Positions 1-64,000 of a DNA stretch of 64,000 bases are shown here, in pieces. The notes under the pieces were generated by a model, which saw only the letters and a program-made list of their open reading frames with translations, was not told the DNA's origin and did no database searches. Positions within the stretch are counted from its first letter, which is position 1, and every line of letters starts with the position of its first letter. Where the stretch lies: contig JAZKAN010000001.1 in assembly GCA_040389125.1 (NCBI GenBank), positions 178,737-242,736 on the forward strand, written 5' to 3'. The translations under genes and the position numbers were made by a program. The stretch is from Patescibacteria group bacterium. GTDB taxonomy: Bacteria > Patescibacteriota > Minisyncoccia > Phycocordibacterales > DATDWN01.

Positions 1-198
1 GAAAATCGCTATATATAAAATTTAATCCAACCAAGGGTTTACTGATCTTCTCCGTTGCCACATGTCGAATGTCCTCCATACAATGTTCAGCACTTTGTCT
101 ATTATCTAGTTTATTCATCGAAAGCCCAAATAATAATAGTCCTTTTTCAGAGGGTAATTTATTTATATCGAAGAATTTATTTTGTTCTAAATTGTTCA
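1..198 (-). CDS. hypothetical protein, partial (3' end beyond window start)
   Basis: Minus-strand ATG at 198-196 opens a frame (MNNLEQNKFFDINKLPSEKG...) that runs off the window edge. No recognisable motif. Confidence 0.3.
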
Positions 199-209
199 TG
201 CATTTATTA

Positions 210-440
210 TTAACTAATCCACTCCTTTTTATCAATTCCTGATTGCATAATAATACCCCTCATCGTACGTGGTTTTATAGATTTATTTCCATGAAACGGG
301 ATACATACCTGACGATAAACACTTTTTACATGTCCAACATAATAATAATGACTACCGTGTACATAATTAAGCACAAAATTTCTTTCCTTGAGGAAACTTT
401 CAACATCTCTGAAGGTCCAATTTAATAAACCTCTTGTCAT
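210..440 (-). CDS. hicA: HicA-family mRNA interferase toxin (YcfA-like)
   Basis: 76 aa. GSHYYY and PRTMRGIIMQSGI match the HicA signature (GSH..., ...GTLRSILKQAGL). Lies 6 nt downstream of the HicB-like ORF. Confidence 0.75.
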   Translation of the reverse strand: MTRGLLNWTFRDVESFLKERNFVLNYVHGSHYYYVGHVKSVYRQVCIPFHGNKSIKPRTMRGIIMQSGIDKKEWIS

Positions 441-446
441 AAAAAA

Positions 447-750
447 TTAGGCTTGAGCAACTCCAAACATATTTACTTCAAATGGTGACTTGATCTTTTT
501 TGGAGAGTTGAGGACTTTCCAAAGGTTTTCATATTCTGGATCCGTTTTTTGATTGAGTGGAGAGACGCGGGCACCCTTTATTTTATTGCATGATAAAACA
601 TAGCCATGTACAGCCTGAAGAAGATTAAAGAACGCGATTTTTGGATCATCACTTGATTCAACAATATTAAACTCCAAAGCGACAGCATACCATGTGTCCC
701 CATCACGAAAAACAATATGTCTAAATTTACCTTTTTGTGGAGTATTCATG
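447..750 (-). CDS. hicB: putative HicB-like antitoxin
   Basis: 101 aa from MNTPQKGKFRHIVFRDGDTWYAVALEF..., resembling the HicB N-terminal fold and paired with hicA. The listed ORF to 857 is an N-terminal extension running through the tRNA, so the start is trimmed to the first Met. That ATG overlaps the tRNA 3' end by 2 nt. Confidence 0.45.
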
Positions 751-824
751 GTGGACCCTACAGGACTCGAACCTGCCACCCCATCATTGCAAATGATGTG
801 CTCTACCAGATGAGCTAAGGGCCC
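749..824 (-). tRNA. tRNA-Ala (anticodon UGC)
   Basis: Reverse complement reads GGGCCCTTAGCTCATCTGGTAGAGCACATCATTTGCAATGATGGGGTGGCAGGTTCGAGTCCTGTAGGGTCCACCA. Full cloverleaf, G3:U70 Ala identity pair, anticodon loop TTTGCAA, encoded CCA. Confidence 0.88.
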
Positions 825-882
825 AAATATATGCCAAATATATGGGAGCGAGACCATATATCCCGCAAAACATATTCTATAT

Positions 883-1878
883 TTATTTTCGCTCTAGCGC
901 AAGACCTAGAATGTGGTGCAAAAATTCCTGAAATTTAATCCCCACAGCCTCGAGACTTTTAGGTAGGAGCGACTCACTGGTCAGTCCTGGGAGAGTGTTG
1001 ACCTCGAGAAAGTAAATCCCCCGACGAGGAGTAACGATAAAATCTGATCGCGAGTAGCCGTCGAGACTCAGTATGCTGTGAACCTCTGACGATATGCGTT
1101 CTATTTCCTTTTTTTCGGCAATACTAAAATTTCCTGGACAGATTTCCCTGCTCTGTCCGCTATATTTTGCATCATAATCGAAAAATTGATTGGGTTCGTC
1201 GCTTTTTTTGGGCGGTATGATTTCGACCACTGGCAATGCGTACACGTTTTGACCACGCATATTGTTTACGACCCCACATGTTGCTTCCCTTCCCTTTATA
1301 TATTCCTCTACGAGCACATCATTTTCGCTTTGCAAAATTGTCTCGATTGCGTCTACTAATTCTTCTTTGGTATGTGCAATCGTGATACCGACAGACGATC
1401 CGCCAGTAACAGGTTTTATAATAACCGGCATAGGCAAGAGACTAAACACGTTTCGAATACTAGTTGGTACATTATCCGTAGTACGAACGAGAACAGAAAG
1501 CGGAGTTTTAATACCCGCCTGTGTAATACATTCTTTGGTCATGAACTTATTCATACTGATCGCCGATGAAAGTTTGCCCGAGCCAGAGTATGGGATTCCG
1601 TAGTGATCAAAAATTTCCTGGATACGACCATCCTCGCCATATGTGCCGTGGAGAGCATTGAATACAACGTCTACGTGTTTCAAAATCCTATCTGGAGTTT
1701 TAGGAACGCCTCGCATATGCCACGTGCCATCACGAGAAATAAAAATATCAATTGGGCGATGTGTGACCGAAAGTTCCTTGAGTACATTGCTACCTGTTTT
1801 GAGAGAGACATCATACTCCGGAGAAGGCCCTCCGCGTACTACCCCAATGCGTAGAGATGATGGAAGTGTGAAATACAT
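883..1878 (-). CDS. ddl: D-alanine--D-alanine ligase (ATP-grasp)
   Basis: RIGVVRGGPSPEYDVSL N-terminus, ATP-grasp motifs, EVNTLPGLT C-terminal motif. Start chosen at an internal Met (1878 or 1893); the ORF to 1965 is probably an over-extension. Confidence 0.9.
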   Translation of the reverse strand: MYFTLPSSLRIGVVRGGPSPEYDVSLKTGSNVLKELSVTHRPIDIFISRDGTWHMRGVPKTPDRILKHVDVVFNALHGTYGEDGRIQEIFDHYGIPYSGSGKLSSAISMNKFMTKECITQAGIKTPLSVLVRTTDNVPTSIRNVFSLLPMPVIIKPVTGGSSVGITIAHTKEELVDAIETILQSENDVLVEEYIKGREATCGVVNNMRGQNVYALPVVEIIPPKKSDEPNQFFDYDAKYSGQSREICPGNFSIAEKKEIERISSEVHSILSLDGYSRSDFIVTPRRGIYFLEVNTLPGLTSESLLPKSLEAVGIKFQEFLHHILGLALERK

Positions 1879-1928
1879 ATATATAGTATACATGTAGGAG
1901 GTGGTTTGGTGCAAAATAATTAGTGAAA

Positions 1929-1963
1929 TAAAAAAAAGCGCCCACCCCGGTGAAGGAGTGGGC
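1929..1963 (-). terminator. intrinsic terminator (GCCCAC...GUGGGC followed by U8 on minus strand)
   Basis: Minus-sense GCCCACUCCUUCACCGGGGUGGGCGCUUUUUUUU. It ends the ~345-nt unit upstream of ddl. Confidence 0.6.
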
Positions 1964-2273
1964 AAACCAAGGAGAAGAAAATGGTAAGTTCGATCGGATC
2001 AGGGCTCGCGGGAGCCATGTCTACCATAAGCATATACCTGTCTATCTAGAATGCAAGTAGAGTATAACGCATAAGCACCCAGACAGGTGTCTAGGTGCTC
2101 GAAGGAAAATGTGATGGACCAACAGTCCAAAAAATGAAACTGAGGGTCCCAATGGCTGATTCCTGCAGGAATCGGTCGCAGATGAGAGGTCGTGTGTATT
2201 GGATAAACCAAACAGGAAACCTCTCTCGCAGAAATAAAACAAAAGAACATCGCGTGGGTAAATTTTGCCCACG
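1964..2273 (-). ncRNA. candidate structured ncRNA of unknown class (~345 nt including terminator)
   Basis: Intergenic ddl-uvrC region with only overlapping junk ORFs in three frames. It has its own sigma70-like promoter and a strong terminator, several perfect hairpins, and 5'/3' end complementarity (GUGGGCAAA / UUUGCCCAC). Confidence 0.3.
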
Positions 2274-2280
2274 AGTTTTG

Positions 2281-2309
2281 AGTATATAAAAAGTTTCTGT
2301 TTGGTGCAA
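2281..2309 (-). promoter_or_regulatory. sigma70-like promoter TTGCAC-N17-TATACT (minus strand)
   Basis: Minus-sense ttgcac caaacagaaacttttta tatact. It sits between the uvrC stop and the candidate ncRNA. Confidence 0.45.
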
Positions 2310-2338
2310 CTACTTTTTTGTGGAAAAGTGATGTGAAA

Positions 2339-3652
2339 TTATCGTATTTTTCTACGAAGTTTCTTGTGATATCCTATCGCAAATCTGTGAGCCTCGGAGT
2401 TTGAAAGTAAAATCTCACGTTCGTACACCAGCCATTTTTTATTACCCAAAATCTCTCGCGGACGATGTCTCTCGTCTTTAACTATCGACACTACTGGAAT
2501 ATCTGCGTGACTCTGACGCAAAACTTTTTCTATCGCATTTTTCTGTGCACTGCCACCATCCACAGCAATCAAACTCGGTAGTGGCCATTCTATATGAGTC
2601 AACCTACGCGAAAGAATTTCGGAAAGTGCCTTGGTGTCATTTACTCCTGGATTATCTTTAATTTTAAACTTTCGATAATCAGATTTTTTTATTTCACCAT
2701 CCTCGACAACTGTCATCACCCCCACCACATTTGTTCCCGAGAGGTGTGCGATATCGTAACTCTCAATACGAAATACGCCCTGTTTCAATTCATTATCAGC
2801 AGCTATGAATAAATCTTTTTTTATTAAAGAAATATCCTGAATGTGTGTCAATGCAAATAACGTTCTTTTTATTTTTTGAGCATCTTCAAATCTCTTTCCT
2901 TTTGCGAGATGATTCATTTCTTTTGTGAGATTTTTAATAAGTATCCCCTTTTTACCCTCAAAAAATAAAACAATATTTTTGATTTGCTGTGAATATTCTT
3001 CCTTGCTAATTTTCCCTGTACATACTCCAGGACAAAGTCCTATCTGACTATTGAAGCATGGCTTTCCTTGCATTGGTTCACATTTATCTCGATACGGAAA
3101 AAGCTTACGTATAATTTTTAACGCTTCTTTGAGTTGACTTCCGTTTGGAAAAGGACCAAAGGATTGTTTAATTCTCACTTCACTCATTGGAACTTTTTGA
3201 ATTTCATTCTCCCATGCCTTACCTTTTTGGAGTGGCGATGTCTCACCTGCATGCAAAAGTTCCCTTCCTCGGATCACTAATATTCGTGGGAAATCCTCAT
3301 CAGTAATTACCACAAAATTAAAACTTTTATTATCTTTCTCTTTAATATTAGCTATTGGCTGATGTTTTTTTATGAGGTATGCCTCGAGTATGAGCGCCTC
3401 GAGTACAGAGTCAGTTTGTTCAAATGTAATATCATCAAACTCTGAAAGCATTTTAACAATAAGTGGCCCGCGAGTAGTGGCAATGTCTGACGCAAAATAG
3501 CTTCGTACACGATCACAGAGTGACGTCGCCTTGCCTATGTAGAGAATCTCACTTCCCTCTCTCCCTTTTTCTCCTTTTCCACGTCGAAAGAAATACACAC
3601 CTGGTGCATCCGGAAATTGTTTTATTTTGTCGAGAGCTTCTTGACGAGTCAT
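2339..3652 (-). CDS. uvrC: excinuclease ABC subunit C, short form lacking C-terminal (HhH)2
   Basis: GIY-YIG N-terminus (GVYFF...ILYIGKA), UVR domain, RNase-H-like endonuclease domain (IESYDIAHLSG...IAVDGG). Start at MTRQEALDKI. Confidence 0.85.
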   Translation of the reverse strand: MTRQEALDKIKQFPDAPGVYFFRRGKGEKGREGSEILYIGKATSLCDRVRSYFASDIATTRGPLIVKMLSEFDDITFEQTDSVLEALILEAYLIKKHQPIANIKEKDNKSFNFVVITDEDFPRILVIRGRELLHAGETSPLQKGKAWENEIQKVPMSEVRIKQSFGPFPNGSQLKEALKIIRKLFPYRDKCEPMQGKPCFNSQIGLCPGVCTGKISKEEYSQQIKNIVLFFEGKKGILIKNLTKEMNHLAKGKRFEDAQKIKRTLFALTHIQDISLIKKDLFIAADNELKQGVFRIESYDIAHLSGTNVVGVMTVVEDGEIKKSDYRKFKIKDNPGVNDTKALSEILSRRLTHIEWPLPSLIAVDGGSAQKNAIEKVLRQSHADIPVVSIVKDERHRPREILGNKKWLVYEREILLSNSEAHRFAIGYHKKLRRKIR

Positions 3653-4163
3653 GGTAAGTATGATATCAAATAGTGAGGAGAAAGTACATATGAACAACAC
3701 GATACAGGAAGTACAGCAAGCTGCTCTGAAATTGAAAGGGCTTCAGGCTGAGAACCGCCTTTATAAGGCAGGTAAGCCGAAAGAATTGACCACCCTTGCT
3801 TACGCTCTCATAGGCATGCTGGCGGGAAACTTCGCTTGCTACGGGAGTGTGGGAAATGAATCCAGCCGCTCCGAAATCGAAGAATTCATTGCTGAGGCAG
3901 TCGAATTCGCCGGGACTTTCGAGGACAAATCCACACCACTTTCCAGCATAACTTTGAGTATGTTAGAAGAGATATTCGTGGACGCGATGACTGCCAACCC
4001 CTCGATTCCAAAGATCAGGATAACCGAACCAACCTTGCGAGCCTTACACACACTCGGGGTGAAACTCATTAATGTTCCAACTATGGCAGCACATCATTTG
4101 ACAGAGGCGAAAATCGGCGGAGTTACGCTTCAATGTAAGAGCTCGAAGCCTTTAAAGTTCTGA
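3651..4163 (+). CDS. hypothetical protein
   Basis: 170-aa ORF (alternative start MNNTIQEV at 3690). No recognisable domain. Divergently overlaps the uvrC start and is followed by a clean terminator. Confidence 0.5.
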   Translation: MVSMISNSEEKVHMNNTIQEVQQAALKLKGLQAENRLYKAGKPKELTTLAYALIGMLAGNFACYGSVGNESSRSEIEEFIAEAVEFAGTFEDKSTPLSSITLSMLEEIFVDAMTANPSIPKIRITEPTLRALHTLGVKLINVPTMAAHHLTEAKIGGVTLQCKSSKPLKF

Positions 4164-4176
4164 CGCGAACCTTCCC

Positions 4177-4212
4177 ATGCCACGGCGTCTCAGCGCGCCG
4201 TGGCATTTTCCT
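4177..4212 (+). terminator. intrinsic terminator
   Basis: Stem atgccacggcg / cgccgtggcat, 8-nt loop, followed by tttcctttt. Confidence 0.7.
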
Positions 4213-4242
4213 TTTCCATCACAATATTTCGAGATTAAAAAT

Positions 4243-4354
4243 CTCCCTACACACATGCTTTTATGGCGCATCACGGACTGCATGAAGACAGGAGTGCGAG
4301 GAAAATTTTCAGCAGAAAATTATTCCGGCGACAGAAAAGTATGTGTGTAGGGAG
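4243..4354 (+). repeat. family-A palindromic element, copy 1
   Basis: Conserved ~75-nt core GCGCATCACGGACTGCATGAAGACAGGAGTGCGAGGAAAATTTTCAGCAGAAAATTATTCCGGCGACAGAAAAG, closed by a 14-22 bp copy-specific inverted repeat (ctccctacacacat / atgtgtgtagggag). Other copies are at 25130 and 55361. Confidence 0.8.
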
Positions 4355-4362
4355 ATTTCAAC

Positions 4363-6999
4363 CTACCCCTTCCTATACGCTTTATACTGTTTCAGCGCCC
4401 GCTTCAAATACTTTCCCGTATACGACTTCTCACTATTTGCAACCTCCTCCGGAGTTCCCTTTGCGACGAGCTGTCCACCACCGCTCCCACCCTCTGGACC
4501 AATATCCAAAATATAATCAGTGGATTTGATCATGTCCATGTTGTGTTCAATAACGAGCACTGTATTTCCTTTATTCACCAATTTCTGCAAAATCTCAATC
4601 AGTTTTTTCACATCTTCGTAGTGAAGTCCGATCGTCGGTTCATCAAGAAGATAAATTGTTTTCTGTAAATGCGGACGATACAACTCTGACGAAATTTTGA
4701 CACGCTGCGCCTCACCACCAGAAAGTGTCGTTGCAGACTGACCAAGCTCGAGATAGCCGAGACCGACGTCATCAAGACATTTGAGGCGGTCGTAAATAGC
4801 AGGAATGTCTTCAAAAAATGTGAGCGCCTCCTCCACTGTCATTTTGAGCACATCATAAATATTTTTCTTTTTGTATGTGACCTCGAGAGTCTCTTTCATA
4901 AACCGCTTGCCCTTGCACACGTCACACGGCACATACACCGTCGGCAAAAAGTGCATTTCAACTTCGATCATGCCATTTCCCTGACACGTCTCACATCGTC
5001 CACCCTTTACGTTGAATGAAAATCGATTTGCCTTCCATCCACGTGCACGAGCCTCGACAGACTCTGCAAATAGGTCACGAATAAAACTCCACGACCCTGT
5101 GTATGTTGCGGGATTCGATCGCGGTGTGCGTCCGATCGGAGACTGGTCAATGAGTATTGCACGACCGAGATACTCTGTGCCAGTAAATGTTTTACAGTTA
5201 TAGATTTCTGCACTGCGATATTTGCGTTCAAAACGTGCCTGAAGGTTTCGGTGCAAAATCTCGTACACAAATGACGACTTGCCTGAGCCAGACACACCAG
5301 TCACTGCTACAAATTTACCGAGCGGTATGTCTACGTTTAGGTTTTTAATATTAAAGATTTTGCCTCCGCGTATTTGCAGGCTTCCCTTTTCACCCTCACG
5401 ACGGTTTTCAGGCAACTCTACTATTTTGTCCCCACGCAAATAGTCGAGCGTGAGAGACTCGGATGTATTTTTCTTGGCTGTAAGTAACTCATCGAGATAC
5501 CCAGAAACAACCACATGTCCACCGTGAACACCGGCGCCTGGACCAATATCAACAATATAGTCTGATGCAAATATTGTGTCCTCATCGTGTTCTACTACAA
5601 TAATAGTATTGCCGAGATTTTTTAAATCAATAAGTGTTTGGATGAGACGATCATTGTCACGTGAATGGAGTCCAATCGTCGGCTCGTCGAGTACATAGAG
5701 TGCTCCTACCAGTCCCGATCCGAGCTGACTTGCGAGACGAATACGCTGAGCCTCCCCACCCGAGAGCGTGTGGGCACGACGGTTGAGCGACAAATATTCG
5801 ATTCCTACGTTTATCATAAATTTGAGTCTCGCTTCGATTTCCCGCATGACTACTTTTGAAATATTGATTTCTCGTTCTGTCAGTTTCAAATTCATAGCAA
5901 AATCGTACGCGTCTTTTATAGACATCGCTGTAAACTCTACTATATTTTGCCCACCGATTGTTACATGAAGTGCCTCCTCGCGTAGTCGTGCGCCGTGACA
6001 TTTTGGACATGGTTCCTTGCCGAAAAAGTGACGAGTACCCAAACCATTACATTCGGGACACGCACCATATGGCGAGTTAAATGAAAACAATCGAGGCTCT
6101 ACCTCGGGATATGAATAGCCGTCCTTTGGACATGAAAGTTTTGAAGACATAAAAAATTCTTCGGGAACATATCCTTTTACAGATTCCTGTGCCATATCAC
6201 GAACAAGTATTTTAACTTGTCCGTCGGATTCCAAAAGCGCCTTTTCTAGATCCTCCGACAGTCTCTCCTCTGCACTTTTACTATCTGTACCAAAATCGAG
6301 AAGTGAAATACTATCCACGAGCACGTCTATCGTGTGTCGTTTTGTTTTTGTCAGTACTATCTGCTCTCGGAGAGATTTTCGCACACCATCTACAAGTACA
6401 TGCGAGTAGCCTTTGCCGAGTAGATCGTAGAGGAGCTGGTAGTATTCACCTTTTCGTCCTTTTACTACTGGTGCAAAAATCTCGACGTAAATAGGAAATG
6501 GGATTACCTTGCTTAATTTTTTGTACTCGACTTGCTTGATAGCGATTTTTTCAAGCACAAAATTTTTAATTTCTTCATTTGAAAGTTTTTTGATTTCATC
6601 TCCACAGATGAGGCAGTGTGGATGCCCAATACGCGAATACATGATACGCATGTAGTCATAGATTTCTGTAATCGTTGCGACAGTTGAGCGTGGGTTGTTT
6701 GAACGTGATTTCTGATCGATTGAAATAGCTGGTGAGAGCCCAGATATTTCGTCCACATCCGGTTTTTGCATTTGACGGAGAAACTGTCGTGCATACGATG
6801 ACAGTGACTCGACATATCGTCGCTGCCCCTCTGCAAAAATCGTATCAAATGCAAGTGATGACTTGCCTGACCCAGACAGACCAGTAAAAACCACCATTTT
6901 ATTTCGTGGTATTTCAACAGTAATATTTTTGAGATTGTGAGTCCTAGCGCCTTTTACGACAATCTGCTCCTGGGAATTTATAGTCTTTTTTGGTGTCAT
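4363..6999 (-). CDS. uvrA: excinuclease ABC subunit A
   Basis: 878 aa with two ABC ATPase modules ([14 protein letters not shown]..., [10 protein letters not shown]) and zinc-finger Cys motifs. Confidence 0.95.
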
Positions 7000-7098
7000 T
7001 TTCTTGCTTTATTATACACAGACTACCCCTGAGATCACTCTTAGGGGTTAACTATGAATGAATATGATAGCATGTATTATAAATTTGTATATAATCCT

Positions 7099-9171
7099 TT
7101 ACGCTAACAAATCTTTTGCGTTCTTGGGATTTTTTGACTTCTCAACTTTCGGCACAATATTCATTTTTTCAAGCTCTACAATCTCATCTCGCAGGAGTGC
7201 TGCTGTTTCAAAGTCGAGGATTTTAACAGCACCATCCATTTGTTTTTCTTTCTGCACAATCAACTTTTTCAACTTCTTTGGATCTTTTTTCAGTATATTC
7301 TTGTCTATTGCCAGGAGTTCATCCACCGCCTTGCCATGTTCACTGCGTAACTGATCCGTAATATCCTGAATTTTCTTTATAATTGTTTTTGGAGTGATCC
7401 CGTGTTTTGTATTGTACTCCACTTGTATTGCTCGTCTGCGACTTGTCTCCTCTATCGCCCGTTGCATTGAACCCGTCATGCGATCTGCATACAAAATCAC
7501 TCGGCCATCCACGTTGCGCGCGGCACGTCCTATGATCTGAATGAGAGATGTGTCGGAACGCAAAAATCCTTCTTTGTCTGCGTCGAGAATTCCGATGAGT
7601 GTCACCTCGGGCAAGTCGAGCCCCTCTCGCAGAAGATTCACACCGACGAGTACATCAAACTCGCCACGACGTAGCGAAGTCAAAATTTCAATACGCTGTA
7701 TAGTTTTAATATCACTGTGCAGATACTCTGCACGAATTCCCTTTTCCTTTAGGTATTCACTCAAATCCTCTGCCATCTTTTTGGTCAGTGTCGTTGCAAT
7801 CACACGTCCGCCTTTTTTGACAGCCTTTTCTGTTTCAATAATAAAATCTGTAATCTGTCCAGGAAATTTGCCTTTCTCGACGATTGGCCGCACCTCTACC
7901 ACAGGATCAATAAGGCCAGTTGGACGAATAATCTGCTCAACTATTTGTTCACTGTGTTCACCCTCATACACACCTGGTGTTGCAGATGTGTAAATAACTT
8001 GCCCCACTCGTTCTTCAAATTCTTCGAATTTCAGCGGTCTGTTGTCCTTGCTACTTGGCAGTCTAAATCCAAAATCAACAAGGGATTGTTTACGTGACGC
8101 ATCTCCTGCATACATTGCGCCGATCTGTGATACTGCCACATGCGACTCGTCGATAACCGTCAGAAAATCTGGGTTGCCGTCTGCCTTGTGGGGAAAATAC
8201 GAAAGCAGTGTATCTGGTGCCTCGCCCGCGAGTTTACCAGAAAAATGTCGTGAGTAGTTCTCGATACCATTGCAGTACCCCATCTCGCGAATGAGTGCGA
8301 GGTCGTATGTTGTGCGACGTTTGAGACGCTCTGCCTCGAGAAGTTTTCCATCGCTATCTAGTTCCTTGAGTCTCGCAGTTAGTTCTGCTTTTATTGTTTC
8401 AAACGCTCTCTCACTCTGAGCTTTGGTAGATATAAAATGCTTTGCCGGAAAGAGAAAAAAGACTTCAACGTTTTTTATTATCGCTCGCGTGATTGCATCA
8501 ATAACCAAAACTTCTTTTATTTTGTCACCATCGATTTCGATACGATAAATGACTTTCTCTGAAATCGGCATGATCTCGAGCATGTTTCCAATGGCACGAA
8601 ACTGTCCCGGCGAAAGGTCTGCAGTGGTACGTTCAAAATGAATATCAATAAGTCGTCGAATGAAATCTGCGCGAGAAATTTTCTCACCCACTGCAACTTT
8701 TAAATTCACTTTTTCATACTCAACTGGTGAGCCAAGACCGTAGATACATGAAACAGATGCAACAATAATAACGTCTCGACGTGTGAGAAGTGCCTGTGTG
8801 GATGCATGACGCAAACGATCAATCTCTTCGTTGATCATTGCCTCCTTTTCTATATATGTATCAGAGACTGGCATGTACGCCTCTGGCTGGTAGTAGTCGT
8901 AGTAGGAGACAAAATAATGGACCTCGTTGTTCGGAAAAAACTCTCTGTACTCCTGAGCGAGCTGTGCAGCAAGAGTTTTGTTGTGTGCAATGACGAGTGT
9001 TGGCTTCTGAACTTCCTGAATTACATTTGCAATCGTAAATGTTTTACCAGATCCTGTCACGCCAAGGAGAGTCTGATGTTTCAGACCATTTTTTACACCA
9101 TCTACAAGTTTCTCGATGGCCTGTGGCTGGTCACCTGCAGGCTCAAAATCCCGCTTGATCTCAAATTTCAT
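7099..9171 (-). CDS. uvrB: excinuclease ABC subunit B
   Basis: GVTGSGKTFT helicase motif I, beta-hairpin region and C-terminal UVR domain. Start at MKFEIKRDFEPAG; the ORF to 9291 is over-extended. Confidence 0.95.
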   Translation of the reverse strand: MKFEIKRDFEPAGDQPQAIEKLVDGVKNGLKHQTLLGVTGSGKTFTIANVIQEVQKPTLVIAHNKTLAAQLAQEYREFFPNNEVHYFVSYYDYYQPEAYMPVSDTYIEKEAMINEEIDRLRHASTQALLTRRDVIIVASVSCIYGLGSPVEYEKVNLKVAVGEKISRADFIRRLIDIHFERTTADLSPGQFRAIGNMLEIMPISEKVIYRIEIDGDKIKEVLVIDAITRAIIKNVEVFFLFPAKHFISTKAQSERAFETIKAELTARLKELDSDGKLLEAERLKRRTTYDLALIREMGYCNGIENYSRHFSGKLAGEAPDTLLSYFPHKADGNPDFLTVIDESHVAVSQIGAMYAGDASRKQSLVDFGFRLPSSKDNRPLKFEEFEERVGQVIYTSATPGVYEGEHSEQIVEQIIRPTGLIDPVVEVRPIVEKGKFPGQITDFIIETEKAVKKGGRVIATTLTKKMAEDLSEYLKEKGIRAEYLHSDIKTIQRIEILTSLRRGEFDVLVGVNLLREGLDLPEVTLIGILDADKEGFLRSDTSLIQIIGRAARNVDGRVILYADRMTGSMQRAIEETSRRRAIQVEYNTKHGITPKTIIKKIQDITDQLRSEHGKAVDELLAIDKNILKKDPKKLKKLIVQKEKQMDGAVKILDFETAALLRDEIVELEKMNIVPKVEKSKNPKNAKDLLA

Positions 9172-9396
9172 GCGGTGATTATACGTTGAAAAGGAAGTTT
9201 GGGCAATCTTTTTTATACAAAAAAAGAGCCAAGGCTCGATTTTAAAATAAAAACAAAATGAATTAAACGGGAGGGTTACACAGCAGCGCACTAGTATCCC
9301 CCTCCCGCGGCAGGATAGTTACCACCTCCCTTCTCCAAGAACAGGTTCTTATTTAAGATACCATATCTAAAATGTAAGTACAACAGCTACCCCCAC

Positions 9397-10641
9397 TTAA
9401 CTATTATAATATTTGCCCAGAAAATCTTTTTTGTATTCATCGAATTCCCCACTCATTATTGTTTTTCGCATCCTATCTACCATATGAATAATAAAATGTA
9501 GGTTGTGTATGGACGCGAGAGTTGCTGCAAGCATTTCCTTGGCACGAAATAAATGTGCAACATAGCTGCGACTATAGTTCTGACATGTGTAGCATGAACA
9601 CTCACTGTCTAGTGGCGACAAATCATCGCGATACTCTGCATTCGTTATGTTGATCCTGCCACGAGTCGTGTACACATTTCCATTGCGCGCAATACGAGTT
9701 GACGAAACACAGTCAAACAAATCGCATCCATTTTCCACAGCACCAAACAGATCCACCGGTTCGCCAATACCAAGTAAGTGTCGTGGTTTCTCGCGAGGCA
9801 ATATACTGTTGCACCACTCGACAGCCTTACCCATATCCTCCTTTTCAAATGATCCACCAATTCCAAATCCATCAAACTCCCGTCCGTTTACCGAACAGTC
9901 CGCGAGAAACTGTGCGGACTCTTTGCGTAATGTTTCATCTCGTCCACCCTGCACAATACCAAACAGTGCCTGTGTTTCTGCATTATCTTTCGACACATGA
10001 TATTCCAAACTGCGTTTGGCCCAACGATGTGTCCGCTCAAGCGCCTCCTTTTGGTAATGCAGTGACTCATGTGGGGATGTGCATTCATCAAATGCAAAAA
10101 TCATATCCGCCCCCAAATTATGCTGAATCTCAATTGATTTTTCGGGAGTAAAATAATGTGCAGAGCCGTCTGTGTGCGAACGAAATGTTACACCGTTGGG
10201 ATCTATGTGTGCAATTTTTGGTAGTCCCTCTCCATCATTTCTGTCGGCAAGCATCAGCTCATCTGTTTTCAGTGCATTCGAAATTTTACCCATACCTTTG
10301 TTTCCATATGCCGAACCGAGAGAAAATACCTGAAACCCACCAGAGTCTGTCATGGTCGGTCCCTTCCAATTCATTGCTTTGTGCAATCCTCCCATATTTT
10401 TAATTCGCTCATCACCTGGCTCCAGATACAAATGATATGTGTTTGCGAGCACCACCTGTGCACCCGCATCGCGGACCTGTTCTGGCGTGAGAGCTTTGAC
10501 GGTTGCTTTGGTTCCCACTGTGACAAACGCCGGAGTTTGAATGTCACCATGTGGAGTCGAGATGGTTCCAGTACGTCCAAGCTTGCCCGAAAGTTCGGTG
10601 TGTATCGTAAATGAGAAATTCTTTTTCATTTGGCTCAGCAT
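9397..10641 (-). CDS. tgt: queuine tRNA-ribosyltransferase (tRNA-guanine transglycosylase)
   Basis: GRTGTISTPHGDIQTPAFVTVGT and VLANTYHLYL motifs, and zinc site CSCYTCQNYSRSYVAHL. Confidence 0.9.
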   Translation of the reverse strand: MLSQMKKNFSFTIHTELSGKLGRTGTISTPHGDIQTPAFVTVGTKATVKALTPEQVRDAGAQVVLANTYHLYLEPGDERIKNMGGLHKAMNWKGPTMTDSGGFQVFSLGSAYGNKGMGKISNALKTDELMLADRNDGEGLPKIAHIDPNGVTFRSHTDGSAHYFTPEKSIEIQHNLGADMIFAFDECTSPHESLHYQKEALERTHRWAKRSLEYHVSKDNAETQALFGIVQGGRDETLRKESAQFLADCSVNGREFDGFGIGGSFEKEDMGKAVEWCNSILPREKPRHLLGIGEPVDLFGAVENGCDLFDCVSSTRIARNGNVYTTRGRINITNAEYRDDLSPLDSECSCYTCQNYSRSYVAHLFRAKEMLAATLASIHNLHFIIHMVDRMRKTIMSGEFDEYKKDFLGKYYNS

Positions 10642-10713
10642 AGCACATTCGACTTGAATTTAAAAAATCTTAAAATCTAGATGGAATTCAAGACAAAATT
10701 AAAAAAATAACCC

Positions 10714-10781
10714 GAGGTGTACTAAATGTACATTGAGGGTTATTTTTTTAATTTTAACGCAGAAATCCGCTAAATTTGGAG
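10714..10781 (+). repeat. GUAC-hairpin element (family B/C), degenerate copy
   Basis: GAGGTGTAC-TAAAT-GTACATTGAGGG, then a T7 tract, then AACGCAGAAATCCG...GGAG. It shares the hairpin, AU tract, AACGCAGA and UCCG...GGAG tail with copies at 16210, 29786, 37828 and 41700. Lies just after the FKBP stop. Confidence 0.65.
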
Positions 10782-10785
10782 ATTT

Positions 10786-11253
10786 TTATTTTTCTACCTT
10801 TAGAAGCTGTACCTCAAAAATAAGTGTTGATCCTCCTGGTATCGGTCCGTAGTCGCTCATACCATATCCCATTTCTGGTGGCACAGAGAGTACTCGTGTA
10901 CCTCCCACCTTCATACCCACAATTCCTTTGTCCCACCCCTCGATCACTTGACCACCACCGAGCGTGAACTTGAGAGGTTCACCTCGAGCAACTGAACTAT
11001 CAAATACTTTGCCATCTACAAAATGTCCGACGTAGTGAACTGTTACGATACTTCCAACTGTGGCTTCATCACCTGTCCCTACTACCCTATCCTGAATTAA
11101 CAGATTTCCGATTGCACTCGTGTTCATTGATGTTTGTTGTGTGTTATTTGGACTAAATATAGAAAGTAAACCAGAACCAAAAATAAAAAAACCTGCAATT
11201 GCACAGAGTGATACTACAACTGCGATCCACTCATTTTTATCTAATTTTTTCAT
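10786..11253 (-). CDS. FKBP-type peptidyl-prolyl cis-trans isomerase, membrane-anchored
   Basis: VTVHYVGHFVDGKVFDSS...LGGGQVIEGWDKGIVGMKVGG FKBP core with an N-terminal TM helix. Confidence 0.85.
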   Translation of the reverse strand: MKKLDKNEWIAVVVSLCAIAGFFIFGSGLLSIFSPNNTQQTSMNTSAIGNLLIQDRVVGTGDEATVGSIVTVHYVGHFVDGKVFDSSVARGEPLKFTLGGGQVIEGWDKGIVGMKVGGTRVLSVPPEMGYGMSDYGPIPGGSTLIFEVQLLKVEK

Positions 11254-11337
11254 ACATATAGTATATGATGTGTAGAGAAGAATGTAAATAAAAATTCTGC
11301 AAGTTTCTAGAATAAAAGTATGGTATAGTATCTATTC

Positions 11338-12087
11338 ATGAAAAAGCCACAAAAAGTCAAAGTTGCCCCTGCACCACCTACAAATACATACCCAATGCGG
11401 ATCAATAAATACCTTGCTCACAAGGGTATCGCAACACGTACTGGTGTAGACGAGCTAATCAAATCGCACAAAATCCTCATAAATGGAAAAGTTGCTGTGC
11501 TCGGTGACAAAGTCGCGGAGACAGACAACGTAGAAGTACGTGGCACACACACCAAAAAGAAATATGTGTACTATGCGTACAACAAACCACAAGGTATTGT
11601 GAGTACAAATCCCCAAGGTGATGAAAAAGGTATTTTGGAAAATGTGAAATTACCGGTCAAAGTTTTCCCTGTCGGACGATTGGACAAGGAGTCACATGGT
11701 CTTATGATACTTACAAATGACGGTCGTGTTACAGACAGACTTCTCAATCCTATTTACAAGCACGAAAAAGAGTACATCGTCGAGGTGGATCGCAAATATA
11801 CTCCAGGATTTATGAAACATATGCAAGAAGGTGTTGAACTTTCAGATGGTATTACTAAACCTGCTGTATTTGAGAAAATTGATGAAACAACATTTAGCAT
11901 TATTTTGACCGAAGGTCGCAATCGTCAACTACGACGTATGACAGAAAAACTTGGCTATACGATACGTGACTTGCAACGTATCCGTGTACAAAATATTGAG
12001 CTCAAAACTGCACCGATTAATTCCTGTCGAGAAATCACCGGCACTGAGCGAGAGAAATTTTTGGAAGGTATTGGTTTAACTGCGTAA
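11338..12087 (+). CDS. rRNA pseudouridine synthase (RsuA/RluB family) with S4 domain
   Basis: S4-like N-terminus (INKYLAHKGIATR...KILINGKV) and catalytic VGRLDKESHGLMILTNDG. Confidence 0.85.
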   Translation: MKKPQKVKVAPAPPTNTYPMRINKYLAHKGIATRTGVDELIKSHKILINGKVAVLGDKVAETDNVEVRGTHTKKKYVYYAYNKPQGIVSTNPQGDEKGILENVKLPVKVFPVGRLDKESHGLMILTNDGRVTDRLLNPIYKHEKEYIVEVDRKYTPGFMKHMQEGVELSDGITKPAVFEKIDETTFSIILTEGRNRQLRRMTEKLGYTIRDLQRIRVQNIELKTAPINSCREITGTEREKFLEGIGLTA

Positions 12088-12125
12088 TTTTATTTTTTTA
12101 TTATTCGAGATACAATATATTTATT

Positions 12126-12869
12126 ATGGACAGACCACACAAACACGAAAATCAGCCAAAACCACTTACCAAACAAGAAATTCACGATGCAACCGTGGCT
12201 CGAGTTTCAGCAATAGACAAGGAATTCAACGATGGCTTTAATTTTATGAAGCATTACCCTCGCTCTGTCAGCATTTTTGGAGGAGTGCGTATTGCTGAAT
12301 CCGACCCCTACTACGCAATGGCACGATCGCTGGGTAGTCGTATAGTCAACGAACTCAACTACTCCGTATTTACCGGTGGCGGACCAGGTATTATGGAAGC
12401 AGCAAACCGAGGAGCGTTTGAGGCGGGCGGACAGTCACTTGGACTTACGATCGAACTTCCCTTTGAACAGCAGTCAAATCAGTATCTCACCAAGTTTCTT
12501 GATTTCTATTATTTCTTTAGCCGAAAAGTCTGTTTGCATTTCAGTGGCGAGGCATACGTATTTTTCCCAGGCGGGTTTGGAACGTTTGATGAATTTTTTG
12601 AAATTCTCACACTCGTTCAAACTGGTAAAATCGAGAAAGTTCCAATCATCCTTTTTGGTTCAGAATATTGGAATAAAGTTGATAACCTTATAAAAGAAAT
12701 TTTACTTTCGCGAAATGCTATTGATCCCACAGATGTCCATCTCTATAAAATTACAGATAACGAAGATGAGGTTATCGAGATAATCCGCAACGCACCAGTT
12801 CGCAATGGTCTCAAATTTGAACACGACGCGATTTACGGTCACCACCGTGTTGAGGATGCAAAGGAATAA
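12126..12869 (+). CDS. LOG family (TIGR00730) nucleotide-binding protein
   Basis: VSIFGGVRI...TGGGPGIMEAANRGA...PGGFGTFDEF motifs. Confidence 0.85.
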   Translation: MDRPHKHENQPKPLTKQEIHDATVARVSAIDKEFNDGFNFMKHYPRSVSIFGGVRIAESDPYYAMARSLGSRIVNELNYSVFTGGGPGIMEAANRGAFEAGGQSLGLTIELPFEQQSNQYLTKFLDFYYFFSRKVCLHFSGEAYVFFPGGFGTFDEFFEILTLVQTGKIEKVPIILFGSEYWNKVDNLIKEILLSRNAIDPTDVHLYKITDNEDEVIEIIRNAPVRNGLKFEHDAIYGHHRVEDAKE

Positions 12870-12878
12870 ATCCACGCT

Positions 12879-13097
12879 CTACTCCCCTTTTTGAATTTCT
12901 TTTTTGATTTCCTTAAATTCGTTTTCTATTTCTGAGAGTCGCTCACGAGATGCCTTGATCAGAGTCGCGCCTTCCTTTACATATTCGAGTCCTTTTTCCA
13001 CATCGAGTTCTGATTGCGATTCGAACCACGACACTATCTGAGATAGTTTTTTCAGAGTTTCATTTAAATTTGTTCCGTCCGTTGTTTTTTTTGTCAT
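12879..13097 (-). CDS. xseB: exodeoxyribonuclease VII small subunit
   Basis: 72-aa helical protein (LNETLKKLSQIVSWFES...LEKGLEYVKEG) immediately downstream of xseA. Confidence 0.85.
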   Translation of the reverse strand: MTKKTTDGTNLNETLKKLSQIVSWFESQSELDVEKGLEYVKEGATLIKASRERLSEIENEFKEIKKEIQKGE

Positions 13098-13115
13098 TGC
13101 GTTTGTATAGTTTTG

Positions 13116-14354
13116 TTAGAGCACTTTAGAAACTATTATACCGTCTGACACCAGAATATCAACTTCGGTCCCGTGTGGAGCATCAGCGATTTTCCGTATG
13201 ACCTTTCCACCACTCTGTACAATACTGTACCCTCGTGCTAGTTGTCTCTCGGGACTAGACATTTCGAGAGATTTTGCTGATTGTGACAAGACATCTCGAA
13301 CACGCGAAGTAATCCCCTCGAAACCACGTACAATTTCCTTTTCATTCCTCTGTATAGAATCCGAAATTCTGGCAATCTGAGTTTCAATACGTACGAGTGC
13401 ATGCAGGAGAGTCGTCTCCGCACGTTGAAATGTTTCAAACAACGCGACAAATCGTTTCTCGATTGAAATTTGGGAATTTTCTAAAATATATTGTGAGTCG
13501 CGTAATCCAGCCTGAAACTGTGACATAATTTTCTCCTCTGCGAGATGCACAGTCGCAAGAGCACTCATCCACGTCGAGTTAAGAAGTCCGGCAACAGCAG
13601 TCGGAGTCGAAACATTTTTGTCGGACACAAGTGATACGAGCGAAACATCTTTATCGTGACCAATGCCTGTAAGAACTGGTACAGGAAAATCAGCAACTGC
13701 CCGTACCAACATTTCATTGTTGAACGCCATAAATGATTCGAGTGACCCTCCACCCCGCATGATAACGAGCACATCAATATCTTTTTTTTGTAGTGTCTTG
13801 ATTGCCGAAAGCAAATCTTTGATTGCATCCTGCCCCTCAACTTTGGAATCGACAAAACTAATTTCATATCCAAATTTACCTATGTTGGTCAGAAAATCGT
13901 TTATCACCGCACCACTTTTAGATGTGATAACCCCGATGCGGGTCGGATAGTCAGGAATCATCCGTTTTCGCATTTCAGAAAATAATCCTTCGTCTTCTAG
14001 CTTTTTCCGGAGCACATCATATGCAATCTTCAGTGCTCCATCTCCGACCAGTTCTACGAGTTCAACTTGGAGAGTCAGTCCCCCGTTTGGTTTATATATG
14101 TTTGGGTATGCAGTTACGATAACCTCCATACCGTCGACGAGTGTCACACCGGAAATTTTGAAATCATTTTTCCACATAAAACATTTTATTGTACTACCAT
14201 CTTTGCTGTCTTTTATCGAAAAGTACAAATAGCTTCTGCCTTCGTACATTTGCACGCCAGAAATTTCTCCGATGATTTTAGCTCGCTCACCTTTTAGAGT
14301 AGCATTGAGAGAGTCGAGATATTTACTTACAGAAATGATATCTTTCGAATTCAT
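13116..14354 (-). CDS. xseA: exodeoxyribonuclease VII large subunit
   Basis: N-terminal OB fold and central VLVIMRGGGSLESFMAFNNE...TGIGHDKDVSL motif. Confidence 0.9.
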   Translation of the reverse strand: MNSKDIISVSKYLDSLNATLKGERAKIIGEISGVQMYEGRSYLYFSIKDSKDGSTIKCFMWKNDFKISGVTLVDGMEVIVTAYPNIYKPNGGLTLQVELVELVGDGALKIAYDVLRKKLEDEGLFSEMRKRMIPDYPTRIGVITSKSGAVINDFLTNIGKFGYEISFVDSKVEGQDAIKDLLSAIKTLQKKDIDVLVIMRGGGSLESFMAFNNEMLVRAVADFPVPVLTGIGHDKDVSLVSLVSDKNVSTPTAVAGLLNSTWMSALATVHLAEEKIMSQFQAGLRDSQYILENSQISIEKRFVALFETFQRAETTLLHALVRIETQIARISDSIQRNEKEIVRGFEGITSRVRDVLSQSAKSLEMSSPERQLARGYSIVQSGGKVIRKIADAPHGTEVDILVSDGIIVSKVL

Positions 14355-14366
14355 AGGGGTAGTATA

Positions 14367-14960
14367 TCAAAAATTTGTTCCACACACTCCATCTGCCCAA
14401 AGTCCAAGTTTTTGAACACGAGCATTGTCTTGTGCCTTTTTAAATTCCGTTTGAAATAGGTATGGTATGCGGTATGTGTATTCGTATGCGTACCCCTCTG
14501 CAACCATTACTTTATTTACAAATGTTCCGTCTGGCAGATACACGTATCGCAGGAGTCTCCCGTATTTATCACGATCTGTTTGCGTTTTATCTCCCTTCAG
14601 AAAAACCTCCATTCCTGTCACGAGTTGCTTCATCTTGTTCGATGCGTCTATACCAAAACACTGAACGGGTTTCCGTGGATCTACAGTCTCTGGTGTATTA
14701 ATTCCAATCAGTCGCACTTTTTCTTCAGCTCCATCATCCATAGTCACAACAATAGTATCCCCATCTATTACACGCACGACATCTACTACACCTGGAATGT
14801 GGTTGTGGACAGTGCTTGTTGCACTATTTTCTTCAATATCTATTACTCTAGGAACAACACTTTGAATTACCGTACCAGTTTGATTGATCTGTACACTCTC
14901 CCGCAGGTACAACAAAATCGCAATCGAAAGTAGTACAACCACAGTTGTTAATCTCTTCAT
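14367..14960 (-). CDS. thermonuclease (staphylococcal nuclease-like), secreted or anchored
   Basis: Signal/TM N-terminus and SNase core (VIDGDTIVV...RLIGINTPE...GRLLRYVY...AEGYAY). Confidence 0.85.
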   Translation of the reverse strand: MKRLTTVVVLLSIAILLYLRESVQINQTGTVIQSVVPRVIDIEENSATSTVHNHIPGVVDVVRVIDGDTIVVTMDDGAEEKVRLIGINTPETVDPRKPVQCFGIDASNKMKQLVTGMEVFLKGDKTQTDRDKYGRLLRYVYLPDGTFVNKVMVAEGYAYEYTYRIPYLFQTEFKKAQDNARVQKLGLWADGVCGTNF

Positions 14961-14970
14961 ATAAATGAAA

Positions 14971-15579
14971 TTAAAGTTCTGGCGTATTCTCTATTTTTGC
15001 TTTTCGAGTTTTAACAATATATTCAATCGCAGACGGGAGAACAGAAATAAACACAATGCCAACAATAATCGGGGTGAGATATGAAGTTGCATTTGGAATT
15101 GCTTTGCCCAAATAGAATCCGACTAGTGTCATCCCTCCGGCCCAAAACACTCCACCAATGAATGTGTAGCGAACGAATTTTTCATATTTCATTTTGGCAA
15201 TACCAGCGAGCGTCGGTGCGAAACTGCGTACTATCGGCACAAACCGACCAATAATAATCGTTTTTGCACCGTATTTATCAAAAAATTCCTGCGTATAATC
15301 AATGTATTTTTGTTTGAAATATTTAGAATCTTTTGTAAAAAATTTCTTCACTATGTAGTGACCGAGTGAGTAGCTAAATAGGTAGCCGAGAACCGCAGCA
15401 ATAAAAATAACAAGGATGAGAATGTCGATACGCAAAATTCCCTGCGATGCCAAAAATCCTGTTGTAAACAGGAGACTGTCGCCAGGCAGAAAAAGTGTCA
15501 GCGGAAATGACTCGAAAAATATGATGGCAAATAGACCAGGATAGCCAATTTTTTGTACCAGTGCGATGAGAGATTCCAT
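14971..15579 (-). CDS. DedA family membrane protein
   Basis: FFESFPLTLFLPGDSLLFTTGFLASQGIL DedA signature. Start at MESLIALVQKIGYPG; the ORF extension to 15741 runs through the GC-rich palindrome and is rejected. Confidence 0.85.
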   Translation of the reverse strand: MESLIALVQKIGYPGLFAIIFFESFPLTLFLPGDSLLFTTGFLASQGILRIDILILVIFIAAVLGYLFSYSLGHYIVKKFFTKDSKYFKQKYIDYTQEFFDKYGAKTIIIGRFVPIVRSFAPTLAGIAKMKYEKFVRYTFIGGVFWAGGMTLVGFYLGKAIPNATSYLTPIIVGIVFISVLPSAIEYIVKTRKAKIENTPEL

Positions 15580-15594
15580 GAGGGGTAGTATAGC

Positions 15595-15708
15595 ACAAAA
15601 TCCCGTGCATATGTTTTTAAAACACGGCGTCGCTCGGGGCACTCGCGCGCCTCGCTCTCGGGCCGTCGCCCTGCGTACGGTTTTAAAAACATATGCACGG
15701 GATTTTGT
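15595..15708. repeat. 114-bp palindrome: 29-nt perfect AT-rich arms around a 56-nt GC-rich core
   Basis: Arms acaaaatcccgtgcatatgtttttaaaac / gttttaaaaacatatgcacgggattttgt. The core carries the direct repeat CTCGCTCGGGG...CTCGCTCTCGGG. Confidence 0.9.
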
Positions 15709-15727
15709 AAGTGGTGATTTTAGACAA

Positions 15728-15772
15728 GAAAAAACCGCCACTCACCTGAGAAAGCGCGAGTGGCGGTTTTCT
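15728..15772. terminator. bidirectional intrinsic terminator
   Basis: AAAAAACCGCCACTC...GAGTGGCGGTTTTCTTC, with A-run and T-run flanks. Confidence 0.6.
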
Positions 15773-16075
15773 TCAGCGATGGCGATTTAGTTTGAAGGGT
15801 GTGCAGTAAAGTACAGCTGCCTAAGACTAAGAGTACTTTGATCACCCCATACCCCATCAGGTACAAACTCACTGGTGTGACATTTGGAGTCGCGGATGAT
15901 GCGTTGGATACCTTCGATATGAGGTTTCGGTGCGCCTTTGAGGTGAGTATCGACAGCTGACGGTCCGACATCCTGTCCATGCAGAAGGATTGCAAGAATG
16001 ATCTGCCATACTCGAAGTGCTTCAATCTGTACCGTTGCCTGTGTACTCAAAATCTTTCTCCTTGGGAAACATCCC
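15773..16075 (-). ncRNA. candidate ncRNA or very short-ORF unit of unknown identity (~345 nt including terminator)
   Basis: Bounded by two bidirectional terminators, with a sigma70-like promoter (TTGACA-N16-TAATCT) on the minus strand. GC is above the local average. Only overlapping ORFs without ATG/RBS support. Confidence 0.25.
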
Positions 16076-16081
16076 GACCTT

Positions 16082-16109
16082 AGATTACTCACAATTTCTG
16101 TTCTGTCAA
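16082..16109 (-). promoter_or_regulatory. sigma70-like promoter TTGACA-N16-TAATCT (minus strand)
   Basis: Minus-sense gttgaca gaacagaaattgtgag taatct, immediately downstream of the helicase terminator. Confidence 0.4.
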
Positions 16110-16141
16110 CAAAACAGCATACCATCTTTGGTATGCTGTTT
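16110..16141. terminator. bidirectional intrinsic terminator
   Basis: AAAACAGCATACC-ATCTTT-GGTATGCTGTTTTG. Perfect 9-bp stem flanked by A4 and T4. Confidence 0.65.
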
Positions 16142-16209
16142 TGTCATGATTGAATTCAAGAACTTTCATAATTTCGATGAGATCCGACGTTGAGAATTTG
16201 AAAATTCGA

Positions 16210-16266
16210 GGAGACGTACACGAGTACGTTGACGAGTATTTTTAAATCCGAAACTAGGAGATCGCG
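16210..16266 (+). repeat. GUAC-hairpin element (family B/C) copy
   Basis: GGAGACGTACAC-GA-GTACGTTGACGAGTATTTTTAAATCCGAAACTAGGAGATCGCG, immediately after the DEAD-box helicase stop. Nearly identical to the 37828 copy. Confidence 0.8.
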
Positions 16267-16278
16267 AAATTTGGAAGT

Positions 16279-17592
16279 TTATTCCACGAAGGTAAATGCT
16301 TTGCCCTTCTTGCCCGCTCTACCCGTTCTTCCGATTCGGTGAACATAGTCGTCGTATGTTGCAGGGATATCAAAGTTGATCACGTGTGAGACATCAGAAA
16401 TGTCGAGACCTCGAGCAGCAACGTCTGTCGCCACGAGTACCTGCGCCTTATTTTCCTTGAACTGTCTCAGTGCTCTTTCGCGTCCAGACTGGTTTTTATC
16501 ACCATGAATAGATTCGGCTTTGAATCCGCGACCATTGAGTAGTTGTGTAAGTTTTTCAACGCCATGTTTGGTCCGTCCGAAAATGAGAACTTTATTAAAG
16601 TCAGGTTGAATGAGCATGCTATGCAACACATCAAGTTTATTATCTCCGCGCTCCACTCGCACCACATCCTGGTCAACATTTTTTGATGTGTCCTGAGTTT
16701 TAACAGAAATAGTTACTGGATTTTTCAAGAAATCCTTGATGAGCACCTCGATTTCTCGAGAAAGTGTCGCAGAGAAAAACAGTGTGTGTCTCTCGGCTGG
16801 CATTTTGCTCATGAGCAGCTTCATGTCGTTAATAAATCCCATGTCGAGCATTCGATCAGCTTCATCGAGAACCACCGTTCGAAAATGTGAGAGGTTTAAA
16901 CATCCTCGTTCCACGAGATCCTTGATTCGTCCTGGCGTACCAATGACAAATTCATTGCGATATCGCAAATCGCGAATCTGCTTGCCGATCGGAGATCCTC
17001 CTACCGCACAGACAGAATATAGTTTCATACCCTTTGTAAAACCAACGAGCTCATCCTGAATCTGAGTCGCAAGTTCGCGAGTTGGAACCATGATGAGTAC
17101 GTTTGCTTTTGCATCAGAGAGTACTTTGTGAATAAGCGGAATGAGAAATGCCGCTGTTTTACCAGTACCTGTGTTTGCAATACCGACAACATCCTCTCCG
17201 CGAAGTACGTGTGGGATTGCGCGGTCCTGAATCGGAGTTGGGAGTGAATACCCTTTTCCTAAAATATTATTTTTTAAATTTTCATCAATAAGAAAATCAG
17301 CGAACTTGTGTTCAGGAACAAAGTTTTCAACTTGTTCTGTGATGACTGCCTTGCTGATAAATCGTGAGTGTTCGATGCGGTCGGTTTTGCCCCCGCCTCG
17401 TCCACCGCGACTTCCACCTCTGTTTCCTCCACTTGAAAATCCACGAGAGTTACCTCGTGATCCATATGTAGTTCGTGGAGCATGACTTGCACCACGTGTC
17501 GTAGCGTAATAGCCACCACTCGTACCTGTAGTTGTTCGAGATACAGGTCGTCTCGCCGCTCCTCGTGAGGAGCTGTATGATTTTGATTCCAT
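16279..17592 (-). CDS. DEAD-box ATP-dependent RNA helicase with C-terminal RG-rich tail
   Basis: Q-motif, GTGKTAAF (motif I), VLDEADRMLDMGF (DEAD), SAT, and HRIGRTGRAG (motif VI). Confidence 0.9.
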   Translation of the reverse strand: MESKSYSSSRGAARRPVSRTTTGTSGGYYATTRGASHAPRTTYGSRGNSRGFSSGGNRGGSRGGRGGGKTDRIEHSRFISKAVITEQVENFVPEHKFADFLIDENLKNNILGKGYSLPTPIQDRAIPHVLRGEDVVGIANTGTGKTAAFLIPLIHKVLSDAKANVLIMVPTRELATQIQDELVGFTKGMKLYSVCAVGGSPIGKQIRDLRYRNEFVIGTPGRIKDLVERGCLNLSHFRTVVLDEADRMLDMGFINDMKLLMSKMPAERHTLFFSATLSREIEVLIKDFLKNPVTISVKTQDTSKNVDQDVVRVERGDNKLDVLHSMLIQPDFNKVLIFGRTKHGVEKLTQLLNGRGFKAESIHGDKNQSGRERALRQFKENKAQVLVATDVAARGLDISDVSHVINFDIPATYDDYVHRIGRTGRAGKKGKAFTFVE

Positions 17593-17778
17593 TTTATTAT
17601 TACCTGAGGCTTTTAGAATAAAGTCTCGTAAGTTCGGGGAGAAATATAAAGCGGATACCGCTCGGAAATCTCTAGGATTTAAAGCAAAAGCCTCAAAAAC
17701 AAACTAGTGAGAATGACTCAAGTAACTACTACTATATACTACCTGCCATTTTCTGTCAAGGATTGTGGAAAATGGTGC

Positions 17779-17807
17779 TTGACAATCTATATGGAGTATG
17801 CTATACT
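17779..17807 (+). promoter_or_regulatory. consensus sigma70 promoter TTGACA-N17-TATACT
   Basis: cttgacaatctatatggagtatgctatact, ~90 nt upstream of the LysM gene start. Confidence 0.55.
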
Positions 17808-17898
17808 ATACACAGACTTGTTAAATTTGTTCAGTAATCCGCTAGGCGGGTTGGGGCAGGTTTGGCAAGAGAATGCTCGTTGTAAAAGGAAAGCTCGA

Positions 17899-19056
17899 AT
17901 GAAAACGACTGCTTGCATGATCGTAATGCTTGCGTTGCTTCTCGGGGCGGTCATGCCCCTCGCGGCGCAGGAAGAAAGAAATGATCCGGACGTTTATGTC
18001 GTGATGCCAGGCGACTCTGCCTGGTCAATCTCGGGCGACGTCTTCCACAACCCCCTCCTCTGGAGGCAGGTGGTGGAAAAAAATCCGTTCTTGAAAGCAA
18101 AGGGGCGGATTACGGTTAACGAGAAGAACGGGTGGACATATGTCATGCTACACCCCGGCGAGCAACTGTTTGGACTTGCAGAATTAGGAATTCTGCCCAA
18201 GCAGGTGCCACTTTCCGAACTCGGGATCAAGATTCCCGACCCGGTCGTGATCAATCAAGTGTCAAATTGGACTTGGTTCATTCTCGGCTTGGCACTACTG
18301 CTACTCATCGCGGCCTACCTCATTTATCGGATGCTTACCCGAGATCCGGTAAACTCGAGGCAGGCGATGATGCCTGGCGGAGTTACCGACACGACAGCAC
18401 CAACAGTAATGCAACAGGTTGCTGCTCGGGCTGCCGGATACACTCGTCCAGTCTCGACCAACTCGGCAATCTATCAGCAGTTCACGATCGTCCGTCAAAC
18501 CGCCGGTCGTATCTGGGGCAACATGACAGTTAGTTATGCGGATGGCCGCTCGATTCCTCGTCGCCTTTCCGGTGAACGAGCGTACCAAGCGGAAGTTCGT
18601 TTCCCTGATGGTCACACCGAGACCCTGTACATGTTGCAGGGATGCGGAAATGACCTGCGTATGGGTGGCATCTCGCGTTATCTGCCTGGTCCAGAATTCC
18701 GGTTCGAGGCAGACCCCGCGCCGGTTGTTCCGCCAGCTACCGTTCCGATCGCTGAGACTCCGACCTCTGCACCCGCAGAGGCACCGGCTCCGGTGGTTGA
18801 ACCTGTCGCAACTCCTCAAGTAACAGCCCTTGCACAACCGGAAATCAATCGTAGCGGAGAATTTATCCGCTCGAAAGATGCTCCGGCAGTCGCAAGTGGC
18901 AGCGGAATCGTCAAGCTGGAAATCCGGCGTGCATCATTCGATAATCCTGCCATGCTTCGCATGAGCGGCATCGATGAAAAAGCCGACACCACGTGCGAAG
19001 TGGAGGAAGGGATGGTAACATTCCGATTCACTCCGAAGCACCACAACAGCAATTAG
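17899..19056 (+). CDS. LysM-like domain membrane protein, GC-rich
   Basis: Signal peptide MKTTACMIVMLALLLGAVMPLAAQ. LysM-like segment YVVMPGDSAWSISGDVF...LHPGEQL, a central TM helix, and a Pro/Ala-rich C-terminus. GC is about 55-57% against ~40% background. The ORF to 17707 is an over-extension. Confidence 0.6.
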   Translation: MKTTACMIVMLALLLGAVMPLAAQEERNDPDVYVVMPGDSAWSISGDVFHNPLLWRQVVEKNPFLKAKGRITVNEKNGWTYVMLHPGEQLFGLAELGILPKQVPLSELGIKIPDPVVINQVSNWTWFILGLALLLLIAAYLIYRMLTRDPVNSRQAMMPGGVTDTTAPTVMQQVAARAAGYTRPVSTNSAIYQQFTIVRQTAGRIWGNMTVSYADGRSIPRRLSGERAYQAEVRFPDGHTETLYMLQGCGNDLRMGGISRYLPGPEFRFEADPAPVVPPATVPIAETPTSAPAEAPAPVVEPVATPQVTALAQPEINRSGEFIRSKDAPAVASGSGIVKLEIRRASFDNPAMLRMSGIDEKADTTCEVEEGMVTFRFTPKHHNSN

Positions 19057-19094
19057 TAGTACAAATTTCTGATCTCTCGCAAGAGTAGATTGGG

Positions 19095-19126
19095 GCCACC
19101 ACCTTTCGGGGTAGGTGGCTTTTTTC
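19095..19126 (+). terminator. intrinsic terminator
   Basis: GCCACCACCTTTCGGGGTAGGTGGC followed by TTTTTT. Confidence 0.7.
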
Positions 19127-19169
19127 TTACACAGAAAAATTTAAATCAGATTATGCTAGACTAATCACA

Positions 19170-20447
19170 ATGAAAGAAACAATGGAAAATGCAGACAAAA
19201 TCTGGGATGTGGTCGTCATTGGGGGTGGACCTGCGGGCATGATGGCGGCGGGGCGTGCGAGTGAGCTTGGGGCGGAGGTGCTACTTCTAGAAAAAAATGA
19301 CTCGCTCGGTAAAAAACTCCTGATTACCGGTGGCGGCAGATGTAACCTCACAAACGCCGAGCCAGATGTACGAAAATTCCTTTCGAAATTCAAAGACTCA
19401 GATAAATTTCTTTTCTCACCATTTTCACAGTTTGGTGTACAGGAATCGCTCGACTTTTTCCACTCACGTGGAATGGAGACAAAAGTCGAAGCACTTGGAC
19501 GTGTTTTCCCTGCTTCAAATTCTGCACAGTCTGTGTGGAATACACTTCTGGAATACTTGAAAGCAAACAACGTGAGCATTCGCTCCAACTGCCCTGTGAC
19601 GGGATTCGAAAAAAGTGAAAACAAAATTACAGCTGTTGTTTTAAAAAATGCAAAAAAAATCGAAAGCAAAATTTATGCACGAAAATTCATCCTCGCAACC
19701 GGTGGAAAGTCACGACCAGAGACAGGATCAACTGGCGACGGCTTTGAATGGCTCAAGACAATCGGGCATACAGTCGTGGAACCAAGTGTGGCACTCGTTC
19801 CAGTAACCACGAGCGATGCATGGGTCAAACGTTTGCAAGGAGTAAGTATGTCGGAAGTTAAAATTACTCTACTGCAAAATGAAATTAAACAGGATGCCAA
19901 AGTAGGTAAAATATTATTTACACATTTTGGTGTGAGCGGTCCGACTATACTCAACATGAGTCGCGACATTGGTGAGCTACTCAAATATGGTGAGGTTGTG
20001 ATTTCTCTCGATCTCCTTCCCCACCTTGATCATGGACAGCTCAATACAGAACTTCAGAAAATATTTGCAGAAAACGACAAGAAAAAAATTAAAAATGTTT
20101 TGGATGTACTCGTACCATCTGCAGTCGCTCCAATTATTCTCGAATTAGCTGAAATCAATTCTGATACTGCATGCAATAGTGTGACTCGAGAAAATCGGAT
20201 GACACTTATTAAAATATTAAAAGGAATGCAAATCCACCCGACTGGACTTTTGGGCGAGGACAAAGCTGTAATCACATCTGGCGGTATTTCTCTCGACGAA
20301 GTGGATTTCAAAACAATGTCATCCAAACTTTTCCCAAACTTGTATGTCGTCGGAGACATACTGAACATTGACCGCCCGACTGGTGGGTATGGTCTGCAAC
20401 TCTGCTGGACTTCCGGCTATGTCGCTGGAACAAATACCAGTGCTTAG
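19170..20447 (+). CDS. HI0933/BaiN-family FAD-dependent flavoprotein
   Basis: VVVIGGGPAGMMAAGRA dinucleotide-binding motif and LLITGGGRCNLTN. Family-wide collinearity. Confidence 0.85.
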   Translation: MKETMENADKIWDVVVIGGGPAGMMAAGRASELGAEVLLLEKNDSLGKKLLITGGGRCNLTNAEPDVRKFLSKFKDSDKFLFSPFSQFGVQESLDFFHSRGMETKVEALGRVFPASNSAQSVWNTLLEYLKANNVSIRSNCPVTGFEKSENKITAVVLKNAKKIESKIYARKFILATGGKSRPETGSTGDGFEWLKTIGHTVVEPSVALVPVTTSDAWVKRLQGVSMSEVKITLLQNEIKQDAKVGKILFTHFGVSGPTILNMSRDIGELLKYGEVVISLDLLPHLDHGQLNTELQKIFAENDKKKIKNVLDVLVPSAVAPIILELAEINSDTACNSVTRENRMTLIKILKGMQIHPTGLLGEDKAVITSGGISLDEVDFKTMSSKLFPNLYVVGDILNIDRPTGGYGLQLCWTSGYVAGTNTSA

Positions 20448-20487
20448 TAAATGAAATATATTTGGGGTATCGGTGTACTATATACAT

Positions 20488-22275
20488 ATGAAAACATACT
20501 TTTCGGAAAGATTGCCACGACTTAAAAATTATGTCATTGCGCACAAAATTCTGGCTAGCACAACTATTATTGCAGTTTTACTTGTTGGATATTGGGGAGT
20601 AAAGAAAGTACATGGTTCTACAAACGAGGTGCGATACATAGTGACCACCGTCAAAAAAGGAACTGTAGTTTCAACAGTCAGCGCAAGTGGACAAGTGTCA
20701 GCTACCAACAAAGTAGATGTCAAAGCAAAAGTTTCTGGAAACATCACATGGGTAGGAGCAACTGTGGGGCAGAGAGTGTATGCGGGACAGGGGTTAGCAT
20801 CTATTGATAACAAAAATGCAAAAGCAGCTCTTGCAGACGCACAGGCATCGCTTGCGCAAGCAAAACTTCAATTCCAAAAAGATCAGGCGACTGCACCGAT
20901 AAACTATCAAAAGTCTGTTGATGATGTAACAAATGCAAAAAACGATTTAGATACTGAATACAACGACACATTTAATAATCTTTCAAATACATATCTCGAT
21001 ATCCCACCGGTAGTAACCAGCATGCAGAATATTTTATACGGGTACGACCTCAGCCCAACATCCAGTCAGTGGAATTTGGATGTACTCAAAAATATGTTTA
21101 GTAGTAAAGATGAGGCACAAAAGATACTCAATTTTGCAAACATAGCAGAGAGTGACTACAAAACTGCTCGCACAAAATATGATGCTGCGTTACTTGTATA
21201 CAAACAAATGAGTAGATTTTCTGATCCTACTCAAATGGAAGATTTACTTGCAAAATCTATAGACATGCTCACTGCGGTTGCCCAAACACTACAAAGTGAG
21301 AGCAATTTTCTAAGTTCAATAACAGATACAGCGAGTCTATATAATGTGCGATTGTCGAGTACTATTTCTACAATGCAAACAAATACTCGAAGTAACATTT
21401 CTACAACAAACAATAGTTTGAGTACTCTTTTGTCACAGAAAAAATCACTCGAAACAAGTAAGCAGACAATAAAAACTGGTGAGCAAAATTTGGAACTTTT
21501 AAAAATTGGAGATTCATCTGGCAACAATCCGATCAGTTTACAAATATCAGAAAACAACATTGAAAAACAAGAACGGAATCTACAAGATTTACAAACAGCA
21601 CTGTACGATTATACAGTAGTCGCACCATTTGACGGAACAGTCGCAGCTGTCACTGCAAAAGTGGGTGATACGAGTGGTACGATTGCGACGATTATTACTG
21701 ATGGGCAGGTCGCAGAACTGTCACTCAACGAAGTAGATGCATCCAAAGTTAGTCTCAAACAAAAAGCAATTCTCACATTTGATGCAATTGATGATTTGAG
21801 CATGACCGGTACTATTTCTGAAATCGATCCAGTTGGCACAGTCTCCCAAGGTGTAGTGAGTTACACAATCAAGATAACATTTGATACACAGGATCCACGT
21901 ATAAAACCGGGGATGACAGTAAACGCTGCTATTCAAACTGCGGTACATAGTGACGTACTCGTAGTTCCAAGTTCCGCTGTAAAAACAAGTAGAGGAACGA
22001 GTTATGTGCAAGTCTTTACACCTCCCCTTGTCGATACTGGCGGTACAGCTGGAACAATCTCGGGTACACCACCAGAACAAGTTGAAGTGACAACGGGAAT
22101 ATCAGACGGTACAACTATTGAGATTCAGAGTGGCCTAGAGGAGAATGAACAAATAGTTTCGAGAACTATTACCGCAACTACTGTTGCCAAAACTACTAGC
22201 ACAACTCCATCTGCAACTTCCCTTCTCGGCGGCGGTGCTGGAGGGAGAACTGGTAATGTAAATTTTGCACGATAG
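20488..22275 (+). CDS. efflux transporter periplasmic adaptor (HlyD/MFP, MacA-like)
   Basis: N-terminal TM helix, long coiled-coil, and beta-barrel segments (VSGNITWVGATVGQRVYAGQGLASID...). Upstream of an ABC ATPase/permease pair. The start could be 20473. Confidence 0.8.
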   Translation: MKTYFSERLPRLKNYVIAHKILASTTIIAVLLVGYWGVKKVHGSTNEVRYIVTTVKKGTVVSTVSASGQVSATNKVDVKAKVSGNITWVGATVGQRVYAGQGLASIDNKNAKAALADAQASLAQAKLQFQKDQATAPINYQKSVDDVTNAKNDLDTEYNDTFNNLSNTYLDIPPVVTSMQNILYGYDLSPTSSQWNLDVLKNMFSSKDEAQKILNFANIAESDYKTARTKYDAALLVYKQMSRFSDPTQMEDLLAKSIDMLTAVAQTLQSESNFLSSITDTASLYNVRLSSTISTMQTNTRSNISTTNNSLSTLLSQKKSLETSKQTIKTGEQNLELLKIGDSSGNNPISLQISENNIEKQERNLQDLQTALYDYTVVAPFDGTVAAVTAKVGDTSGTIATIITDGQVAELSLNEVDASKVSLKQKAILTFDAIDDLSMTGTISEIDPVGTVSQGVVSYTIKITFDTQDPRIKPGMTVNAAIQTAVHSDVLVVPSSAVKTSRGTSYVQVFTPPLVDTGGTAGTISGTPPEQVEVTTGISDGTTIEIQSGLEENEQIVSRTITATTVAKTTSTTPSATSLLGGGAGGRTGNVNFAR

Positions 22276-22281
22276 TTCCGT

Positions 22282-22983
22282 ATGATTGAAATAAAAAATA
22301 TTACAAAAACATACGGTACAGGAGAGATGGCGTTTCAGGCTCTGAAAAATATTTCTTTTACGATACACGATGGAGAATTTCTTGCAATTATGGGACCATC
22401 GGGGTCAGGCAAATCTACACTCATGCATATACTTGGATGTCTCGATACACCGACATCTGGAACATACCTTTTGGATGGCAAGGATGTCTCCACTTTTTCT
22501 GATGAAAATTTAGCAGATATTCGAAAGGATAAAATTGGTTTTGTGTTTCAATCATTCAATCTCCTCCCTCGCACATCTGTATTACGCAATGTAATGCTTC
22601 CTCTCGTGTATGCTGGTATCGAAGGTGAAGAGAGAGAAACTCGAGCAAAAAACGCTCTCCTCGCAGCAGGAATGCCGGAGAGTCACTACGGACACCGATC
22701 CAATGAAATATCTGGTGGACAGATTCAGCGAGTCGCCATTGCACGTGCTCTCGTCAATAATCCCAGTCTAATCTTGGCAGACGAACCCACTGGAAATTTG
22801 GATACCAAAACTGGAGATATTGTGCTCGGAACATTTGAAAAGCTGAATCGTGAGCAAGGTAGAACAATTGTACTCATTACACACGAACCAGATGTGGCAG
22901 AGCATGCTCGTCGAATAATTTATATAAAAGATGGTGTAATCACAAGTGATAGTACATCACACAAACAAAAATCAATCTCATGA
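22282..22983 (+). CDS. ABC transporter ATP-binding protein (MacB/LolD type)
   Basis: GPSGSGKST Walker A, LSGGQIQR signature, ILADEPTGNLD Walker B. Confidence 0.9.
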   Translation: MIEIKNITKTYGTGEMAFQALKNISFTIHDGEFLAIMGPSGSGKSTLMHILGCLDTPTSGTYLLDGKDVSTFSDENLADIRKDKIGFVFQSFNLLPRTSVLRNVMLPLVYAGIEGEERETRAKNALLAAGMPESHYGHRSNEISGGQIQRVAIARALVNNPSLILADEPTGNLDTKTGDIVLGTFEKLNREQGRTIVLITHEPDVAEHARRIIYIKDGVITSDSTSHKQKSIS

Positions 22984-24212
22984 ATATAAAAGACACTCTC
23001 GAAGAAACATACACGGCACTCTCTGCAAACAAAGTCCGCTCGGGGCTCACTATTCTTGGTATTGTTATTGGAATTTCTTCTGTTATTGCACTGGTTTCAA
23101 TAGGAGCAGGCGCGTCTAGCTCAATCACTAGTCGTATCGAGTCACTCGGTTCAAACCTCATTCTGGTTACTCCCGGTGCGGCACGCAACCAAGGTTTCGG
23201 TGTAAGTACTGGTCGTGGAGCAGCACGGTCACTGACTATGACAGACGTAAATTCGATTGGAACAGGAGTTACGGGAGTTAGGGCTGTGACGGCAGAGGTG
23301 TCAGGTAGATATCAAGTAACTGCCAAAGGTACGAACACAAATACGACTGTCGACGGTGTCACCTCAACATATCCTCAAATCCGAAATCTGGAAATAAGTG
23401 ACGGAGCTTTTATTGATGATACTCAAAATGATAGTATCGCAAAAGTTGCAGTTGTTGGTCCTACTGTGGTCACAGATTTATTTGGTGTAGATGCAATTTC
23501 AAGCGATGCAATCGGCCAAATCATACGTATCAAAGGAATTCAATTTACAATAATCGGTGTAACGGTCGCAAAAGGCGGTACTGGATTTAGTAGCCCAGAT
23601 GATATGATCTATATCCCGATTACAAGTGCACAGCGGTACCTCTCTGGAAATCAATATGTAAATACGATAGATGTTCAAGCTGAAAATCCCAGTGTCATGA
23701 CTCAGGCCCAAGAGGACATTACAAATCTTCTACTTACAAATCATCATATATCAGATCCTGCCCAAGCTGATTTTAGTGCTCTCAATCAAAATGACATTTT
23801 ATCTACAGCCTCGAGTGTTACTGATACGTTGACGTACCTCCTTGGTGCAATAGCTGGAATCTCACTCATTGTTGGTGGTATTGGTATTATGAACATGATG
23901 CTGACGACCGTGACAGAAAGAACGCGAGAAATCGGACTCCGAAAAGCGATCGGGGCAAAGAAAGCCGATATCAGTAAACAATTTCTCATCGAAGCGACAA
24001 TACTCACCTTGATCGGAGGAATTATAGGCATTATTCTCGGGTGGAGTATTTCTTTTATTGTAAATGCAACTGGAATTCTCTCTACAAGTGTTTCACTTTC
24101 ATCTATATTTTTAGCATTCGGAGTATCTGCAATAATTGGGATTGTTTTTGGATACTACCCGGCCCGTCGAGCGTCTCGGCTGAGCCCAATTGAGGCACTC
24201 AGATACGAGTGA
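22980..24212 (+). CDS. ABC transporter permease (FtsX/MacB family)
   Basis: 4-TM FtsX-like topology with a large extracytoplasmic domain. Overlaps the ATPase gene by 4 nt. Confidence 0.85.
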   Translation: MNIKDTLEETYTALSANKVRSGLTILGIVIGISSVIALVSIGAGASSSITSRIESLGSNLILVTPGAARNQGFGVSTGRGAARSLTMTDVNSIGTGVTGVRAVTAEVSGRYQVTAKGTNTNTTVDGVTSTYPQIRNLEISDGAFIDDTQNDSIAKVAVVGPTVVTDLFGVDAISSDAIGQIIRIKGIQFTIIGVTVAKGGTGFSSPDDMIYIPITSAQRYLSGNQYVNTIDVQAENPSVMTQAQEDITNLLLTNHHISDPAQADFSALNQNDILSTASSVTDTLTYLLGAIAGISLIVGGIGIMNMMLTTVTERTREIGLRKAIGAKKADISKQFLIEATILTLIGGIIGIILGWSISFIVNATGILSTSVSLSSIFLAFGVSAIIGIVFGYYPARRASRLSPIEALRYE

Positions 24213-24262
24213 TAAAATCGATCAGTTTTCAAAGTTAATAATTAGTAAATTAAAAAAATAAT

Positions 24263-24688
24263 ATGAATAAAAATACAACAACAATTATAATCGCAATAGT
24301 ACTTATTATCGGGGCTTTTTATGGAGGTATGAGATATGGTCAACACAAAATAGCAACAGGTTTTCGAACAGGAGGAATGCCCGGAGCATTTGCAAATGGA
24401 AATGGCACAAGAACAGGGGCACGGGGAATGCTCGGACAAAATGGTGGACTCGTCAGTGGCGAGATACTGAGTAAAGATGCAACAAGCATCACAGTCAAAA
24501 TGCGAGATGGGGGATCAAAAATAGTGCTTATTTCTGAAACAACTCCTGTGATGAAATCTGCATCTGGCAAAATTTCTGATCTCATAGTTGGTGAGCAAAT
24601 AACAGCAACTGGTACTGCAAATCCCGATGGTAGTATTGTGGCACAATCCGTACAAATTCGACCTGCAACCACAACTCCAGCAAGATAA
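24263..24688 (+). CDS. hypothetical membrane-anchored Gly-rich protein
   Basis: N-terminal TM helix (IIIAIVLIIGAFYGG) and a Gly-rich linker. No known domain. Confidence 0.5.
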   Translation: MNKNTTTIIIAIVLIIGAFYGGMRYGQHKIATGFRTGGMPGAFANGNGTRTGARGMLGQNGGLVSGEILSKDATSITVKMRDGGSKIVLISETTPVMKSASGKISDLIVGEQITATGTANPDGSIVAQSVQIRPATTTPAR

Positions 24689-24689
24689 T

Positions 24690-25085
24690 TTAAGTAATTC
24701 TAATTTTCTTTAATTCCTCACGCATTTGCATATAGTGCGGCATAGTTTCTGCTACCAAATCCCAAAATTTTTGAGAATGATTAAACTGTCCAATATGACA
24801 GAGCTCGTGTACTAAAATATAGTCCGCGAGGTATGGTGGTAATGTCGCAATTCGATAACTCAAACTAATATTACCTTTTGACGAACAACTTCCCCACCGC
24901 GTTCGCTGGTTTCGGATGCGGATTGTTCCGATGGTGAATTTGTAGTGCAGGTTGAAATAAGCCAAACGCTCCTCCGCAATTCTTTTTGCTTCCACTTTAT
25001 ACTGTATGTACTCAGCTTTGCTTGCCTGAGTGACCTTTCGCACTCTTCTTTTTTTTCTTTTAAAAAATCTAACAAATATTTTCAT
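24690..25085 (-). CDS. YgjP/DUF45 (WLM-type) zinc metallohydrolase
   Basis: HELCHIGQFNHSQKFW zinc-binding motif in a ~130-aa protein. Confidence 0.75.
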   Translation of the reverse strand: MKIFVRFFKRKKRRVRKVTQASKAEYIQYKVEAKRIAEERLAYFNLHYKFTIGTIRIRNQRTRWGSCSSKGNISLSYRIATLPPYLADYILVHELCHIGQFNHSQKFWDLVAETMPHYMQMREELKKIRIT

Positions 25086-25129
25086 GGGAATAATAAGTTG
25101 AATAATTTAAAATCAAAATTCCTCGAAGA

Positions 25130-25221
25130 CATATGTTTTTCAGCGCATCACGGACTGCGTGTAGACAGGAGTGCGAGGAAAATTTCTAGCAAGAAATTAT
25201 TCCGGCGATGAAAAACATATG
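25130..25221 (+). repeat. family-A palindromic element, copy 2
   Basis: Same core as 4243-4354. The outer stem here is catatgtttttca / tgaaaaacatatg. The internal hairpin shows a compensatory swap (TTTCT-AGCA-AGAAA against TTTTC-AGCA-GAAAA). Confidence 0.8.
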
Positions 25222-25245
25222 TCGAGAAAGAATTTTGATTTTAAA

Positions 25246-26709
25246 TTATTTACTGAGATCAAGTATGTCATCTATACGTATCTGTTTTACAAACTCCGGC
25301 ACGTGACTGACCAATATCATCGCCCCCTCATATTTATCAAGTGCCTCGGCAATTATCGGCAAATGTCGAAAGTTTATATGGTTTGTTGGCTCATCGAGAA
25401 TGAGAAGTCCTGGTTTCTGTAATACAAGTCGTGCAAATGCGACAAGTCCTTTTTGACCCTCTGACAGACTCCCAATTTTTGAATATATTAGTTCGCCAGT
25501 GAGAAGAAATCCAGCTGCAGTTGAACGCAAAGTTTCTTCCACCAATTCGTGCATGACTCCAGCGAGAGAATCGTACACCGTATCCTCGAAATTAAGTGTT
25601 GAGAAATCCTGTCTGTAGTATCCAACCCGAATACCTGGAGCAATAACCGTACCGTCGCTTGTACCGCTCGCGAGGGATTCAAGAAGAGTACTCTTGCCAA
25701 TACCATTTGGACCTGCAAGCAATAAATGCTGTTTTTTTCGAAGTGTTATATTTACCTTGCGTGCCACAGGTTTATGATCCTTTATCATCTTGAATTTGGT
25801 AATGGCCAAAATATCACCATTTATATCTGGCTGTGATGGAATAATAAATGATCGGATCGTTTTATCCTCACGACGGACATCTACTTTTTCCTCTTCGAGT
25901 TCCTCAGCCTTTTCACGCATACGACGTGCCACAAGTCGCATCTGACCACCCTTGTTTGCAAAAAAGTTTGCCTTGTCTTTATTCTCTTGAATTTCCTTTG
26001 CAAGCAACGCATTTTTTCTATTTTCTTTTTCTATACGTGCAGAAATATCTGCTACTACATCAAAATAGTTTCCAACATATTGTTCTACTTTGCGAGTAAA
26101 CACATCCAAATACAACACACCTTGTGTAAAACTATTTAGAAACTCCGCATCATGTGAAATTACAATGCATGTCTTTTTGTAATCCACAAGAAATTTTGTA
26201 AGGTGTTCAATCCCATCTTTGTCAAGATTGTTTGTAGGCTCATCGAGAAGCAACAGGTCTGGATCTTGAATAAGTGCAGATGCAAGGAGAAGCCGCGCTT
26301 GTTGTCCACCAGAAAATGATTTGACGATACGATCGTGTGGAGCATTTAGATTTACCACCTTTAGCACCGCATCTATTCGAGGTTCGATATCATATATTTT
26401 TTTGTCTGTTTTGTTTTTGAAACTGTTTTCAAAATATTCTCGTACAGTCATTTCGAGCTCATTGCGAGGAATCACCTGACGAGCTGTAGCGATGGAGAGA
26501 TGCTGTGCAATATTAATTACACCAGACTCTGGTTTGTGTGTTCCTGTGATAAGACCAAAAAGAGTGCTTTTACCGGCACCATTTTGCCCCATAATTGTGA
26601 ATTTTGCTCCTCGCCGGAGCGTAAAATCAACTTCATCCAAAATTGGTTTTTTGATTCCGAAGTCAAATGAGACTTTATCAAAACTGATTATCGTTTCTCC
26701 CCGTGGCAT
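25246..26709 (-). CDS. ABC-F family ATPase (tandem ABC domains, no TMD)
   Basis: Two Walker A boxes (GQNGAGKST, GPNGIGKST) and two signature motifs with a linker between them. Start at MPRGETI. Confidence 0.9.
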   Translation of the reverse strand: MPRGETIISFDKVSFDFGIKKPILDEVDFTLRRGAKFTIMGQNGAGKSTLFGLITGTHKPESGVINIAQHLSIATARQVIPRNELEMTVREYFENSFKNKTDKKIYDIEPRIDAVLKVVNLNAPHDRIVKSFSGGQQARLLLASALIQDPDLLLLDEPTNNLDKDGIEHLTKFLVDYKKTCIVISHDAEFLNSFTQGVLYLDVFTRKVEQYVGNYFDVVADISARIEKENRKNALLAKEIQENKDKANFFANKGGQMRLVARRMREKAEELEEEKVDVRREDKTIRSFIIPSQPDINGDILAITKFKMIKDHKPVARKVNITLRKKQHLLLAGPNGIGKSTLLESLASGTSDGTVIAPGIRVGYYRQDFSTLNFEDTVYDSLAGVMHELVEETLRSTAAGFLLTGELIYSKIGSLSEGQKGLVAFARLVLQKPGLLILDEPTNHINFRHLPIIAEALDKYEGAMILVSHVPEFVKQIRIDDILDLSK

Positions 26710-26896
26710 ATCTAGACAGAGTACACTAGTTTGTGTCAAAAAGATAGATGCGAAGCCATACAATGGAAATCTACTTATTCCACTCCGCCCTGAAATATCA
26801 TTGCCTGACGGCAACAAGATATATTCAGTGCGTGATTTTTATGGTGTAAAAATCAACTACCTTGCATAACATAGTACCTGGTGATATACTGCTAGT

Positions 26897-27226
26897 ATGA
26901 AAATAGACGCTGAAAACCAGAAAGCACAAATGAGAAAAGGGATTCTCGAATTCTGTATACTTCTCATTATTTCTCGTGAGAAAAAATATGCATCAGAAAT
27001 TATCAAGGAACTCAAAATGAGTGATCTCATAGTTGTCGAGGGTACGCTGTATCCCCTCCTTTCCCGTCTTCGTGGTCTGGGACTACTCACCCATACATGG
27101 GAAGAATCCAAAGAGGGCCCACCAAGAAAATACTACGAACTGACAGAAAAAGGCAAAGAGACACTCGCAAGTCTCAAGGAAACGTGGAAGAAATTATATG
27201 TTTCGATCGACACATTAATTCAATAA
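26897..27226 (+). CDS. PadR family transcriptional regulator
   Basis: Winged-helix motif ILEFCILLIISREKKYASEI...GTLYPLLSRLRGLGLL. Confidence 0.85.
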   Translation: MKIDAENQKAQMRKGILEFCILLIISREKKYASEIIKELKMSDLIVVEGTLYPLLSRLRGLGLLTHTWEESKEGPPRKYYELTEKGKETLASLKETWKKLYVSIDTLIQ

Positions 27227-27235
27227 ATAATCATT

Positions 27236-28318
27236 ATGAAAAAAACAATACCAACCAGCATCGCAAATACACTCTTTTATATCGAGGAGGATGCGTATGC
27301 CGAATTACATATATATCTCGAATCAATTCGAAATCATTTTAAATCAAATCCTGATAGTCAAGAAATAATATCCGATATCGAAAGTAGAATTGCAGAACAG
27401 TTTATCGAGTACGCAGGAAAAAATACAGAAACCAACAACCGGATTATAACCCTAGAGCACGCTCGAAAACTAATGCACTCAATGGGGAAACCAGAGGATT
27501 TTAACGATGCCGAAACACATGAAAATACCGACTCTGTTCATAACGCAACGAGAAAAGACAATCGCCGCAAACTGTATCGTGACCCGGACAATGCACAAAT
27601 CGGTGGAGTGGCATCAGGACTCGCAGTGTATTTCGATGTTGATCCAGTATTGATTCGCCTCCTCTTTATCCTCGTCGTACTCCTTGGTGGTTCTGGAATA
27701 CTTATTTATATCATCCTATGGATCCTTATTCCCGAAGCAAAAACAACTTCTCAGAAACTAGAAATGCGTGGCGACCCCATCAATCTCGAAACAGTCAGTA
27801 GTGCAATAAAGGAAAAAATTGAAGAAGTAAAAAATCACAAATCCAACGAGCACGGTGTAGTACGAGGATTTTTTGGATCAATAAAAAGAATTATTTATTT
27901 TGTTGTAGATAAATTTATTCCAGTTATAGGAAAAGTAATCGGGGCGATCCTGGTGTTTGTATCTGTCATTGCATCTGTAGCACTTATATCTGCACTTCTC
28001 ATCAGTGTCATTCATCCAGAAACTCTGCTTTTGACTATTCCAATTTCTCTCAGTATTACAGGAGCGACATACATACTGCTTGTGATCGGAATATTTTTGA
28101 CCGCTATCGTTCCAATATTCCTCATTGGAGAACTTGGCATGATACTTATTCATGCTCGCTCAAAAACCCACCGCCATATCAGCCCCCTCCTCATTGCCTT
28201 GTGGCTCGTGGGTGTAATCATGACTATTGTAATCAGTGTTCCCGTTGTACATGAGTATCAACAGTTGCATCCTGATTTTGATAGAAATAATGAGATTTAT
28301 TTCCAGAGAACGTATTAA
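27236..28318 (+). CDS. PspC-domain membrane protein
   Basis: IGGVASGLAVYFDVDPVLIRLLFIL PspC motif plus further TM helices. Forms a PadR-PspC pair. Confidence 0.8.
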   Translation: MKKTIPTSIANTLFYIEEDAYAELHIYLESIRNHFKSNPDSQEIISDIESRIAEQFIEYAGKNTETNNRIITLEHARKLMHSMGKPEDFNDAETHENTDSVHNATRKDNRRKLYRDPDNAQIGGVASGLAVYFDVDPVLIRLLFILVVLLGGSGILIYIILWILIPEAKTTSQKLEMRGDPINLETVSSAIKEKIEEVKNHKSNEHGVVRGFFGSIKRIIYFVVDKFIPVIGKVIGAILVFVSVIASVALISALLISVIHPETLLLTIPISLSITGATYILLVIGIFLTAIVPIFLIGELGMILIHARSKTHRHISPLLIALWLVGVIMTIVISVPVVHEYQQLHPDFDRNNEIYFQRTY

Positions 28319-28373
28319 ATTTGAGTTTGACTTTGAAGTTAATATTATGTAAGTTGATTTGGGAGAAAACCGT

Positions 28374-28667
28374 ATGTTGAATCTAAAGGATGCAAAGCGA
28401 GAACTCGATTTAAGACAGATTCAGGCGCACAACATGCCCATCGAAACAAAAATTGGGTTGGTTACAAAACCAATTTCCGACGGAGAAGGAGTTGACCTCT
28501 TTAATCTGCGGGAAGTGGTATTATATACACCTGAGTCCCTGATAACGTGTCTTGTAGAGGCTCCGTTGACTCAAAAGGAGACTCGCGAGCAACAGGAAGG
28601 AAAAAGTGTTCACCGTCGAAAATGTACTGGGGTTTCCCTCCAGCATGTGGAGGAAGTCCAGATTTGA
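28374..28667 (+). CDS. hypothetical protein
   Basis: RBS GGGAGA 7 nt upstream of the ATG. 97 aa with no known domain, followed by hairpins. Confidence 0.4.
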   Translation: MLNLKDAKRELDLRQIQAHNMPIETKIGLVTKPISDGEGVDLFNLREVVLYTPESLITCLVEAPLTQKETREQQEGKSVHRRKCTGVSLQHVEEVQI

Positions 28668-28675
28668 ACTTATAA

Positions 28676-28701
28676 GTGCCGCGACCTCTAGGTCGCGGCA
28701 C
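28676..28701. terminator. hairpin, probable terminator shared by convergent genes
   Basis: gtgccgcgacc-tcta-ggtcgcggcac. A second hairpin (ccctccagcatgtggagg) sits just upstream. Confidence 0.4.
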
Positions 28702-28718
28702 TTCACATTATACTATGG

Positions 28719-29123
28719 TTATTTATCCTCTGTATTTTCCTCTAAATCAAGACACACAGAGTTGAGACAAAACCGTTTGCCGGTTTTGGTAGGACCATCA
28801 TTGAATACATGACCGAGATGAGAGTCGCATCTACTACACAGGATCTCTGTTCGCACTACCCCAGCAGTGTCATCCATGCTAAATTTCACTGCACCAGGTA
28901 GAGCCTCGTCAAAACTTGGCCAGCCAGTTCCAGAATCGAATTTTGCTTTAGATGAAAACAGGAGGTTACCACATGCAACACATGTGTACATACCGTCTGC
29001 CTCCTCGTGCACGTATTTGCCTGTAAATGGTGCTTCCGTTCCCTTGTCCCGCAATATTGCATACTGTTCAGGAGTCAGATTTTTCTTCCATTCGTCCTCA
29101 TTTTTTGGTATATCTTTGTCCAT
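28719..29123 (-). CDS. msrB: peptide-methionine (R)-S-oxide reductase
   Basis: CxxC...CxxC zinc motifs and catalytic RCDSHLGHVFNDGP. No signal peptide. Confidence 0.9.
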   Translation of the reverse strand: MDKDIPKNEDEWKKNLTPEQYAILRDKGTEAPFTGKYVHEEADGMYTCVACGNLLFSSKAKFDSGTGWPSFDEALPGAVKFSMDDTAGVVRTEILCSRCDSHLGHVFNDGPTKTGKRFCLNSVCLDLEENTEDK

Positions 29124-29157
29124 ATGTTTTTGTTTATAAAAATTTTAAAATTTCTCA

Positions 29158-29715
29158 TTATTTTTTTAATAATTCTGCAAAATTTTTCTGAACTTTTTCC
29201 AGTTTTGGATTGATAACCAGCTCGCAGTATGCAGCATCCTTGTTCCGTGCATAGTAGTCTGCATGGTAGTTTTCTGCAACATAAAATGTCATGAGTGGTT
29301 CAACCTCTGTCACAATTGGTTTTCCATCTGAATTTGAAGCATTTATATCCGCAATAAATTTCTCTGCTTTTTGTTTTTGGGTTTCAACTGTATAAAATAT
29401 AACGGATCGGTATTGAGTTCCAATATCATTACCCTGACGATTGCGAGTGGTGGGATCATGCGATCCAAAAAATACAGTCAATAAGTCTATGTAGTCTATC
29501 TCGGATGGATTAAATTCTATACGAATACACTCTGCATGTCCCGTAGTACCACTACACACCTGATCATATGTCGGATTAACTGTTGTGCCACCTGCATATC
29601 CAGGCAACACCGATTCTACCCCCTTGAGCATTTTGAAAACTGCCTCCGTGCACCAGAAACATCCCCCACCGAACACTGCGATTTCATTTTTTGAGTCTGT
29701 CATGAGTAAATACAA
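29158..29715 (-). CDS. msrA: peptide-methionine (S)-S-oxide reductase
   Basis: GGGCFWC active-site motif. No signal peptide. Confidence 0.9.
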   Translation of the reverse strand: MYLLMTDSKNEIAVFGGGCFWCTEAVFKMLKGVESVLPGYAGGTTVNPTYDQVCSGTTGHAECIRIEFNPSEIDYIDLLTVFFGSHDPTTRNRQGNDIGTQYRSVIFYTVETQKQKAEKFIADINASNSDGKPIVTEVEPLMTFYVAENYHADYYARNKDAAYCELVINPKLEKVQKNFAELLKK

Positions 29716-29785
29716 TTATACCTCACAAATACAACTAAAACGAATCAAATTGCCTCAGATGCTAGGCCTGTAAGATTTTGAGAGT

Positions 29786-29844
29786 GAGCCGTACTTAGTG
29801 GTACGGTGAATGATCAAAATTGAAACACAACAACGCAGATGAGG
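29786..29844 (+). repeat. GUAC-hairpin element (family B/C) copy
   Basis: GAGCCGTAC-TTAGTG-GTACGGTGA...AACGCAGATGAGG, located between the FNR-like stop and the msrA start. Confidence 0.8.
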
Positions 29845-29858
29845 TAATTTTATTCGTT

Positions 29859-31370
29859 TTAGGCAAAACCTGGGAAAAAGTCGATCTTGATATGCTTAAC
29901 TCCCATTTGTTTTAATGTTTTTTCAAACATAGCGACCATACTATGCGGCCCTGATATATAAAATTGTCGTTCTGCAAAATCTGGAATTTCCGCACGTATC
30001 ATGTCTGCAGTAATAAATCCCTTGCGAAATGAGGGCGGAAGTTCACTCGGCACATCGTCAGTAACTGCATATACCGTGCGAATATCGAGCGTCTCCTCTG
30101 CTATATCAAATATATCTTTGTATGCAATATCCTGCATCGTGCGATTTGAATACAGCATGACCACATCACGTTTTTCTTTCATATCAATCATGTATTTGAC
30201 CATGCTACGAAACGGTGTGACTCCGATACCACCTGCAATGAAAACTAGTTTCTGTGTTGTATCATGTGGCAATGTGAAATTTCCGGCGAGTTGTGATGCT
30301 ATGATAGTGCCTCCTGTTGGAATCTGTCCGAGTGCTAGTTTGAAACTACTCGACTGTTCGTAAAATTTGATACCGAGACGAATATCACTTTCTGTCGGGG
30401 ATGATGATAGAGTAAAATATCTACGGTTACCGCGCGTATCCATATTGTCGTGACCAAGTGTCCACTCCATGTATTGTCCAGGTCTATACGGAAAACGTTT
30501 TTCTAATGTAAACACAAATTCATCTGTATCTTTTGCTATTTCCTTTTTATCTTTTAGAGTCAAAATCGTTCTAATCTTTGGGCTGACTATATACGAAAAA
30601 ATATTTCCAAGAATAAGTGCAAGTTGTGGTGTTGAATACACTGATCCAATATGAAACTGGAGTCCAAAAAGTACACCAACAATACCACCATATACCACCT
30701 GTAAATTCAGTGATGGAGGAGTGGTGAGAGGTTCAGTAAGCATGACTGCGCCGAAAAAGACAATTGGTCCTGAGAACAGAATACTATTTAGAATTTCTAA
30801 AACTGGTATTCCGTATGTAAGACCGGTAATAGTAGAAACAATAATCGCTGGGATAAAGAAACTAAAAAAAAGTGTGAATCTGCGAGTTTTGCGAAGTGTG
30901 AGAAGTCCCAACACAGTGACAACTGGAAGCAGAACGCTACTACCAACCCACCATGAAAATCCAGTTACACCAAATATTCCCAGGAGAACAATACTAATCG
31001 CAACAGGATTAAAAATATGTTTCCGGTTAATATTAAAAATATATTTTGAACCCATCGCGAGCACCCCAACAACTATGTATAACAAAATATCCGAGTATGT
31101 AGTGAGTGGTGTCAATATAAAAAACAAAATAATGCCCGTAATCCACTCTGACTCAGCATTGCGTGGCACACCGAGAAATAATGCAAAGAGTTTGTTTGAT
31201 AAGTAACACACTGCGAAAATCAAAACGAGAGAATACAGGAGGTGTAAACCACTAAATGTGAGTATACCAAGAAATCCAAAAACGATTGAAATCAGTGCAA
31301 GAATACAGAGGCTATAGAGAGCAACTCTATACATAGTAATCTTATTTAAAAAGGTATCTATTGGATTCAT
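29859..31370 (-). CDS. polytopic membrane protein fused to an FNR-like FAD/NAD(P)-binding oxidoreductase domain
   Basis: About 8 TM helices in the N-terminus. The C-terminus has RRYFTLSS (RxY[ST] FAD motif) and LVFIAGGIGVTPFRSM (NAD-binding GGxGxxP). No His set for heme. Confidence 0.75.
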   Translation of the reverse strand: MNPIDTFLNKITMYRVALYSLCILALISIVFGFLGILTFSGLHLLYSLVLIFAVCYLSNKLFALFLGVPRNAESEWITGIILFFILTPLTTYSDILLYIVVGVLAMGSKYIFNINRKHIFNPVAISIVLLGIFGVTGFSWWVGSSVLLPVVTVLGLLTLRKTRRFTLFFSFFIPAIIVSTITGLTYGIPVLEILNSILFSGPIVFFGAVMLTEPLTTPPSLNLQVVYGGIVGVLFGLQFHIGSVYSTPQLALILGNIFSYIVSPKIRTILTLKDKKEIAKDTDEFVFTLEKRFPYRPGQYMEWTLGHDNMDTRGNRRYFTLSSSPTESDIRLGIKFYEQSSSFKLALGQIPTGGTIIASQLAGNFTLPHDTTQKLVFIAGGIGVTPFRSMVKYMIDMKEKRDVVMLYSNRTMQDIAYKDIFDIAEETLDIRTVYAVTDDVPSELPPSFRKGFITADMIRAEIPDFAERQFYISGPHSMVAMFEKTLKQMGVKHIKIDFFPGFA

Positions 31371-31382
31371 ATATATAGTATA

Positions 31383-32255
31383 TCACTCCTTTATAAATAC
31401 CTCTGCGACAAATCCTTCTGATTTTTCTATTGAATAGTCTGGGCGCAAAAGCAAATATTCAAAATTAAATTTCTGTTGCAATACAGATGCGGGGACAAAA
31501 AAAAGTGCAGTAGTAAGGAGATCAGCAAGAATAGTGCTGTCTGCCGTAACCCACACAGCAAGCATGTCATCTGGTGAGGAAAGGTTCTCGGGATGAATAA
31601 TATGATGAAATCTCCCCCATCGTCTACGATTGCCGGCGGATCCACAGAGACTTTGGTTTGAAATAACTACCACGCCCAGAACCTGACTCGGATCATCGGG
31701 ATGTTCCAGTCCGACACGGAGATTTTCTATAGTATGTCGGTGTCGCATGTCTCCGCTTGCATCCACACAATATTCCAGAATCCCATTTTGCTCTAGTAGT
31801 TCACTTATAATATCCACCAGATATCCCTTTCCTCCCGCTCCAAAATCAAGTAGTGCAGGTTGTTTCAAAACAAGTTTGGGATGTTCATATTCTAGTACAT
31901 CATCCCACTCCCGTGCACGTGACATTTCTTTCTCCACAAACGAATACTCTGCGTCGTATCCCGCATCCGACAAAACCTGTCCCACTAGCGGAGTCACCGC
32001 ACCTCCAGTTACTTCATACACAACACGATACAAGGACATCATGTGTTCTGCATCATCTGGAACAATGTACTCACCAGCAGTGTGAGACATGCGCGTGACT
32101 AGAGAGTCCTGTCTAAAACGAGAATAGGCGAGATCAAAAATCTCAATGCGACTTTTTATTTTTTGCAATACAGATTCTTCCTCGTCTTGAGTAATCTGGG
32201 TATACACATCTATACGCCAATGTGTACCAATAGCTTCAAACTCAAATGTAGTCAT
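31383..32255 (-). CDS. apbE: FAD:protein FMN transferase (ApbE family)
   Basis: DFGAGGKGYLVD and SGD motifs, with ApbE-length collinearity. Confidence 0.85.
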   Translation of the reverse strand: MTTFEFEAIGTHWRIDVYTQITQDEEESVLQKIKSRIEIFDLAYSRFRQDSLVTRMSHTAGEYIVPDDAEHMMSLYRVVYEVTGGAVTPLVGQVLSDAGYDAEYSFVEKEMSRAREWDDVLEYEHPKLVLKQPALLDFGAGGKGYLVDIISELLEQNGILEYCVDASGDMRHRHTIENLRVGLEHPDDPSQVLGVVVISNQSLCGSAGNRRRWGRFHHIIHPENLSSPDDMLAVWVTADSTILADLLTTALFFVPASVLQQKFNFEYLLLRPDYSIEKSEGFVAEVFIKE

Positions 32256-32264
32256 ACAAAAAAA

Positions 32265-32750
32265 TTATGCTTGTGCCTGTATTTCTATCTTAGAAATTGC
32301 ATCATTCCAACCTCGTGGAGTGAGAGATGATCCTGAAACTTTAGTGAGTTGTACATCTGTGATTTTCTTGCCGATTACGTACTGTTTGAAACCTGAAGTA
32401 AATTTTGTTTGGAATTCCTGTGATTCCCGAACTACTGCCTGCGGAGTAACAGTAGCGGCTGTGATTACTCCACCTTGGAGGGTTACATTAATTTTGATTG
32501 TTTCTGGACCAGCAGGAGAAATATATGCACCAGTCGCAGAATACGAACCATCCTTGAATTGTCCAGATGTGACAACAGTAGTATCGCCAGAATCAGTCGT
32601 TGTGGCATTTGGATTCACACTTTCTGAACCTGCTGATGTACCACTAGTAACAGGAATCTCGGTAGGTGCTGACGACTGCATATTTCGATACGCAACATAT
32701 CCGAAGAAAACAACTAACACCCCTACAGACAAAATTATTTTTTTATTCAT
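32265..32750 (-). CDS. FMN-binding domain protein (NqrC/RnfG-like), membrane-anchored
   Basis: TM anchor, then the FMN_bind pattern GQFKDGSYSATGAYISPAG...VTLQGGVITAATV. The flavinylation motif is non-canonical (SATGAY). Confidence 0.7.
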   Translation of the reverse strand: MNKKIILSVGVLVVFFGYVAYRNMQSSAPTEIPVTSGTSAGSESVNPNATTTDSGDTTVVTSGQFKDGSYSATGAYISPAGPETIKINVTLQGGVITAATVTPQAVVRESQEFQTKFTSGFKQYVIGKKITDVQLTKVSGSSLTPRGWNDAISKIEIQAQA

Positions 32751-32773
32751 ATCCTAATAGTATACAGATTTTT

Positions 32774-33127
32774 TTATTTTTTAAAAGATTTTTTATTTTT
32801 TATTGTAAATGCCTTGTCCAGCTGATCGGGCACAATGCCATGTTCCTGCAAAATTTGTTTCAAGGTTTTACCTGACTTTAATTCTTTTTTTACCATACCT
32901 CTGTCGAGACCGAGACTTGTTGCCAGTTTACCTACCTTTGCTGTGGAATTCCAACTATGCATGAGATGCATACCAGTTGGAGCCGATACCTGCTCTGTAG
33001 GCGACGAATAATCCTGAGTATCTGCATATGCGGTACCAGAACCCATCCACATCATACCCGCCAAAATACCACTACTTGCACCCAATAAAATACGCTTTTT
33101 AACCTTGTTATATCGTTTATATTTCAT
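32774..33127 (-). CDS. hypothetical secreted protein
   Basis: Signal peptide (ILLGASSGILAGMMWMGSGTAYA) and a basic C-terminus. Confidence 0.5.
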   Translation of the reverse strand: MKYKRYNKVKKRILLGASSGILAGMMWMGSGTAYADTQDYSSPTEQVSAPTGMHLMHSWNSTAKVGKLATSLGLDRGMVKKELKSGKTLKQILQEHGIVPDQLDKAFTIKNKKSFKK

Positions 33128-33190
33128 TATTTGATGTATTATTTTATAGTTTACTCACACTATTTGATACATCTTAATCATGAATTTATT

Positions 33191-33922
33191 TCATTGACTA
33201 TTAAACTTTTTTATTCCATATGCATGGATTTCTCCATTGACTATATCACCAGCCACGAAAACGTGATCTCCGATTGTAATAAATAAAGAAACCTGTGTTG
33301 AGGTGGGTGTAATAACTCGTATAAGACGGCTTTCCTCGTCAGTGTCTGGGTGCATCATGAACGTATTATCCTCTATTTCTCGTACCACCCCTTCAAATAC
33401 ACCTCTGTCTTCATGAGGATGGCGTAGCCCTGTATAGAAGCCACCTACAACAGGCAATGCGTTATGCTCTGCACGATTCATTATCCTGCCGTGGATAGGT
33501 GTGGCAGTATTTACGACATAACTGACAACTACAATACATATTGCCGTGCCAGCAAACAGAAATATTGTCGGACTATGATACCCAAACCGAAATCGCTTGA
33601 GAAGAAGGCCGAGTATTGTAACGAGCACAATATCAACCAAAAACACTACCCATGGAAACAGAACAATAAACACGAAAACTCCCCTCCAACCAAATCCCAG
33701 CAGAAACAGTCGCCCACTTATCGAGAGACTAAACAATGTGTAGCTAATCAGGAAAATCGAAGTAATCAAAATAAGAACCATAAGGAGAACAGAGATAATC
33801 ACGGAGAAAATAAAATAAATTTTTGGGCGCATTGAAACCTCCCCCGCCTCAATTTTTTCGAGAACTTTTTGTTTGAGATTTTCTTGTGTATGTGTGTCGT
33901 TCATATATTTAATGTAAATCAA
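33191..33922 (-). CDS. putative anti-sigma factor (polytopic membrane protein)
   Basis: Directly downstream of the ECF sigma gene and overlapping its 3' end (alternative start MNDTHTQ at 33904). Multiple TM helices. Confidence 0.5.
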   Translation of the reverse strand: MIYIKYMNDTHTQENLKQKVLEKIEAGEVSMRPKIYFIFSVIISVLLMVLILITSIFLISYTLFSLSISGRLFLLGFGWRGVFVFIVLFPWVVFLVDIVLVTILGLLLKRFRFGYHSPTIFLFAGTAICIVVVSYVVNTATPIHGRIMNRAEHNALPVVGGFYTGLRHPHEDRGVFEGVVREIEDNTFMMHPDTDEESRLIRVITPTSTQVSLFITIGDHVFVAGDIVNGEIHAYGIKKFNSQ

Positions 33923-34484
33923 TCTTTAGATCAGCATACGATTTGCGGAGAGCGGCTTTAGCCCGACTGAGCCGGATTCCTACCGTTCCTATTGGTATCC
34001 GCAAAATGTCCGATATTTCCTGATAACTGAATTCCTCGAGATAATACAACACGAGGATTTCTCGGTAATTCGGCGACAGTTTCTCGAGTCCTGCGTCCAC
34101 AATTTTTCTCATTTCTTTTTGCTCTCTCTCTTTTACAATCGGATCGTCCACCACTGTGTGAGATATAAGCGTATCAAAATCAAACATATAGAGTGGCGAA
34201 CGAGATTGTTTCTTGAGTGCATTCACGTATGTGTTGTGTGCGATACGGTAGATCCACGATGAGAATTTCTGTTTGGTGTCAAAACTCTGGATATTTTGAT
34301 ATGTTTTTATAAACACCTCTTGTACCACATCTTCTATATTGTCTTGATTTGAGAGAAATTTATTGCCATATCGAAAGAGCTTTCGCTCGTAGCGTTCCAT
34401 CAGTATCCCAAACTGTTCCTTGTCTCCATGTTGGACTAGAAGGGCCAGTTCCTCGTCGGTAAGCTCTACAGCGGGTATATTCAT
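33909..34484 (-). CDS. ECF-type RNA polymerase sigma factor (sigma-70 regions 2 and 4)
   Basis: Region 2 (FRYGNKFLSNQDNIEDVVQEVFIKTYQNIQSFD) and region 4 HTH (YREILVLYYLEEFSYQEISDILRIPIGTVGIRLSRAKAAL). Confidence 0.85.
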   Translation of the reverse strand: MNIPAVELTDEELALLVQHGDKEQFGILMERYERKLFRYGNKFLSNQDNIEDVVQEVFIKTYQNIQSFDTKQKFSSWIYRIAHNTYVNALKKQSRSPLYMFDFDTLISHTVVDDPIVKEREQKEMRKIVDAGLEKLSPNYREILVLYYLEEFSYQEISDILRIPIGTVGIRLSRAKAALRKSYADLKIDLH

Positions 34485-34553
34485 CTCTGTAACTATATAA
34501 TTAGTACACCTAGGAATCAACATTCTTTCATATGCAAAAGCTTTGAATATAAA

Positions 34554-36269
34554 TTATCCAAAAGTAAACGTAAAAGCATTCAGTCCCGCCTTGGGCACAT
34601 CAATTTCCAAAGTATGTTTGCCGTAGTCCTCTCCCTGGATCAGAGTGTAGAGTTGGTTGCCACTTATTGTTACAGTGTTCACTTTTTTGCCATCACGTAA
34701 AATTGTGATCGTCATGGGTATATCGCTACTTGCCACAAAATACACATTTTTTGCGTCATAATTAAAAAATATTTTTGTCTCGCCTTTTGATGTTGCATAC
34801 TCAGGAGAGATATTCCATACGCCATCCAGATACAGCAAGTTATCGTATCGCGAGTTTGGAATTGTAAATACCTGAGATCCATTTATTCCCTGCCTACCGT
34901 TTGCCAGGTACTCATTCCGACTGGATCCAAAATATGTTTCAGGACTCGCAATTTTTCTTGGATCAACCGAAACCACATTTGTGGGCTGTGCGATAGGTTC
35001 CGAAACGGGAGCGTTATTTAATTCTGAAAGTGCGGACTGGATTGCGAGTTCTGTTTCCTCGTACCCACCTTCGCCAATATGATCGTAAATAATCTCACCA
35101 CGACTATTTATCAGATATTTTCTCGGCCAATACTGATTTCCGTATGCATTCCATGTCGCGTAGTCGTTATCCATGACTACCGGATACTCGATACCAAACC
35201 GCTTGATCGCGTCTTCTACATTGGATTGCACTTTTTCAAATGCAAATTCCGGAGTATGTAGTCCGATCACCTCGAGTCCCATGTCTTTATATTTTTTGTA
35301 CCACTCCACAACATATGGCAATGTCCTCTGACAGTTGATACAGCTGTATGTCCAGACATCCAGCAGAATAACTTTTTTTCCCTTGAACTCGCCGATTGTG
35401 ATAGGTTTGCCATCTGTATTTATAAATCCACTAGGTTTTACTATTTCAGGAGCCTTGGGACCATGCGAGATATTTTTTGATGTAGTGCTCGATGTATTTG
35501 TATTTAAAAATCCAAGTTCGTTACTGTTATATACATTTGGCATTGTTTGTAATCCTAAAAGTTTTTGTTCTATACGAGTCACATCAAATATTCCATGTGC
35601 AAGGAGTGACGCCTCGATTTTTTTATCTACCCCAAACATAATTCCAATACCAAGAATAATGAATAGTAGCCCGAGACTTCGTTTGAATATGCCGTGACTA
35701 TCCGCAATTCCACCGAGACGCGCAATAATTTTCTGTCCTAAAAATGCCACAACAAGAAGCATCCCCGAAAGCCCAACTGCATAGGCTAGCAAATCAATCG
35801 TCCCCACCAGGAGTGACTGTGGCAATACAGTAGCCAAAATAACAAAATATGTTGGAGAGCATGTAGAGAACACTGGTCCTAGTGAGCCGCCTACAATAAT
35901 ATCTCCCCAGAAACTTTGTTTCTGATACCCCACTCCAAGTATTCTATTTGAGTCCACTGATAGTCGCGAAACAAATGGAATATTCTCCCATAACTCTGGA
36001 AAAAGGTTCACGAGTCCAAATAGTACAATAATGGATCCAGAAATAACTGCCCAGACTTCCGGTGGTATTGAAATAAAAAGTGTTGAGACTTTTAGAATAA
36101 ATGTAAAGACGATAACAGAAACACCAAGAGACAATGCAATTGTGATGGCTTTCTTTTTGTTTTTCTCACCCACTACTGAACTTCCAACAATAACTGGCAA
36201 AAGTGGTAATGTACACGGTGCGAGAATAGTGAGCACACCCGCAACAAACGAAAGTATGAAAAGTATCAT
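34554..36269 (-). CDS. CcdA/DsbD-type transmembrane thiol-disulfide transporter fused to a TlpA/ResA-like thioredoxin domain
   Basis: N-terminal CcdA core (LAPCTLPLLPV). Central thioredoxin fold with WTYSCINCQ (CxxC). About 170-aa C-terminal domain of unknown function. Confidence 0.85.
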   Translation of the reverse strand: MILFILSFVAGVLTILAPCTLPLLPVIVGSSVVGEKNKKKAITIALSLGVSVIVFTFILKVSTLFISIPPEVWAVISGSIIVLFGLVNLFPELWENIPFVSRLSVDSNRILGVGYQKQSFWGDIIVGGSLGPVFSTCSPTYFVILATVLPQSLLVGTIDLLAYAVGLSGMLLVVAFLGQKIIARLGGIADSHGIFKRSLGLLFIILGIGIMFGVDKKIEASLLAHGIFDVTRIEQKLLGLQTMPNVYNSNELGFLNTNTSSTTSKNISHGPKAPEIVKPSGFINTDGKPITIGEFKGKKVILLDVWTYSCINCQRTLPYVVEWYKKYKDMGLEVIGLHTPEFAFEKVQSNVEDAIKRFGIEYPVVMDNDYATWNAYGNQYWPRKYLINSRGEIIYDHIGEGGYEETELAIQSALSELNNAPVSEPIAQPTNVVSVDPRKIASPETYFGSSRNEYLANGRQGINGSQVFTIPNSRYDNLLYLDGVWNISPEYATSKGETKIFFNYDAKNVYFVASSDIPMTITILRDGKKVNTVTISGNQLYTLIQGEDYGKHTLEIDVPKAGLNAFTFTFG

Positions 36270-36322
36270 GAGTTGTATTATCGCACATTGGTTTTTTATG
36301 GTCTACCTTGTATACTTATTAT

Positions 36323-36538
36323 ATGGAACCAAACACATCAAATATTGAAGCGAGAATGCAACTTTTGGAGCAGAAAATTGACAGTATTTATATTTCTGTC
36401 GAGAAAACACGAAATTATTTTAAATGGTCAGCTATTATTACAGTCGTGTTATTTGTCTTGCCACTTATTGGAATACTATTTGTTGCACCTTCATTTATTT
36501 CCAACTATACGACCACACTCCAGGATTTGAGCCAATAA
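36323..36538 (+). CDS. hypothetical small membrane protein
   Basis: One TM helix (AIITVVLFVLPLIGILFVAP). No RBS. Confidence 0.3.
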   Translation: MEPNTSNIEARMQLLEQKIDSIYISVEKTRNYFKWSAIITVVLFVLPLIGILFVAPSFISNYTTTLQDLSQ

Positions 36539-36673
36539 TGATTCAGACAAAACAAAAAATGCAAAAACTTATTTACCGGAGCTTTTGTATTTATACATTC
36601 TTCATTTGTTTCAGATATACTGAAATAGTTCACAAATAGGAGTCATAGACAGAATTATCAGTATAAAAAAATC

Positions 36674-36943
36674 ATGAATACAATAACATTTCCATATACA
36701 AATCTACTAACGGTTTTTAAAAAAATACTCGTTTTCTTTGGAATTGAAGAGGATCAGGCACGGGAGAAAGAGGAGCTTTCAGGCGAACATGAGGAGGAGC
36801 GCAATGAACTAAATGAAAAGCACCAAGCAGAACGAGATGCAGAAAAAGAACGCCTCGCAAAAGAAGCCGATGAAGCAAAGGCAGAAAAAGAAGATGCTGA
36901 AAGACGAGAAAATGAGGCAACAGAAAAACAAAAAGAATTATAA
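36674..36943 (+). CDS. hypothetical charged coiled-coil protein
   Basis: 89 aa with a Glu/Lys-rich C-terminus, followed by a terminator. Confidence 0.35.
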   Translation: MNTITFPYTNLLTVFKKILVFFGIEEDQAREKEELSGEHEEERNELNEKHQAERDAEKERLAKEADEAKAEKEDAERRENEATEKQKEL

Positions 36944-36953
36944 ATGAATACGC

Positions 36954-36995
36954 AAATAGCACATCCAGTTTACTCGGGATGTGCTATTTGTTTTC
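36954..36995 (+). terminator. intrinsic terminator
   Basis: AAATAGCACATCC...GGGATGTGCTATTTGTTTT. Overlaps the EVE gene 3' end. Confidence 0.65.
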
Positions 36996-37445
36996 TGACA
37001 TTTTCAAAATAGTGTCAAAATGCCTTTTGAGTACCGGCTGTACAGACAATCTACTGCCCCGCTGGACCAGCATCATGTCATCCAAATCACGAGAAAATCT
37101 AATCTGTGGTAGTGTGACAGGATTCTTAAATTTACTGACAAATTTTATATCAACACACATCCACATTGGATTTTCGATGGTTGATTTTGGATCAAAATGA
37201 TCATTACTCGTATCGAGAGCCGTAGTGTCTGGGTGTGGCAGACTGGCAACCTCAGCAACTCCAACCACACTCGGTGGATTTCCACCCGAGTGATAAAACA
37301 ATACTGGATCACCTATTTTCATCGAGTCACGCATAAAATTCCGTGCCTGATAATTACGAATCCCAGTCCATGCTGTTTTCTTGTCTTTTTTCAGATCATC
37401 TATCGAATAGCAATCCGCTTCACTTTTTACGAGCCAGTAATTCAT
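36984..37445 (-). CDS. EVE (PUA-like) domain protein
   Basis: MNYWLVKSE...GIRNYQARNFMRDSMKIGDPVLFYHS EVE-domain signature. Confidence 0.8.
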   Translation of the reverse strand: MNYWLVKSEADCYSIDDLKKDKKTAWTGIRNYQARNFMRDSMKIGDPVLFYHSGGNPPSVVGVAEVASLPHPDTTALDTSNDHFDPKSTIENPMWMCVDIKFVSKFKNPVTLPQIRFSRDLDDMMLVQRGSRLSVQPVLKRHFDTILKMSENK

Positions 37446-37477
37446 ACCATTTTATTTTATCATATGATATTCAGTAA

Positions 37478-37747
37478 TTATTTTTTAGAAGGAAACGTAT
37501 ACCCTTCAGCAAGAAGGATCTGCCTTTTTCTTTCTACTCCGCCACGGTTGTATCCACCCATACCACCGTCCGAACGCACTACTCTGTGACACGGAATATC
37601 CGGAGCAAAGTTTGCTTTCATAATACTCCCTACTGCTCGCGAGGCACCTGGACTCCCCGCCTTTGTCGCGACCTGTTTGTATGTCAAAACTTTTCCCTTA
37701 GGAATCTTCCTCACAATATTTTTAACTTTTTGAGTGAAGGTAAACAT
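37478..37747 (-). CDS. methylated-DNA-protein-cysteine methyltransferase DNA-binding domain protein (MGMT/Ogt C-terminal domain only)
   Basis: PCHRVV active-site motif within a ~89-aa protein. HTH YKQVATKAGSPGASRAVG. Confidence 0.8.
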   Translation of the reverse strand: MFTFTQKVKNIVRKIPKGKVLTYKQVATKAGSPGASRAVGSIMKANFAPDIPCHRVVRSDGGMGGYNRGGVERKRQILLAEGYTFPSKK

Positions 37748-37827
37748 GTTCCATATTAATTAACTTATATTTGTTTTCTAGAACTGACGTAGATGGATGA
37801 AATCCGCGAAGGGAGAGGAAAATAATT

Positions 37828-37885
37828 GGAGACGTACACCGGTACGTTGAGAATTATTTTCTGAATTCCGACAAAGGAGTTCGCC
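37828..37885 (+). repeat. GUAC-hairpin element (family B/C) copy
   Basis: GGAGACGTACAC-CG-GTACGTTGAGAATTATTTTCTGAATTCCGACAAAGGAGTTCGCC. It is flanked by a 20-nt outer inverted repeat (tctagaactgacgtagatgg / ccatctactaagttctag, 37777-37901). Confidence 0.8.
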
Positions 37886-37901
37886 ATCTACTAAGTTCTA
37901 G

Positions 37902-38468
37902 CTAGTATTTCCGTATCACCCCCTTCACAATCGCCGCCACCTTGAGTTCGTATTGTGGATAGATGGGTCTGTAATTTTTATTTGCCGGTAAAAGATAAAT
38001 CTTGTCACCTTTTTTCTTGTAGTATTTCATTGTCCAACCCCCATCAACCTCGGCGATAACAATGTCTCCATCTCGTGGGTTACCACGACGCTCTGCTATG
38101 ACCAAATCCCCCTCCTTTATTCCCTCGTCAATCATGGAATCACCTTTAACTTCGAGAAGATATGTGGATTCTTTGTTCCGAACAAGATATTCATCTAGAT
38201 TGAGTGTATTCGATCTATCCTCGTCAACTGTTGTTGGGAATCCTGCCTCAACCAGTCCCAGAAGTGGCAAATCATTGTATGTATTTTCTGGTATTAATTT
38301 ACCCTTTGAATCCTTGCTCACGACACCCTCCTCGATAAGTTTGTTGACGAGTTTGTATACAGCATTTTTAGACTTGAATCCCAGAATCGTCATGATCTCT
38401 GCATATCCAGGCATACGACCATTTCGTTTGTAGAATCCGAATATTTTGTTTTTGTATTCTATACTCAT
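37902..38468 (-). CDS. lexA: LexA repressor
   Basis: N-terminal wHTH and a C-terminal S24 peptidase domain with GDSM and IVIAEVDG. Confidence 0.9.
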   Translation of the reverse strand: MSIEYKNKIFGFYKRNGRMPGYAEIMTILGFKSKNAVYKLVNKLIEEGVVSKDSKGKLIPENTYNDLPLLGLVEAGFPTTVDEDRSNTLNLDEYLVRNKESTYLLEVKGDSMIDEGIKEGDLVIAERRGNPRDGDIVIAEVDGGWTMKYYKKKGDKIYLLPANKNYRPIYPQYELKVAAIVKGVIRKY

Positions 38469-38484
38469 AGTATGAATTATTTCA

Positions 38485-38694
38485 TTATAGAACAAATGTT
38501 GAAACGAGTTTGAGAGGCCTACCAAACCAACCTGATCTAGTCGCAGGACGGAGTGTCGAAAGCTGTGTCACCAGGAATTTGTGTCGGCGTGCCTCGCGCG
38601 CATATGACAGACCTTTTATTATTTTCAGGTCAATTTGTTCGTTCAAAATCTCTATTTCTTTGCGAACTGTTTTTTCTAATGTATTTTTGCTCAT
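38485..38694 (-). CDS. hypothetical small ORF upstream of lexA
   Basis: MSKNTLEKTVRKEIEILNEQIDLKIIKGLSYAREARRHKFLV..., overlapping the putative SOS box. Weak support. Confidence 0.2.
   Translation of the reverse strand: MSKNTLEKTVRKEIEILNEQIDLKIIKGLSYAREARRHKFLVTQLSTLRPATRSGWFGRPLKLVSTFVL
38490..38501. promoter_or_regulatory. putative SOS box (Cheo-box-like GAAC-N4-GTTG)
   Basis: agaacaaatgttga lies 22 nt upstream of the lexA start, with one mismatch to GAAC-N4-GTTC. Confidence 0.4.
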
Positions 38695-38993
38695 GGTGTA
38701 TTTTGTTAACTTGTTAGATACAGTATAGGTGAACGAGTGTTCACCAGTCAAGAAAATTTGGTGTGGATAGTGGAGTCAGAAACAAAAAATTCCTTCACGC
38801 AAGTGGTGATGGAATTTAATGTGTTAATCAAAGGGTAATTTAGGAATTATTTCTTTGGTTTTTTTGCTTTCTTTTTTTCTTTTTTGTGTGTTTCTCCTTT
38901 TGCCATATAAAATATTTTAATTAATAATGCATTCAAATTCGCACACTTAAATTATATCATGAAGAGAAATTAAAATGCCATGAAGATTTTAAC

Positions 38994-39332
38994 TTATGCA
39001 TCAATTTTTGCTGCGAGAATAAAATCATTGTTGGAAAGTCCACCAATCGCATGTGTTGTCAGAACTATCGTAACATATTTGTATTCTGTCAGATGAATAT
39101 CTGGGTGATGACCCTCGTCCTCAGCGATTTCTGCAACTTTGTTCACAAATTCGATTGCTGAAGCAAAATCTCTAAATTCGTATTTACGACTGATACTTGC
39201 GTAATCACTTGCAAGTTCCCAGTCTGGAATATGTTTCAAAAGAATCTCTGCATCATCACGAACAATAGGATCCACACCCCCTTCACACGGTACGCATTTT
39301 TGTTCTGTAAGATTAATTTCAGTTTCGTCCAT
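38994..39332 (-). CDS. pterin-4a-carbinolamine dehydratase (PCD/DCoH)
   Basis: EGHHPDIHLTEYKYVTIVLTTHAIGGLS motif. Confidence 0.85.
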   Translation of the reverse strand: MDETEINLTEQKCVPCEGGVDPIVRDDAEILLKHIPDWELASDYASISRKYEFRDFASAIEFVNKVAEIAEDEGHHPDIHLTEYKYVTIVLTTHAIGGLSNNDFILAAKIDA

Positions 39333-39377
39333 AAATATATTTAATTAATATAGTATATCATGCAAAAAGCATTCTCC

Positions 39378-41054
39378 TTACTCTAGAAATAATCGTGCGA
39401 GACGAATTTTCAGATACGATGGATTTTTCTTTTTCTTCTGGAGAAAATAATACACCGGTGCGAGACTCGTTGCTTTGGTTTTTTCAAACGCAGACAAAAT
39501 TTCATCGAGTTCACTCCGTTTGAACTCGCGACGTAGATATGCAATATCCGGACATGCATCCTTGTCTTCTTCCATCAATTTCTCAATATGTGATACAATC
39601 GTCTCCGCTTTAAGTCCACGGAGTTTGGCGATTTCATCGAGTGGAATTTCATCTCTGAGCAAATCCGCTGTAATTTGCTCCGTCGATTTTTTCATTTCTT
39701 TTTCTTTCTTTTTGATTCTCACTTTTTCCTCTGGCTCTATCGTTTTTATATATGCATTTTGTCGTGCGGTGATTTCGGATCGTGACATAGTTTTCAAATC
39801 CTCCACTGCATCCACTGACATATCTCGAAACTCTCTATCACGCTCCAAAACTTCCGCGTCAACTTCAAGTGACAAGTCGTTGAATCCTAGAAGTTTCATC
39901 CCACCGAGTGACCGCACCCGAGAGAGTGCCACATATCCCATTCCCTTTACAAACGATTTTGACAAATCCAATTCCATAGCATCGAGTGACATTCCCTGAC
40001 TTTTGTGGACCGTAATAGCCCAGGCAAGTCGCAGTGGAAGCTGGCTTATTTCTGCTTTTGTTTTACCTTCCTCCTCGATTTTCCATGACTGTGCAGAAAC
40101 ATGGAATACCTGTCCGCTCGTAGTACGCACCACTGGATCGCCAAATGTATTGAAATCCGTCACCACTCCGAGTGTTCCATTTACATATCCGCCCTCCATA
40201 TGATTTTTGGTAAACATAACTCTGGCACCAATTTTGAGTTCCAAAATTTCTGGCGACAGACAACTTTTCTTGAGTGAGTCTGCAATATAGCTCGAACCCT
40301 TCCACGCCATCGTATATTTTTTTGCATTTCCCGATACCAAACTCAAATGTTGTTTGTTGATACCATCCACGTCTATATTGTGCGTAAAAAGTTTGGTGGG
40401 TTCCACACCTGATTCTGGATCTTTATTAAATCTCGATTTCAAGAGATCAATTGTATTCTGCGTGACTGCATTTTCACGAATCTGATTTAAAATAGATAGA
40501 TATGTATTATCTTTTTGACGATGTTGTTCGGACAAGTGACATATCGTGAGATTTGCTCGCTCCCAGCTATCTGCCTTGTAGGCGAATTCGGACTCGACCA
40601 CCTCACCGCGCGTCACCGGCGGAAGCTGAAAAAAGTCACCACAAAGAATGACTTGCATTCCACCAAAGGGTCGCTCGGATCGTTTGAACTGCCGACAAAT
40701 CCACTCGATCAGATCGAGTCGGTAGTGGTGTAGCATTGACACCTCGTCTATAATCAGAACTTTTGTCCGATCAAAACGCTTGTACAAATACTGCCGCTCC
40801 ATGAGATCTTCGATGTCGTAATCAGTGAGAGTACTACGTACACCAAGTCCCGACCACGAGTGTATCGTCATACCACCGAGATGTGTTGAAGCGATGCCAG
40901 TAGACGCGGTTACAGCCACATCCACCGCATGTGATTTGAGGTATTTGATATATTCATTGAGAACATACGTTTTACCACTCCCGGCCGGTCCAGTGAGAAA
41001 GACATTTTTGCCAAGTTTCAAAATATCGAGCGCTTCGGATTGCAACATGTTCAT
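39378..41054 (-). CDS. PIF1/RecD-like SF1 DNA helicase with C-terminal extension
   Basis: GPAGSGKTYVL (motif I), VLIIDEVSMLHH (motif II), ILCGDFFQLPPV, and UvrD_C-like SQGMSLD. About 150-aa extra C-terminal domain. Confidence 0.85.
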   Translation of the reverse strand: MNMLQSEALDILKLGKNVFLTGPAGSGKTYVLNEYIKYLKSHAVDVAVTASTGIASTHLGGMTIHSWSGLGVRSTLTDYDIEDLMERQYLYKRFDRTKVLIIDEVSMLHHYRLDLIEWICRQFKRSERPFGGMQVILCGDFFQLPPVTRGEVVESEFAYKADSWERANLTICHLSEQHRQKDNTYLSILNQIRENAVTQNTIDLLKSRFNKDPESGVEPTKLFTHNIDVDGINKQHLSLVSGNAKKYTMAWKGSSYIADSLKKSCLSPEILELKIGARVMFTKNHMEGGYVNGTLGVVTDFNTFGDPVVRTTSGQVFHVSAQSWKIEEEGKTKAEISQLPLRLAWAITVHKSQGMSLDAMELDLSKSFVKGMGYVALSRVRSLGGMKLLGFNDLSLEVDAEVLERDREFRDMSVDAVEDLKTMSRSEITARQNAYIKTIEPEEKVRIKKKEKEMKKSTEQITADLLRDEIPLDEIAKLRGLKAETIVSHIEKLMEEDKDACPDIAYLRREFKRSELDEILSAFEKTKATSLAPVYYFLQKKKKNPSYLKIRLARLFLE

Positions 41055-41122
41055 ATTGTATCAGTACTTTGCCCAACTTGACAAATATCCACTTTGGGTG
41101 TATGATAGTGGAGGAGAAAAAG

Positions 41123-41371
41123 ATGCCCTTAATAAAAGACGATGCGCGGAGAGACTGGTTGTTGTTTCTTCTTTTAATGTTGGCGATCGGAGCAGGAATT
41201 TTTGCCTGTATTACCAACGACAAAGTTTTTTTCATATTCGCCCTCGGAACTGGAATTTTTCTACTGGTGCTCGGAATCCTAATACTCGGGCCTCGACCCG
41301 ATCACAGCCCGGTAATGAAGGAACTCATTCAGAAAACTCTCGAGTTCGAGAGAAAGCCCGACTCCCAGTAA
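41123..41371 (+). CDS. hypothetical small membrane protein
   Basis: RBS GGAGGAG upstream of the ATG and two TM helices. Confidence 0.45.
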   Translation: MPLIKDDARRDWLLFLLLMLAIGAGIFACITNDKVFFIFALGTGIFLLVLGILILGPRPDHSPVMKELIQKTLEFERKPDSQ

Positions 41372-41390
41372 TGGGGTCGGGTTTACGTTT
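41356..41390 (+). terminator. intrinsic terminator
   Basis: GCCCGAC...GTCGGGTTTACGTTTT. Confidence 0.5.
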
Positions 41391-41446
41391 TATATTTGTA
41401 TAGTGACAAAATTTTTTAATGTAGTAGTGTTACAAACGGAGGAGTC

Positions 41447-41689
41447 ATGTTTACATTTTTCGCATTTGCAGTTCTTGGTCTCGTCAACCTACAAAAGGAT
41501 GACGGGGGAGGTTCACACAAGAAGAGAAACTACTGGATCCTGATCCTGAAAATCGTTGGGTCCTGCATAGCGAGTTGGCTACTTATGCAGTTTATCATAG
41601 CATCACATCATAGCACCGTACTCGAAAGAGTCGGTGCTTTCATTTGTATTGCTCAAAGAATTTTTGCTCAAGGTCAAGGCGAAGTTTGA
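41447..41689 (+). CDS. hypothetical small membrane protein
   Basis: RBS GGAGGAG 4 nt from the ATG and two TM helices. Confidence 0.45.
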   Translation: MFTFFAFAVLGLVNLQKDDGGGSHKKRNYWILILKIVGSCIASWLLMQFIIASHHSTVLERVGAFICIAQRIFAQGQGEV

Positions 41690-41699
41690 AAAAGGCGAG

Positions 41700-41757
41700 G
41701 AGCCGTACTTAGTGGTACGGTGACGAGAATTTTTTAAACTTCAACGCAGAGATTGAG
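41700..41757 (+). repeat. GUAC-hairpin element (family B/C) copy
   Basis: GAGCCGTAC-TTAGTG-GTACGGTGACGAGAATTTTTTAAACTTCAACGCAGAGATTGAG, located between convergent genes. Confidence 0.8.
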
Positions 41758-41774
41758 CAAAAAGACCGAGCAAC

Positions 41775-43553
41775 TTAGCTATTTCTCTTGCCATGGAGTA
41801 ACATCTCCACCGCGTGTTCCATATCGCCCGCAAGTGTTATCTGCCCACCGTTAATAAAGAAAATCTGATCCGCATTACGTATCGTGTTCAGTCGGTGCGC
41901 GATAATCACTTTTGTAGTTGTAGCAGGTAGTTTTGCCAAAATTTCTTCGAGCAGTTCCTCTGTGACCGTATCAATATTTGCAGTGGCCTCGTCGAGTATC
42001 AAAAGTTCTGGCTTGCGAAGTACGGCTCGCATGAACGCGATGAGCTGCTTCTGTCCGAGACTCACACTGTTGCCACTCGTTGAAACAGGGGTATCTAATC
42101 CCTCTGTAAACCGCGCAAGAAGTTTAGAAAGATTTGCATCCTCTAAAACTTTTAATAATTCCACACTCGTATACCCTGCCAATTCTGTGTTTCCATACAA
42201 TATATTGTCTCGCACTGTTCCAGTAAACAGGAACGGTTCTTGCAAAATAAATCCAATTTTCTGTGTGCGTTCCTTTGGAGTGTACGTTCGAATATCATGA
42301 CCAGAAAGTAACACTGTTCCCTCGGACGGATCAAAGAGTCGTGCCATGAGGGATGCAGTAGTTGTTTTACCTCCACCAGTTGGCCCCACGAGCGCATACG
42401 TTTTACCTGGCAATAATTCCAGATTAATATCGCCGAGCACCTCCACGCCGTTTGGATAATGAAAATGAACGTGATCAAATCTCAGAATTGCAGACGACGC
42501 AGAGCGAGTTTTCTCCGTCTCACTTTCTATTATGATCGGCATATCTGACTCGAGTGCGAGCACTTCTGAAATACGATCAAACGCTGCGAGTGCTAACTGA
42601 AACGATGCCCAGATAGCAGCCAGTTGTCGTAATGGACTGTAGAAATTGTTTACATACAACAAATATCCAATCAAAATTCCGATTGTGATATGTCCATTCA
42701 AAATAAGGGAAATACCGTAACTAATCACAATGAGCTGAGCGAGCATGGAAGCCAGTCCATATAGCGGTGTGAAAATGTTGTTTGCAATTCCACTCTGAAC
42801 TGATGCCTGAAAATTGCTTTCATTTACCCCATGAAATTTTTCTCTAAAATAGTCTAAACGGTTGAATGCGACAATCACTTTGAAATTGGCGAGGCTTTCC
42901 TGAATTTCCGAACTCATACCACCGACAGTCTGCAAACTTCGGAGGTTTCTGCGTTTGACCCAACCAGAAATAATCTGAGTAAAAATGAGAACACACAATG
43001 CTGGGACGAGTGCCGCAGAGCCCAGACGAATATTGATAACAAGCAAAAATATTCCCGCTCCTAAAATGAGAAAGAAACTACCAATAAACTGCATGATACC
43101 CTGCGAGAAAAACATATTGAGCCGATCGGTGTCATTGTTGATACGCGAAATCAAGTCCCCTGCCTTATTCTGATTAAAAAATGCAACGGGTAATTCCTGG
43201 AGTTTTGTAAAAATTGAATTACGGAGTTTAAATAATACACGGCGACTGACCCCACCCATGATCATCGTTTGTAAATACCCGCCGACAAGGCCAATAAGAT
43301 ATATTCCGACCAAAATTCCAGAAAATAAAAGCACGCCATGAAAATTTTTAAGGCGAATATACGTATCTACTGTATGACTAACAACAATCGGCGCAACAAG
43401 CGTGGCCAGAGAATTCACGATAATTGCAATCATTGCAATGACAAGATTTCGTTTCTCTGTAGCGAGAAGTGGCGCAAGTTTCCGCATCGCAGTCAAAAAA
43501 CTGGGTTTAGGGCCAGATGTATTTGTCTTTTGTGTATTAAGCGTGTAATTCAT
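41775..43553 (-). CDS. ABC exporter, fused TMD-NBD (MsbA/LmrA type)
   Basis: Six TM helices, then GPTGGGKTT Walker A, LSGHD..., signature SLGQKQ and ILDEATA Walker B. Confidence 0.9.
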   Translation of the reverse strand: MNYTLNTQKTNTSGPKPSFLTAMRKLAPLLATEKRNLVIAMIAIIVNSLATLVAPIVVSHTVDTYIRLKNFHGVLLFSGILVGIYLIGLVGGYLQTMIMGGVSRRVLFKLRNSIFTKLQELPVAFFNQNKAGDLISRINNDTDRLNMFFSQGIMQFIGSFFLILGAGIFLLVINIRLGSAALVPALCVLIFTQIISGWVKRRNLRSLQTVGGMSSEIQESLANFKVIVAFNRLDYFREKFHGVNESNFQASVQSGIANNIFTPLYGLASMLAQLIVISYGISLILNGHITIGILIGYLLYVNNFYSPLRQLAAIWASFQLALAAFDRISEVLALESDMPIIIESETEKTRSASSAILRFDHVHFHYPNGVEVLGDINLELLPGKTYALVGPTGGGKTTTASLMARLFDPSEGTVLLSGHDIRTYTPKERTQKIGFILQEPFLFTGTVRDNILYGNTELAGYTSVELLKVLEDANLSKLLARFTEGLDTPVSTSGNSVSLGQKQLIAFMRAVLRKPELLILDEATANIDTVTEELLEEILAKLPATTTKVIIAHRLNTIRNADQIFFINGGQITLAGDMEHAVEMLLHGKRNS

Positions 43554-45294
43554 AATGGTTTAGACTTTGTTGCGAATTATAAATCTGTACGTATTCCGGC
43601 GAAACTTTCAAGAGGTGTTTGTGCGTGCCAGATGCGAGGACTTCTCCCTCCATGAGGAGAATAATCTGATTATACGTTTCGATCGAGGAGATTTTTTGTG
43701 TGACAGAAATAAGCGTAATGTCCGGATAATTTTTGGAAATATTTGAGAGGATTTTTTGCTCCGTGTTAGTGTCCACTCGCGCAGTAAAATCATCGAGGAG
43801 AAGAACCTTTGGATCATGAGCGAGTGCACGCGCAAGCATGATGCGCTGTTTCTGTCCGCCAGAGAGACTTGTACCACGTTCCGATACAATGGTGTCTAGT
43901 TTCTCTGGAAGAGCACGAATGAAATCATCGAGTTCCGCTGTATCAATCGCCTTTTGTAGGGACTCATCTGTTACGGTATTACTAAACGCAATATTTTCAC
44001 GTACCGTGAGGTTGAACATGATACTGTCTTGAAACACAAATCCAACCTGGTCATGAAGCGCTTGTTTGTTGTATTTATCGACACTCTCGCTGTCATACAA
44101 CACCTCGCCTGACTGGGGCGTGAGTAGTCCAGTGAGCACATACAGAAGTTGTGTTTTACCTGCAGCAGTCGGGCCAATAATAGCAGTTTTAGTTCCAGCC
44201 TTAATTTCAAATGAAACATGTTTGAGTGCAATTTTCTCGCCAAATGCGACCGTGACATCTCGCATTGCGATATTACCTTGGATGGGATTTTTTAAAACAC
44301 CAGTGTCTGTACTTTCAGGAGCATTGAGCACCTCCGTGAGTCGCACGTACGATGCATTGGCCTGTGCAATAAGCGAGCTCACAAATCCGATAACCAAAAT
44401 CGGAAAAATGAGAATGGCAAGGTAGCTGTTGAACGCACTGAACTCCCCGAGAGTCAGTGTTCCCTGGATTATAAAATGTCCGCCAAGTGCGAGAATGATT
44501 ACTGTCGCAATACTCGTCGCAAATGTAATCGCCGGAATAAGTCCCGCAAAAAGGCGAAGAATTTTCAGACCAATATCGCGCGCCTCTGTGTTTGCATCTA
44601 CAAATTTCTTGTATTCATTTTCGTGCGAGTTAACAATACGAATCAGCGCAGCTCCCAAAATACTTTCGTTGATAACTTTGTTCAGCCAGTCGATCGCCTC
44701 CTGTGATTGTTTAAATAGTTTTTTTACTTTTGAAAAAATAACAAAAAAGAGAATGCCGAGAAATGGAATAATTCCGAGAATGGCAAGACCTAGTTTCCAA
44801 TTGATAAGGAGGAGGAGCGTACTCGCACCAATAATGAGGAAAACGGACGAAATGAGGGATGAGATAGCCTGTGACACAAATGTTTTGACTGCATCCACGT
44901 CCGATGTGAGGTTGGTGAGGAGTTTTGCCGGAGTGACGCGTTCGACATATGCGTAGTCCTGAACGGAAATTTTGGCGGTGAGTCTCGTACGCAAATCCCT
45001 CGCCACACGCTCTGCTGCGTATGTCTGCACAACACCCTGTAAATACGTGAATACAAATACAACAACCGCAATCAGAATAAAATCAAGCACGACGGTGTGT
45101 GACAGGAGTCCGCTACGCACAAATGTGTCAATCGCTCGAGAAATGATTTTCGGAATGACGAGCATGAGAGCGTTTGCAGAAATAGTAAATAGCACGAGGA
45201 GTGTTATAAATCCCGCGTACGGTCGAAGTAGCCCCCAGAGACTGCCGGCTACAGGAATGACCGCTTCCTTTTGTGAATTAGTATTTGAAACCAT
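43537..45294 (-). CDS. ABC exporter, fused TMD-NBD (heterodimer partner)
   Basis: TMD, then GPTAAGKTQ Walker A, LSGGQKQR signature and LLLDD Walker B. Overlaps the partner gene by 17 nt. Confidence 0.9.
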   Translation of the reverse strand: MVSNTNSQKEAVIPVAGSLWGLLRPYAGFITLLVLFTISANALMLVIPKIISRAIDTFVRSGLLSHTVVLDFILIAVVVFVFTYLQGVVQTYAAERVARDLRTRLTAKISVQDYAYVERVTPAKLLTNLTSDVDAVKTFVSQAISSLISSVFLIIGASTLLLLINWKLGLAILGIIPFLGILFFVIFSKVKKLFKQSQEAIDWLNKVINESILGAALIRIVNSHENEYKKFVDANTEARDIGLKILRLFAGLIPAITFATSIATVIILALGGHFIIQGTLTLGEFSAFNSYLAILIFPILVIGFVSSLIAQANASYVRLTEVLNAPESTDTGVLKNPIQGNIAMRDVTVAFGEKIALKHVSFEIKAGTKTAIIGPTAAGKTQLLYVLTGLLTPQSGEVLYDSESVDKYNKQALHDQVGFVFQDSIMFNLTVRENIAFSNTVTDESLQKAIDTAELDDFIRALPEKLDTIVSERGTSLSGGQKQRIMLARALAHDPKVLLLDDFTARVDTNTEQKILSNISKNYPDITLISVTQKISSIETYNQIILLMEGEVLASGTHKHLLKVSPEYVQIYNSQQSLNHYELHA

Positions 45295-45369
45295 ATTTTA
45301 AACCAAGAAATGCAAAATAGATAAGACTATAGTATACCTCATTTACATTTTACTTTCCAACCTTTTTTC

Positions 45370-46074
45370 TTATTTCTTTCCTTTATTCTTCCACTCCTCT
45401 ATTTTCTTGTGATCACCTGAGAGGAGTACTTTTGGTACACGATATTTCTTTTTTTTGTATTCAAAAACTTCTGGACGTGTGTAGACGTCAGAACTTGAAA
45501 TACGAGACTCTTCGAGAGAGCTGAAATTGCCAAGCACTCCTTCTACTTGGCGTGATATGCAGTCGATCACGATTTCCGCGGGCAGTTCCCCACCAGTCAG
45601 TACGAATGGTCCTACTGAAATATCTTCTGTTTTGAAAATCTTTTTGACACGTGCATCAATGCCTTCGTATCTACCAGAAATTAAAATGATGTCTGTGTAT
45701 TTTTTGGCGACACCTTTTGCATACTCAGTTGTAAACTGCTTGCCAGATGGAGAAAAGAAAATGATTTTAACTTTCCTGTTTTCTCTTTTGACTTTTTGGC
45801 TTTTTGTTTTCGATGCAGTTTGCTTTCCTGGCTTTTTGTTTATTTTTGCAAGCGCTTTTTCAATAGCTTTCACTACTGGCAGTGCCTGAATGACCATACC
45901 CGGACCACCACTGTATGGTTTCTGGTCCACTCGTTTCCATTTGTCATCCGAGTAGTCACGAGGATTATAAAACATCACCTTGATTTTCTTGTCCTCTATC
46001 GCCCGCGACAAAATCGACTCCCCGAGATAGGAGGTAAATGAATCAGGAAAAAGTGTAATGATATGAAAATTCAT
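45370..46074 (-). CDS. trmD: tRNA (guanine37-N1)-methyltransferase
   Basis: SPOUT motifs (IITLFPDSF, GRYEGIDARV, LTGGELPA). Carries a Lys-rich ~40-aa insertion. Confidence 0.9.
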   Translation of the reverse strand: MNFHIITLFPDSFTSYLGESILSRAIEDKKIKVMFYNPRDYSDDKWKRVDQKPYSGGPGMVIQALPVVKAIEKALAKINKKPGKQTASKTKSQKVKRENRKVKIIFFSPSGKQFTTEYAKGVAKKYTDIILISGRYEGIDARVKKIFKTEDISVGPFVLTGGELPAEIVIDCISRQVEGVLGNFSSLEESRISSSDVYTRPEVFEYKKKKYRVPKVLLSGDHKKIEEWKNKGKK

Positions 46075-46133
46075 ATAATAAAAATGTGATACCACTGTAC
46101 CACATTTTTATTATTTAGTCTATTTATTTGAAA

Positions 46134-46457
46134 TTAGAGTTTGAGGTCAGCCATTGCGTCGTCGAGGGACTTAGTCGCAGATCCTGTTGCCGACTTTACC
46201 TCTTTCATTCCGCCGGCTGGCTCGTTTATTTTGAGGTTTACCCGTGCGTTGTTTTTCATACCTACAACTCGGAGTAATGTGCGAATCGCCTTTGCAGTGT
46301 TACCCTCGCGACCAATTATTTTACCCATGTCCGCAGGATTGACATCGAGTGTCATGAGGACACCCATTTCATCTACTGTGCGGACGATTTTGACGTCTGC
46401 AGGATATTCTACTAGTGCCTTAATAACAAAGTCTAGAAATTGTACATCGTGTTCCAT
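46134..46457 (-). CDS. KH-domain RNA-binding protein (YlqC/UPF0109)
   Basis: KIIGREGNTAKAIRTLL GXXG loop. Classic rpsP-KH-trmD neighbourhood. Confidence 0.85.
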   Translation of the reverse strand: MEHDVQFLDFVIKALVEYPADVKIVRTVDEMGVLMTLDVNPADMGKIIGREGNTAKAIRTLLRVVGMKNNARVNLKINEPAGGMKEVKSATGSATKSLDDAMADLKL

Positions 46458-46539
46458 GAGTTCAAGTTAAATTGTAAAGCTGAGCAAACGATAACAATAT
46501 AATTATAACAGTGGAGAATAAAGAGTCAATGAACATTGA

Positions 46540-46980
46540 CTATGCAACCGCTTCTTCTGTGGTTTCAGCGGCTGTGGGAGCTGGGGTTTCCTCAACAGGT
46601 GCTTCTGAAGCTGCGGTCGGTGCAGATTTTGCCTCCACACTAGGGGCCTCAGGATTACCTGATGCATAAGTGTTCGCTTCGGCTCCCTTAGCGTCTTTAA
46701 CGATTGCTTTTTTAAGTGGCAATGTGTTGATTTTCTTTCCTGTTATGATTTTCTTGTCCACGAGTAGGTTGTGAACTGTGTGCGAAACTTGTGCACCCTG
46801 GGACATCCAGTATGTCACTCGGTCTGTTTTCATGACAGCATCATTTCCATGGCGAGCATCATAGTTGCCAAGGATCTCTAAATATTTCCCACTTTTTGTC
46901 GAGTTTTTTGAGTCAGTAAGAACAAGTCGAAATGATGGTTCGTGTTTGCGTCCTACTCGCTGTAATCGTATTTTTAACAT
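46540..46980 (-). CDS. rpsP: 30S ribosomal protein S16 with C-terminal extension
   Basis: MLKIRLQRVGRKHEPSFRLVLTDS N-terminus. Start at MLKIRLQ. Confidence 0.9.
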   Translation of the reverse strand: MLKIRLQRVGRKHEPSFRLVLTDSKNSTKSGKYLEILGNYDARHGNDAVMKTDRVTYWMSQGAQVSHTVHNLLVDKKIITGKKINTLPLKKAIVKDAKGAEANTYASGNPEAPSVEAKSAPTAASEAPVEETPAPTAAETTEEAVA

Positions 46981-47059
46981 GTCTGCTATGGTAACAGAAA
47001 TCATAAAATAGGTCAACCATGATTCCGAAATTATCCTATCTATGATATGCTAGCGCCAT

Positions 47060-49009
47060 ATGAACAAAACTTTTGTGGGTCCGCTGAGTGTAAACACCAA
47101 GGGAATTGGCTTTTTTCTTATTCCAGATGAAAATGGCGAATTCAAACCACGTGATAAACAAACCGACGCAGACACACTCGAAATCCAACCAGAAAATATT
47201 TTGAAGGCATTTCATGGAGATGTTGTCGAGGCAGTGGCAACTGGTGAGAAGTTCTACAACAGACCACAAGGCAAAGTGCTTAAAATTGTCACACGCTCCA
47301 AAAGCGAGTTTGTGGGTGTCGTGCAAAAACATGATGGAGCAACATTTGTTGTGCCCGATGACAAACGCGTGTACGTGGATATTTTCCTCCCCGATGGAAC
47401 TATTGCTGAGGACGGCGATAAAGTGCTGGTTGAAATAACCGACTGGGATGCAAAAAACCTCGAAGGTAAAGTGGTAAAAGTGATTGGTAAAAAAGGTGAA
47501 AACAATACAGAGATGGAATCGATAGTACTTGAAAAAGGATTCCGTATCGAGTTCCCCGCTGACGTAGAGCGCGAGGCAGATGAACTCCTCCGAACATACA
47601 AGAATCATTTTGAGGAGGAACTCAAAAATCGACGTGATATGCGTGGCACAACAACCATGACTATTGACCCTGCGGATGCAAAGGACTTTGACGACGCGAT
47701 TTCATTTGTGGATCTTGGAAATGATATATATGAAATCGGGGTACACATTGCGGACGTATCATATTTTGTGACTCCAGGCTCTGCTCTCGATCGTGAATCC
47801 GAAAAACGTGGTCTCTCTGTGTATCTTGTAGATCGCACCATACCCATGCTTCCCGAAGTACTTTCAAACGACCTCTGTTCACTCAATCCAAACGAAGACA
47901 AGTACACATTTTCAGCAGTGTTTAAAATAAACAGCAAGGCGGAAATTTTAGACATCTGGTTTGGGCGGACAGTCATACATAGTGACAAACGATTTTCATA
48001 CGAGGATGCACAGGACGTACTCGATAGCAAAACAGACGGACCATATCAAAAAGAACTTTTGACTCTCCGTAGTGTTGCTCGAATACTCGAAAAAAATAAA
48101 TTTCAAAACGGCGCAATCAATTTTGAAACAGAAGAAGTTAAGTTTGAACTGGATTCAACCGGCAAGCCAATCCGCGTATACAAAAAGCATCGTCTCGACA
48201 CACACAAACTTGTTGAGGAATACATGCTCCTCGCAAACCGTGCTGTGGCAAAATACATTTGGCAGTCACAAAGTGCTCCGAACAAAAAAGGTTCACAGTC
48301 TGTGTATCGTATTCACAATGTGCCAGACAAGGATCGCATTGCAAACCTTGCAGAGTTTATCAAAGCTCTCGGATTTGATTTGAAAAATAAGGACGGAGCA
48401 GTGACATCGCGAGATATTGGTGTGATGCTTAAAGAAGTAGAGGGGTCACCGAGCGAGGAACTAATCAAGACTGCGACGATACGAAGTATGGCAAAAGCTG
48501 TGTACTCGACTAAAAATATTGGACATTTTGGACTAGCGTTTGAATACTACACGCACTTTACTTCTCCTATTCGTCGCTACCCTGACTTACTGGTACACCG
48601 ATTTTTGGAACGCGAAATAAAAGGTGGCAAAATAGAACAAGACGAATACGCAAAATACGAACGCATTTGTCTCGCATCATCAGAGCTCGAGAAAAAAGCG
48701 GCAGACGCCGAACGTGCAAGTATCAAATACAAACAAGTTGAATACATGACTGACCATGTCGGAGAGGAGTTTGATGGCACAATCACCGGCGTTACCGAAT
48801 GGGGTATCTATATAGAAGAAAAGGAAACAAAATGCGAAGGTATGGTCAAAATCCGCGACATCGGTGACGACTTCTACCAACTTGATGAAAAAAACTACAC
48901 CCTCAAAGGTGAGAAAACCGGACGCAAATTCACCCTCGGTGACTCTGTGCGATTTAAAATTGTTGGAGCGGATATGGAGAAACGAGTACTGGATTATGCA
49001 ATAGTTTAA
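47060..49009 (+). CDS. rnr: ribonuclease R (RNB family 3'-5' exoribonuclease)
   Basis: Cold-shock-like N-terminus, RNB catalytic motifs (TIDPADAKDFDDAISF), and a C-terminal S1 domain. Confidence 0.9.
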   Translation: MNKTFVGPLSVNTKGIGFFLIPDENGEFKPRDKQTDADTLEIQPENILKAFHGDVVEAVATGEKFYNRPQGKVLKIVTRSKSEFVGVVQKHDGATFVVPDDKRVYVDIFLPDGTIAEDGDKVLVEITDWDAKNLEGKVVKVIGKKGENNTEMESIVLEKGFRIEFPADVEREADELLRTYKNHFEEELKNRRDMRGTTTMTIDPADAKDFDDAISFVDLGNDIYEIGVHIADVSYFVTPGSALDRESEKRGLSVYLVDRTIPMLPEVLSNDLCSLNPNEDKYTFSAVFKINSKAEILDIWFGRTVIHSDKRFSYEDAQDVLDSKTDGPYQKELLTLRSVARILEKNKFQNGAINFETEEVKFELDSTGKPIRVYKKHRLDTHKLVEEYMLLANRAVAKYIWQSQSAPNKKGSQSVYRIHNVPDKDRIANLAEFIKALGFDLKNKDGAVTSRDIGVMLKEVEGSPSEELIKTATIRSMAKAVYSTKNIGHFGLAFEYYTHFTSPIRRYPDLLVHRFLEREIKGGKIEQDEYAKYERICLASSELEKKAADAERASIKYKQVEYMTDHVGEEFDGTITGVTEWGIYIEEKETKCEGMVKIRDIGDDFYQLDEKNYTLKGEKTGRKFTLGDSVRFKIVGADMEKRVLDYAIV

Positions 49010-49023
49010 ATTTTATATACAAG

Positions 49024-49052
49024 AATGGGACCACAACGTGGTCCCATTTACT
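49024..49052. terminator. bidirectional terminator hairpin
   Basis: AATGGGACCAC-AAC-GTGGTCCCATTT. Confidence 0.55.
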
Positions 49053-49239
49053 ATTTCATCAGCGCCCACACATTTTTCTTAAACTCCTCGAACTCGCTCT
49101 CCGTTTCGGTACTGCCAGTTGCGAGGGGGTCCAAGTTGTCATACATTGCCAGAAGCGAGTCGAGACGATCTCTAAACCTTGCTCTCCCAACAATTTTTTC
49201 AGTCTCAACATCCCTAAAAGGGTCCTGACTATCTACCAT
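49051..49239 (-). CDS. hypothetical small acidic protein
   Basis: RBS AGGAGG 9 nt upstream. 62 aa. Confidence 0.4.
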   Translation of the reverse strand: MVDSQDPFRDVETEKIVGRARFRDRLDSLLAMYDNLDPLATGSTETESEFEEFKKNVWALMK

Positions 49240-49317
49240 TACCAGTTACCTCCTGAGATATTTATACACTTTTTACATAAAAGCGAAAGGGCCACCGCCG
49301 ATGGTAGCCCTTTGAGA

Positions 49318-49602
49318 TTATGCGTCCGATGCCTCCATTGCGGTGAAAGCTATAACAAGTCCGAAGAGCTCGTACGCAATTCTACCAAGCAACAACAGGT
49401 TAATCTCAGCACTCAAGAGCGTCAGTCCTGCCATGACTCCCACAGGACTTTCCCACTGTAGTCGTGCCACAACCATCACTATTCCCATCAGCACGGATGC
49501 AACACAGAGGCCGAGACCCTTGTATCGCAAAGTGAACTGACGCAAAACAAGCGTCAGGAGCCCTAGCAAAAAAATAATCCATGTAGCCATGTTCCAGAAC
49601 AT
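49318..49602 (-). CDS. hypothetical small membrane protein
   Basis: Three predicted TM helices. Confidence 0.4.
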   Translation of the reverse strand: MFWNMATWIIFLLGLLTLVLRQFTLRYKGLGLCVASVLMGIVMVVARLQWESPVGVMAGLTLLSAEINLLLLGRIAYELFGLVIAFTAMEASDA

Positions 49603-49652
49603 ACAAACCCTCCTACAAAAACACTACTCTTAAAATTAAATTTTGTAAAATG

Positions 49653-51902
49653 CTACTTTGCTACCGCAACGGCCTCATCGAAAGCGACTGATAATAGTTT
49701 CGATCCACCACCGAGACCCATAGTAACTCCGTATAAGATTCCAGCTCGAGACATTGTCTCGCGATTGTGAGTAATCACAATGAGTTGTGAATACTTGGAA
49801 AGGTTTTCAATCATGTCTGCATACTTTTTGGAGTTTGCTTCATCGAGTGCAGCGTCTGTTTCATCAAGAATAATAAATGGTGGCGGATTGACCTGAGAAA
49901 TAGCAAACAAAAGTGCAATAGATGTCAGCGCTCTCTCACCACCTGAAAGCATCATGAGACCTTTTACTTTTTTCTTGGGCAGACTAACTTCGATATCAAT
50001 TCCCTCCTCAACTGTTTCGTCATCGGTCATTTCTTCCACATCTTCTGTTTCGAGCAGACTGTCTGTGTCCTTTTTCTTGCGCTTTGGTGGAAGGGAAAGT
50101 GAGAGGTGTGCCTCGCCTCCTCCAAACATGAGTGCAAAATATTCTCGAAACTGTGTGTTGATTTTTTCAAGTCCCGTTTTGAATTCTACAGAAAGTCGCG
50201 TGTCGAGATCTGCGATAAGTGCCGAAAGTGATGTTGCAGACTGTTCCAAATCCGTGAGCTCCTTTGCTAGAAATTCGTCTCGCTCAGACGCGTCAGTGTA
50301 TTCTTTCATTACATCTGCCCCACCGATTCCGCCCGCATCCTCGAGACGGATTTTTATTTTCTCTATCGCTCTACGTCGCTCCTCCTGGATTCCCCGCGAC
50401 TCATTGTAGTCAAATGAAAGTGCCTCGAACTGCAGGACATCACGTCCAAGCATCATCGCGAGCTCTGTAAGTTCCCTCTTGAAATCTTCTTTGACCAGCC
50501 TCAAATTTTCCTCATCGGCGTGCAGTGTGTGGAGTCGTGACCGCACCTCCTGATCCTCTGCCATGATCCGAAACACCGCTTTTTCTGCATCTCGATTTGA
50601 ATCCTTTTCACGTTCAATATTTTCTTTGAGAGTGTTGTACTGTGCCGACAACTCATTCTCGCGATCCTTGACCTGTGCAAGTGATTCTTCAATGTGTTTT
50701 TTAGATTCTTTAAGCTCCTCAATATCTCTCTGCGCATCTGCAAGGAGCGACATATCAACCTTATCTTTGTTATGATCAATAAAATTTGTAACAAGTCCGA
50801 GGACTTCATCGAGAGTAGAAATAAGCACAGCTACATCATCAGAACTCTTTGCAAATTTTATTTTTTCCTCAATTTCTCCCGAGAGTGTTTCGACAGAAAC
50901 AAGTGTCACCGTTTTGTGTTCGTATGAATGCGCCACTTGCTCCTGCTTTTTGACCATTCGCACGAGCGAACTCACCTCGCCATCAACTCGTCCAAACTCC
51001 CGAAACAGATTATCTTTTTCCTCGCGAATATCATGAAGATTTTTCTCAAGCCCAATAAGCTCCTCACTTTTTTTGTCTTTATGAGATGCGTTTTCCAGAA
51101 TTGCCTTTGCTTCCGCAAGTTCCCGCTCCAATTTTTCTGATTCTTCTGCAAGTGGCGCTTTTTCTTCGTGAATTTTTTTCTCAGTAGTTTTTATATATTC
51201 ATCCTCACGTTTTGCATACTCGAGCGCTCTATCCCGCAATTCATTTTTTAATTCAAGAGTCTTCTGTACTTTCTCTACCTGTTTTTTTAAAAATTTAATA
51301 TGAGGCATGATCTCCCGCCGAAGGGATTCCACTTGTGCAATATTTTCTCGAGTTTTGACGAGCTTTTTTTCACTTTCGGTTTTCTTGTACTGATACATCT
51401 TGAGACCAAGCGCATCCTCGATAGCGGATTTACGTTCCTTGGTTGTACTATTCAAAATCCTGTCCGCCTCGCCCTGAGAAATAATATGATGACCAGATGA
51501 GCCAATGTGTGCTGACAGGAGAAGTTCCACAACGTCTTTTAGTCGTACCTGTGAGCCGTTGATGAGATACTCGTTGACCGAGTCACGATGCACCGCACGC
51601 TCGATGGTCACCGTCTCAAAATCAACGGGAAGAAATTTAGTGCTGTTATCAAATGTTACTTTGACACTCGCCCGGTTTGCACGAGGCAGGTCACCGGTGC
51701 CGTTGAAAATGAGATCCTCGCCCTTTTTACCACGCAGGCTTTTTATCGACTGCTCACCGAGCACAAATCGAAACGCCTCCGCAATGTTTGATTTCCCCGA
51801 GCCATTTGGTCCCACGATAGCAGAAATGGGAGAAGAGAAAGTCAGTTCGCTTTTTTTTGCAAATGACTTGAATCCCGAGAGTTCAATAGATTTGAGATAC
51901 AT
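49653..51902 (-). CDS. smc: SMC-family chromosome segregation ATPase, miniaturised (749 aa)
   Basis: N-terminal Walker A (GPNGSGKSNI), long coiled coils, C-terminal LSGGERALTSIALLFA signature and ILDETDAALD Walker B. rnc lies upstream as in the canonical locus. Confidence 0.8.
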   Translation of the reverse strand: MYLKSIELSGFKSFAKKSELTFSSPISAIVGPNGSGKSNIAEAFRFVLGEQSIKSLRGKKGEDLIFNGTGDLPRANRASVKVTFDNSTKFLPVDFETVTIERAVHRDSVNEYLINGSQVRLKDVVELLLSAHIGSSGHHIISQGEADRILNSTTKERKSAIEDALGLKMYQYKKTESEKKLVKTRENIAQVESLRREIMPHIKFLKKQVEKVQKTLELKNELRDRALEYAKREDEYIKTTEKKIHEEKAPLAEESEKLERELAEAKAILENASHKDKKSEELIGLEKNLHDIREEKDNLFREFGRVDGEVSSLVRMVKKQEQVAHSYEHKTVTLVSVETLSGEIEEKIKFAKSSDDVAVLISTLDEVLGLVTNFIDHNKDKVDMSLLADAQRDIEELKESKKHIEESLAQVKDRENELSAQYNTLKENIEREKDSNRDAEKAVFRIMAEDQEVRSRLHTLHADEENLRLVKEDFKRELTELAMMLGRDVLQFEALSFDYNESRGIQEERRRAIEKIKIRLEDAGGIGGADVMKEYTDASERDEFLAKELTDLEQSATSLSALIADLDTRLSVEFKTGLEKINTQFREYFALMFGGGEAHLSLSLPPKRKKKDTDSLLETEDVEEMTDDETVEEGIDIEVSLPKKKVKGLMMLSGGERALTSIALLFAISQVNPPPFIILDETDAALDEANSKKYADMIENLSKYSQLIVITHNRETMSRAGILYGVTMGLGGGSKLLSVAFDEAVAVAK

Positions 51903-51950
51903 AGAAATATAATAACATAATCAATTTTTTTGTACGAAAAAGGTGGGTTT

Positions 51951-52235
51951 TTAATCCACCTTTATCCCAGACGTCTCAGTGTTTACAGCGAGGACCTCCT
52001 CAAGATCCCCCACTAAGTTATGAAGATTAGTATCGCGCCAAACACCGCCTTTTTTGCAGATTGCAATATCAAGGCGCGAGATTTCCTCGAGTAGTAACTT
52101 CACCCGTGCATGATGTTCGGCCAACCTCTCCCGAACAACCCACTCACGATCTTCAGAACTAAATTCTCCTTTTGGAAAACGAGGGCCCTCGACAGGGCGA
52201 TCCTCACGAAAAATCTTGCGAGCAACTCCTGCCAT
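51951..52235 (-). CDS. hypothetical protein between rnc and smc
   Basis: Strong RBS GAGGAGG 4 nt upstream of the ATG. 94 aa with no known domain. Confidence 0.45.
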   Translation of the reverse strand: MAGVARKIFREDRPVEGPRFPKGEFSSEDREWVVRERLAEHHARVKLLLEEISRLDIAICKKGGVWRDTNLHNLVGDLEEVLAVNTETSGIKVD

Positions 52236-52272
52236 AGAACCTCCTCACTTTATAATAACATAGAAAATTTTC

Positions 52273-52968
52273 TTAATTCCAACCACGGATTTTGAGTGCC
52301 TCTCGTGCCGCCATCTGCTCTGCATCTTGTTTTGAATCCCCTGTTCCTTGTGCCACTAAATCCTTGCCGATGTAGACACCAACTGTAAATTTCTTTTCGT
52401 GATCTGGTCCCGACTCACTGACTGTTTTGTATGATGGAGTAACAGCATCGTATTCCTGCGCCTTTTCCTGAAACAAACTTTTAGAATCAATAAAACTTCC
52501 AGCAGAAATAATATCGTCAATAAGTGGAGTGAAATTTTTCTCTATAAATCCCTGCGCAGTGTCGTAACCTTGATCGAGATAAATAGCACCAATAATAGCC
52601 TCGAGAGCATTCGCAAGAATGTATTGTCGTGCACGTCCGACATCCTTGGTCTCACCTTTGGATAGCAGTAGGTAGTCATTGATTGAAAGTCGAGTAGCGA
52701 TTTCAGAACATGTCTGCGCGTTCACGAGGGCTGACCTGTAGGCAGTCAAATCGCCCTCATTTTTTTCTGGATATTTTTTAAACAGAAAGTCTGTAATGAC
52801 GAGTTCAAGCACCGCATCCCCGAGAAATTCGAGGCGTTCGTTGTGAGTGAGGCCCGACTGTTTATTTTCGTTTATATATGAACGGTGAACAAACGCCTGC
52901 ATGAGGAGTGCCGGATCGTTGAATGTGAGACCTATATTTTTTTGAAATTCCGTAAAGTCGATTTGCAT
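52273..52968 (-). CDS. rnc: ribonuclease III
   Basis: ERLEFLGDAVLELVITDFLF RNase III signature and a C-terminal dsRBD. Confidence 0.9.
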   Translation of the reverse strand: MQIDFTEFQKNIGLTFNDPALLMQAFVHRSYINENKQSGLTHNERLEFLGDAVLELVITDFLFKKYPEKNEGDLTAYRSALVNAQTCSEIATRLSINDYLLLSKGETKDVGRARQYILANALEAIIGAIYLDQGYDTAQGFIEKNFTPLIDDIISAGSFIDSKSLFQEKAQEYDAVTPSYKTVSESGPDHEKKFTVGVYIGKDLVAQGTGDSKQDAEQMAAREALKIRGWN

Positions 52969-53003
52969 GGGTGCACTATACCACAGAAACTAGAGATTAC
53001 CAA

Positions 53004-53336
53004 TCATAGATACAATATTAAATAATCTCTTGCAACAAAAACAATAATTACAAATATTACCGTACCAAAGAGTGATATTTTTGAATAATTATCCTTATGA
53101 CTTTTTCCACCAATAAGAATATATGTTAACTCATCAACAAACAATCCAAGTCCAACAGCATATAATATAAGAGAGTGAATTAGTAGTGTTATCAATATTC
53201 CAACTACTCCATACATCCAGTGGTGAATTCTAAACCCTTTTATTGTAGGTGCGGGTATAGGTTTAAGGAATAGAAAAATTCTAGTTACGATTACGGTTCC
53301 TAGAAAAATCATAAAAAAATGATGTGCCTCGATCAT
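53004..53336 (-). CDS. hypothetical small membrane protein (AT-rich islet)
   Basis: Three TM helices. About 27% GC. Confidence 0.5.
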   Translation of the reverse strand: MIEAHHFFMIFLGTVIVTRIFLFLKPIPAPTIKGFRIHHWMYGVVGILITLLIHSLILYAVGLGLFVDELTYILIGGKSHKDNYSKISLFGTVIFVIIVFVARDYLILYL

Positions 53337-53337
53337 T

Positions 53338-53775
53338 TTATTTTTTGGAAATATCCAAACTCATAAGATCATAACTATCATCTACTTTATCTATTGTTTT
53401 AAAATCAAAATGTTTTACATAGTAATCTGGAATTTTTGCTGAAAGTAGAATTAATTTTGCATTTTTCTTCTTCCTTATTTCTTTAATAACTCGATCTACC
53501 AACAGCTTACCTATTCCTTGTTTTTGCAAATTAGGAAGGACGTTGACCCAGAAAATAGTCCAGATAGAATAATCCATCCATGACTGACTGAAACCTGCAA
53601 ATCCTAGTATTTTACCCTTTTCTTCCGCAACAAAATATATTGGGGTTACCTGACTTTTACCAAACATATCCTTCAACTCAAGAGTTGCACTTCTCTGGTA
53701 TTTCTTATTATAATTCTTGCCAACAATTGTAGCTGCTTGAGTAATATCTTTTTTCTGAAGTAAGCGAATTTTCAT
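53338..53775 (-). CDS. GNAT family N-acetyltransferase
   Basis: Acetyl-CoA-binding motif NLQKQGIGKLLVDRV. Confidence 0.8.
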   Translation of the reverse strand: MKIRLLQKKDITQAATIVGKNYNKKYQRSATLELKDMFGKSQVTPIYFVAEEKGKILGFAGFSQSWMDYSIWTIFWVNVLPNLQKQGIGKLLVDRVIKEIRKKKNAKLILLSAKIPDYYVKHFDFKTIDKVDDSYDLMSLDISKK

Positions 53776-53778
53776 AAA

Positions 53779-54318
53779 CTATAATGATTTAAGTTCCAAT
53801 TTTTTAAACAATTCATATGCAACCATCGCACCATTCAAAGTACTGTGTGGATCAGGTTCTGGTGGTACATCAAATATTTCACATGTCTTTTTTAAACTCC
53901 AACTTTCCTGTCTCTTCAGACCTCTTTCCCATGCAATAGATAACAAATCTAATCTATGATAATCCATTTCATCTTTTACTTTTGTTTTTCTAAAAGCTTC
54001 ATTCATAAATCCCCAATCAAAAGTGGTGTTGAAAGCACAGAAAATAGCACCTTTTGTTTTTTCAGCATATATCTTTACGGCTTCTGCTAAAGATACTGCA
54101 TCTTTCCAATCAACTTCACTGTATCCATTTCTTTCCAATGCAGCTGACACTGCATTTTCAATATGTTCAGATTTAACTTTTACGTTAAGGGTATCCAGAA
54201 TTTCAAAAGTATTTTGATCAAAAACAACCAAACCGATTTCCAATATTTCATGTTCAGAAAAAACAGACCCACTAGTTTCAAGATCAGTCATTGCTATGGG
54301 TCTCACTGACATGTTCAT
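53779..54318 (-). CDS. DEDD-family 3'-5' exonuclease (DnaQ-like)
   Basis: Exo I AMTDLETSG, Exo II FNTTFDWGF, Exo III-like YHRLDLLS. Confidence 0.8.
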   Translation of the reverse strand: MNMSVRPIAMTDLETSGSVFSEHEILEIGLVVFDQNTFEILDTLNVKVKSEHIENAVSAALERNGYSEVDWKDAVSLAEAVKIYAEKTKGAIFCAFNTTFDWGFMNEAFRKTKVKDEMDYHRLDLLSIAWERGLKRQESWSLKKTCEIFDVPPEPDPHSTLNGAMVAYELFKKLELKSL

Positions 54319-54384
54319 AATAAATATTATAACACAAATATCACTGATTTTTTCAGTGATATTTGTGTTAGCAACGACATGCTA

Positions 54385-55281
54385 TTATTTCTTGAGCAGA
54401 ATATTGATAGCCTGTGTCACGAGCGGGAGAATGTCATTGTAGAAATTGAGATCGAGAATATCGCCCATTTTGAACCATTTGGCATCGTCGAGACCGCCGG
54501 AATTTTTGAGTTCGAGTTCGATAAACGGCGACTCGACGAGATAGTATGTTACGTTCTTTTTTATTTTGCCTTTTTCGGGATGGTATGTCGTGTATTCATT
54601 ACTGCCGAGTTTCTCTTTGATTTCAACATCGAGAGAAAGTTCGTCTTTGATTACACGCTTTATTTCCTCCTCCTGATTTTTGTCTCCCTCAATGTGTCCC
54701 TTGGACAAAGTCCAGCGTCCAAACACATCGTGAACGAGAGCGAGAAAAATATCATCGCCCGCACGTGCGAATACGACAGCACCACCAAGATATTCTACAG
54801 GTACTGGTGCAAGCGGATTTGCTTTTACCGTTTTATCTTTGGATGTTTCGTCTTTGCCTGGCTCACCGAGCTCCTTGTACACTGCGCCGAGCACACCGTT
54901 TACAAATTTACTCGATGTCTCTCCACCGAATGTTTTAGAAAGTTCGATCGCCTCGTTGATAGCAACTTTTGGAGGAACTTGTCCGCGATCAGAAAAGAGT
55001 AGCTCGCAGAGTCCGATACGGAGAATGTTTCGGTCCATCACACTGATTTTTTCTATTGGCCAGTCTGGTGCTGCTTTTTCAATAATAAGGTCAATGTCTT
55101 TTTGTTTGTCCAACACGCAGTCGAGGAGGTTTTCCATGAACGCGAAATCCCCCATTCCAGGAGCAAATTCCTCTGCGTTGCGTATGAAAATTTCTTTTGC
55201 CTCAGCGAGGCTTTTGTTATTAAAATCCCACTCAAAGAGTGATTGGAGAACTATTGACCGTGAAAGGTGCCTGTTTGCCAT
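54385..55281 (-). CDS. nusB: transcription antitermination factor NusB fused to a C-terminal Nudix-like domain
   Basis: N-terminal NusB signature (RSIVLQSLFEWDF...NEAIELSKTFGGETSSKFVNGVLGAV). The C-terminal ~170 aa follows the Nudix fold pattern (GGAVVF...LPKGHIEGDKNQEEEIKRVIKDEL) with a degenerate Nudix box. Confidence 0.75.
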   Translation of the reverse strand: MANRHLSRSIVLQSLFEWDFNNKSLAEAKEIFIRNAEEFAPGMGDFAFMENLLDCVLDKQKDIDLIIEKAAPDWPIEKISVMDRNILRIGLCELLFSDRGQVPPKVAINEAIELSKTFGGETSSKFVNGVLGAVYKELGEPGKDETSKDKTVKANPLAPVPVEYLGGAVVFARAGDDIFLALVHDVFGRWTLSKGHIEGDKNQEEEIKRVIKDELSLDVEIKEKLGSNEYTTYHPEKGKIKKNVTYYLVESPFIELELKNSGGLDDAKWFKMGDILDLNFYNDILPLVTQAINILLKK

Positions 55282-55360
55282 GACGTTCTGTATAGTATAA
55301 ATGTTTTTGAAAAAAGTACAAACCACATACACACTTCTGTTGATTTTGAATTCTCTTTCT

Positions 55361-55457
55361 CCCAAAAGCTTTTCTGTCGCCGGAGTAATTTTCTGCTGAA
55401 AATTTTCCTCGCACTCCTGTCTACATGCAGTCCGTGATGCGCCGGAAAAGTTTTTGG
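55361..55457 (-). repeat. family-A palindromic element, copy 3 (inverted orientation)
   Basis: The reverse complement carries the same core, CCGGCGCATCACGGACTGCATGTAGACAGGAGTGCGAGGAAAATTTTCAGCAGAAAATTACTCCGGCGACAGAAAAG. The outer stem is ccaaaaacttttc / gaaaagcttttgg. Confidence 0.8.
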
Positions 55458-55505
55458 TCGACGAGATTTCAAAATCAAAAAAACACCTTGCGGTGTGCTT
55501 TTTGT

Positions 55506-55730
55506 TTATCGTCCTTCTTTTTTTGATTCGGTTTTTTTCGCTTTTCGTGCGATTTTTGCCTGCACGTCGATCACTTGTCGGCCTTTGTATTGACCAGTAA
55601 CAAGCGACGCTCTGTGTCGCAAATGTGGAACGTTTGTGTTTTTGTCCAAAGTAACCGAAGGGTTAGCCAATCCGTCGTGGGATCGTCTGTTGTTTCGGTG
55701 TGCCTTGGTTGATCTCATTCGTACTACCAT
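55506..55730 (-). CDS. rpmF: 50S ribosomal protein L32
   Basis: STKAHRNNRRSHDGL...HLRHRASLVTGQYKGRQVI matches the L32 signature. Confidence 0.85.
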   Translation of the reverse strand: MVVRMRSTKAHRNNRRSHDGLANPSVTLDKNTNVPHLRHRASLVTGQYKGRQVIDVQAKIARKAKKTESKKEGR

Positions 55731-55760
55731 AGTGGTTTTAGACTACACTACTTGAATAAA

Positions 55761-55797
55761 AAAGGCAACCCCATAACAAGCAGTGCTTGCTACGGGG
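55761..55797 (-). terminator. hairpin between the YceD-like ORF and rpmF (terminator or attenuator)
   Basis: CAACCCCATAACAAGCAGTGCTTGCTACGGGGTTG. Confidence 0.4.
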
Positions 55798-55802
55798 TTG
55801 TG

Positions 55803-56069
55803 CTACAAAGGAAGGCGGTAAAGCCAGGCTAAGAACGCTTCTCTGCACTGGCTGCATCCACCATTTTCAGGTAGTAATGCATAGTGGCAAAGAAACAGCC
55901 CATTTTCTATTGGATCCCGGGAGTAATTCAAGAACAACCCCCGACCCGTCTCACACAAACCAGAAGGAATTTCGACTGAGGAAGATGTTAATTCCCCCAC
56001 AAAACTCATCCTTTGAAATTTTTCAAATCTCGCGGGAAACTCCCGCAACTTCCCCATCGACAGTTTCAT
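55803..56069 (-). CDS. hypothetical Cys-containing protein, possible YceD/DUF177-like partner of rpmF
   Basis: Strong RBS AAAGGAGA 6 nt upstream. 88 aa with a C-terminal CSQC. Its position upstream of rpmF matches the conserved yceD-rpmF pairing. GC is above the local average. Confidence 0.35.
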   Translation of the reverse strand: MKLSMGKLREFPARFEKFQRMSFVGELTSSSVEIPSGLCETGRGLFLNYSRDPIENGLFLCHYALLPENGGCSQCREAFLAWLYRLPL

Positions 56070-56111
56070 CTTTGTCTCCTTTTATTAGGTTATTCCCTAA
56101 TCACTTTCTAG

Positions 56112-56714
56112 TCAAATAATATTTTTACAAAAACTCTTACGATGCAAAATTGAAAACCCGTGAGTTTGGATTGTGTTTCTGTGTTTTGCTGTGCCATAAC
56201 CCTTGTGAATTTCAAATCCGTACTGTGGAAATTTTTTAGCATGACGGCACATGAGTGCGTCACGAGAAACTTTTGCCAGGATTGATGCCCATGCGATGAT
56301 TTTTTCCTTTTCGTCACCTTTGATTATTGTTTTTTGGTTTGTAAATTCAGCGGGAGCATGGAGACTGCCATCGAGACGTATTTCTGTTTGCTTTGGATCG
56401 ATTTTGAGTTTCTGAATTCCACTTCGCATCGCCTTTTTGATTGCAAATGAAATTCCTTTTGAATCGATAATGGTTTGAGAAATATGTGTCACCACAAAAG
56501 AAATTTTCTTTTCTTTTGCGAGATGTTTTAACATTTTGGAGTATTTCTCTCGATCAGCATGCGAGAGCTTTTTGCTGTCTTTTCCACTCCCAGGAAGTCG
56601 TTTGTCACGTTTGAGTGCTATGTAAATATCCGCCCTACAGACGACCACCCCGACCGTCACAGGTCCCGCCAGAGGCCCCCGTCCCACTTCATCTATCCCG
56701 ACAATGTATTTCAT
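56112..56714 (-). CDS. rnhB: ribonuclease HII
   Basis: IVGIDEVGRGPLAGPV N-terminal catalytic motif. Confidence 0.9.
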   Translation of the reverse strand: MKYIVGIDEVGRGPLAGPVTVGVVVCRADIYIALKRDKRLPGSGKDSKKLSHADREKYSKMLKHLAKEKKISFVVTHISQTIIDSKGISFAIKKAMRSGIQKLKIDPKQTEIRLDGSLHAPAEFTNQKTIIKGDEKEKIIAWASILAKVSRDALMCRHAKKFPQYGFEIHKGYGTAKHRNTIQTHGFSILHRKSFCKNII

Positions 56715-56792
56715 CCAGATATTTTAACATACGATAAAGGGCGCCCGAAGTTCGGACGCCCAGATTTTATTACTTCTCCTGCCGCTCCCCGT

Positions 56793-57086
56793 TTACCACT
56801 TCACGGGATCCCACTCCTTCTTGAGAGACTCATTGAATTCCATCTTTTCCTCGGCATACGTCACTTCACAGTGGCCGTCGAACACGAGGAAACCTTTTAT
56901 TCCTTCTCCAAGTTCCACCCAGGTATTAGTTCCTTCCAACTCGAAGCGACGCATTTTACCGCCAACCAGTATGGCGCAGGACCCGGCCGTCTGGAGTACT
57001 TCGAAGGGAATCTCCACAAATTTGTACACCTCCTGTGGTTGCCCTTGTTTGTCATAAAAACCCGTGCCAATTGCTATCTTAAACAT
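56793..57086 (-). CDS. hypothetical protein
   Basis: RBS AGGAGAG 8 nt upstream of MFKIAIGTGF. 98 aa, no known domain. Confidence 0.45.
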   Translation of the reverse strand: MFKIAIGTGFYDKQGQPQEVYKFVEIPFEVLQTAGSCAILVGGKMRRFELEGTNTWVELGEGIKGFLVFDGHCEVTYAEEKMEFNESLKKEWDPVKW

Positions 57087-57174
57087 GTTGTGCTCTCCTG
57101 TGTATATTATACACCCATTATATAGTATTGTCAAGCACGAGTGACTTCAGTCAATGTGTTACAATCTCACTACC

Positions 57175-60100
57175 ATGGCATCCAAATTCACCCATCTCCA
57201 CACACATTCGCACTACTCCCTACTCAATGCACTTCCGAAAATTAAGGATTTAGTAAAAGAAGCGAAGAAATACGAGATGACTGCACTCGCGCTCACCGAC
57301 AACTGCAACTTGTACGGTGCAATCGAATTCTACCAGGCCTGTCTCAAGGCAGAAATAAAACCGATACTTGGTATTGATGCGTATGTGGCGTACCGATCTC
57401 GAAATGACAAACAAACGGGGATTGATAAGGAGCGATATCGTCTCGTCTTGCTTGCTGAAAACACAGTGGGCTACAAAAACCTGATCAAACTCGTCACCTA
57501 CGCACACCTCGAAGGCTTCTACTACAAACCTCGTATCGACAAGGAGCTCATGGAAAAATATCATGAGGGTATTATTGCCATTGCTCCGTCATTTTCATCG
57601 GACATCATGCAGGCAATCAAAATGTCGCATCCGGAAAAGGCACTCGAGCGACTACAGTGGTACAAAACTACTTTTGGCGAGAATAATTTTTTCCTTGAAA
57701 TCTCACATCACCCTGAAATAAAAGGTCACGAGGAAAATATGAAAAAACTGGTGGACTTTGCACGAGAGACAAACACACAGATTGTAGCCGCACATGATGT
57801 GTACTATCTACACAAAGAGGACCGACCTGCACGTGAGACACTCATGGCGGTGCAAAACAACGGGGACATTTCTGACAAGATTGAAGCGACAGAAGAAGAT
57901 TTCTCTTTTATCTCGCCGGAAACTGCAGAAAAATATTTCAAAAAACTTCCAGATGCAATCGAAAATTGCGCCAAAATTGTAGAGCGATGCAACATTGATA
58001 TCCCGATCGGCAAGTGGGTACTGCCGAACTATATTGTAGAAAGTGGACTTTCGTACGATGACGAACTGCGTCGTATTACTGAGGAAGGAATATTAAAAAG
58101 GAAACTCGAGAAAACTCCGGAAATAACCGAGCGTATGGAATACGAACTGGAAGTCATTCGTGACAAAGGATATGCACCGTATTTTCTCGTTGTATCTGAC
58201 CTGTTACATTTTGCTCACGACCACGGCATTCTCACTACAATTCGAGGATCGGTTGCGGGATCTCTCGTTACGTACCTCTCTGGAATTACAAACGTGCATC
58301 CACTCGAGTACAACTTGCCGTTTGAACGATTCCTAAACCCTTCGAGACCATCTGCGCCCGATATCGACATGGACTACGCCGACAACCGTCGCGACGAAAT
58401 GATTGACTATGCGAGAACGAAATATGGTCACGACAAAGTGGCACAGATTGGAACATTTGGTACTATGGCTGCCCGCGGTGCTGTGCGAGATGTGACTCGT
58501 GCGATGGGATTTCCATATGGTGTGGGCGATACGATTGCCAAACTCATTCCCATGGGAGCACAAGGATTTCCCATGACAATCGAGCGTGCACTCAAGGAAG
58601 TTCCCGAACTGAAAGAAATGTACAAAGCCGAGGCAGATGTCAAAACGATTATTGATATGGCACAGAAAATTGAAGGTTGTGCGCGACACATCTCGGTACA
58701 CGCCGCTGGTGTGGTGATTTCTCCTACACCACTGACTGACTTTGCACCACTCCAGTACGACACCAAAGGCGATAACAAAATCATTACGCAATACGATATG
58801 CATGCAGTGGGAGAAGACGGTGTAGGACTTCTCAAATTCGACTTTCTCGGCATACGCAACCTGTCGATCCTCGCTGACGCTGTGAAAATCACGGAAAAAA
58901 TCGAGGGTGTACAAGTAGATATTGAAAACGTGCCAGTGGATGATCGAAAAACATTTGAAATGCTTGCACGTGGAGAAACCATCGGACTCTTTCAACTAAA
59001 CGGCGACGGTATGACACGGTCACTCAAGGATTTGAAGCCAACTACGATTCATGATATCAACGTGATGGTGGCACTCTACCGACCGGGACCGATGATGAAC
59101 ATTGAGGAATATATTGCGCGCAAACACGGCAGAAATCCGATTACATATCTGCATCCAAAAATGAAAAACTTTCTTGACCGAACATATGGAGTGCTTGTGT
59201 ACCAGGACGACCTTCTCATGACGGCGATCGAGGTTGCCGGATACACATGGGGCGAGGTGGATAAATTTCGCAAAGCGATTGGAAAGAAAATTCGCGAGGA
59301 GATGGCAAAGCAACATGTAAAATTTGTCGAGGGTTGCCAGAGTCACGGAGGCATGACAGCAAAAAAAGCTGAGGAACTGTGGAATCTGTTTGAACCATTC
59401 CAGGGTTACGGCTTCAACAAAGCTCACGCTGCAAGCTACGGAAAGGTGGCGTATCAGACCGCATACATGAAGGCCAACTTCCCTGCTATATATATGTCTG
59501 CGGTTTTGACTGCTGAAAGCGGAAATGTCGAAATGATTTCAGAAATCATCGGCGAGTGTAAACGAATGCAGATTCCTGTACTTCCGCCAGATGTCAATCA
59601 ATCGTTTGAGGGATTTACTGTCGTGAAAACGACAGTAAACAATACACAGCCTGTGGTCAACGAAACAAGTGATGCAATCCGCTTTGGACTCACTACTATC
59701 AAAAACTTTGGTGAAGGCATTGCACACTCGATCATCGCCGAGAGAAAAGCGGGGGGACACTTTACATCACTAATTGATTTCTTGCGCAGAATCAAAGACA
59801 AAAATCTCAACAAAAAATCTCTCGAGTCACTGATTAAAGCCGGCGCGTTGGACTCATTTGGTGATGGTTCCCCCGACAATCGTGCAACTCTTTTGTTCAA
59901 CCTTGAATATTTACTTGCGTTCAATAAGGAAGAACGAGCAAAGGAAAATGATCAGGATTCCCTATTTTCTCTCATGGCAGAACCTGCCCAGGCGACAGAA
60001 CTGCATTTGCAAAAGGCACCAGAAAGCAATCCGACTGACCGTTTGGTTTGGGAAAAGGAACTTCTCGGACTATATATTTCCGGACATCCTCTCGATAGTT

Positions 60101-60411
60101 TCAGAGATAAACTTGAAAAGCGAGATGTCACAATAAAAAAGTTGAAAGAAACTGGTGTCGAGAAACAACCAGTTGTAATTGGTGGAATTGTTGAAGAAGT
60201 AAAAGCAGTGATGACTAAAAAAGGCGATAAGATGGTGTTTCTCAAAATTGCGGACATGACAGACTCGATCGAGGCGGTGGTATTTCCAAAAATTTTTGAA
60301 GAGTTTCAAGACATTCTGATTCCCGAAAGTTGCATTGTGATCAAGGGCACATTTTCAACACGAAACGGTGGCAAGAGTCTGATGGTGGACAAAGTAAAAG
60401 CACTAGAATAA
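57175..60411 (+). CDS. dnaE: DNA polymerase III alpha subunit
   Basis: PHP domain (HLHTHSHYSLL), polymerase palm/fingers, C-terminal OB fold. 1085 aa. Confidence 0.9.
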   Translation: MASKFTHLHTHSHYSLLNALPKIKDLVKEAKKYEMTALALTDNCNLYGAIEFYQACLKAEIKPILGIDAYVAYRSRNDKQTGIDKERYRLVLLAENTVGYKNLIKLVTYAHLEGFYYKPRIDKELMEKYHEGIIAIAPSFSSDIMQAIKMSHPEKALERLQWYKTTFGENNFFLEISHHPEIKGHEENMKKLVDFARETNTQIVAAHDVYYLHKEDRPARETLMAVQNNGDISDKIEATEEDFSFISPETAEKYFKKLPDAIENCAKIVERCNIDIPIGKWVLPNYIVESGLSYDDELRRITEEGILKRKLEKTPEITERMEYELEVIRDKGYAPYFLVVSDLLHFAHDHGILTTIRGSVAGSLVTYLSGITNVHPLEYNLPFERFLNPSRPSAPDIDMDYADNRRDEMIDYARTKYGHDKVAQIGTFGTMAARGAVRDVTRAMGFPYGVGDTIAKLIPMGAQGFPMTIERALKEVPELKEMYKAEADVKTIIDMAQKIEGCARHISVHAAGVVISPTPLTDFAPLQYDTKGDNKIITQYDMHAVGEDGVGLLKFDFLGIRNLSILADAVKITEKIEGVQVDIENVPVDDRKTFEMLARGETIGLFQLNGDGMTRSLKDLKPTTIHDINVMVALYRPGPMMNIEEYIARKHGRNPITYLHPKMKNFLDRTYGVLVYQDDLLMTAIEVAGYTWGEVDKFRKAIGKKIREEMAKQHVKFVEGCQSHGGMTAKKAEELWNLFEPFQGYGFNKAHAASYGKVAYQTAYMKANFPAIYMSAVLTAESGNVEMISEIIGECKRMQIPVLPPDVNQSFEGFTVVKTTVNNTQPVVNETSDAIRFGLTTIKNFGEGIAHSIIAERKAGGHFTSLIDFLRRIKDKNLNKKSLESLIKAGALDSFGDGSPDNRATLLFNLEYLLAFNKEERAKENDQDSLFSLMAEPAQATELHLQKAPESNPTDRLVWEKELLGLYISGHPLDSFRDKLEKRDVTIKKLKETGVEKQPVVIGGIVEEVKAVMTKKGDKMVFLKIADMTDSIEAVVFPKIFEEFQDILIPESCIVIKGTFSTRNGGKSLMVDKVKALE

Positions 60412-60419
60412 AACTTATT

Positions 60420-60758
60420 TAAAATATTTTTATATAAAAAGCAAACCCACCTGAAATCAGGGGGTTGATAGAAAAACAGGGAACGGGTGTGTGAGACATC
60501 TCACACGAAGGAACAGGGTGTTATCGGCGCCGATAACGAGGGAAAGAACATGTGCAATGATCTAGGAAGGTGGGAGGGGGAAAGCGACAGTCGCAATCCC
60601 CACCACCGACTTCCAGATTTACCGCACAAATAAAGTATATTCCACCCAGCAGTATTGTCAAGCAGTTTTTCCAAAGAAAACTGTGGATAACTCTCATGTC
60701 CAAATTTGGCTAAAAATCATTAGATTTTTACAGCTAAATCTGATACTGTGTAGATACT
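60420..60758 (+). promoter_or_regulatory. structured ~340-nt leader upstream of thrS (possible autoregulatory or attenuator element)
   Basis: Unusually long intergenic region with perfect hairpins (60489-60506 GTGTGAG-ACAT-CTCACAC; 60520-60537 GTTATCGGC/GCCGATAAC) and G-rich/C-rich complementary tracts. No clean T-box consensus was found. Confidence 0.3.
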
Positions 60759-62498
60759 ATGGAACAAGACAAATTACAAAAGATACGCCACTCACTCGCC
60801 CATTTACTCGCAGCTGCAGTTTTAGAAATCTACCCAGATACACTCCCTACTATCGGTCCCGCAACCGACACAGGATTCTATTATGACTTCGAATTCAAAT
60901 CCCCTATTTCCGACAACGATTTTGGAAAGATAGAACAAAAAATGCGACAGATCGCAAAAACATGGAAAGGATTTGAAAAAACAGATGTGTCATATGACGA
61001 AGTAAAAAAACAATTTGCCGGAAATCCATACAAACTCGAACTCATCGAGGAAATAAATAACAAGGGTGAGGCAATAACCACATACACATCCGGAATATTT
61101 ACTGATCTCTGTCGCGGTGGACATGTAGACGACATGCATGATGTAGATATGAATGCATTTAAACTCGAGCGTGTTGCTGGTGCATACTGGCGAGGCAATG
61201 AAAAAAATACGATGCTCACTCGCGTGTATGGACTCGCGTTTGAATCAAAAGAAGCATTAGAGGCCTATGAAGTGCAACAAGAAGAAGCACGAAAACGTGA
61301 TCACCGAAAACTTGGCAAGGAAATGAAATTGTTTACGATTTCAGATCTTGTTGGACCAGGACTCCCTCTCATGCAGCCAAAAGGTATGATCATCCGAAAA
61401 GCTATTGAGGATTATTTGTGGGAGCTGCATACAAATAAAGGATATGACCGAGTGTGGACTCCTCATATTGCAAAACAAAGCTTGTACGAAACATCTGGAC
61501 ACGCTGCAAAGTTTGGCGATGAGCTTTTTCGCGTAACTGGAGGTGACGAAGAATTTTTTATGAAGCCTATGAATTGCCCTCATCATATGCAGATATTTGC
61601 TGACAATCAGTTCTCGTACAAGCAGATGCCCGTGCGATATTTTGAACCAGCTACTATTTATCGATATGAAAAAGCAGGACAGCTTGCAGGACTCACACGT
61701 GTTCGAGCAATCACACAGGATGATGGACACCTTTTCTGTCGAGTATCACAAATAGGCGATGAGGTTTCGACTATCGTCAATATCATCAAAGAATTCTACA
61801 CAACCATGAACATGATGGATGGTTACTGGGTGCGACTCTCGACTCGCGGTGACGATAAAAGTAAATACCTTGGTAGTGATGAAGTGTGGGCAAAAGCCGA
61901 GGGGGCACTCGAAGCATCTGCAAAGGAAAATAATCTAAATTATAAAATCGGACGAGACGAAGCTGCATTTTACGGACCAAAATTGGATTTCATGTTCAAA
62001 GACGCAATCGGCCGCGAGTGGCAACTAGCAACCATACAGTGCGACTTCAACTTGCCAGAGCGATTTGATCTCTCATTCACAAATGAAAAAGGAGAAAGGG
62101 AACGACCAGTTGTTATCCACCGTGCAATCTCTGGTTCACTCGAGCGATTTATGGGTGTTATGATCGAACATTTCGGTGGTAACTTCCCTCTCTGGCTTTC
62201 GCCTGTGCAAGTCAAAGTAATTCCTGTGCGTGAGAATCATAATGCATATGCAAAAGATGTGTTTGTTATGCTACGAGATGCTGGTATCCGTGCTGAGTTT
62301 GACGATGCAGACGAAAATCTTGGTAAAAAGGTACGTGGTGCAAAAAATGACCGAACTCCCTACTGGCTCGTAATCGGCGACAAAGAAATCGAAGCAAACG
62401 CAGTCACTCTCGAATCCCGCGACAACGGTCAACTTGGACAGATTTCAAAAGAGGAACTTTTGGAGAAACTGGCGAGTGAGATGAAGAATAAAAAATAA
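60759..62498 (+). CDS. thrS: threonine--tRNA ligase, short form without N-terminal TGS domain
   Basis: SAD domain (HSLAHLL...CRGGH), class II catalytic core (MNCPHHMQIF), and anticodon-binding domain. Confidence 0.9.
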   Translation: MEQDKLQKIRHSLAHLLAAAVLEIYPDTLPTIGPATDTGFYYDFEFKSPISDNDFGKIEQKMRQIAKTWKGFEKTDVSYDEVKKQFAGNPYKLELIEEINNKGEAITTYTSGIFTDLCRGGHVDDMHDVDMNAFKLERVAGAYWRGNEKNTMLTRVYGLAFESKEALEAYEVQQEEARKRDHRKLGKEMKLFTISDLVGPGLPLMQPKGMIIRKAIEDYLWELHTNKGYDRVWTPHIAKQSLYETSGHAAKFGDELFRVTGGDEEFFMKPMNCPHHMQIFADNQFSYKQMPVRYFEPATIYRYEKAGQLAGLTRVRAITQDDGHLFCRVSQIGDEVSTIVNIIKEFYTTMNMMDGYWVRLSTRGDDKSKYLGSDEVWAKAEGALEASAKENNLNYKIGRDEAAFYGPKLDFMFKDAIGREWQLATIQCDFNLPERFDLSFTNEKGERERPVVIHRAISGSLERFMGVMIEHFGGNFPLWLSPVQVKVIPVRENHNAYAKDVFVMLRDAGIRAEFDDADENLGKKVRGAKNDRTPYWLVIGDKEIEANAVTLESRDNGQLGQISKEELLEKLASEMKNKK

Positions 62499-62716
62499 TG
62501 AAATTTTCATTCACTCACCATGCACAGTTTCGTATAATGGAACGAGGAATATCGACAGATAATATCAAGAAGGTGCTGCAAAATCCTGACATGCAAAGAA
62601 AAGATGTATATGGTATGATGATTGCAAACAAGAAAATCGGAGCAAAATTTTTGGAAGTAGTGTACAAAACAAAAGGTTCTGAATATATTATAATCACCGC
62701 ATATTATGAAAATTAA
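62498..62716 (+). CDS. DUF4258-family putative toxin
   Basis: HAQFRIMERGISTDNIKKVLQNPD...LEVVYKTKGSEYIIITAYY pattern. Confidence 0.65.
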   Translation: MKFSFTHHAQFRIMERGISTDNIKKVLQNPDMQRKDVYGMMIANKKIGAKFLEVVYKTKGSEYIIITAYYEN

Positions 62717-62924
62717 TTACGACAAAACAGCTGACGCTGTCTACATATCAATAAAAAAAGGTGCTGTCAAAAAAACTGCTCGTCTTGCTGATTTAGTATT
62801 AGCTGATCTTGATAAAAATGGCAAAGTCCTTGGAGTTGAGATACTTGGTGCATCTGTGAAATTTTCCAAAAAAACCAAGAGTTTAAAATCAATATTCAAT
62901 ATTCCAGTTTCCATAACTGCATAA
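62706..62924 (+). CDS. DUF2283-family putative antitoxin
   Basis: MKINYDKTADAVYISIKKG...DLDKNGKVLGVEILGAS. Overlaps the upstream gene by 11 nt. Confidence 0.65.
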   Translation: MKINYDKTADAVYISIKKGAVKKTARLADLVLADLDKNGKVLGVEILGASVKFSKKTKSLKSIFNIPVSITA

Positions 62925-62925
62925 A

Positions 62926-62959
62926 AAACAAGCATCTCATTGTGAGATGCTTGTTTTTT
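62926..62959. terminator. bidirectional intrinsic terminator
   Basis: AAAAAACAAGCATCTCA-TTG-TGAGATGCTTGTTTTTT. Confidence 0.7.
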
Positions 62960-64000
62960 ATATATCAATATTTGCCTTGTTGGCATTCGACTGAATAAAC
63001 GACTTGCGAGATGGGACGTCGGAGCCCATGAGAATATCAAACACCTTGTCGGCTGATACTGTCTCACCTACTGTAACTTGTTTTAGGATGCGTCTAGCTG
63101 GATCCATGGTTGTTTCCCATAGTTCCTCTGCATTCATTTCTCCGAGACCTTTGTATCGTTGAACAGAAACTTTAGCGGTTTTTGGTTTGTCGTCTTTTGT
63201 GCTTTTTTTAGTCTTTGCATTTTCATCCTCAGTTTCTTCAGCGTCAGCAGATTCATCTTCGCCACCCACCTCCTCGAGTTCCATGACCTCTGCATTTTTA
63301 CCCACAATCTTGTCTCGCTCCTCATCTGAATATGCGTAGAAAATCTCTTTACCTTTTTTAATTTTGAATAGTGGTGGTTGTGCGATATAGATAAATCCAC
63401 CATCGATAAGTGGTCGGAAAAATCTGTATAGGAGTGTCAGAATAAGGGTACGAATATGCGCACCGTCCACGTCCGCATCCGTTGCAATAATGACTTTGTG
63501 ATATCGAAGTTTTGAAATATCAAACGTGTCACCTATGGCCGTTCCCAGAGCCACTACTAGGTTTTTGATCTGCTCACTTTCGAGCATACGATCGAGACGT
63601 GCTCGCTCGATGTTCAGAATTTTACCTCGGAGTGGCAAAATCGCCTGTGTCTTTCGATCACGACCTGTTTTAGCTGTACCTCCCGCGGAATCTCCCTCCA
63701 CAATAAAAAGTTCACTTTCTGCGGCACTTTTGGACTGACAGTCTGCAAGCTTGCCGGGAAGTGTCATACCCTCGAGAGCGCCCTTGCGGAGCACAGAATC
63801 CTTGGCGGCCTTTGCGGCCTTGCGAGCCTTGAGTGCGAGCACAACTTTGTTTATGATTGCTTTTGCATCGTCTGGATTTTCCTCAAGGAAATATGTAAAG
63901 CCTTCAGAAAATACTGTGTTTACAGAACTCTGTGCTTCTACAGATCCGAGTTTGGCTTTGGTTTGTCCTTCAAACTGAATCTCGCGGAGTTTGACAGACA
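62958..64000 (-). CDS. gyrB: DNA gyrase subunit B, C-terminal part (5' end beyond window)
   Basis: IQFEGQTKAKLG, TOPRIM motifs (LFIVEGDSAGG, IATDADVDGAHI), and C-terminal QRYKGLGEMN. The frame stays open to the window edge. Has an acidic/Lys-rich insertion. Confidence 0.85.
   Translation of the reverse strand, partial: SVKLREIQFEGQTKAKLGSVEAQSSVNTVFSEGFTYFLEENPDDAKAIINKVVLALKARKAAKAAKDSVLRKGALEGMTLPGKLADCQSKSAAESELFIVEGDSAGGTAKTGRDRKTQAILPLRGKILNIERARLDRMLESEQIKNLVVALGTAIGDTFDISKLRYHKVIIATDADVDGAHIRTLILTLLYRFFRPLIDGGFIYIAQPPLFKIKKGKEIFYAYSDEERDKIVGKNAEVMELEEVGGEDESADAEETEDENAKTKKSTKDDKPKTAKVSVQRYKGLGEMNAEELWETTMDPARRILKQVTVGETVSADKVFDILMGSDVPSRKSFIQSNANKANIDI

Follow-up and report, generated by a model that had tools for sequence, protein, structure and literature searches.

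The palindrome upstream of dedA in a Patescibacteria genome as a GC-rich copy of a dispersed Parcubacteria hairpin family

The palindrome under study lies in front of dedA, a gene for a VTT-domain protein whose ATG is at position 15579 on the minus strand of the window, by which is meant the whole stretch of 64 kb that was analysed. Behind it on the same strand come an SNase gene, xseA and xseB. The order read along the minus strand is a DEAD-box helicase gene, an ORF of 112 aa which has no match in Pfam, a terminator, a 22-nt spacer, the palindrome itself (15708-15595), the sequence TGcTATACT, 7 nt and the dedA ATG. An earlier sequence-only reading of this DNA had placed the palindrome in the promoter-side intergenic region of a dedA-nuc-xseAB operon, and the gene order is as it was described there. 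The same reading had reported an adjoining terminator. This is an intrinsic terminator at 15731-15770 on the minus strand, with a 13-bp perfect stem, A and T tracts and a T6 run after the stem; it lies outside the element and belongs to the upstream 112-aa ORF.

The sequence TGcTATACT has the form of an extended -10 element. Together with the 7 nt and the ATG it occupies 15577-15595 (minus strand), and the T of its TG is the last base of the palindrome arm. The arrangement TGnTAnnnT, 7 nt and ATG is conserved upstream of dedA in four relatives (L002, L068, L074 and L075). Since TGn with the -10 hexamer, the 7 nt and the ATG recurs in this way, the mRNA of dedA is probably leaderless and made from an extended -10 promoter. 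The palindrome itself is probably transcribed little or not at all, because it is positioned between the upstream terminator and the dedA promoter. At the base of its stem CCCGUG/CACGGG is followed by AUUUUGU, which has four U only, and a canonical terminator is already present 22 nt upstream. A terminator scan made no call at the palindrome.

The palindrome is 114 bp long (15595-15708). It was found, as first read, to consist of two arms of 29 nt each (15595-15623 and 15680-15708), which are complementary at all 29 positions, with 56 nt between them. The G+C content is 78.6% in this core, for which about 75% had been given, as compared to 31% in the arms and 41.8% in the window. The direct repeat that had been noticed in the core is present in imperfect form (TCGCTCGGGG / TCGCTCTCGGG). 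It had also been said that arms of this length are rarely produced by chance, and 0 matches to them were obtained in 100 dinucleotide shuffles. The arm sequence has no further match in the window when up to 3 mismatches are allowed. In the independent Logan assembly of run SRR26324622 (L001) the whole region is base-identical and the orientation of the core is unchanged. Folded as a single strand, the palindrome gives -65.6 to -67.3 kcal/mol as RNA (z = -7.6 to -8.9, either strand against shuffles) and -43.3 kcal/mol as DNA (z = -10.3).

An inverted-repeat scan of the window revealed three further long hairpins with centres of 56-73 nt. These three, which share a near-identical 68-nt core and are referred to here as e-type copies, lie at 4239-4358 on the plus strand, directly after the uvrA stop codon; at 25101-25250 on the plus strand, between the ABC-F stop codon and the start of a YgjP-like gene; and at 55335-55483 on the minus strand. 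The arm motif AAAATCyC...CAyATGyTTTT is common to the three e-type copies and the dedA palindrome. At least 16 additional family copies exist in other Parcubacteria-group genomes and metagenomes. A scan of public sequence collections for the pattern CATATGTTTTT-N(55-85)-AAAAACATATG gave copies in MAGs of Moraniibacteriota, Taylorbacteria, Minisyncoccia and Paceibacterota, in the MAG ELA422, and in lake and groundwater metagenomes. Seven more, which do not carry the exact box, were recovered with a covariance model. All named host taxa of the family belong to the Parcubacteria group, and as far as sampled the family is restricted to Parcubacteria. It should be noted here that the CATATGTTTTT box is also found around unrelated cores, in many hairpins from metagenomes whose outer arms are unlike the family consensus. 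Such hairpins may form a superfamily with the present one or may be a by-product of searching for an inverted 11-mer.

Members of the family measure roughly 90-150 bp and follow a common plan when read on one strand. The outer arms have the consensus CAAAAyTyGTyGArG and are followed by the box, often CATATG-TTTTT, and by a variable stem P1. At the junction a 4-bp hairpin P2 with a GACG loop (GGGTAG in some copies) is set between two strands rich in G and A, of which the first ends in (S)AG and the second has the form CGAR...yGA. The distal part is made of the longer hairpin P3, which has 10 bp, one A bulged out and usually the loop YAGCAR, followed by GT and the complementary arm. The stems are long and nearly strictly Watson-Crick, and they end in A and T tracts. 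The arms vary between copies, yet they are almost perfectly complementary within each copy. Homology between genomes extends over the inner ~26 nt of the arms, and the outermost arm sequences differ between copies. An exception in form is the arm-less copy L075:16799-16873 (GCA_964596875.1), which has the junction with a P1 of 4 bp, no long arms and then a T7 run.

All copies are intergenic and their neighbours are housekeeping genes, among them uvrA, the ABC-F gene and dedA in the window, a type IV pilus cluster (L047) and recA, which has a copy on both sides (L009). Copies begin 4-33 nt from stop codons, between co-directional genes, and many lie exactly between a stop codon and the next start. 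Their orientation with respect to the flanking genes is mixed, about 10 being antisense and 5 sense, and in the window they are split 2:2 between the strands while the sign of the GC skew is constant across them. Two copies stand head-to-head in L022 (4298-4385 and 4443-4530). The density of copies differs widely: there are 4 in the 64-kb window, 7 on one 48-kb contig of the MAG ELA422, and 1 in ~114 kb fetched by protein homology from 5 related genomes.

Membership of the dedA palindrome was examined with a covariance model, R2, which was made from 15 copies of other genomes, contained no sequence of the window and was run with filters off. On the minus strand the palindrome scored 62.3 bits (E = 7.6e-13) and no non-canonical pair was flagged, whereas on the plus strand it scored 30.8 bits with the arms alone matching. 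The three e-type copies scored 57.2, 74.1 and 48.1 bits in the order of their coordinates, and everything else in the window remained at or below 18 bits. A core-only model, which included the dedA copy itself, gave 50.1 bits for the dedA palindrome. Support for the structure comes from the 15 copies outside the window. In these 92.6% of the pair cells are paired as compared to 70.7% in shuffles, and when the partners are slid by 1-3 columns as a control only 33-55% are paired. Changes on both sides were seen at 27 of the 30 pairs. Among 443 pair cells of the modelled helices there are 13 G-T and 7 A-C combinations, which puts G-U at 2.9%, and the outer arms show 24 against 18. Neither set is asymmetric between the strands, and an assignment of an RNA strand from wobble was given up.

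The minimum-energy fold of the palindrome with DNA parameters is the family fold, which with RNA parameters lies 2-5 kcal/mol from the optimum. As R2 matches on the minus strand, the GC-rich core can be read there as the three-way junction of the family. The minus-strand 5' arm (15680-15708) has the sequence ACAAAATCCCGTG-CATATG-TTTTT-AAAAC, of which the outer part, ACAAAATCCCGTG, is homologous to CAAAAyTyGTyGArG. The minus-strand 3' arm (15595-15623) carries the family box AAAAACATATG, the partner of CATATGTTTTT, and the terminal GGGATTTTGT; box and outer arm are homologous to those of other copies. Next to the 5' arm is the junction strand J12 (15672-15679, CGTACGCA), which ends in the conserved (S)AG and is aligned to the family consensus ..GsGAG. 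It is followed by P2 (15660-15671, GGGC-GACG-GCCC), which has the GACG loop of the family and is present in the DNA minimum-energy fold. Around it the sequence CAG-GGC-GACG-GCC-CGAG is recognised, and by hand count 20 of 25 positions match the copy L064:5224. The junction strand J23 (15652-15659, GAGAGCGA) has the conserved CGA..GA. P3 (15626-15651) is a GC-rich variant, GGCGCGC...GCG-A-CGCC, in which the base of the hairpin and the bulged A are retained and G+C-rich sequence takes the place of the usual A/U-rich stem and AGCA loop; the GT after P3 is at 15625-15624. All these features of the core lie on the minus strand. The 3' half of P3 resembles a partial duplicate of P2/J23, and this accounts for the direct repeat mentioned above. 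A foreign or vector origin of the GC-rich core was considered and rejected: no second copy of it was found in the window and blastn gave no match in phages or plasmids. On the evidence of sequence and model, then, the GC-rich core is the three-way junction of the family with an unusual GC-rich P3 arm and not foreign DNA, and the dedA palindrome is a GC-rich variant copy of a dispersed Parcubacteria hairpin family.

Comparison with relatives revealed that two of the sites occupied in the window, at dedA and at ABC-F/YgjP, are empty elsewhere. In all 4 relatives that have the same gene order (those named above for the promoter) the site upstream of dedA is without a palindrome. The gap between the ABC-F and YgjP genes is 160 nt in the window and 4 nt in L067 (GCA_040384245.1), whose ABC-F is 93% identical. 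In the same assembly (L071, UvrA 99% identical) there is no family copy downstream of uvrA; that site is not comparable base by base, since the gene order there changes directly after uvrA. Because the orthologous dedA and ABC-F sites are empty, the elements have, as judged from these alignments, been inserted or precisely lost over times like those in which species diverge, and an empty site in a relative could represent precise loss of a palindrome there instead of gain in the genome of the window. At the four window copies one sees no flanking direct repeat of the kind left by target-site duplication; with a divergence of 7-18% from the relatives, the insertion junctions are not exactly mappable. 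One conceivable route, by which a mobile core would have entered a terminator hairpin that was already in place, was rejected for this family, as genomes share the inner ~26 nt of the arms by homology and there are 4 nt and no palindrome at the empty ABC-F/YgjP site. Separately, the window contains an unrelated long hairpin at 29735-29862, and the stop codon of the gene before it falls within its outer arm. By hand count this arm matches the empty intergenic sequence of a relative at 15 of 17 positions, which hints at growth of an arm from flanking DNA.

The sequence-only reading had offered four options for the palindrome, namely a cruciform-forming regulatory site, a protein-binding site, a MITE and an insertion scar. 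The dispersed family and the empty dedA site in four relatives favour something MITE-like, and a role specific to the locus lost ground. The absence of the palindrome upstream of dedA in relatives with the same gene order is the outcome that had been named beforehand as refuting such a role. Even the MITE option stands in part only. The element is dispersed and its presence is polymorphic, but its terminal repeats are not conserved and a duplication of the target is not to be seen, and for this reason it is not a classical MITE. The other outcome named beforehand, a match that would identify the arms as a known IS terminal inverted repeat, did not occur, since BLAST against phages and plasmids gave no match.

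The explanation that we favour, with somewhat better than even confidence, is that the family is a non-autonomous mobile palindrome. Its folded junction would be recognised by a trans-acting enzyme, probably on single-stranded DNA, and the copy at dedA would be a bystander insertion. The elements would thus be selfish DNA copied by an enzyme that reads the folded junction, and single-stranded DNA is the most plausible substrate by analogy with REP sequences, attC sites and the ends of IS200/IS605. It is known from E. coli that quasipalindrome template switching perfects imperfect inverted repeats during replication. Hairpin-templated correction of this kind could keep the arms complementary in place of selection at the RNA level. 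Covariation alone is no proof of function, because template switching would maintain complementary arms without any selection. The mixed orientation, the 2:2 split between strands and the almost strictly Watson-Crick helices without a strand-favoured wobble point to a constraint at the level of DNA. The genes checked at the fetched loci included neither a transposase nor any other mobilising gene, and among the copies there are no conserved terminal inverted repeats, the conserved part being internal. At dedA the element would have landed between the terminator of the preceding gene and the extended -10 of the leaderless promoter, in a gap of 22 nt or more. Any effect on dedA would be at most incidental, by displacement of the upstream AT-rich DNA or by the potential to form a cruciform.

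It is possible, though we hold it unlikely, that the family is instead a functional structured RNA. It could be an intercistronic element which, transcribed together with its neighbours, acts as a terminator, as a substrate of RNase III or as a protection of the upstream mRNA, or it could be a small RNA whose conserved three-way junction binds a protein or a ligand, and the dedA copy would then be an extra terminator or insulator, or an sRNA gene. Such a reading would be consistent with the strong covariation in all helices and the compensatory changes in P2 and P3, but G-U pairs, at 2.9%, are rare and are favoured on neither strand. It draws further support from unpaired nucleotides that are conserved across the named Parcubacteria groups, that is the GAG, the GACG loop, the CGA, the AGCA loop, the bulged A and the GU; as the alignment can be read, tandem sheared G-A pairs could arise between the GAG and CGAR sequences on either side of P2. 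Nevertheless the AGCA loop is lost in the dedA copy, and Rfam holds nothing that resembles the element. The arm ends, CAAAA...stem...TTTTG, are like those of bidirectional terminators and many copies are placed between a stop codon and the next start, so a host role in termination or processing is possible. The start of copies within 4-33 nt of stop codons between co-directional genes fits the same view, and the core-only copy of L075 with its T7 run looks like a small RNA gene. Against this, the orientation relative to the flanking genes is mixed at about 10:5, the sites are empty in close relatives, including the ABC-F/YgjP junction of 4 nt, and the dedA copy, which has a strong terminator before it and the dedA -10 after it, is probably untranscribed.

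A more far-reaching idea, which we consider rather doubtful, is that the conserved three-way junction is the working part of a new class of structure-dependent elements restricted to the CPR. This could be a hairpin transposon which an enzyme moves in the form of folded single-stranded DNA, or a small catalytic or protein-binding RNA that has been amplified into dispersed copies in the manner of a SINE, in which case the arm-less copy of L075 would be the stand-alone gene.

Improbable, but attractive on account of its GACG/GTAG motifs and head-to-head pairs, is an affiliation with the HUH transposases, either as a REP/BIME-like repeat moved by a RAYT or as a miniature derivative of IS200/IS605 (PATE). 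Recognition and cleavage would then depend on the GACG/GTAG motif and on P3, in which an imperfect hairpin carries an extrahelical base. The P2 loop is mostly GACG, the reverse complement of CGTC, and in other copies GGGTAG, so that the two tags of the REP superfamilies (PMC3733652) are both represented. However, REP tags are placed at one end of a stem-loop of 20-40 nt and not inside a loop, and the present elements are 3-5 times the size of a REP. The conserved hairpins are strand-specific and neither terminal inverted repeats nor a target duplication are visible, as this reading would have it, and L022 has its pair of head-to-head copies. On the other hand the nucleotides adjoining P3 are conserved as GT only, and the 2:2 distribution of the window copies under a constant sign of GC skew is unlike the lagging-strand bias expected for IS200/IS605. 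A Y1 transposase was seen in no fetched locus, few genes having been examined there.

A DNA control site specific for dedA-nuc-xseAB, acting as a cruciform or as the binding site of a dimeric regulator, is very improbable. The palindrome does abut the extended -10, with which it shares the T of the TG, and its perfect 29-bp arms would be expected to extrude a cruciform readily; but elements of the same type adjoin unrelated genes, and the four relatives keep the promoter arrangement without the palindrome. We give practically no credence to an invertible phase-variable segment or an assembly artefact, for although inverted repeats do flank an asymmetric core, the Logan assembly is identical with the core in the same orientation, 56 bp is very short for inversion by a recombinase, an apparent pair with inverted cores (L020/L040) is one contig reverse-complemented, and the element is internal to a contig of 263 kb and belongs to a family present in many independent assemblies.

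Database searches place the family outside what has been catalogued. With Rfam 15 at the gathering score only a tRNA was reported in the window and nothing in five related loci. Permissive scans of the dedA element, of the copy at 25101-25250 and of a typical member (L064) gave matches at chance level only; the best match below threshold was RAGATH-21, with 18 bits against a gathering score of 70, and there the outer stem alone aligns. The blastn comparison with phages and plasmids gave no match to the element. Carriage by phages was also considered and rejected, as the viral scans yielded one unrelated hairpin and two chance matches that were not confirmed by the model. A full-text search of the literature found nothing on such elements in Patescibacteria or Parcubacteria, and these phyla go unmentioned in the text of a MITE survey from 2024 that covered 183,232 prokaryotic genomes.

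The single palindrome at dedA becomes ordinary once it is placed among its relatives, and it is the family that is worth describing. Genomes of the CPR/Patescibacteria are about 1 Mb in size and tightly packed. In such genomes an element of 100-150 bp at one copy per 3-16 kb, as in some lineages, is a notable load. If the family is the mobile palindrome that we favour, it would provide a handle on the movement of DNA in organisms with few recognisable transposons, a marker of strain-level variation and a source of rearranged promoters and terminators. If it is an RNA, it would be a widespread structured RNA specific to the CPR. For annotation, the family accounts for several puzzling long palindromes and GC-rich islands in these genomes.

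Among known systems, several can be set apart from the present family. TIGR-Tas arrays are tandem units with two unpaired spacers next to a gene for a Tas protein with a Nop domain (PMC12045711), whereas the copies described here are solitary and fully paired and form no tandem array. REPs are single stem-loops of 20-40 nt that are tagged at one end by GTAG or CGTC (PMC3733652). They share with the family the structure-dependent, strand-specific palindromes, the compensatory changes in stems, the head-to-head dimers and the GTAG/CGTC motifs. In the present case, however, the motif is in the loop of a 4-bp P2 inside a three-way structure of 90-150 nt, and no RAYT was seen at the examined loci. 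The dedA element, with 114 bp, three helices and GACG/GTAG in the loop of P2, is not a REP. Integron attC sites are alike in that structure is conserved over sequence, extrahelical bases are present, recognition is of the folded single strand and the length is 57-141 bp. They differ in being found in cassette arrays next to an integrase and in having the outer R boxes RYYYAAC/GTTRRRY; the present copies are solitary among housekeeping genes, are conserved in the centre and do not end in RYYYAAC/GTTRRRY, so identity with attC was rejected. The GC clusters of yeast mitochondria and the hairpin elements of sponge mitochondria are, in the part of the source available (PMC2800124), also G+C-rich palindromic insertions of patchy occurrence in compact A+T-rich genomes. 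Genomes, sizes and sequences are different there, and the comparison is one of kind only.

A closer resemblance is to the intergenic repeats of other bacteria. The Correia elements of Neisseria (CREE/NEMIS), RUP and RPE are likewise hairpin insertions of 100-160 bp by genes which are present or absent between strains, and Correia elements and MITEs can have promoter or terminator activity and sites for RNase III. In MITEs the terminal inverted repeats are conserved, the target is duplicated (TA in Correia elements) and there is a parent IS. In the Parcubacteria family it is the central part that is conserved, the ends are variable, a duplication is not to be seen and there is no known parent IS. 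ERIC/IRU sequences are imperfect palindromes of ~127 bp, are intergenic in either orientation and form long hairpins when transcribed; their copy number is very variable between related genomes and no dedicated transposase is known for them. They are unlike the present family in that sequence and hosts are unrelated and ERIC is without the conserved three-way junction at the tip, while in Parcubacteria the arms differ between copies and are near-perfect complements within each. The element can be classed as a dispersed palindromic repeat of a family that is apparently undescribed. By analogy it would work most like repeats of the ERIC, Correia and RPE type, with a dependence on structure like that of REP and attC, as a member of none of these groups.

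At the start of dedA, the gene upstream of which the 114-bp element lies, a TGn motif, TAnnnT, exactly 7 nt and the ATG follow one another in five genomes (window 15577-15595, and in the relatives L002:121-140, L068:19479-19498, L075:278-297 and L074:1239-1258). Since this arrangement recurs without a Shine-Dalgarno sequence, it suggests that the dedA mRNA is a conserved leaderless transcript from an extended -10 promoter. A staphylococcal-nuclease-family (SNase) gene (window 14367-14960) stands between dedA and xseA in the window's genome only, whereas in the same four relatives xseA directly follows dedA; judged from this gene order, the SNase gene is thus a lineage-specific gain or loss. 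Upstream of the element lies an ORF of 112 aa (window 15787-16125), for which a Pfam search gave no match, and the L068 gene in its position has 72 aa only.

Long hairpins of other kinds were also observed. One that is unrelated to the family (window 29735-29862; 28-nt arms, 86% complementary, around a 72-nt core) separates msrA from the stop codon of a 503-aa gene. In the relative L067, the intergenic region at the syntenic position is 27 nt only and does not contain this hairpin. The outermost 17 nt in one of its arms, stop codon included, are identical to the L067 sequence at 15 of 17 positions, and therefore the second arm looks like an inverted copy of flank that was already present. In L047, nested hairpins (8326-8512) consist of an outer 26-nt inverted repeat around an inner one of 29 nt that carries the ATGTTTTTT box; their G+C-rich core of 58 nt (8390-8447) differs from that of the family, and the family covariance models run on this region gave no match. 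Very long near-perfect hairpins with the family's CATATGTTTTT...AAAAACATATG box were found on many metagenome contigs (L019, L020/L040, L025, L033/43/53/57/59/62, L032/36/37/42, L038, L039, L046, L049/50 and L055), with cores and outer arms unrelated to those of the family; in genomes with about 30% G+C, some of these hairpins form families of several copies. The common box may be meaningful, or it may be a by-product of a search pattern that contained it.

Possible reduced forms of the family element were seen as well. On the minus strand of L075, a 'core-only' copy (16799-16873) keeps the GACG loop, the AGCA loop and the bulged A of the three-way junction; its closing stem is only 4 bp and the long arms are absent. 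With a terminator hairpin before it and T7 after it, this may be a small RNA gene in its own right, or else a copy that has decayed. Downstream of uvrA, the relative L071 has no family element but carries GTACGAGATTTTC (3950-3975); this stretch is similar to the outer arm of the family, CGACGAGATTTTG, and could be a single arm left behind or a target that the element prefers.

Copies can also occur together. A 1.6-kb region of L064 (3900-5530) without any ORF >80 aa is crowded with large hairpins (4046-4257, 4164-4377, 4445-4634 and 5364-5501) and also holds two family copies; it includes a short lysine-rich ORF (~5071-5145, MAAKKKAKKAAKK...), and an Rfam scan of the region gave nothing at gathering score. 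Between two genes of L022, copies of different subtypes stand head-to-head 57 nt apart (4298-4385, plus strand; 4443-4530, minus strand) and jointly make a larger palindrome, an arrangement that recalls the head-to-head dimers of REP (BIMEs).

Follow-up and report, generated by a model that had tools for sequence, protein, structure and literature searches.

The window analysed here, a stretch of 64,000 nucleotides of a Patescibacteria genome, contains three collinear minus-strand genes, which an earlier note made from the DNA alone had described as a membrane flavin electron-transfer module. The open reading frames are found at the positions given in that note and are co-directional (Table 1). 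A gene for a fusion reductase lies directly downstream of those for an FMN_bind subunit and an ApbE-family flavin transferase, the gaps being only 9 and 12 nt.

Table 1. Features of the flavin electron-transfer locus and its neighbors, in positions of the 64,000-nucleotide window
Feature	Position	Strand	Remarks
ECF-type sigma factor	33909..34523	minus	Sigma70_r2 and Sigma70_r4_2 domains, SigW-like NCBIfam matches
FMN_bind (NqrC/RnfG-like) subunit	32265..32750	minus	161 aa, membrane-anchored
Ser142 codon, predicted FMN phosphoester acceptor	32325..32327	minus	fourth residue of S139-G-S-S142, VSGSSLTPRGW
ApbE-family FAD:protein FMN transferase	31383..32255	minus	290 aa, long 'FEAIGTxW' subtype
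Fusion reductase gene	29859-31370	minus	503 aa; stop codon 29859-29861
RnfD/NqrB-like membrane domain of the fusion protein	30576..31370	minus	residues 1-265
FNR-type FAD/NAD(P)H domain of the fusion protein	29862..30569	minus	residues 268-503
msrA	29158-29715 (likely start ATG at 29703)	minus	PMSR 213 bits
msrB	28719-29123	minus	SelR 161 bits

The division of the fusion protein into a polytopic membrane domain and an FNR-like domain, made in the earlier note, stands. In the latter, Pfam NAD_binding_1 (PF00175) matches residues 377-483 with 60.2 bits and FAD_binding_6 (PF00970) scores 21.2 bits, about at its cutoff. Its best sequence matches among solved structures are the FAD/NADH domains of NqrF (6e-17), and Foldseek retrieves FNR-family structures with E down to 1e-17. 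Of the motifs previously listed, GGxGxxP is exact (GGIGVTP, 380-386), whereas the FAD motif is not RxY[ST] but RxFT (R317-Y-F319-T320, in the context RRYFT at 316). For the membrane domain the note counted about eight helices and did not recognise any homology to RnfD/NqrB. The AlphaFold2 (AF2) model (pLDDT 85) has 10 TM helices, with both termini predicted inside. NQR2_RnfD_RnfE (PF03116) scores 22.3 bits against the fusion protein (E = 9.5e-5), under the gathering score of 27.7, and about half of the closest 120 relatives have a precomputed match to this family. The family profile of the membrane domain matches RnfD (8ahx_D, E = 4.6e-5), and its comparison with Escherichia coli RsxD by hhalign gives a probability of 88% (E = 2.8e-6). 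The alignment to RnfD is confined to residues about 143-259, roughly the C-terminal 100 residues of the membrane domain.

The conserved motifs of the membrane domain are KHIFNP (117), WWVGS (140), and TEPLTTPP (212). The only conserved TM histidine is H118, which makes bis-heme ligation impossible and agrees with the earlier observation that a heme-ligating His set is absent; C55 is the only conserved cysteine of the fusion protein. An [ST]G[AS][ST] acceptor motif is found in none of the 21 aligned family members, and somewhere in the sequence in 3 of the 80 locus proteins. This fits the description by Huang et al. (2024), the flavinylation Thr motif of NqrB/RnfD being unconserved in the membrane subunit. 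As the fusion protein has no heme-His pair, Fe-S cysteine set, or ApbE acceptor motif of its own, the membrane domain presumably uses a noncovalent flavin.

Membrane topology was derived from hydropathy, the AF2 helices, and the positive-inside rule. The mean number of K+R in the six inside loops of the fusion protein is 1.10, 0.62, 2.14, 2.90, 1.62, and 2.14, against 0.14, 0.10, 0.14, 0.24, and 0.00 in the five outside loops. Because these counts alternate across 11 successive loops, the FNR domain can be placed in the cytoplasm. The FMN_bind subunit starts with MNKK and a TM anchor (residues 5-21), followed by a Ser/Thr/Pro-rich linker and the FMN_bind domain (approximately 67-161). The anchor comprises 17 hydrophobic residues, with no obvious cleavage site and with K/R on its N-terminal flank, a bias from which an N-in, C-out orientation is predicted. 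Homologs have lipoboxes and lipoprotein signal peptides in Actinobacteria and cleavable signal peptides in Spirochaetota. By the charge patterns, the membrane separates the FNR domain inside from the FMN_bind domain outside, as an electron conduit of the kind proposed earlier implies.

Taken alone, the 161-aa protein has a match to FMN_bind (PF04205) of only 15.9 bits (E = 0.021, cutoff 22), and 29 of its 40 relatives match this family, the best with E = 1.1e-6. The family profile aligns with the FMN-binding domain 8p2a (E = 0.06), with VSGSSLT opposite VSGATYT. The domain is modelled with pLDDT >90, and Foldseek returns 8p2a (probability 0.98), RnfG, and NqrC, all weakly (E = 0.02-0.4), whereas hhalign gave no signal against E. 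coli RsxG. These data are consistent with a divergent member of the FMN_bind family, the family named in the earlier note. An ApbE target motif, a search for which had been suggested, is present in a variant form: compared with the canonical Dxx[S/T]GA[T/S], the sequence T-K-V-S139-G-S-S142 has Ser for Ala and lacks the upstream Asp. Since S-G-S-S takes the place of S-G-A-T, and the family profile aligns Ser142 with the Thr of SGAT in 8p2a, Ser142 is the predicted flavin site. Among the 40 relatives, S139, G140, and S142 do not vary, and S141 shows a conservation of at least 90%. The AF2 model places Ser142 in the loop preceding the last helix (H144-160), only about 20 residues from the C-terminus.

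The identity of ApbE had been given correctly. PF02424 scores 125 bits on the 290-aa protein, residues 2-254 align with the solved ApbE structures of E. coli and Salmonella, and the motifs GGKGY (141), HHIIHP (217; the His of HxI[DH]P), and ADLLTT (244; ADxxxT) are retained. The subtype of ApbE co-varies without exception with the acceptor motif of the FMN_bind partner: the long ApbE is paired with G-S-S (16 cases) or G-A-S (2), and the short one with G-A-T (38) or G-A-S (6). Hence, ApbE is clearly the cognate transferase of its FMN_bind partner.

Judged by its sequences, the trio is an "NQR/RNF-like" system, a class known from genome surveys (Méheust et al. 2021, eLife). The fusion protein has a membrane domain of the PF03116 type, as indicated by the sub-cutoff Pfam match and the profile evidence, and a C-terminal cytosolic PF00175 domain on the same polypeptide. 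The adjoining ApbE and FMN_bind genes make this a flavinylation-associated cluster, which is defined by an ApbE and/or FMN-binding gene within five genes (PMC8238504). The core proposal of the earlier note, that a minimal conduit links NAD(P)H to a flavin outside the cytoplasm, matches the published NQR/RNF-like model (PMC8238504; PMC10979944). Because the class was recognised bioinformatically in 2021, the locus is a further example and not a new concept. The note thus seems to have read correctly a system that was already described, and overstated its novelty by implication. The present analysis adds a larger family size and the observation that the cognate ApbE never has an export signal.

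Of 80 related loci, 65 have the genes in the order FMN_bind, ApbE, fusion reductase. These loci come from five phyla (Patescibacteria, Chloroflexota, Alphaproteobacteria, Spirochaetota, and Actinobacteria), and their three genes lie on one strand and mostly abut or overlap, which bears out the co-occurrence on which the earlier interpretation depended. The set includes homologs from Ktedonobacteria (L030 and L040) with the same gene order. At least 438 relatives were confirmed among the 600 pattern matches listed (one genome per species), and in a metagenome protein set the membrane domain forms more than 7,600 clusters at 90% identity and 1,384 at 50%. The family is therefore much larger than the 127 NQR/RNF-like clusters of the original screen (Méheust et al. 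2021, PMC8238504). Most of the newly counted relatives would have been missed there because SignalP and Pfam gathering-score matches were required, and the locus of the window, with sub-gathering scores and an uncleaved anchor, would probably have been missed as well. Cultured hosts with the trio include Mesorhizobium, Kaistia, Dictyobacter, Ktedonospora, and Agreia, so that genetic tests are feasible.

The domain homologies, membrane topology, acceptor motif, and conserved gene order established in this analysis argue for a two-subunit NQR/RNF-like transmembrane flavin electron-transfer complex with a dedicated flavin transferase, a reading to which we give a probability of roughly three in four. 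We infer its cofactor content, direction of flow, electron acceptor, and regulation as follows. By homology, the FAD of the cytoplasmic NqrF-like domain would oxidise NAD(P)H. The fused 10-helix RnfD/NqrB-like domain would then carry electrons across the membrane, as in the published AlphaFold-multimer model, to the FMN bound covalently to Ser142 of the anchored FMN_bind subunit at the outer face, from which they would leave for an acceptor. ApbE would be the cognate enzyme that puts FMN on Ser142, and flow would be one-way, from inside to outside.

Expression probably falls within an envelope or oxidative-stress response, since ECF sigma factors or OmpR-type two-component systems adjoin the trio in many genomes. 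Among the 80 loci, histidine kinases are found near the trio in 23, response regulators in 18, and ECF sigma factors in 5, to which the window is additional. The ECF sigma factor upstream of the trio, whose synteny is retained in the relatives L081 and L082, possibly regulates the gene string but is outside the conduit itself. The same string also codes for a DipZ-like CcdA-thioredoxin fusion.

The nature of the acceptor leaves room for an assimilatory metal (ferric) reductase instead of a general electron sink or stress-response system. Such a role would fit the presence of the VIT1 ferrous-iron transporter in six NQR/RNF-like clusters (Méheust et al., PMC8238504), of P-type cation ATPases near the trio in 6 of the 80 loci, and of small PepSY-domain proteins near it in seven alphaproteobacterial loci. 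However, the six clusters with VIT1 are few among the 127, the commonest neighbors are regulators and MacB-type ABC exporters, and the annotated 19-37 kb of the window contain no iron transporter. We regard this role as unlikely.

One feature of the locus does not fit the simple model. The ApbE of the window is devoid of a signal peptide, a lipobox, and a TM segment: even the longest possible ORF begins no earlier than the first strand of the ApbE domain, residue 2 being aligned with residue 16 in the chains of the E. coli ApbE crystal structures, and an upstream extension is ruled out by the 9 nt to the previous gene. Across five phyla, ApbE likewise lacks a signal peptide in all 68 related loci, in every one of which the most hydrophobic 19-residue stretch of the N-terminus stays below 1.6 on the Kyte-Doolittle scale. 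This conflicts with an action of ApbE on the extracytoplasmic side, as supposed in the earlier note, where the absence went unremarked. Lacking a signal peptide, the transferase seemingly lies on the opposite side of the membrane from its exported substrate, a placement for which the simple model has no explanation. Throughout the family, in at least five phyla, the dedicated ApbE is thus predicted to be cytoplasmic and its substrate to be exported, membrane-anchored, or lipidated. No discussion of an ApbE lacking a signal peptide in NQR/RNF-like systems was found in the literature texts searched. Because the export signal is never there, where and when a surface flavoprotein is flavinylated becomes a testable question. 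Tentatively, the FMN_bind subunit may receive its FMN while still in the cytoplasm, either ahead of Sec-dependent export or in the course of it, although we hold this to be less likely than not. If true, surface flavoproteins would need neither an exported transferase nor an FAD exporter for their maturation, which would be in keeping with the scavenging of flavins by CPR cells. No FAD exporter gene was found among the annotated genes around the cluster (approximately 19-37 kb of the window).

The same absence of an export signal, in the window and in 68 of 68 related loci, from an ApbE that its co-variation with the acceptor motif marks as cognate, could also mean that the whole flavin chain is cytoplasmic, with the flavinylated FMN_bind domain between the FNR and RnfD-like domains and the membrane domain reducing a membrane or external acceptor. 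There are known cases in which both ApbE and its substrate are cytoplasmic, such as that of the fumarate reductase of Klebsiella (PMC12052999), and if the FMN_bind domain did stay inside, the published NQR/RNF-like topology would need revision. Yet an N-terminal anchor, with K/R on the side that indicates N-in, C-out, is present in every FMN_bind partner; the signal peptides of its actinobacterial and spirochaetal homologs and the Ser/Thr/Pro-rich linker also speak for export; and the published multimer model puts FMN_bind at the extracytosolic face of the NqrB-like domain (PMC10979944). A wholly cytoplasmic chain is accordingly quite improbable, and the transmembrane conduit is preferred.

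The earlier note further suggested that the module feeds reducing power to MsrA and MsrB or to methionine-sulfoxide repair in the envelope. Both genes lie downstream of the fusion gene on the same strand, and the closest relative, L081, has the same arrangement with just 27 nt in between; together with the DipZ-like fusion and the ECF sigma factor of the same string, they suggest a shared oxidative-stress theme. However, just 3 of the 80 loci have msrA/msrB no more than 7 kb from the fusion gene, in differing positions and orientations, and since adjacency is maintained only in L081 (71% identity), shared ancestry alone can account for it. In the window, a TATAAT box and a structured inverted repeat lie in the 155 nt between msrA and the fusion gene. 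MsrA and MsrB belong to the ordinary thioredoxin-type Msr enzymes of the cytoplasm and, as the note itself had observed, neither has a signal peptide. Given the few loci and the cytoplasmic type of both enzymes, the functional link is unsupported and very improbable. It is equally hard to credit that the complex descends from NQR/RNF as a remnant ion pump, in the form of a minimal NAD(P)H oxidoreductase that translocates Na+ or H+. NqrB/RnfD, the homologs of the membrane domain, do belong to ion-translocating complexes, but NqrD/E or RnfA/E, NqrA or RnfC, the NqrF 2Fe-2S domain, and the covalent-FMN site of NqrB/RnfD are all lacking, and one-way outward flow cannot complete the semicircular path of NQR/RNF (PMC8238504).

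To our knowledge, CPR/Patescibacteria have neither quinones nor a respiratory chain. A self-contained path for electrons from NAD(P)H to a flavin at the surface would be among the few ways for these cells to shed electrons or to supply reducing power to the cell surface or to a host.

Among known systems, the ApbE of Klebsiella pneumoniae resembles that of the window in having no signal peptide. It is cytoplasmic and flavinylates a soluble fumarate reductase (PMC12052999), a cytoplasmic substrate, whereas the evident substrate here has an export anchor or lipoprotein signal. The heme-based NOX/FRE/MsrQ-like reductases (SpNOX, 8qq7) also combine a polytopic domain with a cytoplasmic FAD/NAD(P)H domain and transfer electrons outward, and their dehydrogenase domains are structurally similar by Foldseek. 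They differ in the membrane domain, which is RnfD/NqrB-like in the window, with H118 as single conserved His. Flavin-based extracellular electron transfer in Listeria monocytogenes (Ndh2, EetA/B, DmkA/B, PplA, FmnB) follows the same logic, from cytoplasmic NADH to an ApbE-flavinylated surface protein and outward. Its membrane components are unrelated, however, and it uses a type II NADH dehydrogenase and demethylmenaquinone, whereas no quinone step is predicted here. In Listeria, PplA and FmnB are secreted lipoproteins and an ECF transporter exports FAD for extracytosolic flavinylation (PMC9973259), in contrast to the locus of the window, which has no exported ApbE.

Na+-NQR and Rnf share homologous modules with the trio (NqrB/RnfD, NqrC/RnfG, and NqrF), as well as FMN covalently attached by ApbE, which is predicted here. 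The cluster lacks the 2Fe-2S ferredoxin domain and the covalent-FMN Thr of the membrane subunit, its B-like and F-like parts form one chain, and its ApbE has no lipoprotein signal. NqrA/D/E or RnfA/B/C/E are absent from the co-directional string and the annotated flanks (approximately 19-37 kb), and none recurs near the 80 loci. Flow is predicted to be one-way outward, as opposed to semicircular, and there is no evidence of ion pumping. The closest resemblance is to the NQR/RNF-like systems, for which Méheust et al. (2021, PMC8238504) report Actinobacteria and CPR as the main lineages and Huang et al. (2024) provide an AlphaFold-multimer model of the complex of Ktedonobacter racemifer (PMC10979944). 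From these the window proteins differ by their scores under the Pfam gathering thresholds of PF03116 and PF04205, by an uncleaved anchor in place of an obvious signal peptide on FMN_bind, and by the S-G-S-S acceptor without upstream Asp, paired with the longer ApbE subtype. They have in common the NqrB/RnfD-like domain fused to PF00175, the missing NqrB/RnfD flavinylation site, the anchored NqrC/RnfG-like FMN_bind subunit, and an ApbE encoded in the same cluster.

Three adjoining minus-strand genes had been proposed here in the earlier note, and all three open reading frames are found: an FMN_bind protein, ApbE, and a protein joining an RnfD/NqrB-like membrane domain to an FNR domain (the fusion protein). 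Spacings within the trio are 9 and 12 nt, and nine co-directional minus-strand genes form one run at 28.7-36.3 kb of the window.

Coordinates of the trio and its surroundings in the window, and of selected features in related loci (L handles; L081 is a sister contig and the closest relative)
Feature	Source	Position	Strand	Remarks
HlyD-like protein, ABC ATPase, MacB/FtsX permease, DUF5666 protein	window	20473-24688	plus	
PadR-family regulator, PspC-domain membrane protein	window	26897-28318	plus	divergent, adjoining msrB
Nested inverted repeat	window	29735-29862		fills fusion-msrA gap, overlaps fusion stop codon
Fusion protein	window	29859-31370	minus	503 aa; NAD_binding_1, FAD_binding_6, NQR2_RnfD_RnfE (Pfam)
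ApbE	window	31383-32255	minus	290 aa; PF02424, 125 bits (Pfam)
FMN_bind protein	window	32265-32750	minus	161 aa; FMN_bind 15.9 bits at relaxed threshold
Small secreted protein	window	32774-33127	minus	directly upstream of FMN_bind gene
ECF sigma factor, membrane protein	window	33191-34523		
DipZ-like fusion	window	34554-36269	minus	571 aa; first gene of co-directional string
Small secreted protein	L081	1981-2310		kept in sister contig
ApbE	L001	5400-6134		no export signal
ApbE	L030	6249-6992		no export signal
ApbE	L078	6120-6992		no export signal
Histidine kinase or response regulator	L075	9241-10305		directly downstream of fusion gene
Histidine kinase or response regulator	L057	3370-4044		directly downstream of fusion gene
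Small anchored protein	L060	7002-7490	minus	'DSGAT' in linker

The C-terminal half of the fusion protein is, by homology, an FNR-type FAD/NAD(P)H domain (NAD_binding_1, 60.2 bits; FAD_binding_6, 21.2 bits). Its top sequence matches among solved structures are the FAD/NADH domains of NqrF (6e-17), and Foldseek confirms the fold. The FAD motif predicted in the earlier note as RxY[ST] is present, but it reads RRYFT (residue 316) and is thus an RxFT variant; GGIGVTP lies at residue 380. The start at 31370, giving 503 residues, is supported by the conservation of residues 1-12 across the family. One database entry (P0001) annotates the protein with 12 residues fewer.

The membrane half is a homolog of RnfD/NqrB. 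Its Pfam match to NQR2_RnfD_RnfE (22.3 bits, E 9.5e-5) is below the gathering score of 27.7. Precomputed PF03116 matches exist in about half of the closest relatives listed, and a 12-sequence profile of residues 1-268 matches Azotobacter RnfD (8ahx_D) at E 4.6e-5, aligning mlTEPlTTP of the fusion family with iaTDPvTSP of RnfD. With hhalign, E. coli RsxD aligns to residues 156-258 with 88% probability (E 2.8e-6). The search of the full-length model against PDB with Foldseek was dominated by FNR-family matches and uninformative on this domain; the search for homologs of E. coli RsxD gave, among the best 120 listed, only enterobacterial proteins of 84-100% identity, and the loop of RnfD Thr187 was not mappable. 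Several relatives bear the NCBI name "RnfABCDGE type electron transport complex subunit D". There are ten transmembrane helices in the AF2 model, whose mean pLDDT is 85. Among 21 relatives, mean numbers of Lys and Arg are 1.10, 0.62, 2.14, 2.90, 1.62, and 2.14 in the six inside loops and 0.14, 0.10, 0.14, 0.24, and 0.00 in the five outside ones, and this alternation across eleven loops places both termini and the FNR domain in the cytoplasm. The domain has a single conserved histidine (H118), which rules out bis-heme ligation and heme-based transfer, and a single conserved cysteine (C55), which rules out Fe-S clusters and transfer through them. Covalent FMN of the NqrB type is also ruled out, as the motif [ST]G[AS][ST] is absent from every family member in the alignment.

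The 161-aa protein is, to judge from family-level comparisons, a divergent FMN_bind protein. It has no Pfam match at E ≤ 0.01 (FMN_bind appears at E 0.021); PF04205 is matched by 29 of 40 relatives, the best at E 1.1e-6. The family profile matches 8p2a, a solved FMN-binding domain, and in the alignment VSGSSLTpkGF falls on VSGATYTSAGY. Ser142, in the loop preceding the last helix, is the predicted flavin acceptor. The AF2 model has pLDDT > 90 over residues 67-161, and its top Foldseek matches, all weak, include 8p2a, RnfG, and NqrC; hhalign of the family with E. coli RsxG gave no significant alignment (probability 2.8%). The protein begins with MNKK and a hydrophobic anchor of 17 residues; a linker rich in Ser, Thr, and Pro comes next. 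Because Lys or Arg occupies the N-terminal flank of the anchor in 70 homologs, and because actinobacterial homologs carry classic lipoboxes and spirochaete ones cleavable signal peptides, the FMN_bind domain is placed outside the cytoplasm. A Patescibacteria MAG encodes an identical protein, which NCBI lists as "calcium-binding protein" (P0121), and this assigns the window to a CPR bacterium.

Relatives of the fusion protein form at least 7,600 clusters at 90% identity, and most of those listed are from CPR. The membrane domain alone gives 1,384 clusters at 50% identity, 345 of them with E ≤ 1e-30; among the 150 best listed, almost all are fusions of 490-510 aa. Taking one genome per species, there were at least 600 pattern matches and at least 438 confirmed relatives, from which 80 loci were kept in Patescibacteria, Chloroflexota (including Ktedonobacteria), Alphaproteobacteria (Mesorhizobium, Kaistia), Spirochaetota, and Actinobacteria. 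Iterated HMMs detect ApbE in 68 and an FMN_bind partner in 70 of the 80 loci; in 65 the order FMN_bind, ApbE, fusion is kept on one strand, the genes usually abutting or overlapping. Both partners are undetectable beside the fusion gene in eight or nine loci (L014, L018, L049, L053, L060, L062, and L071 have neither nearby). Their absence looks genuine, several loci having the full upstream flank. Some partnerless loci carry other small N-terminally anchored proteins, and the one of L060 may be an alternative flavinylated partner.

The distribution of subtypes ties ApbE to its partner. The long ApbE subtype accompanies G-S-S in 16 loci and G-A-S in two, and the short one accompanies G-A-T in 38 loci and G-A-S in six. 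Since the two ApbE subtypes partition perfectly with the two acceptor motifs, ApbE is clearly the cognate transferase of the FMN_bind partner. Yet the ApbE of the window has no signal peptide, lipobox, or transmembrane segment. Aligned with the chains of the E. coli ApbE crystal structures, its residue 2 falls on their residue 16, and with only 9 nt ahead of the gene a longer reading frame would not fit. Nor is there an export signal in the longest possible ApbE reading frame of any of the 68 related loci, which span five phyla. A signal-less ApbE with a partner anchored or lipidated for export does not fit the conduit model, and we found no discussion of a cytoplasmic transferase with an exported substrate in the literature searched. 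The likeliest of four explanations is that flavinylation precedes or accompanies export. If so, no FAD exporter would be needed, unlike in Listeria, which uses one (PMC9973259). Second in likelihood is export of ApbE by an unrecognised route. Less likely is an FMN_bind domain that is really cytoplasmic, against the flanking charges, lipoboxes, and signal peptides of its homologs. Least likely is a different role for the ApbE of the window.

The suggestion that the conduit feeds the adjoining msrA and msrB is not supported as a direct electron link: MsrA and MsrB are standard cytoplasmic enzymes, and their genes lie within 7 kb of the fusion gene in only three of the 80 loci, at varying positions, so that adjacency is rejected as a family trait. 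It is kept in the closest relative, L081 (71% identity), with a gap of only 27 nt. The gap of the window measures 155 nt and holds a nested inverted repeat (outer arms of 28 nt, 86% complementary; inner arms of 20 nt; RNA fold -33.9 kcal/mol, z = -5.5). The repeat occurs once in the window, and L081 lacks it. It may serve as a terminator or attenuator, or be a small palindromic element that was inserted there. A TATAAT box lies 13 nt ahead of the likely msrA ATG; a scan of 28.5-36.5 kb for sigma-70 promoters and terminators gave counts no higher than in shuffled sequence and does not define operon boundaries. Possibly msrAB and the trio are co-regulated by the ECF sigma factor encoded upstream, and a common theme with the DipZ-like fusion is also possible.

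The latter protein is made up of a membrane domain of the CcdA/DsbD type, a CxxC-containing redoxin resembling TlpA/ResA, and Thioredoxin_10; with the trio, the locus therefore has two transmembrane routes for reducing power, one thiol-based and one flavin-based. The small secreted protein, whose signal peptide ends in AYA and which contains an MHLMH motif, is matched by nothing in Pfam or among the 80 related loci; it could be a partner specific to the lineage, or could bind metal. Around the trio elsewhere, recurrent neighbors are the MacB/FtsX permease (24/80 loci), an OmpR-type histidine kinase (23/80), a response regulator (18/80), the HlyD-like protein (11/80), a small PepSY-domain protein (7/80), DUF5666 (6/80), a P-type ATPase (6/80), and an ECF sigma factor (5/80). 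The permease, HlyD-like, and DUF5666 families, also encoded in the window, turn up repeatedly in other genomes no more than a few kb from the trio, which suggests an envelope-related neighborhood, loosely conserved. In the window and sister contig, the ECF sigma factor and membrane protein stand in place of the histidine kinase and response regulator common beside the trio elsewhere, and signal-dependent control of the trio appears to operate in many lineages. The PadR/PspC pair, another envelope-stress-type module nearby, is retained in both sister contigs (L081 and L082). The Rfam scan of the window found one tRNA only and no FMN riboswitch.

The system class of the trio is already described, and the locus is a further member. 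Méheust et al. 2021 (PMC8238504) defined the NQR/RNF-like system as a flavinylation-associated cluster with a PF03116 + PF00175 fusion. Their screen demanded Pfam matches together with a call by SignalP or of a lipobox, filters that the proteins of the window and most of the family would fail, and the family looks far larger here because of this. Beyond two bioinformatic papers and a review, we found no experimental work on the system in the literature. Within the class, the locus falls into a subfamily whose acceptor motif is S-G-S-S and whose ApbE is long and without export signal. What is most notable in the locus is the location of its transferase. Huang et al. 2024 (PMC10979944) modelled the Ktedonobacter complex, in which the NqrB/RnfD flavinylation site is unconserved, and suggested that the FMN of the NqrC-like subunit reaches a flavin pocket of the NqrB-like one. 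In conclusion, the core reading of the earlier note, a flavin electron conduit, is supported, and is essentially the published NQR/RNF-like model, independently reached.
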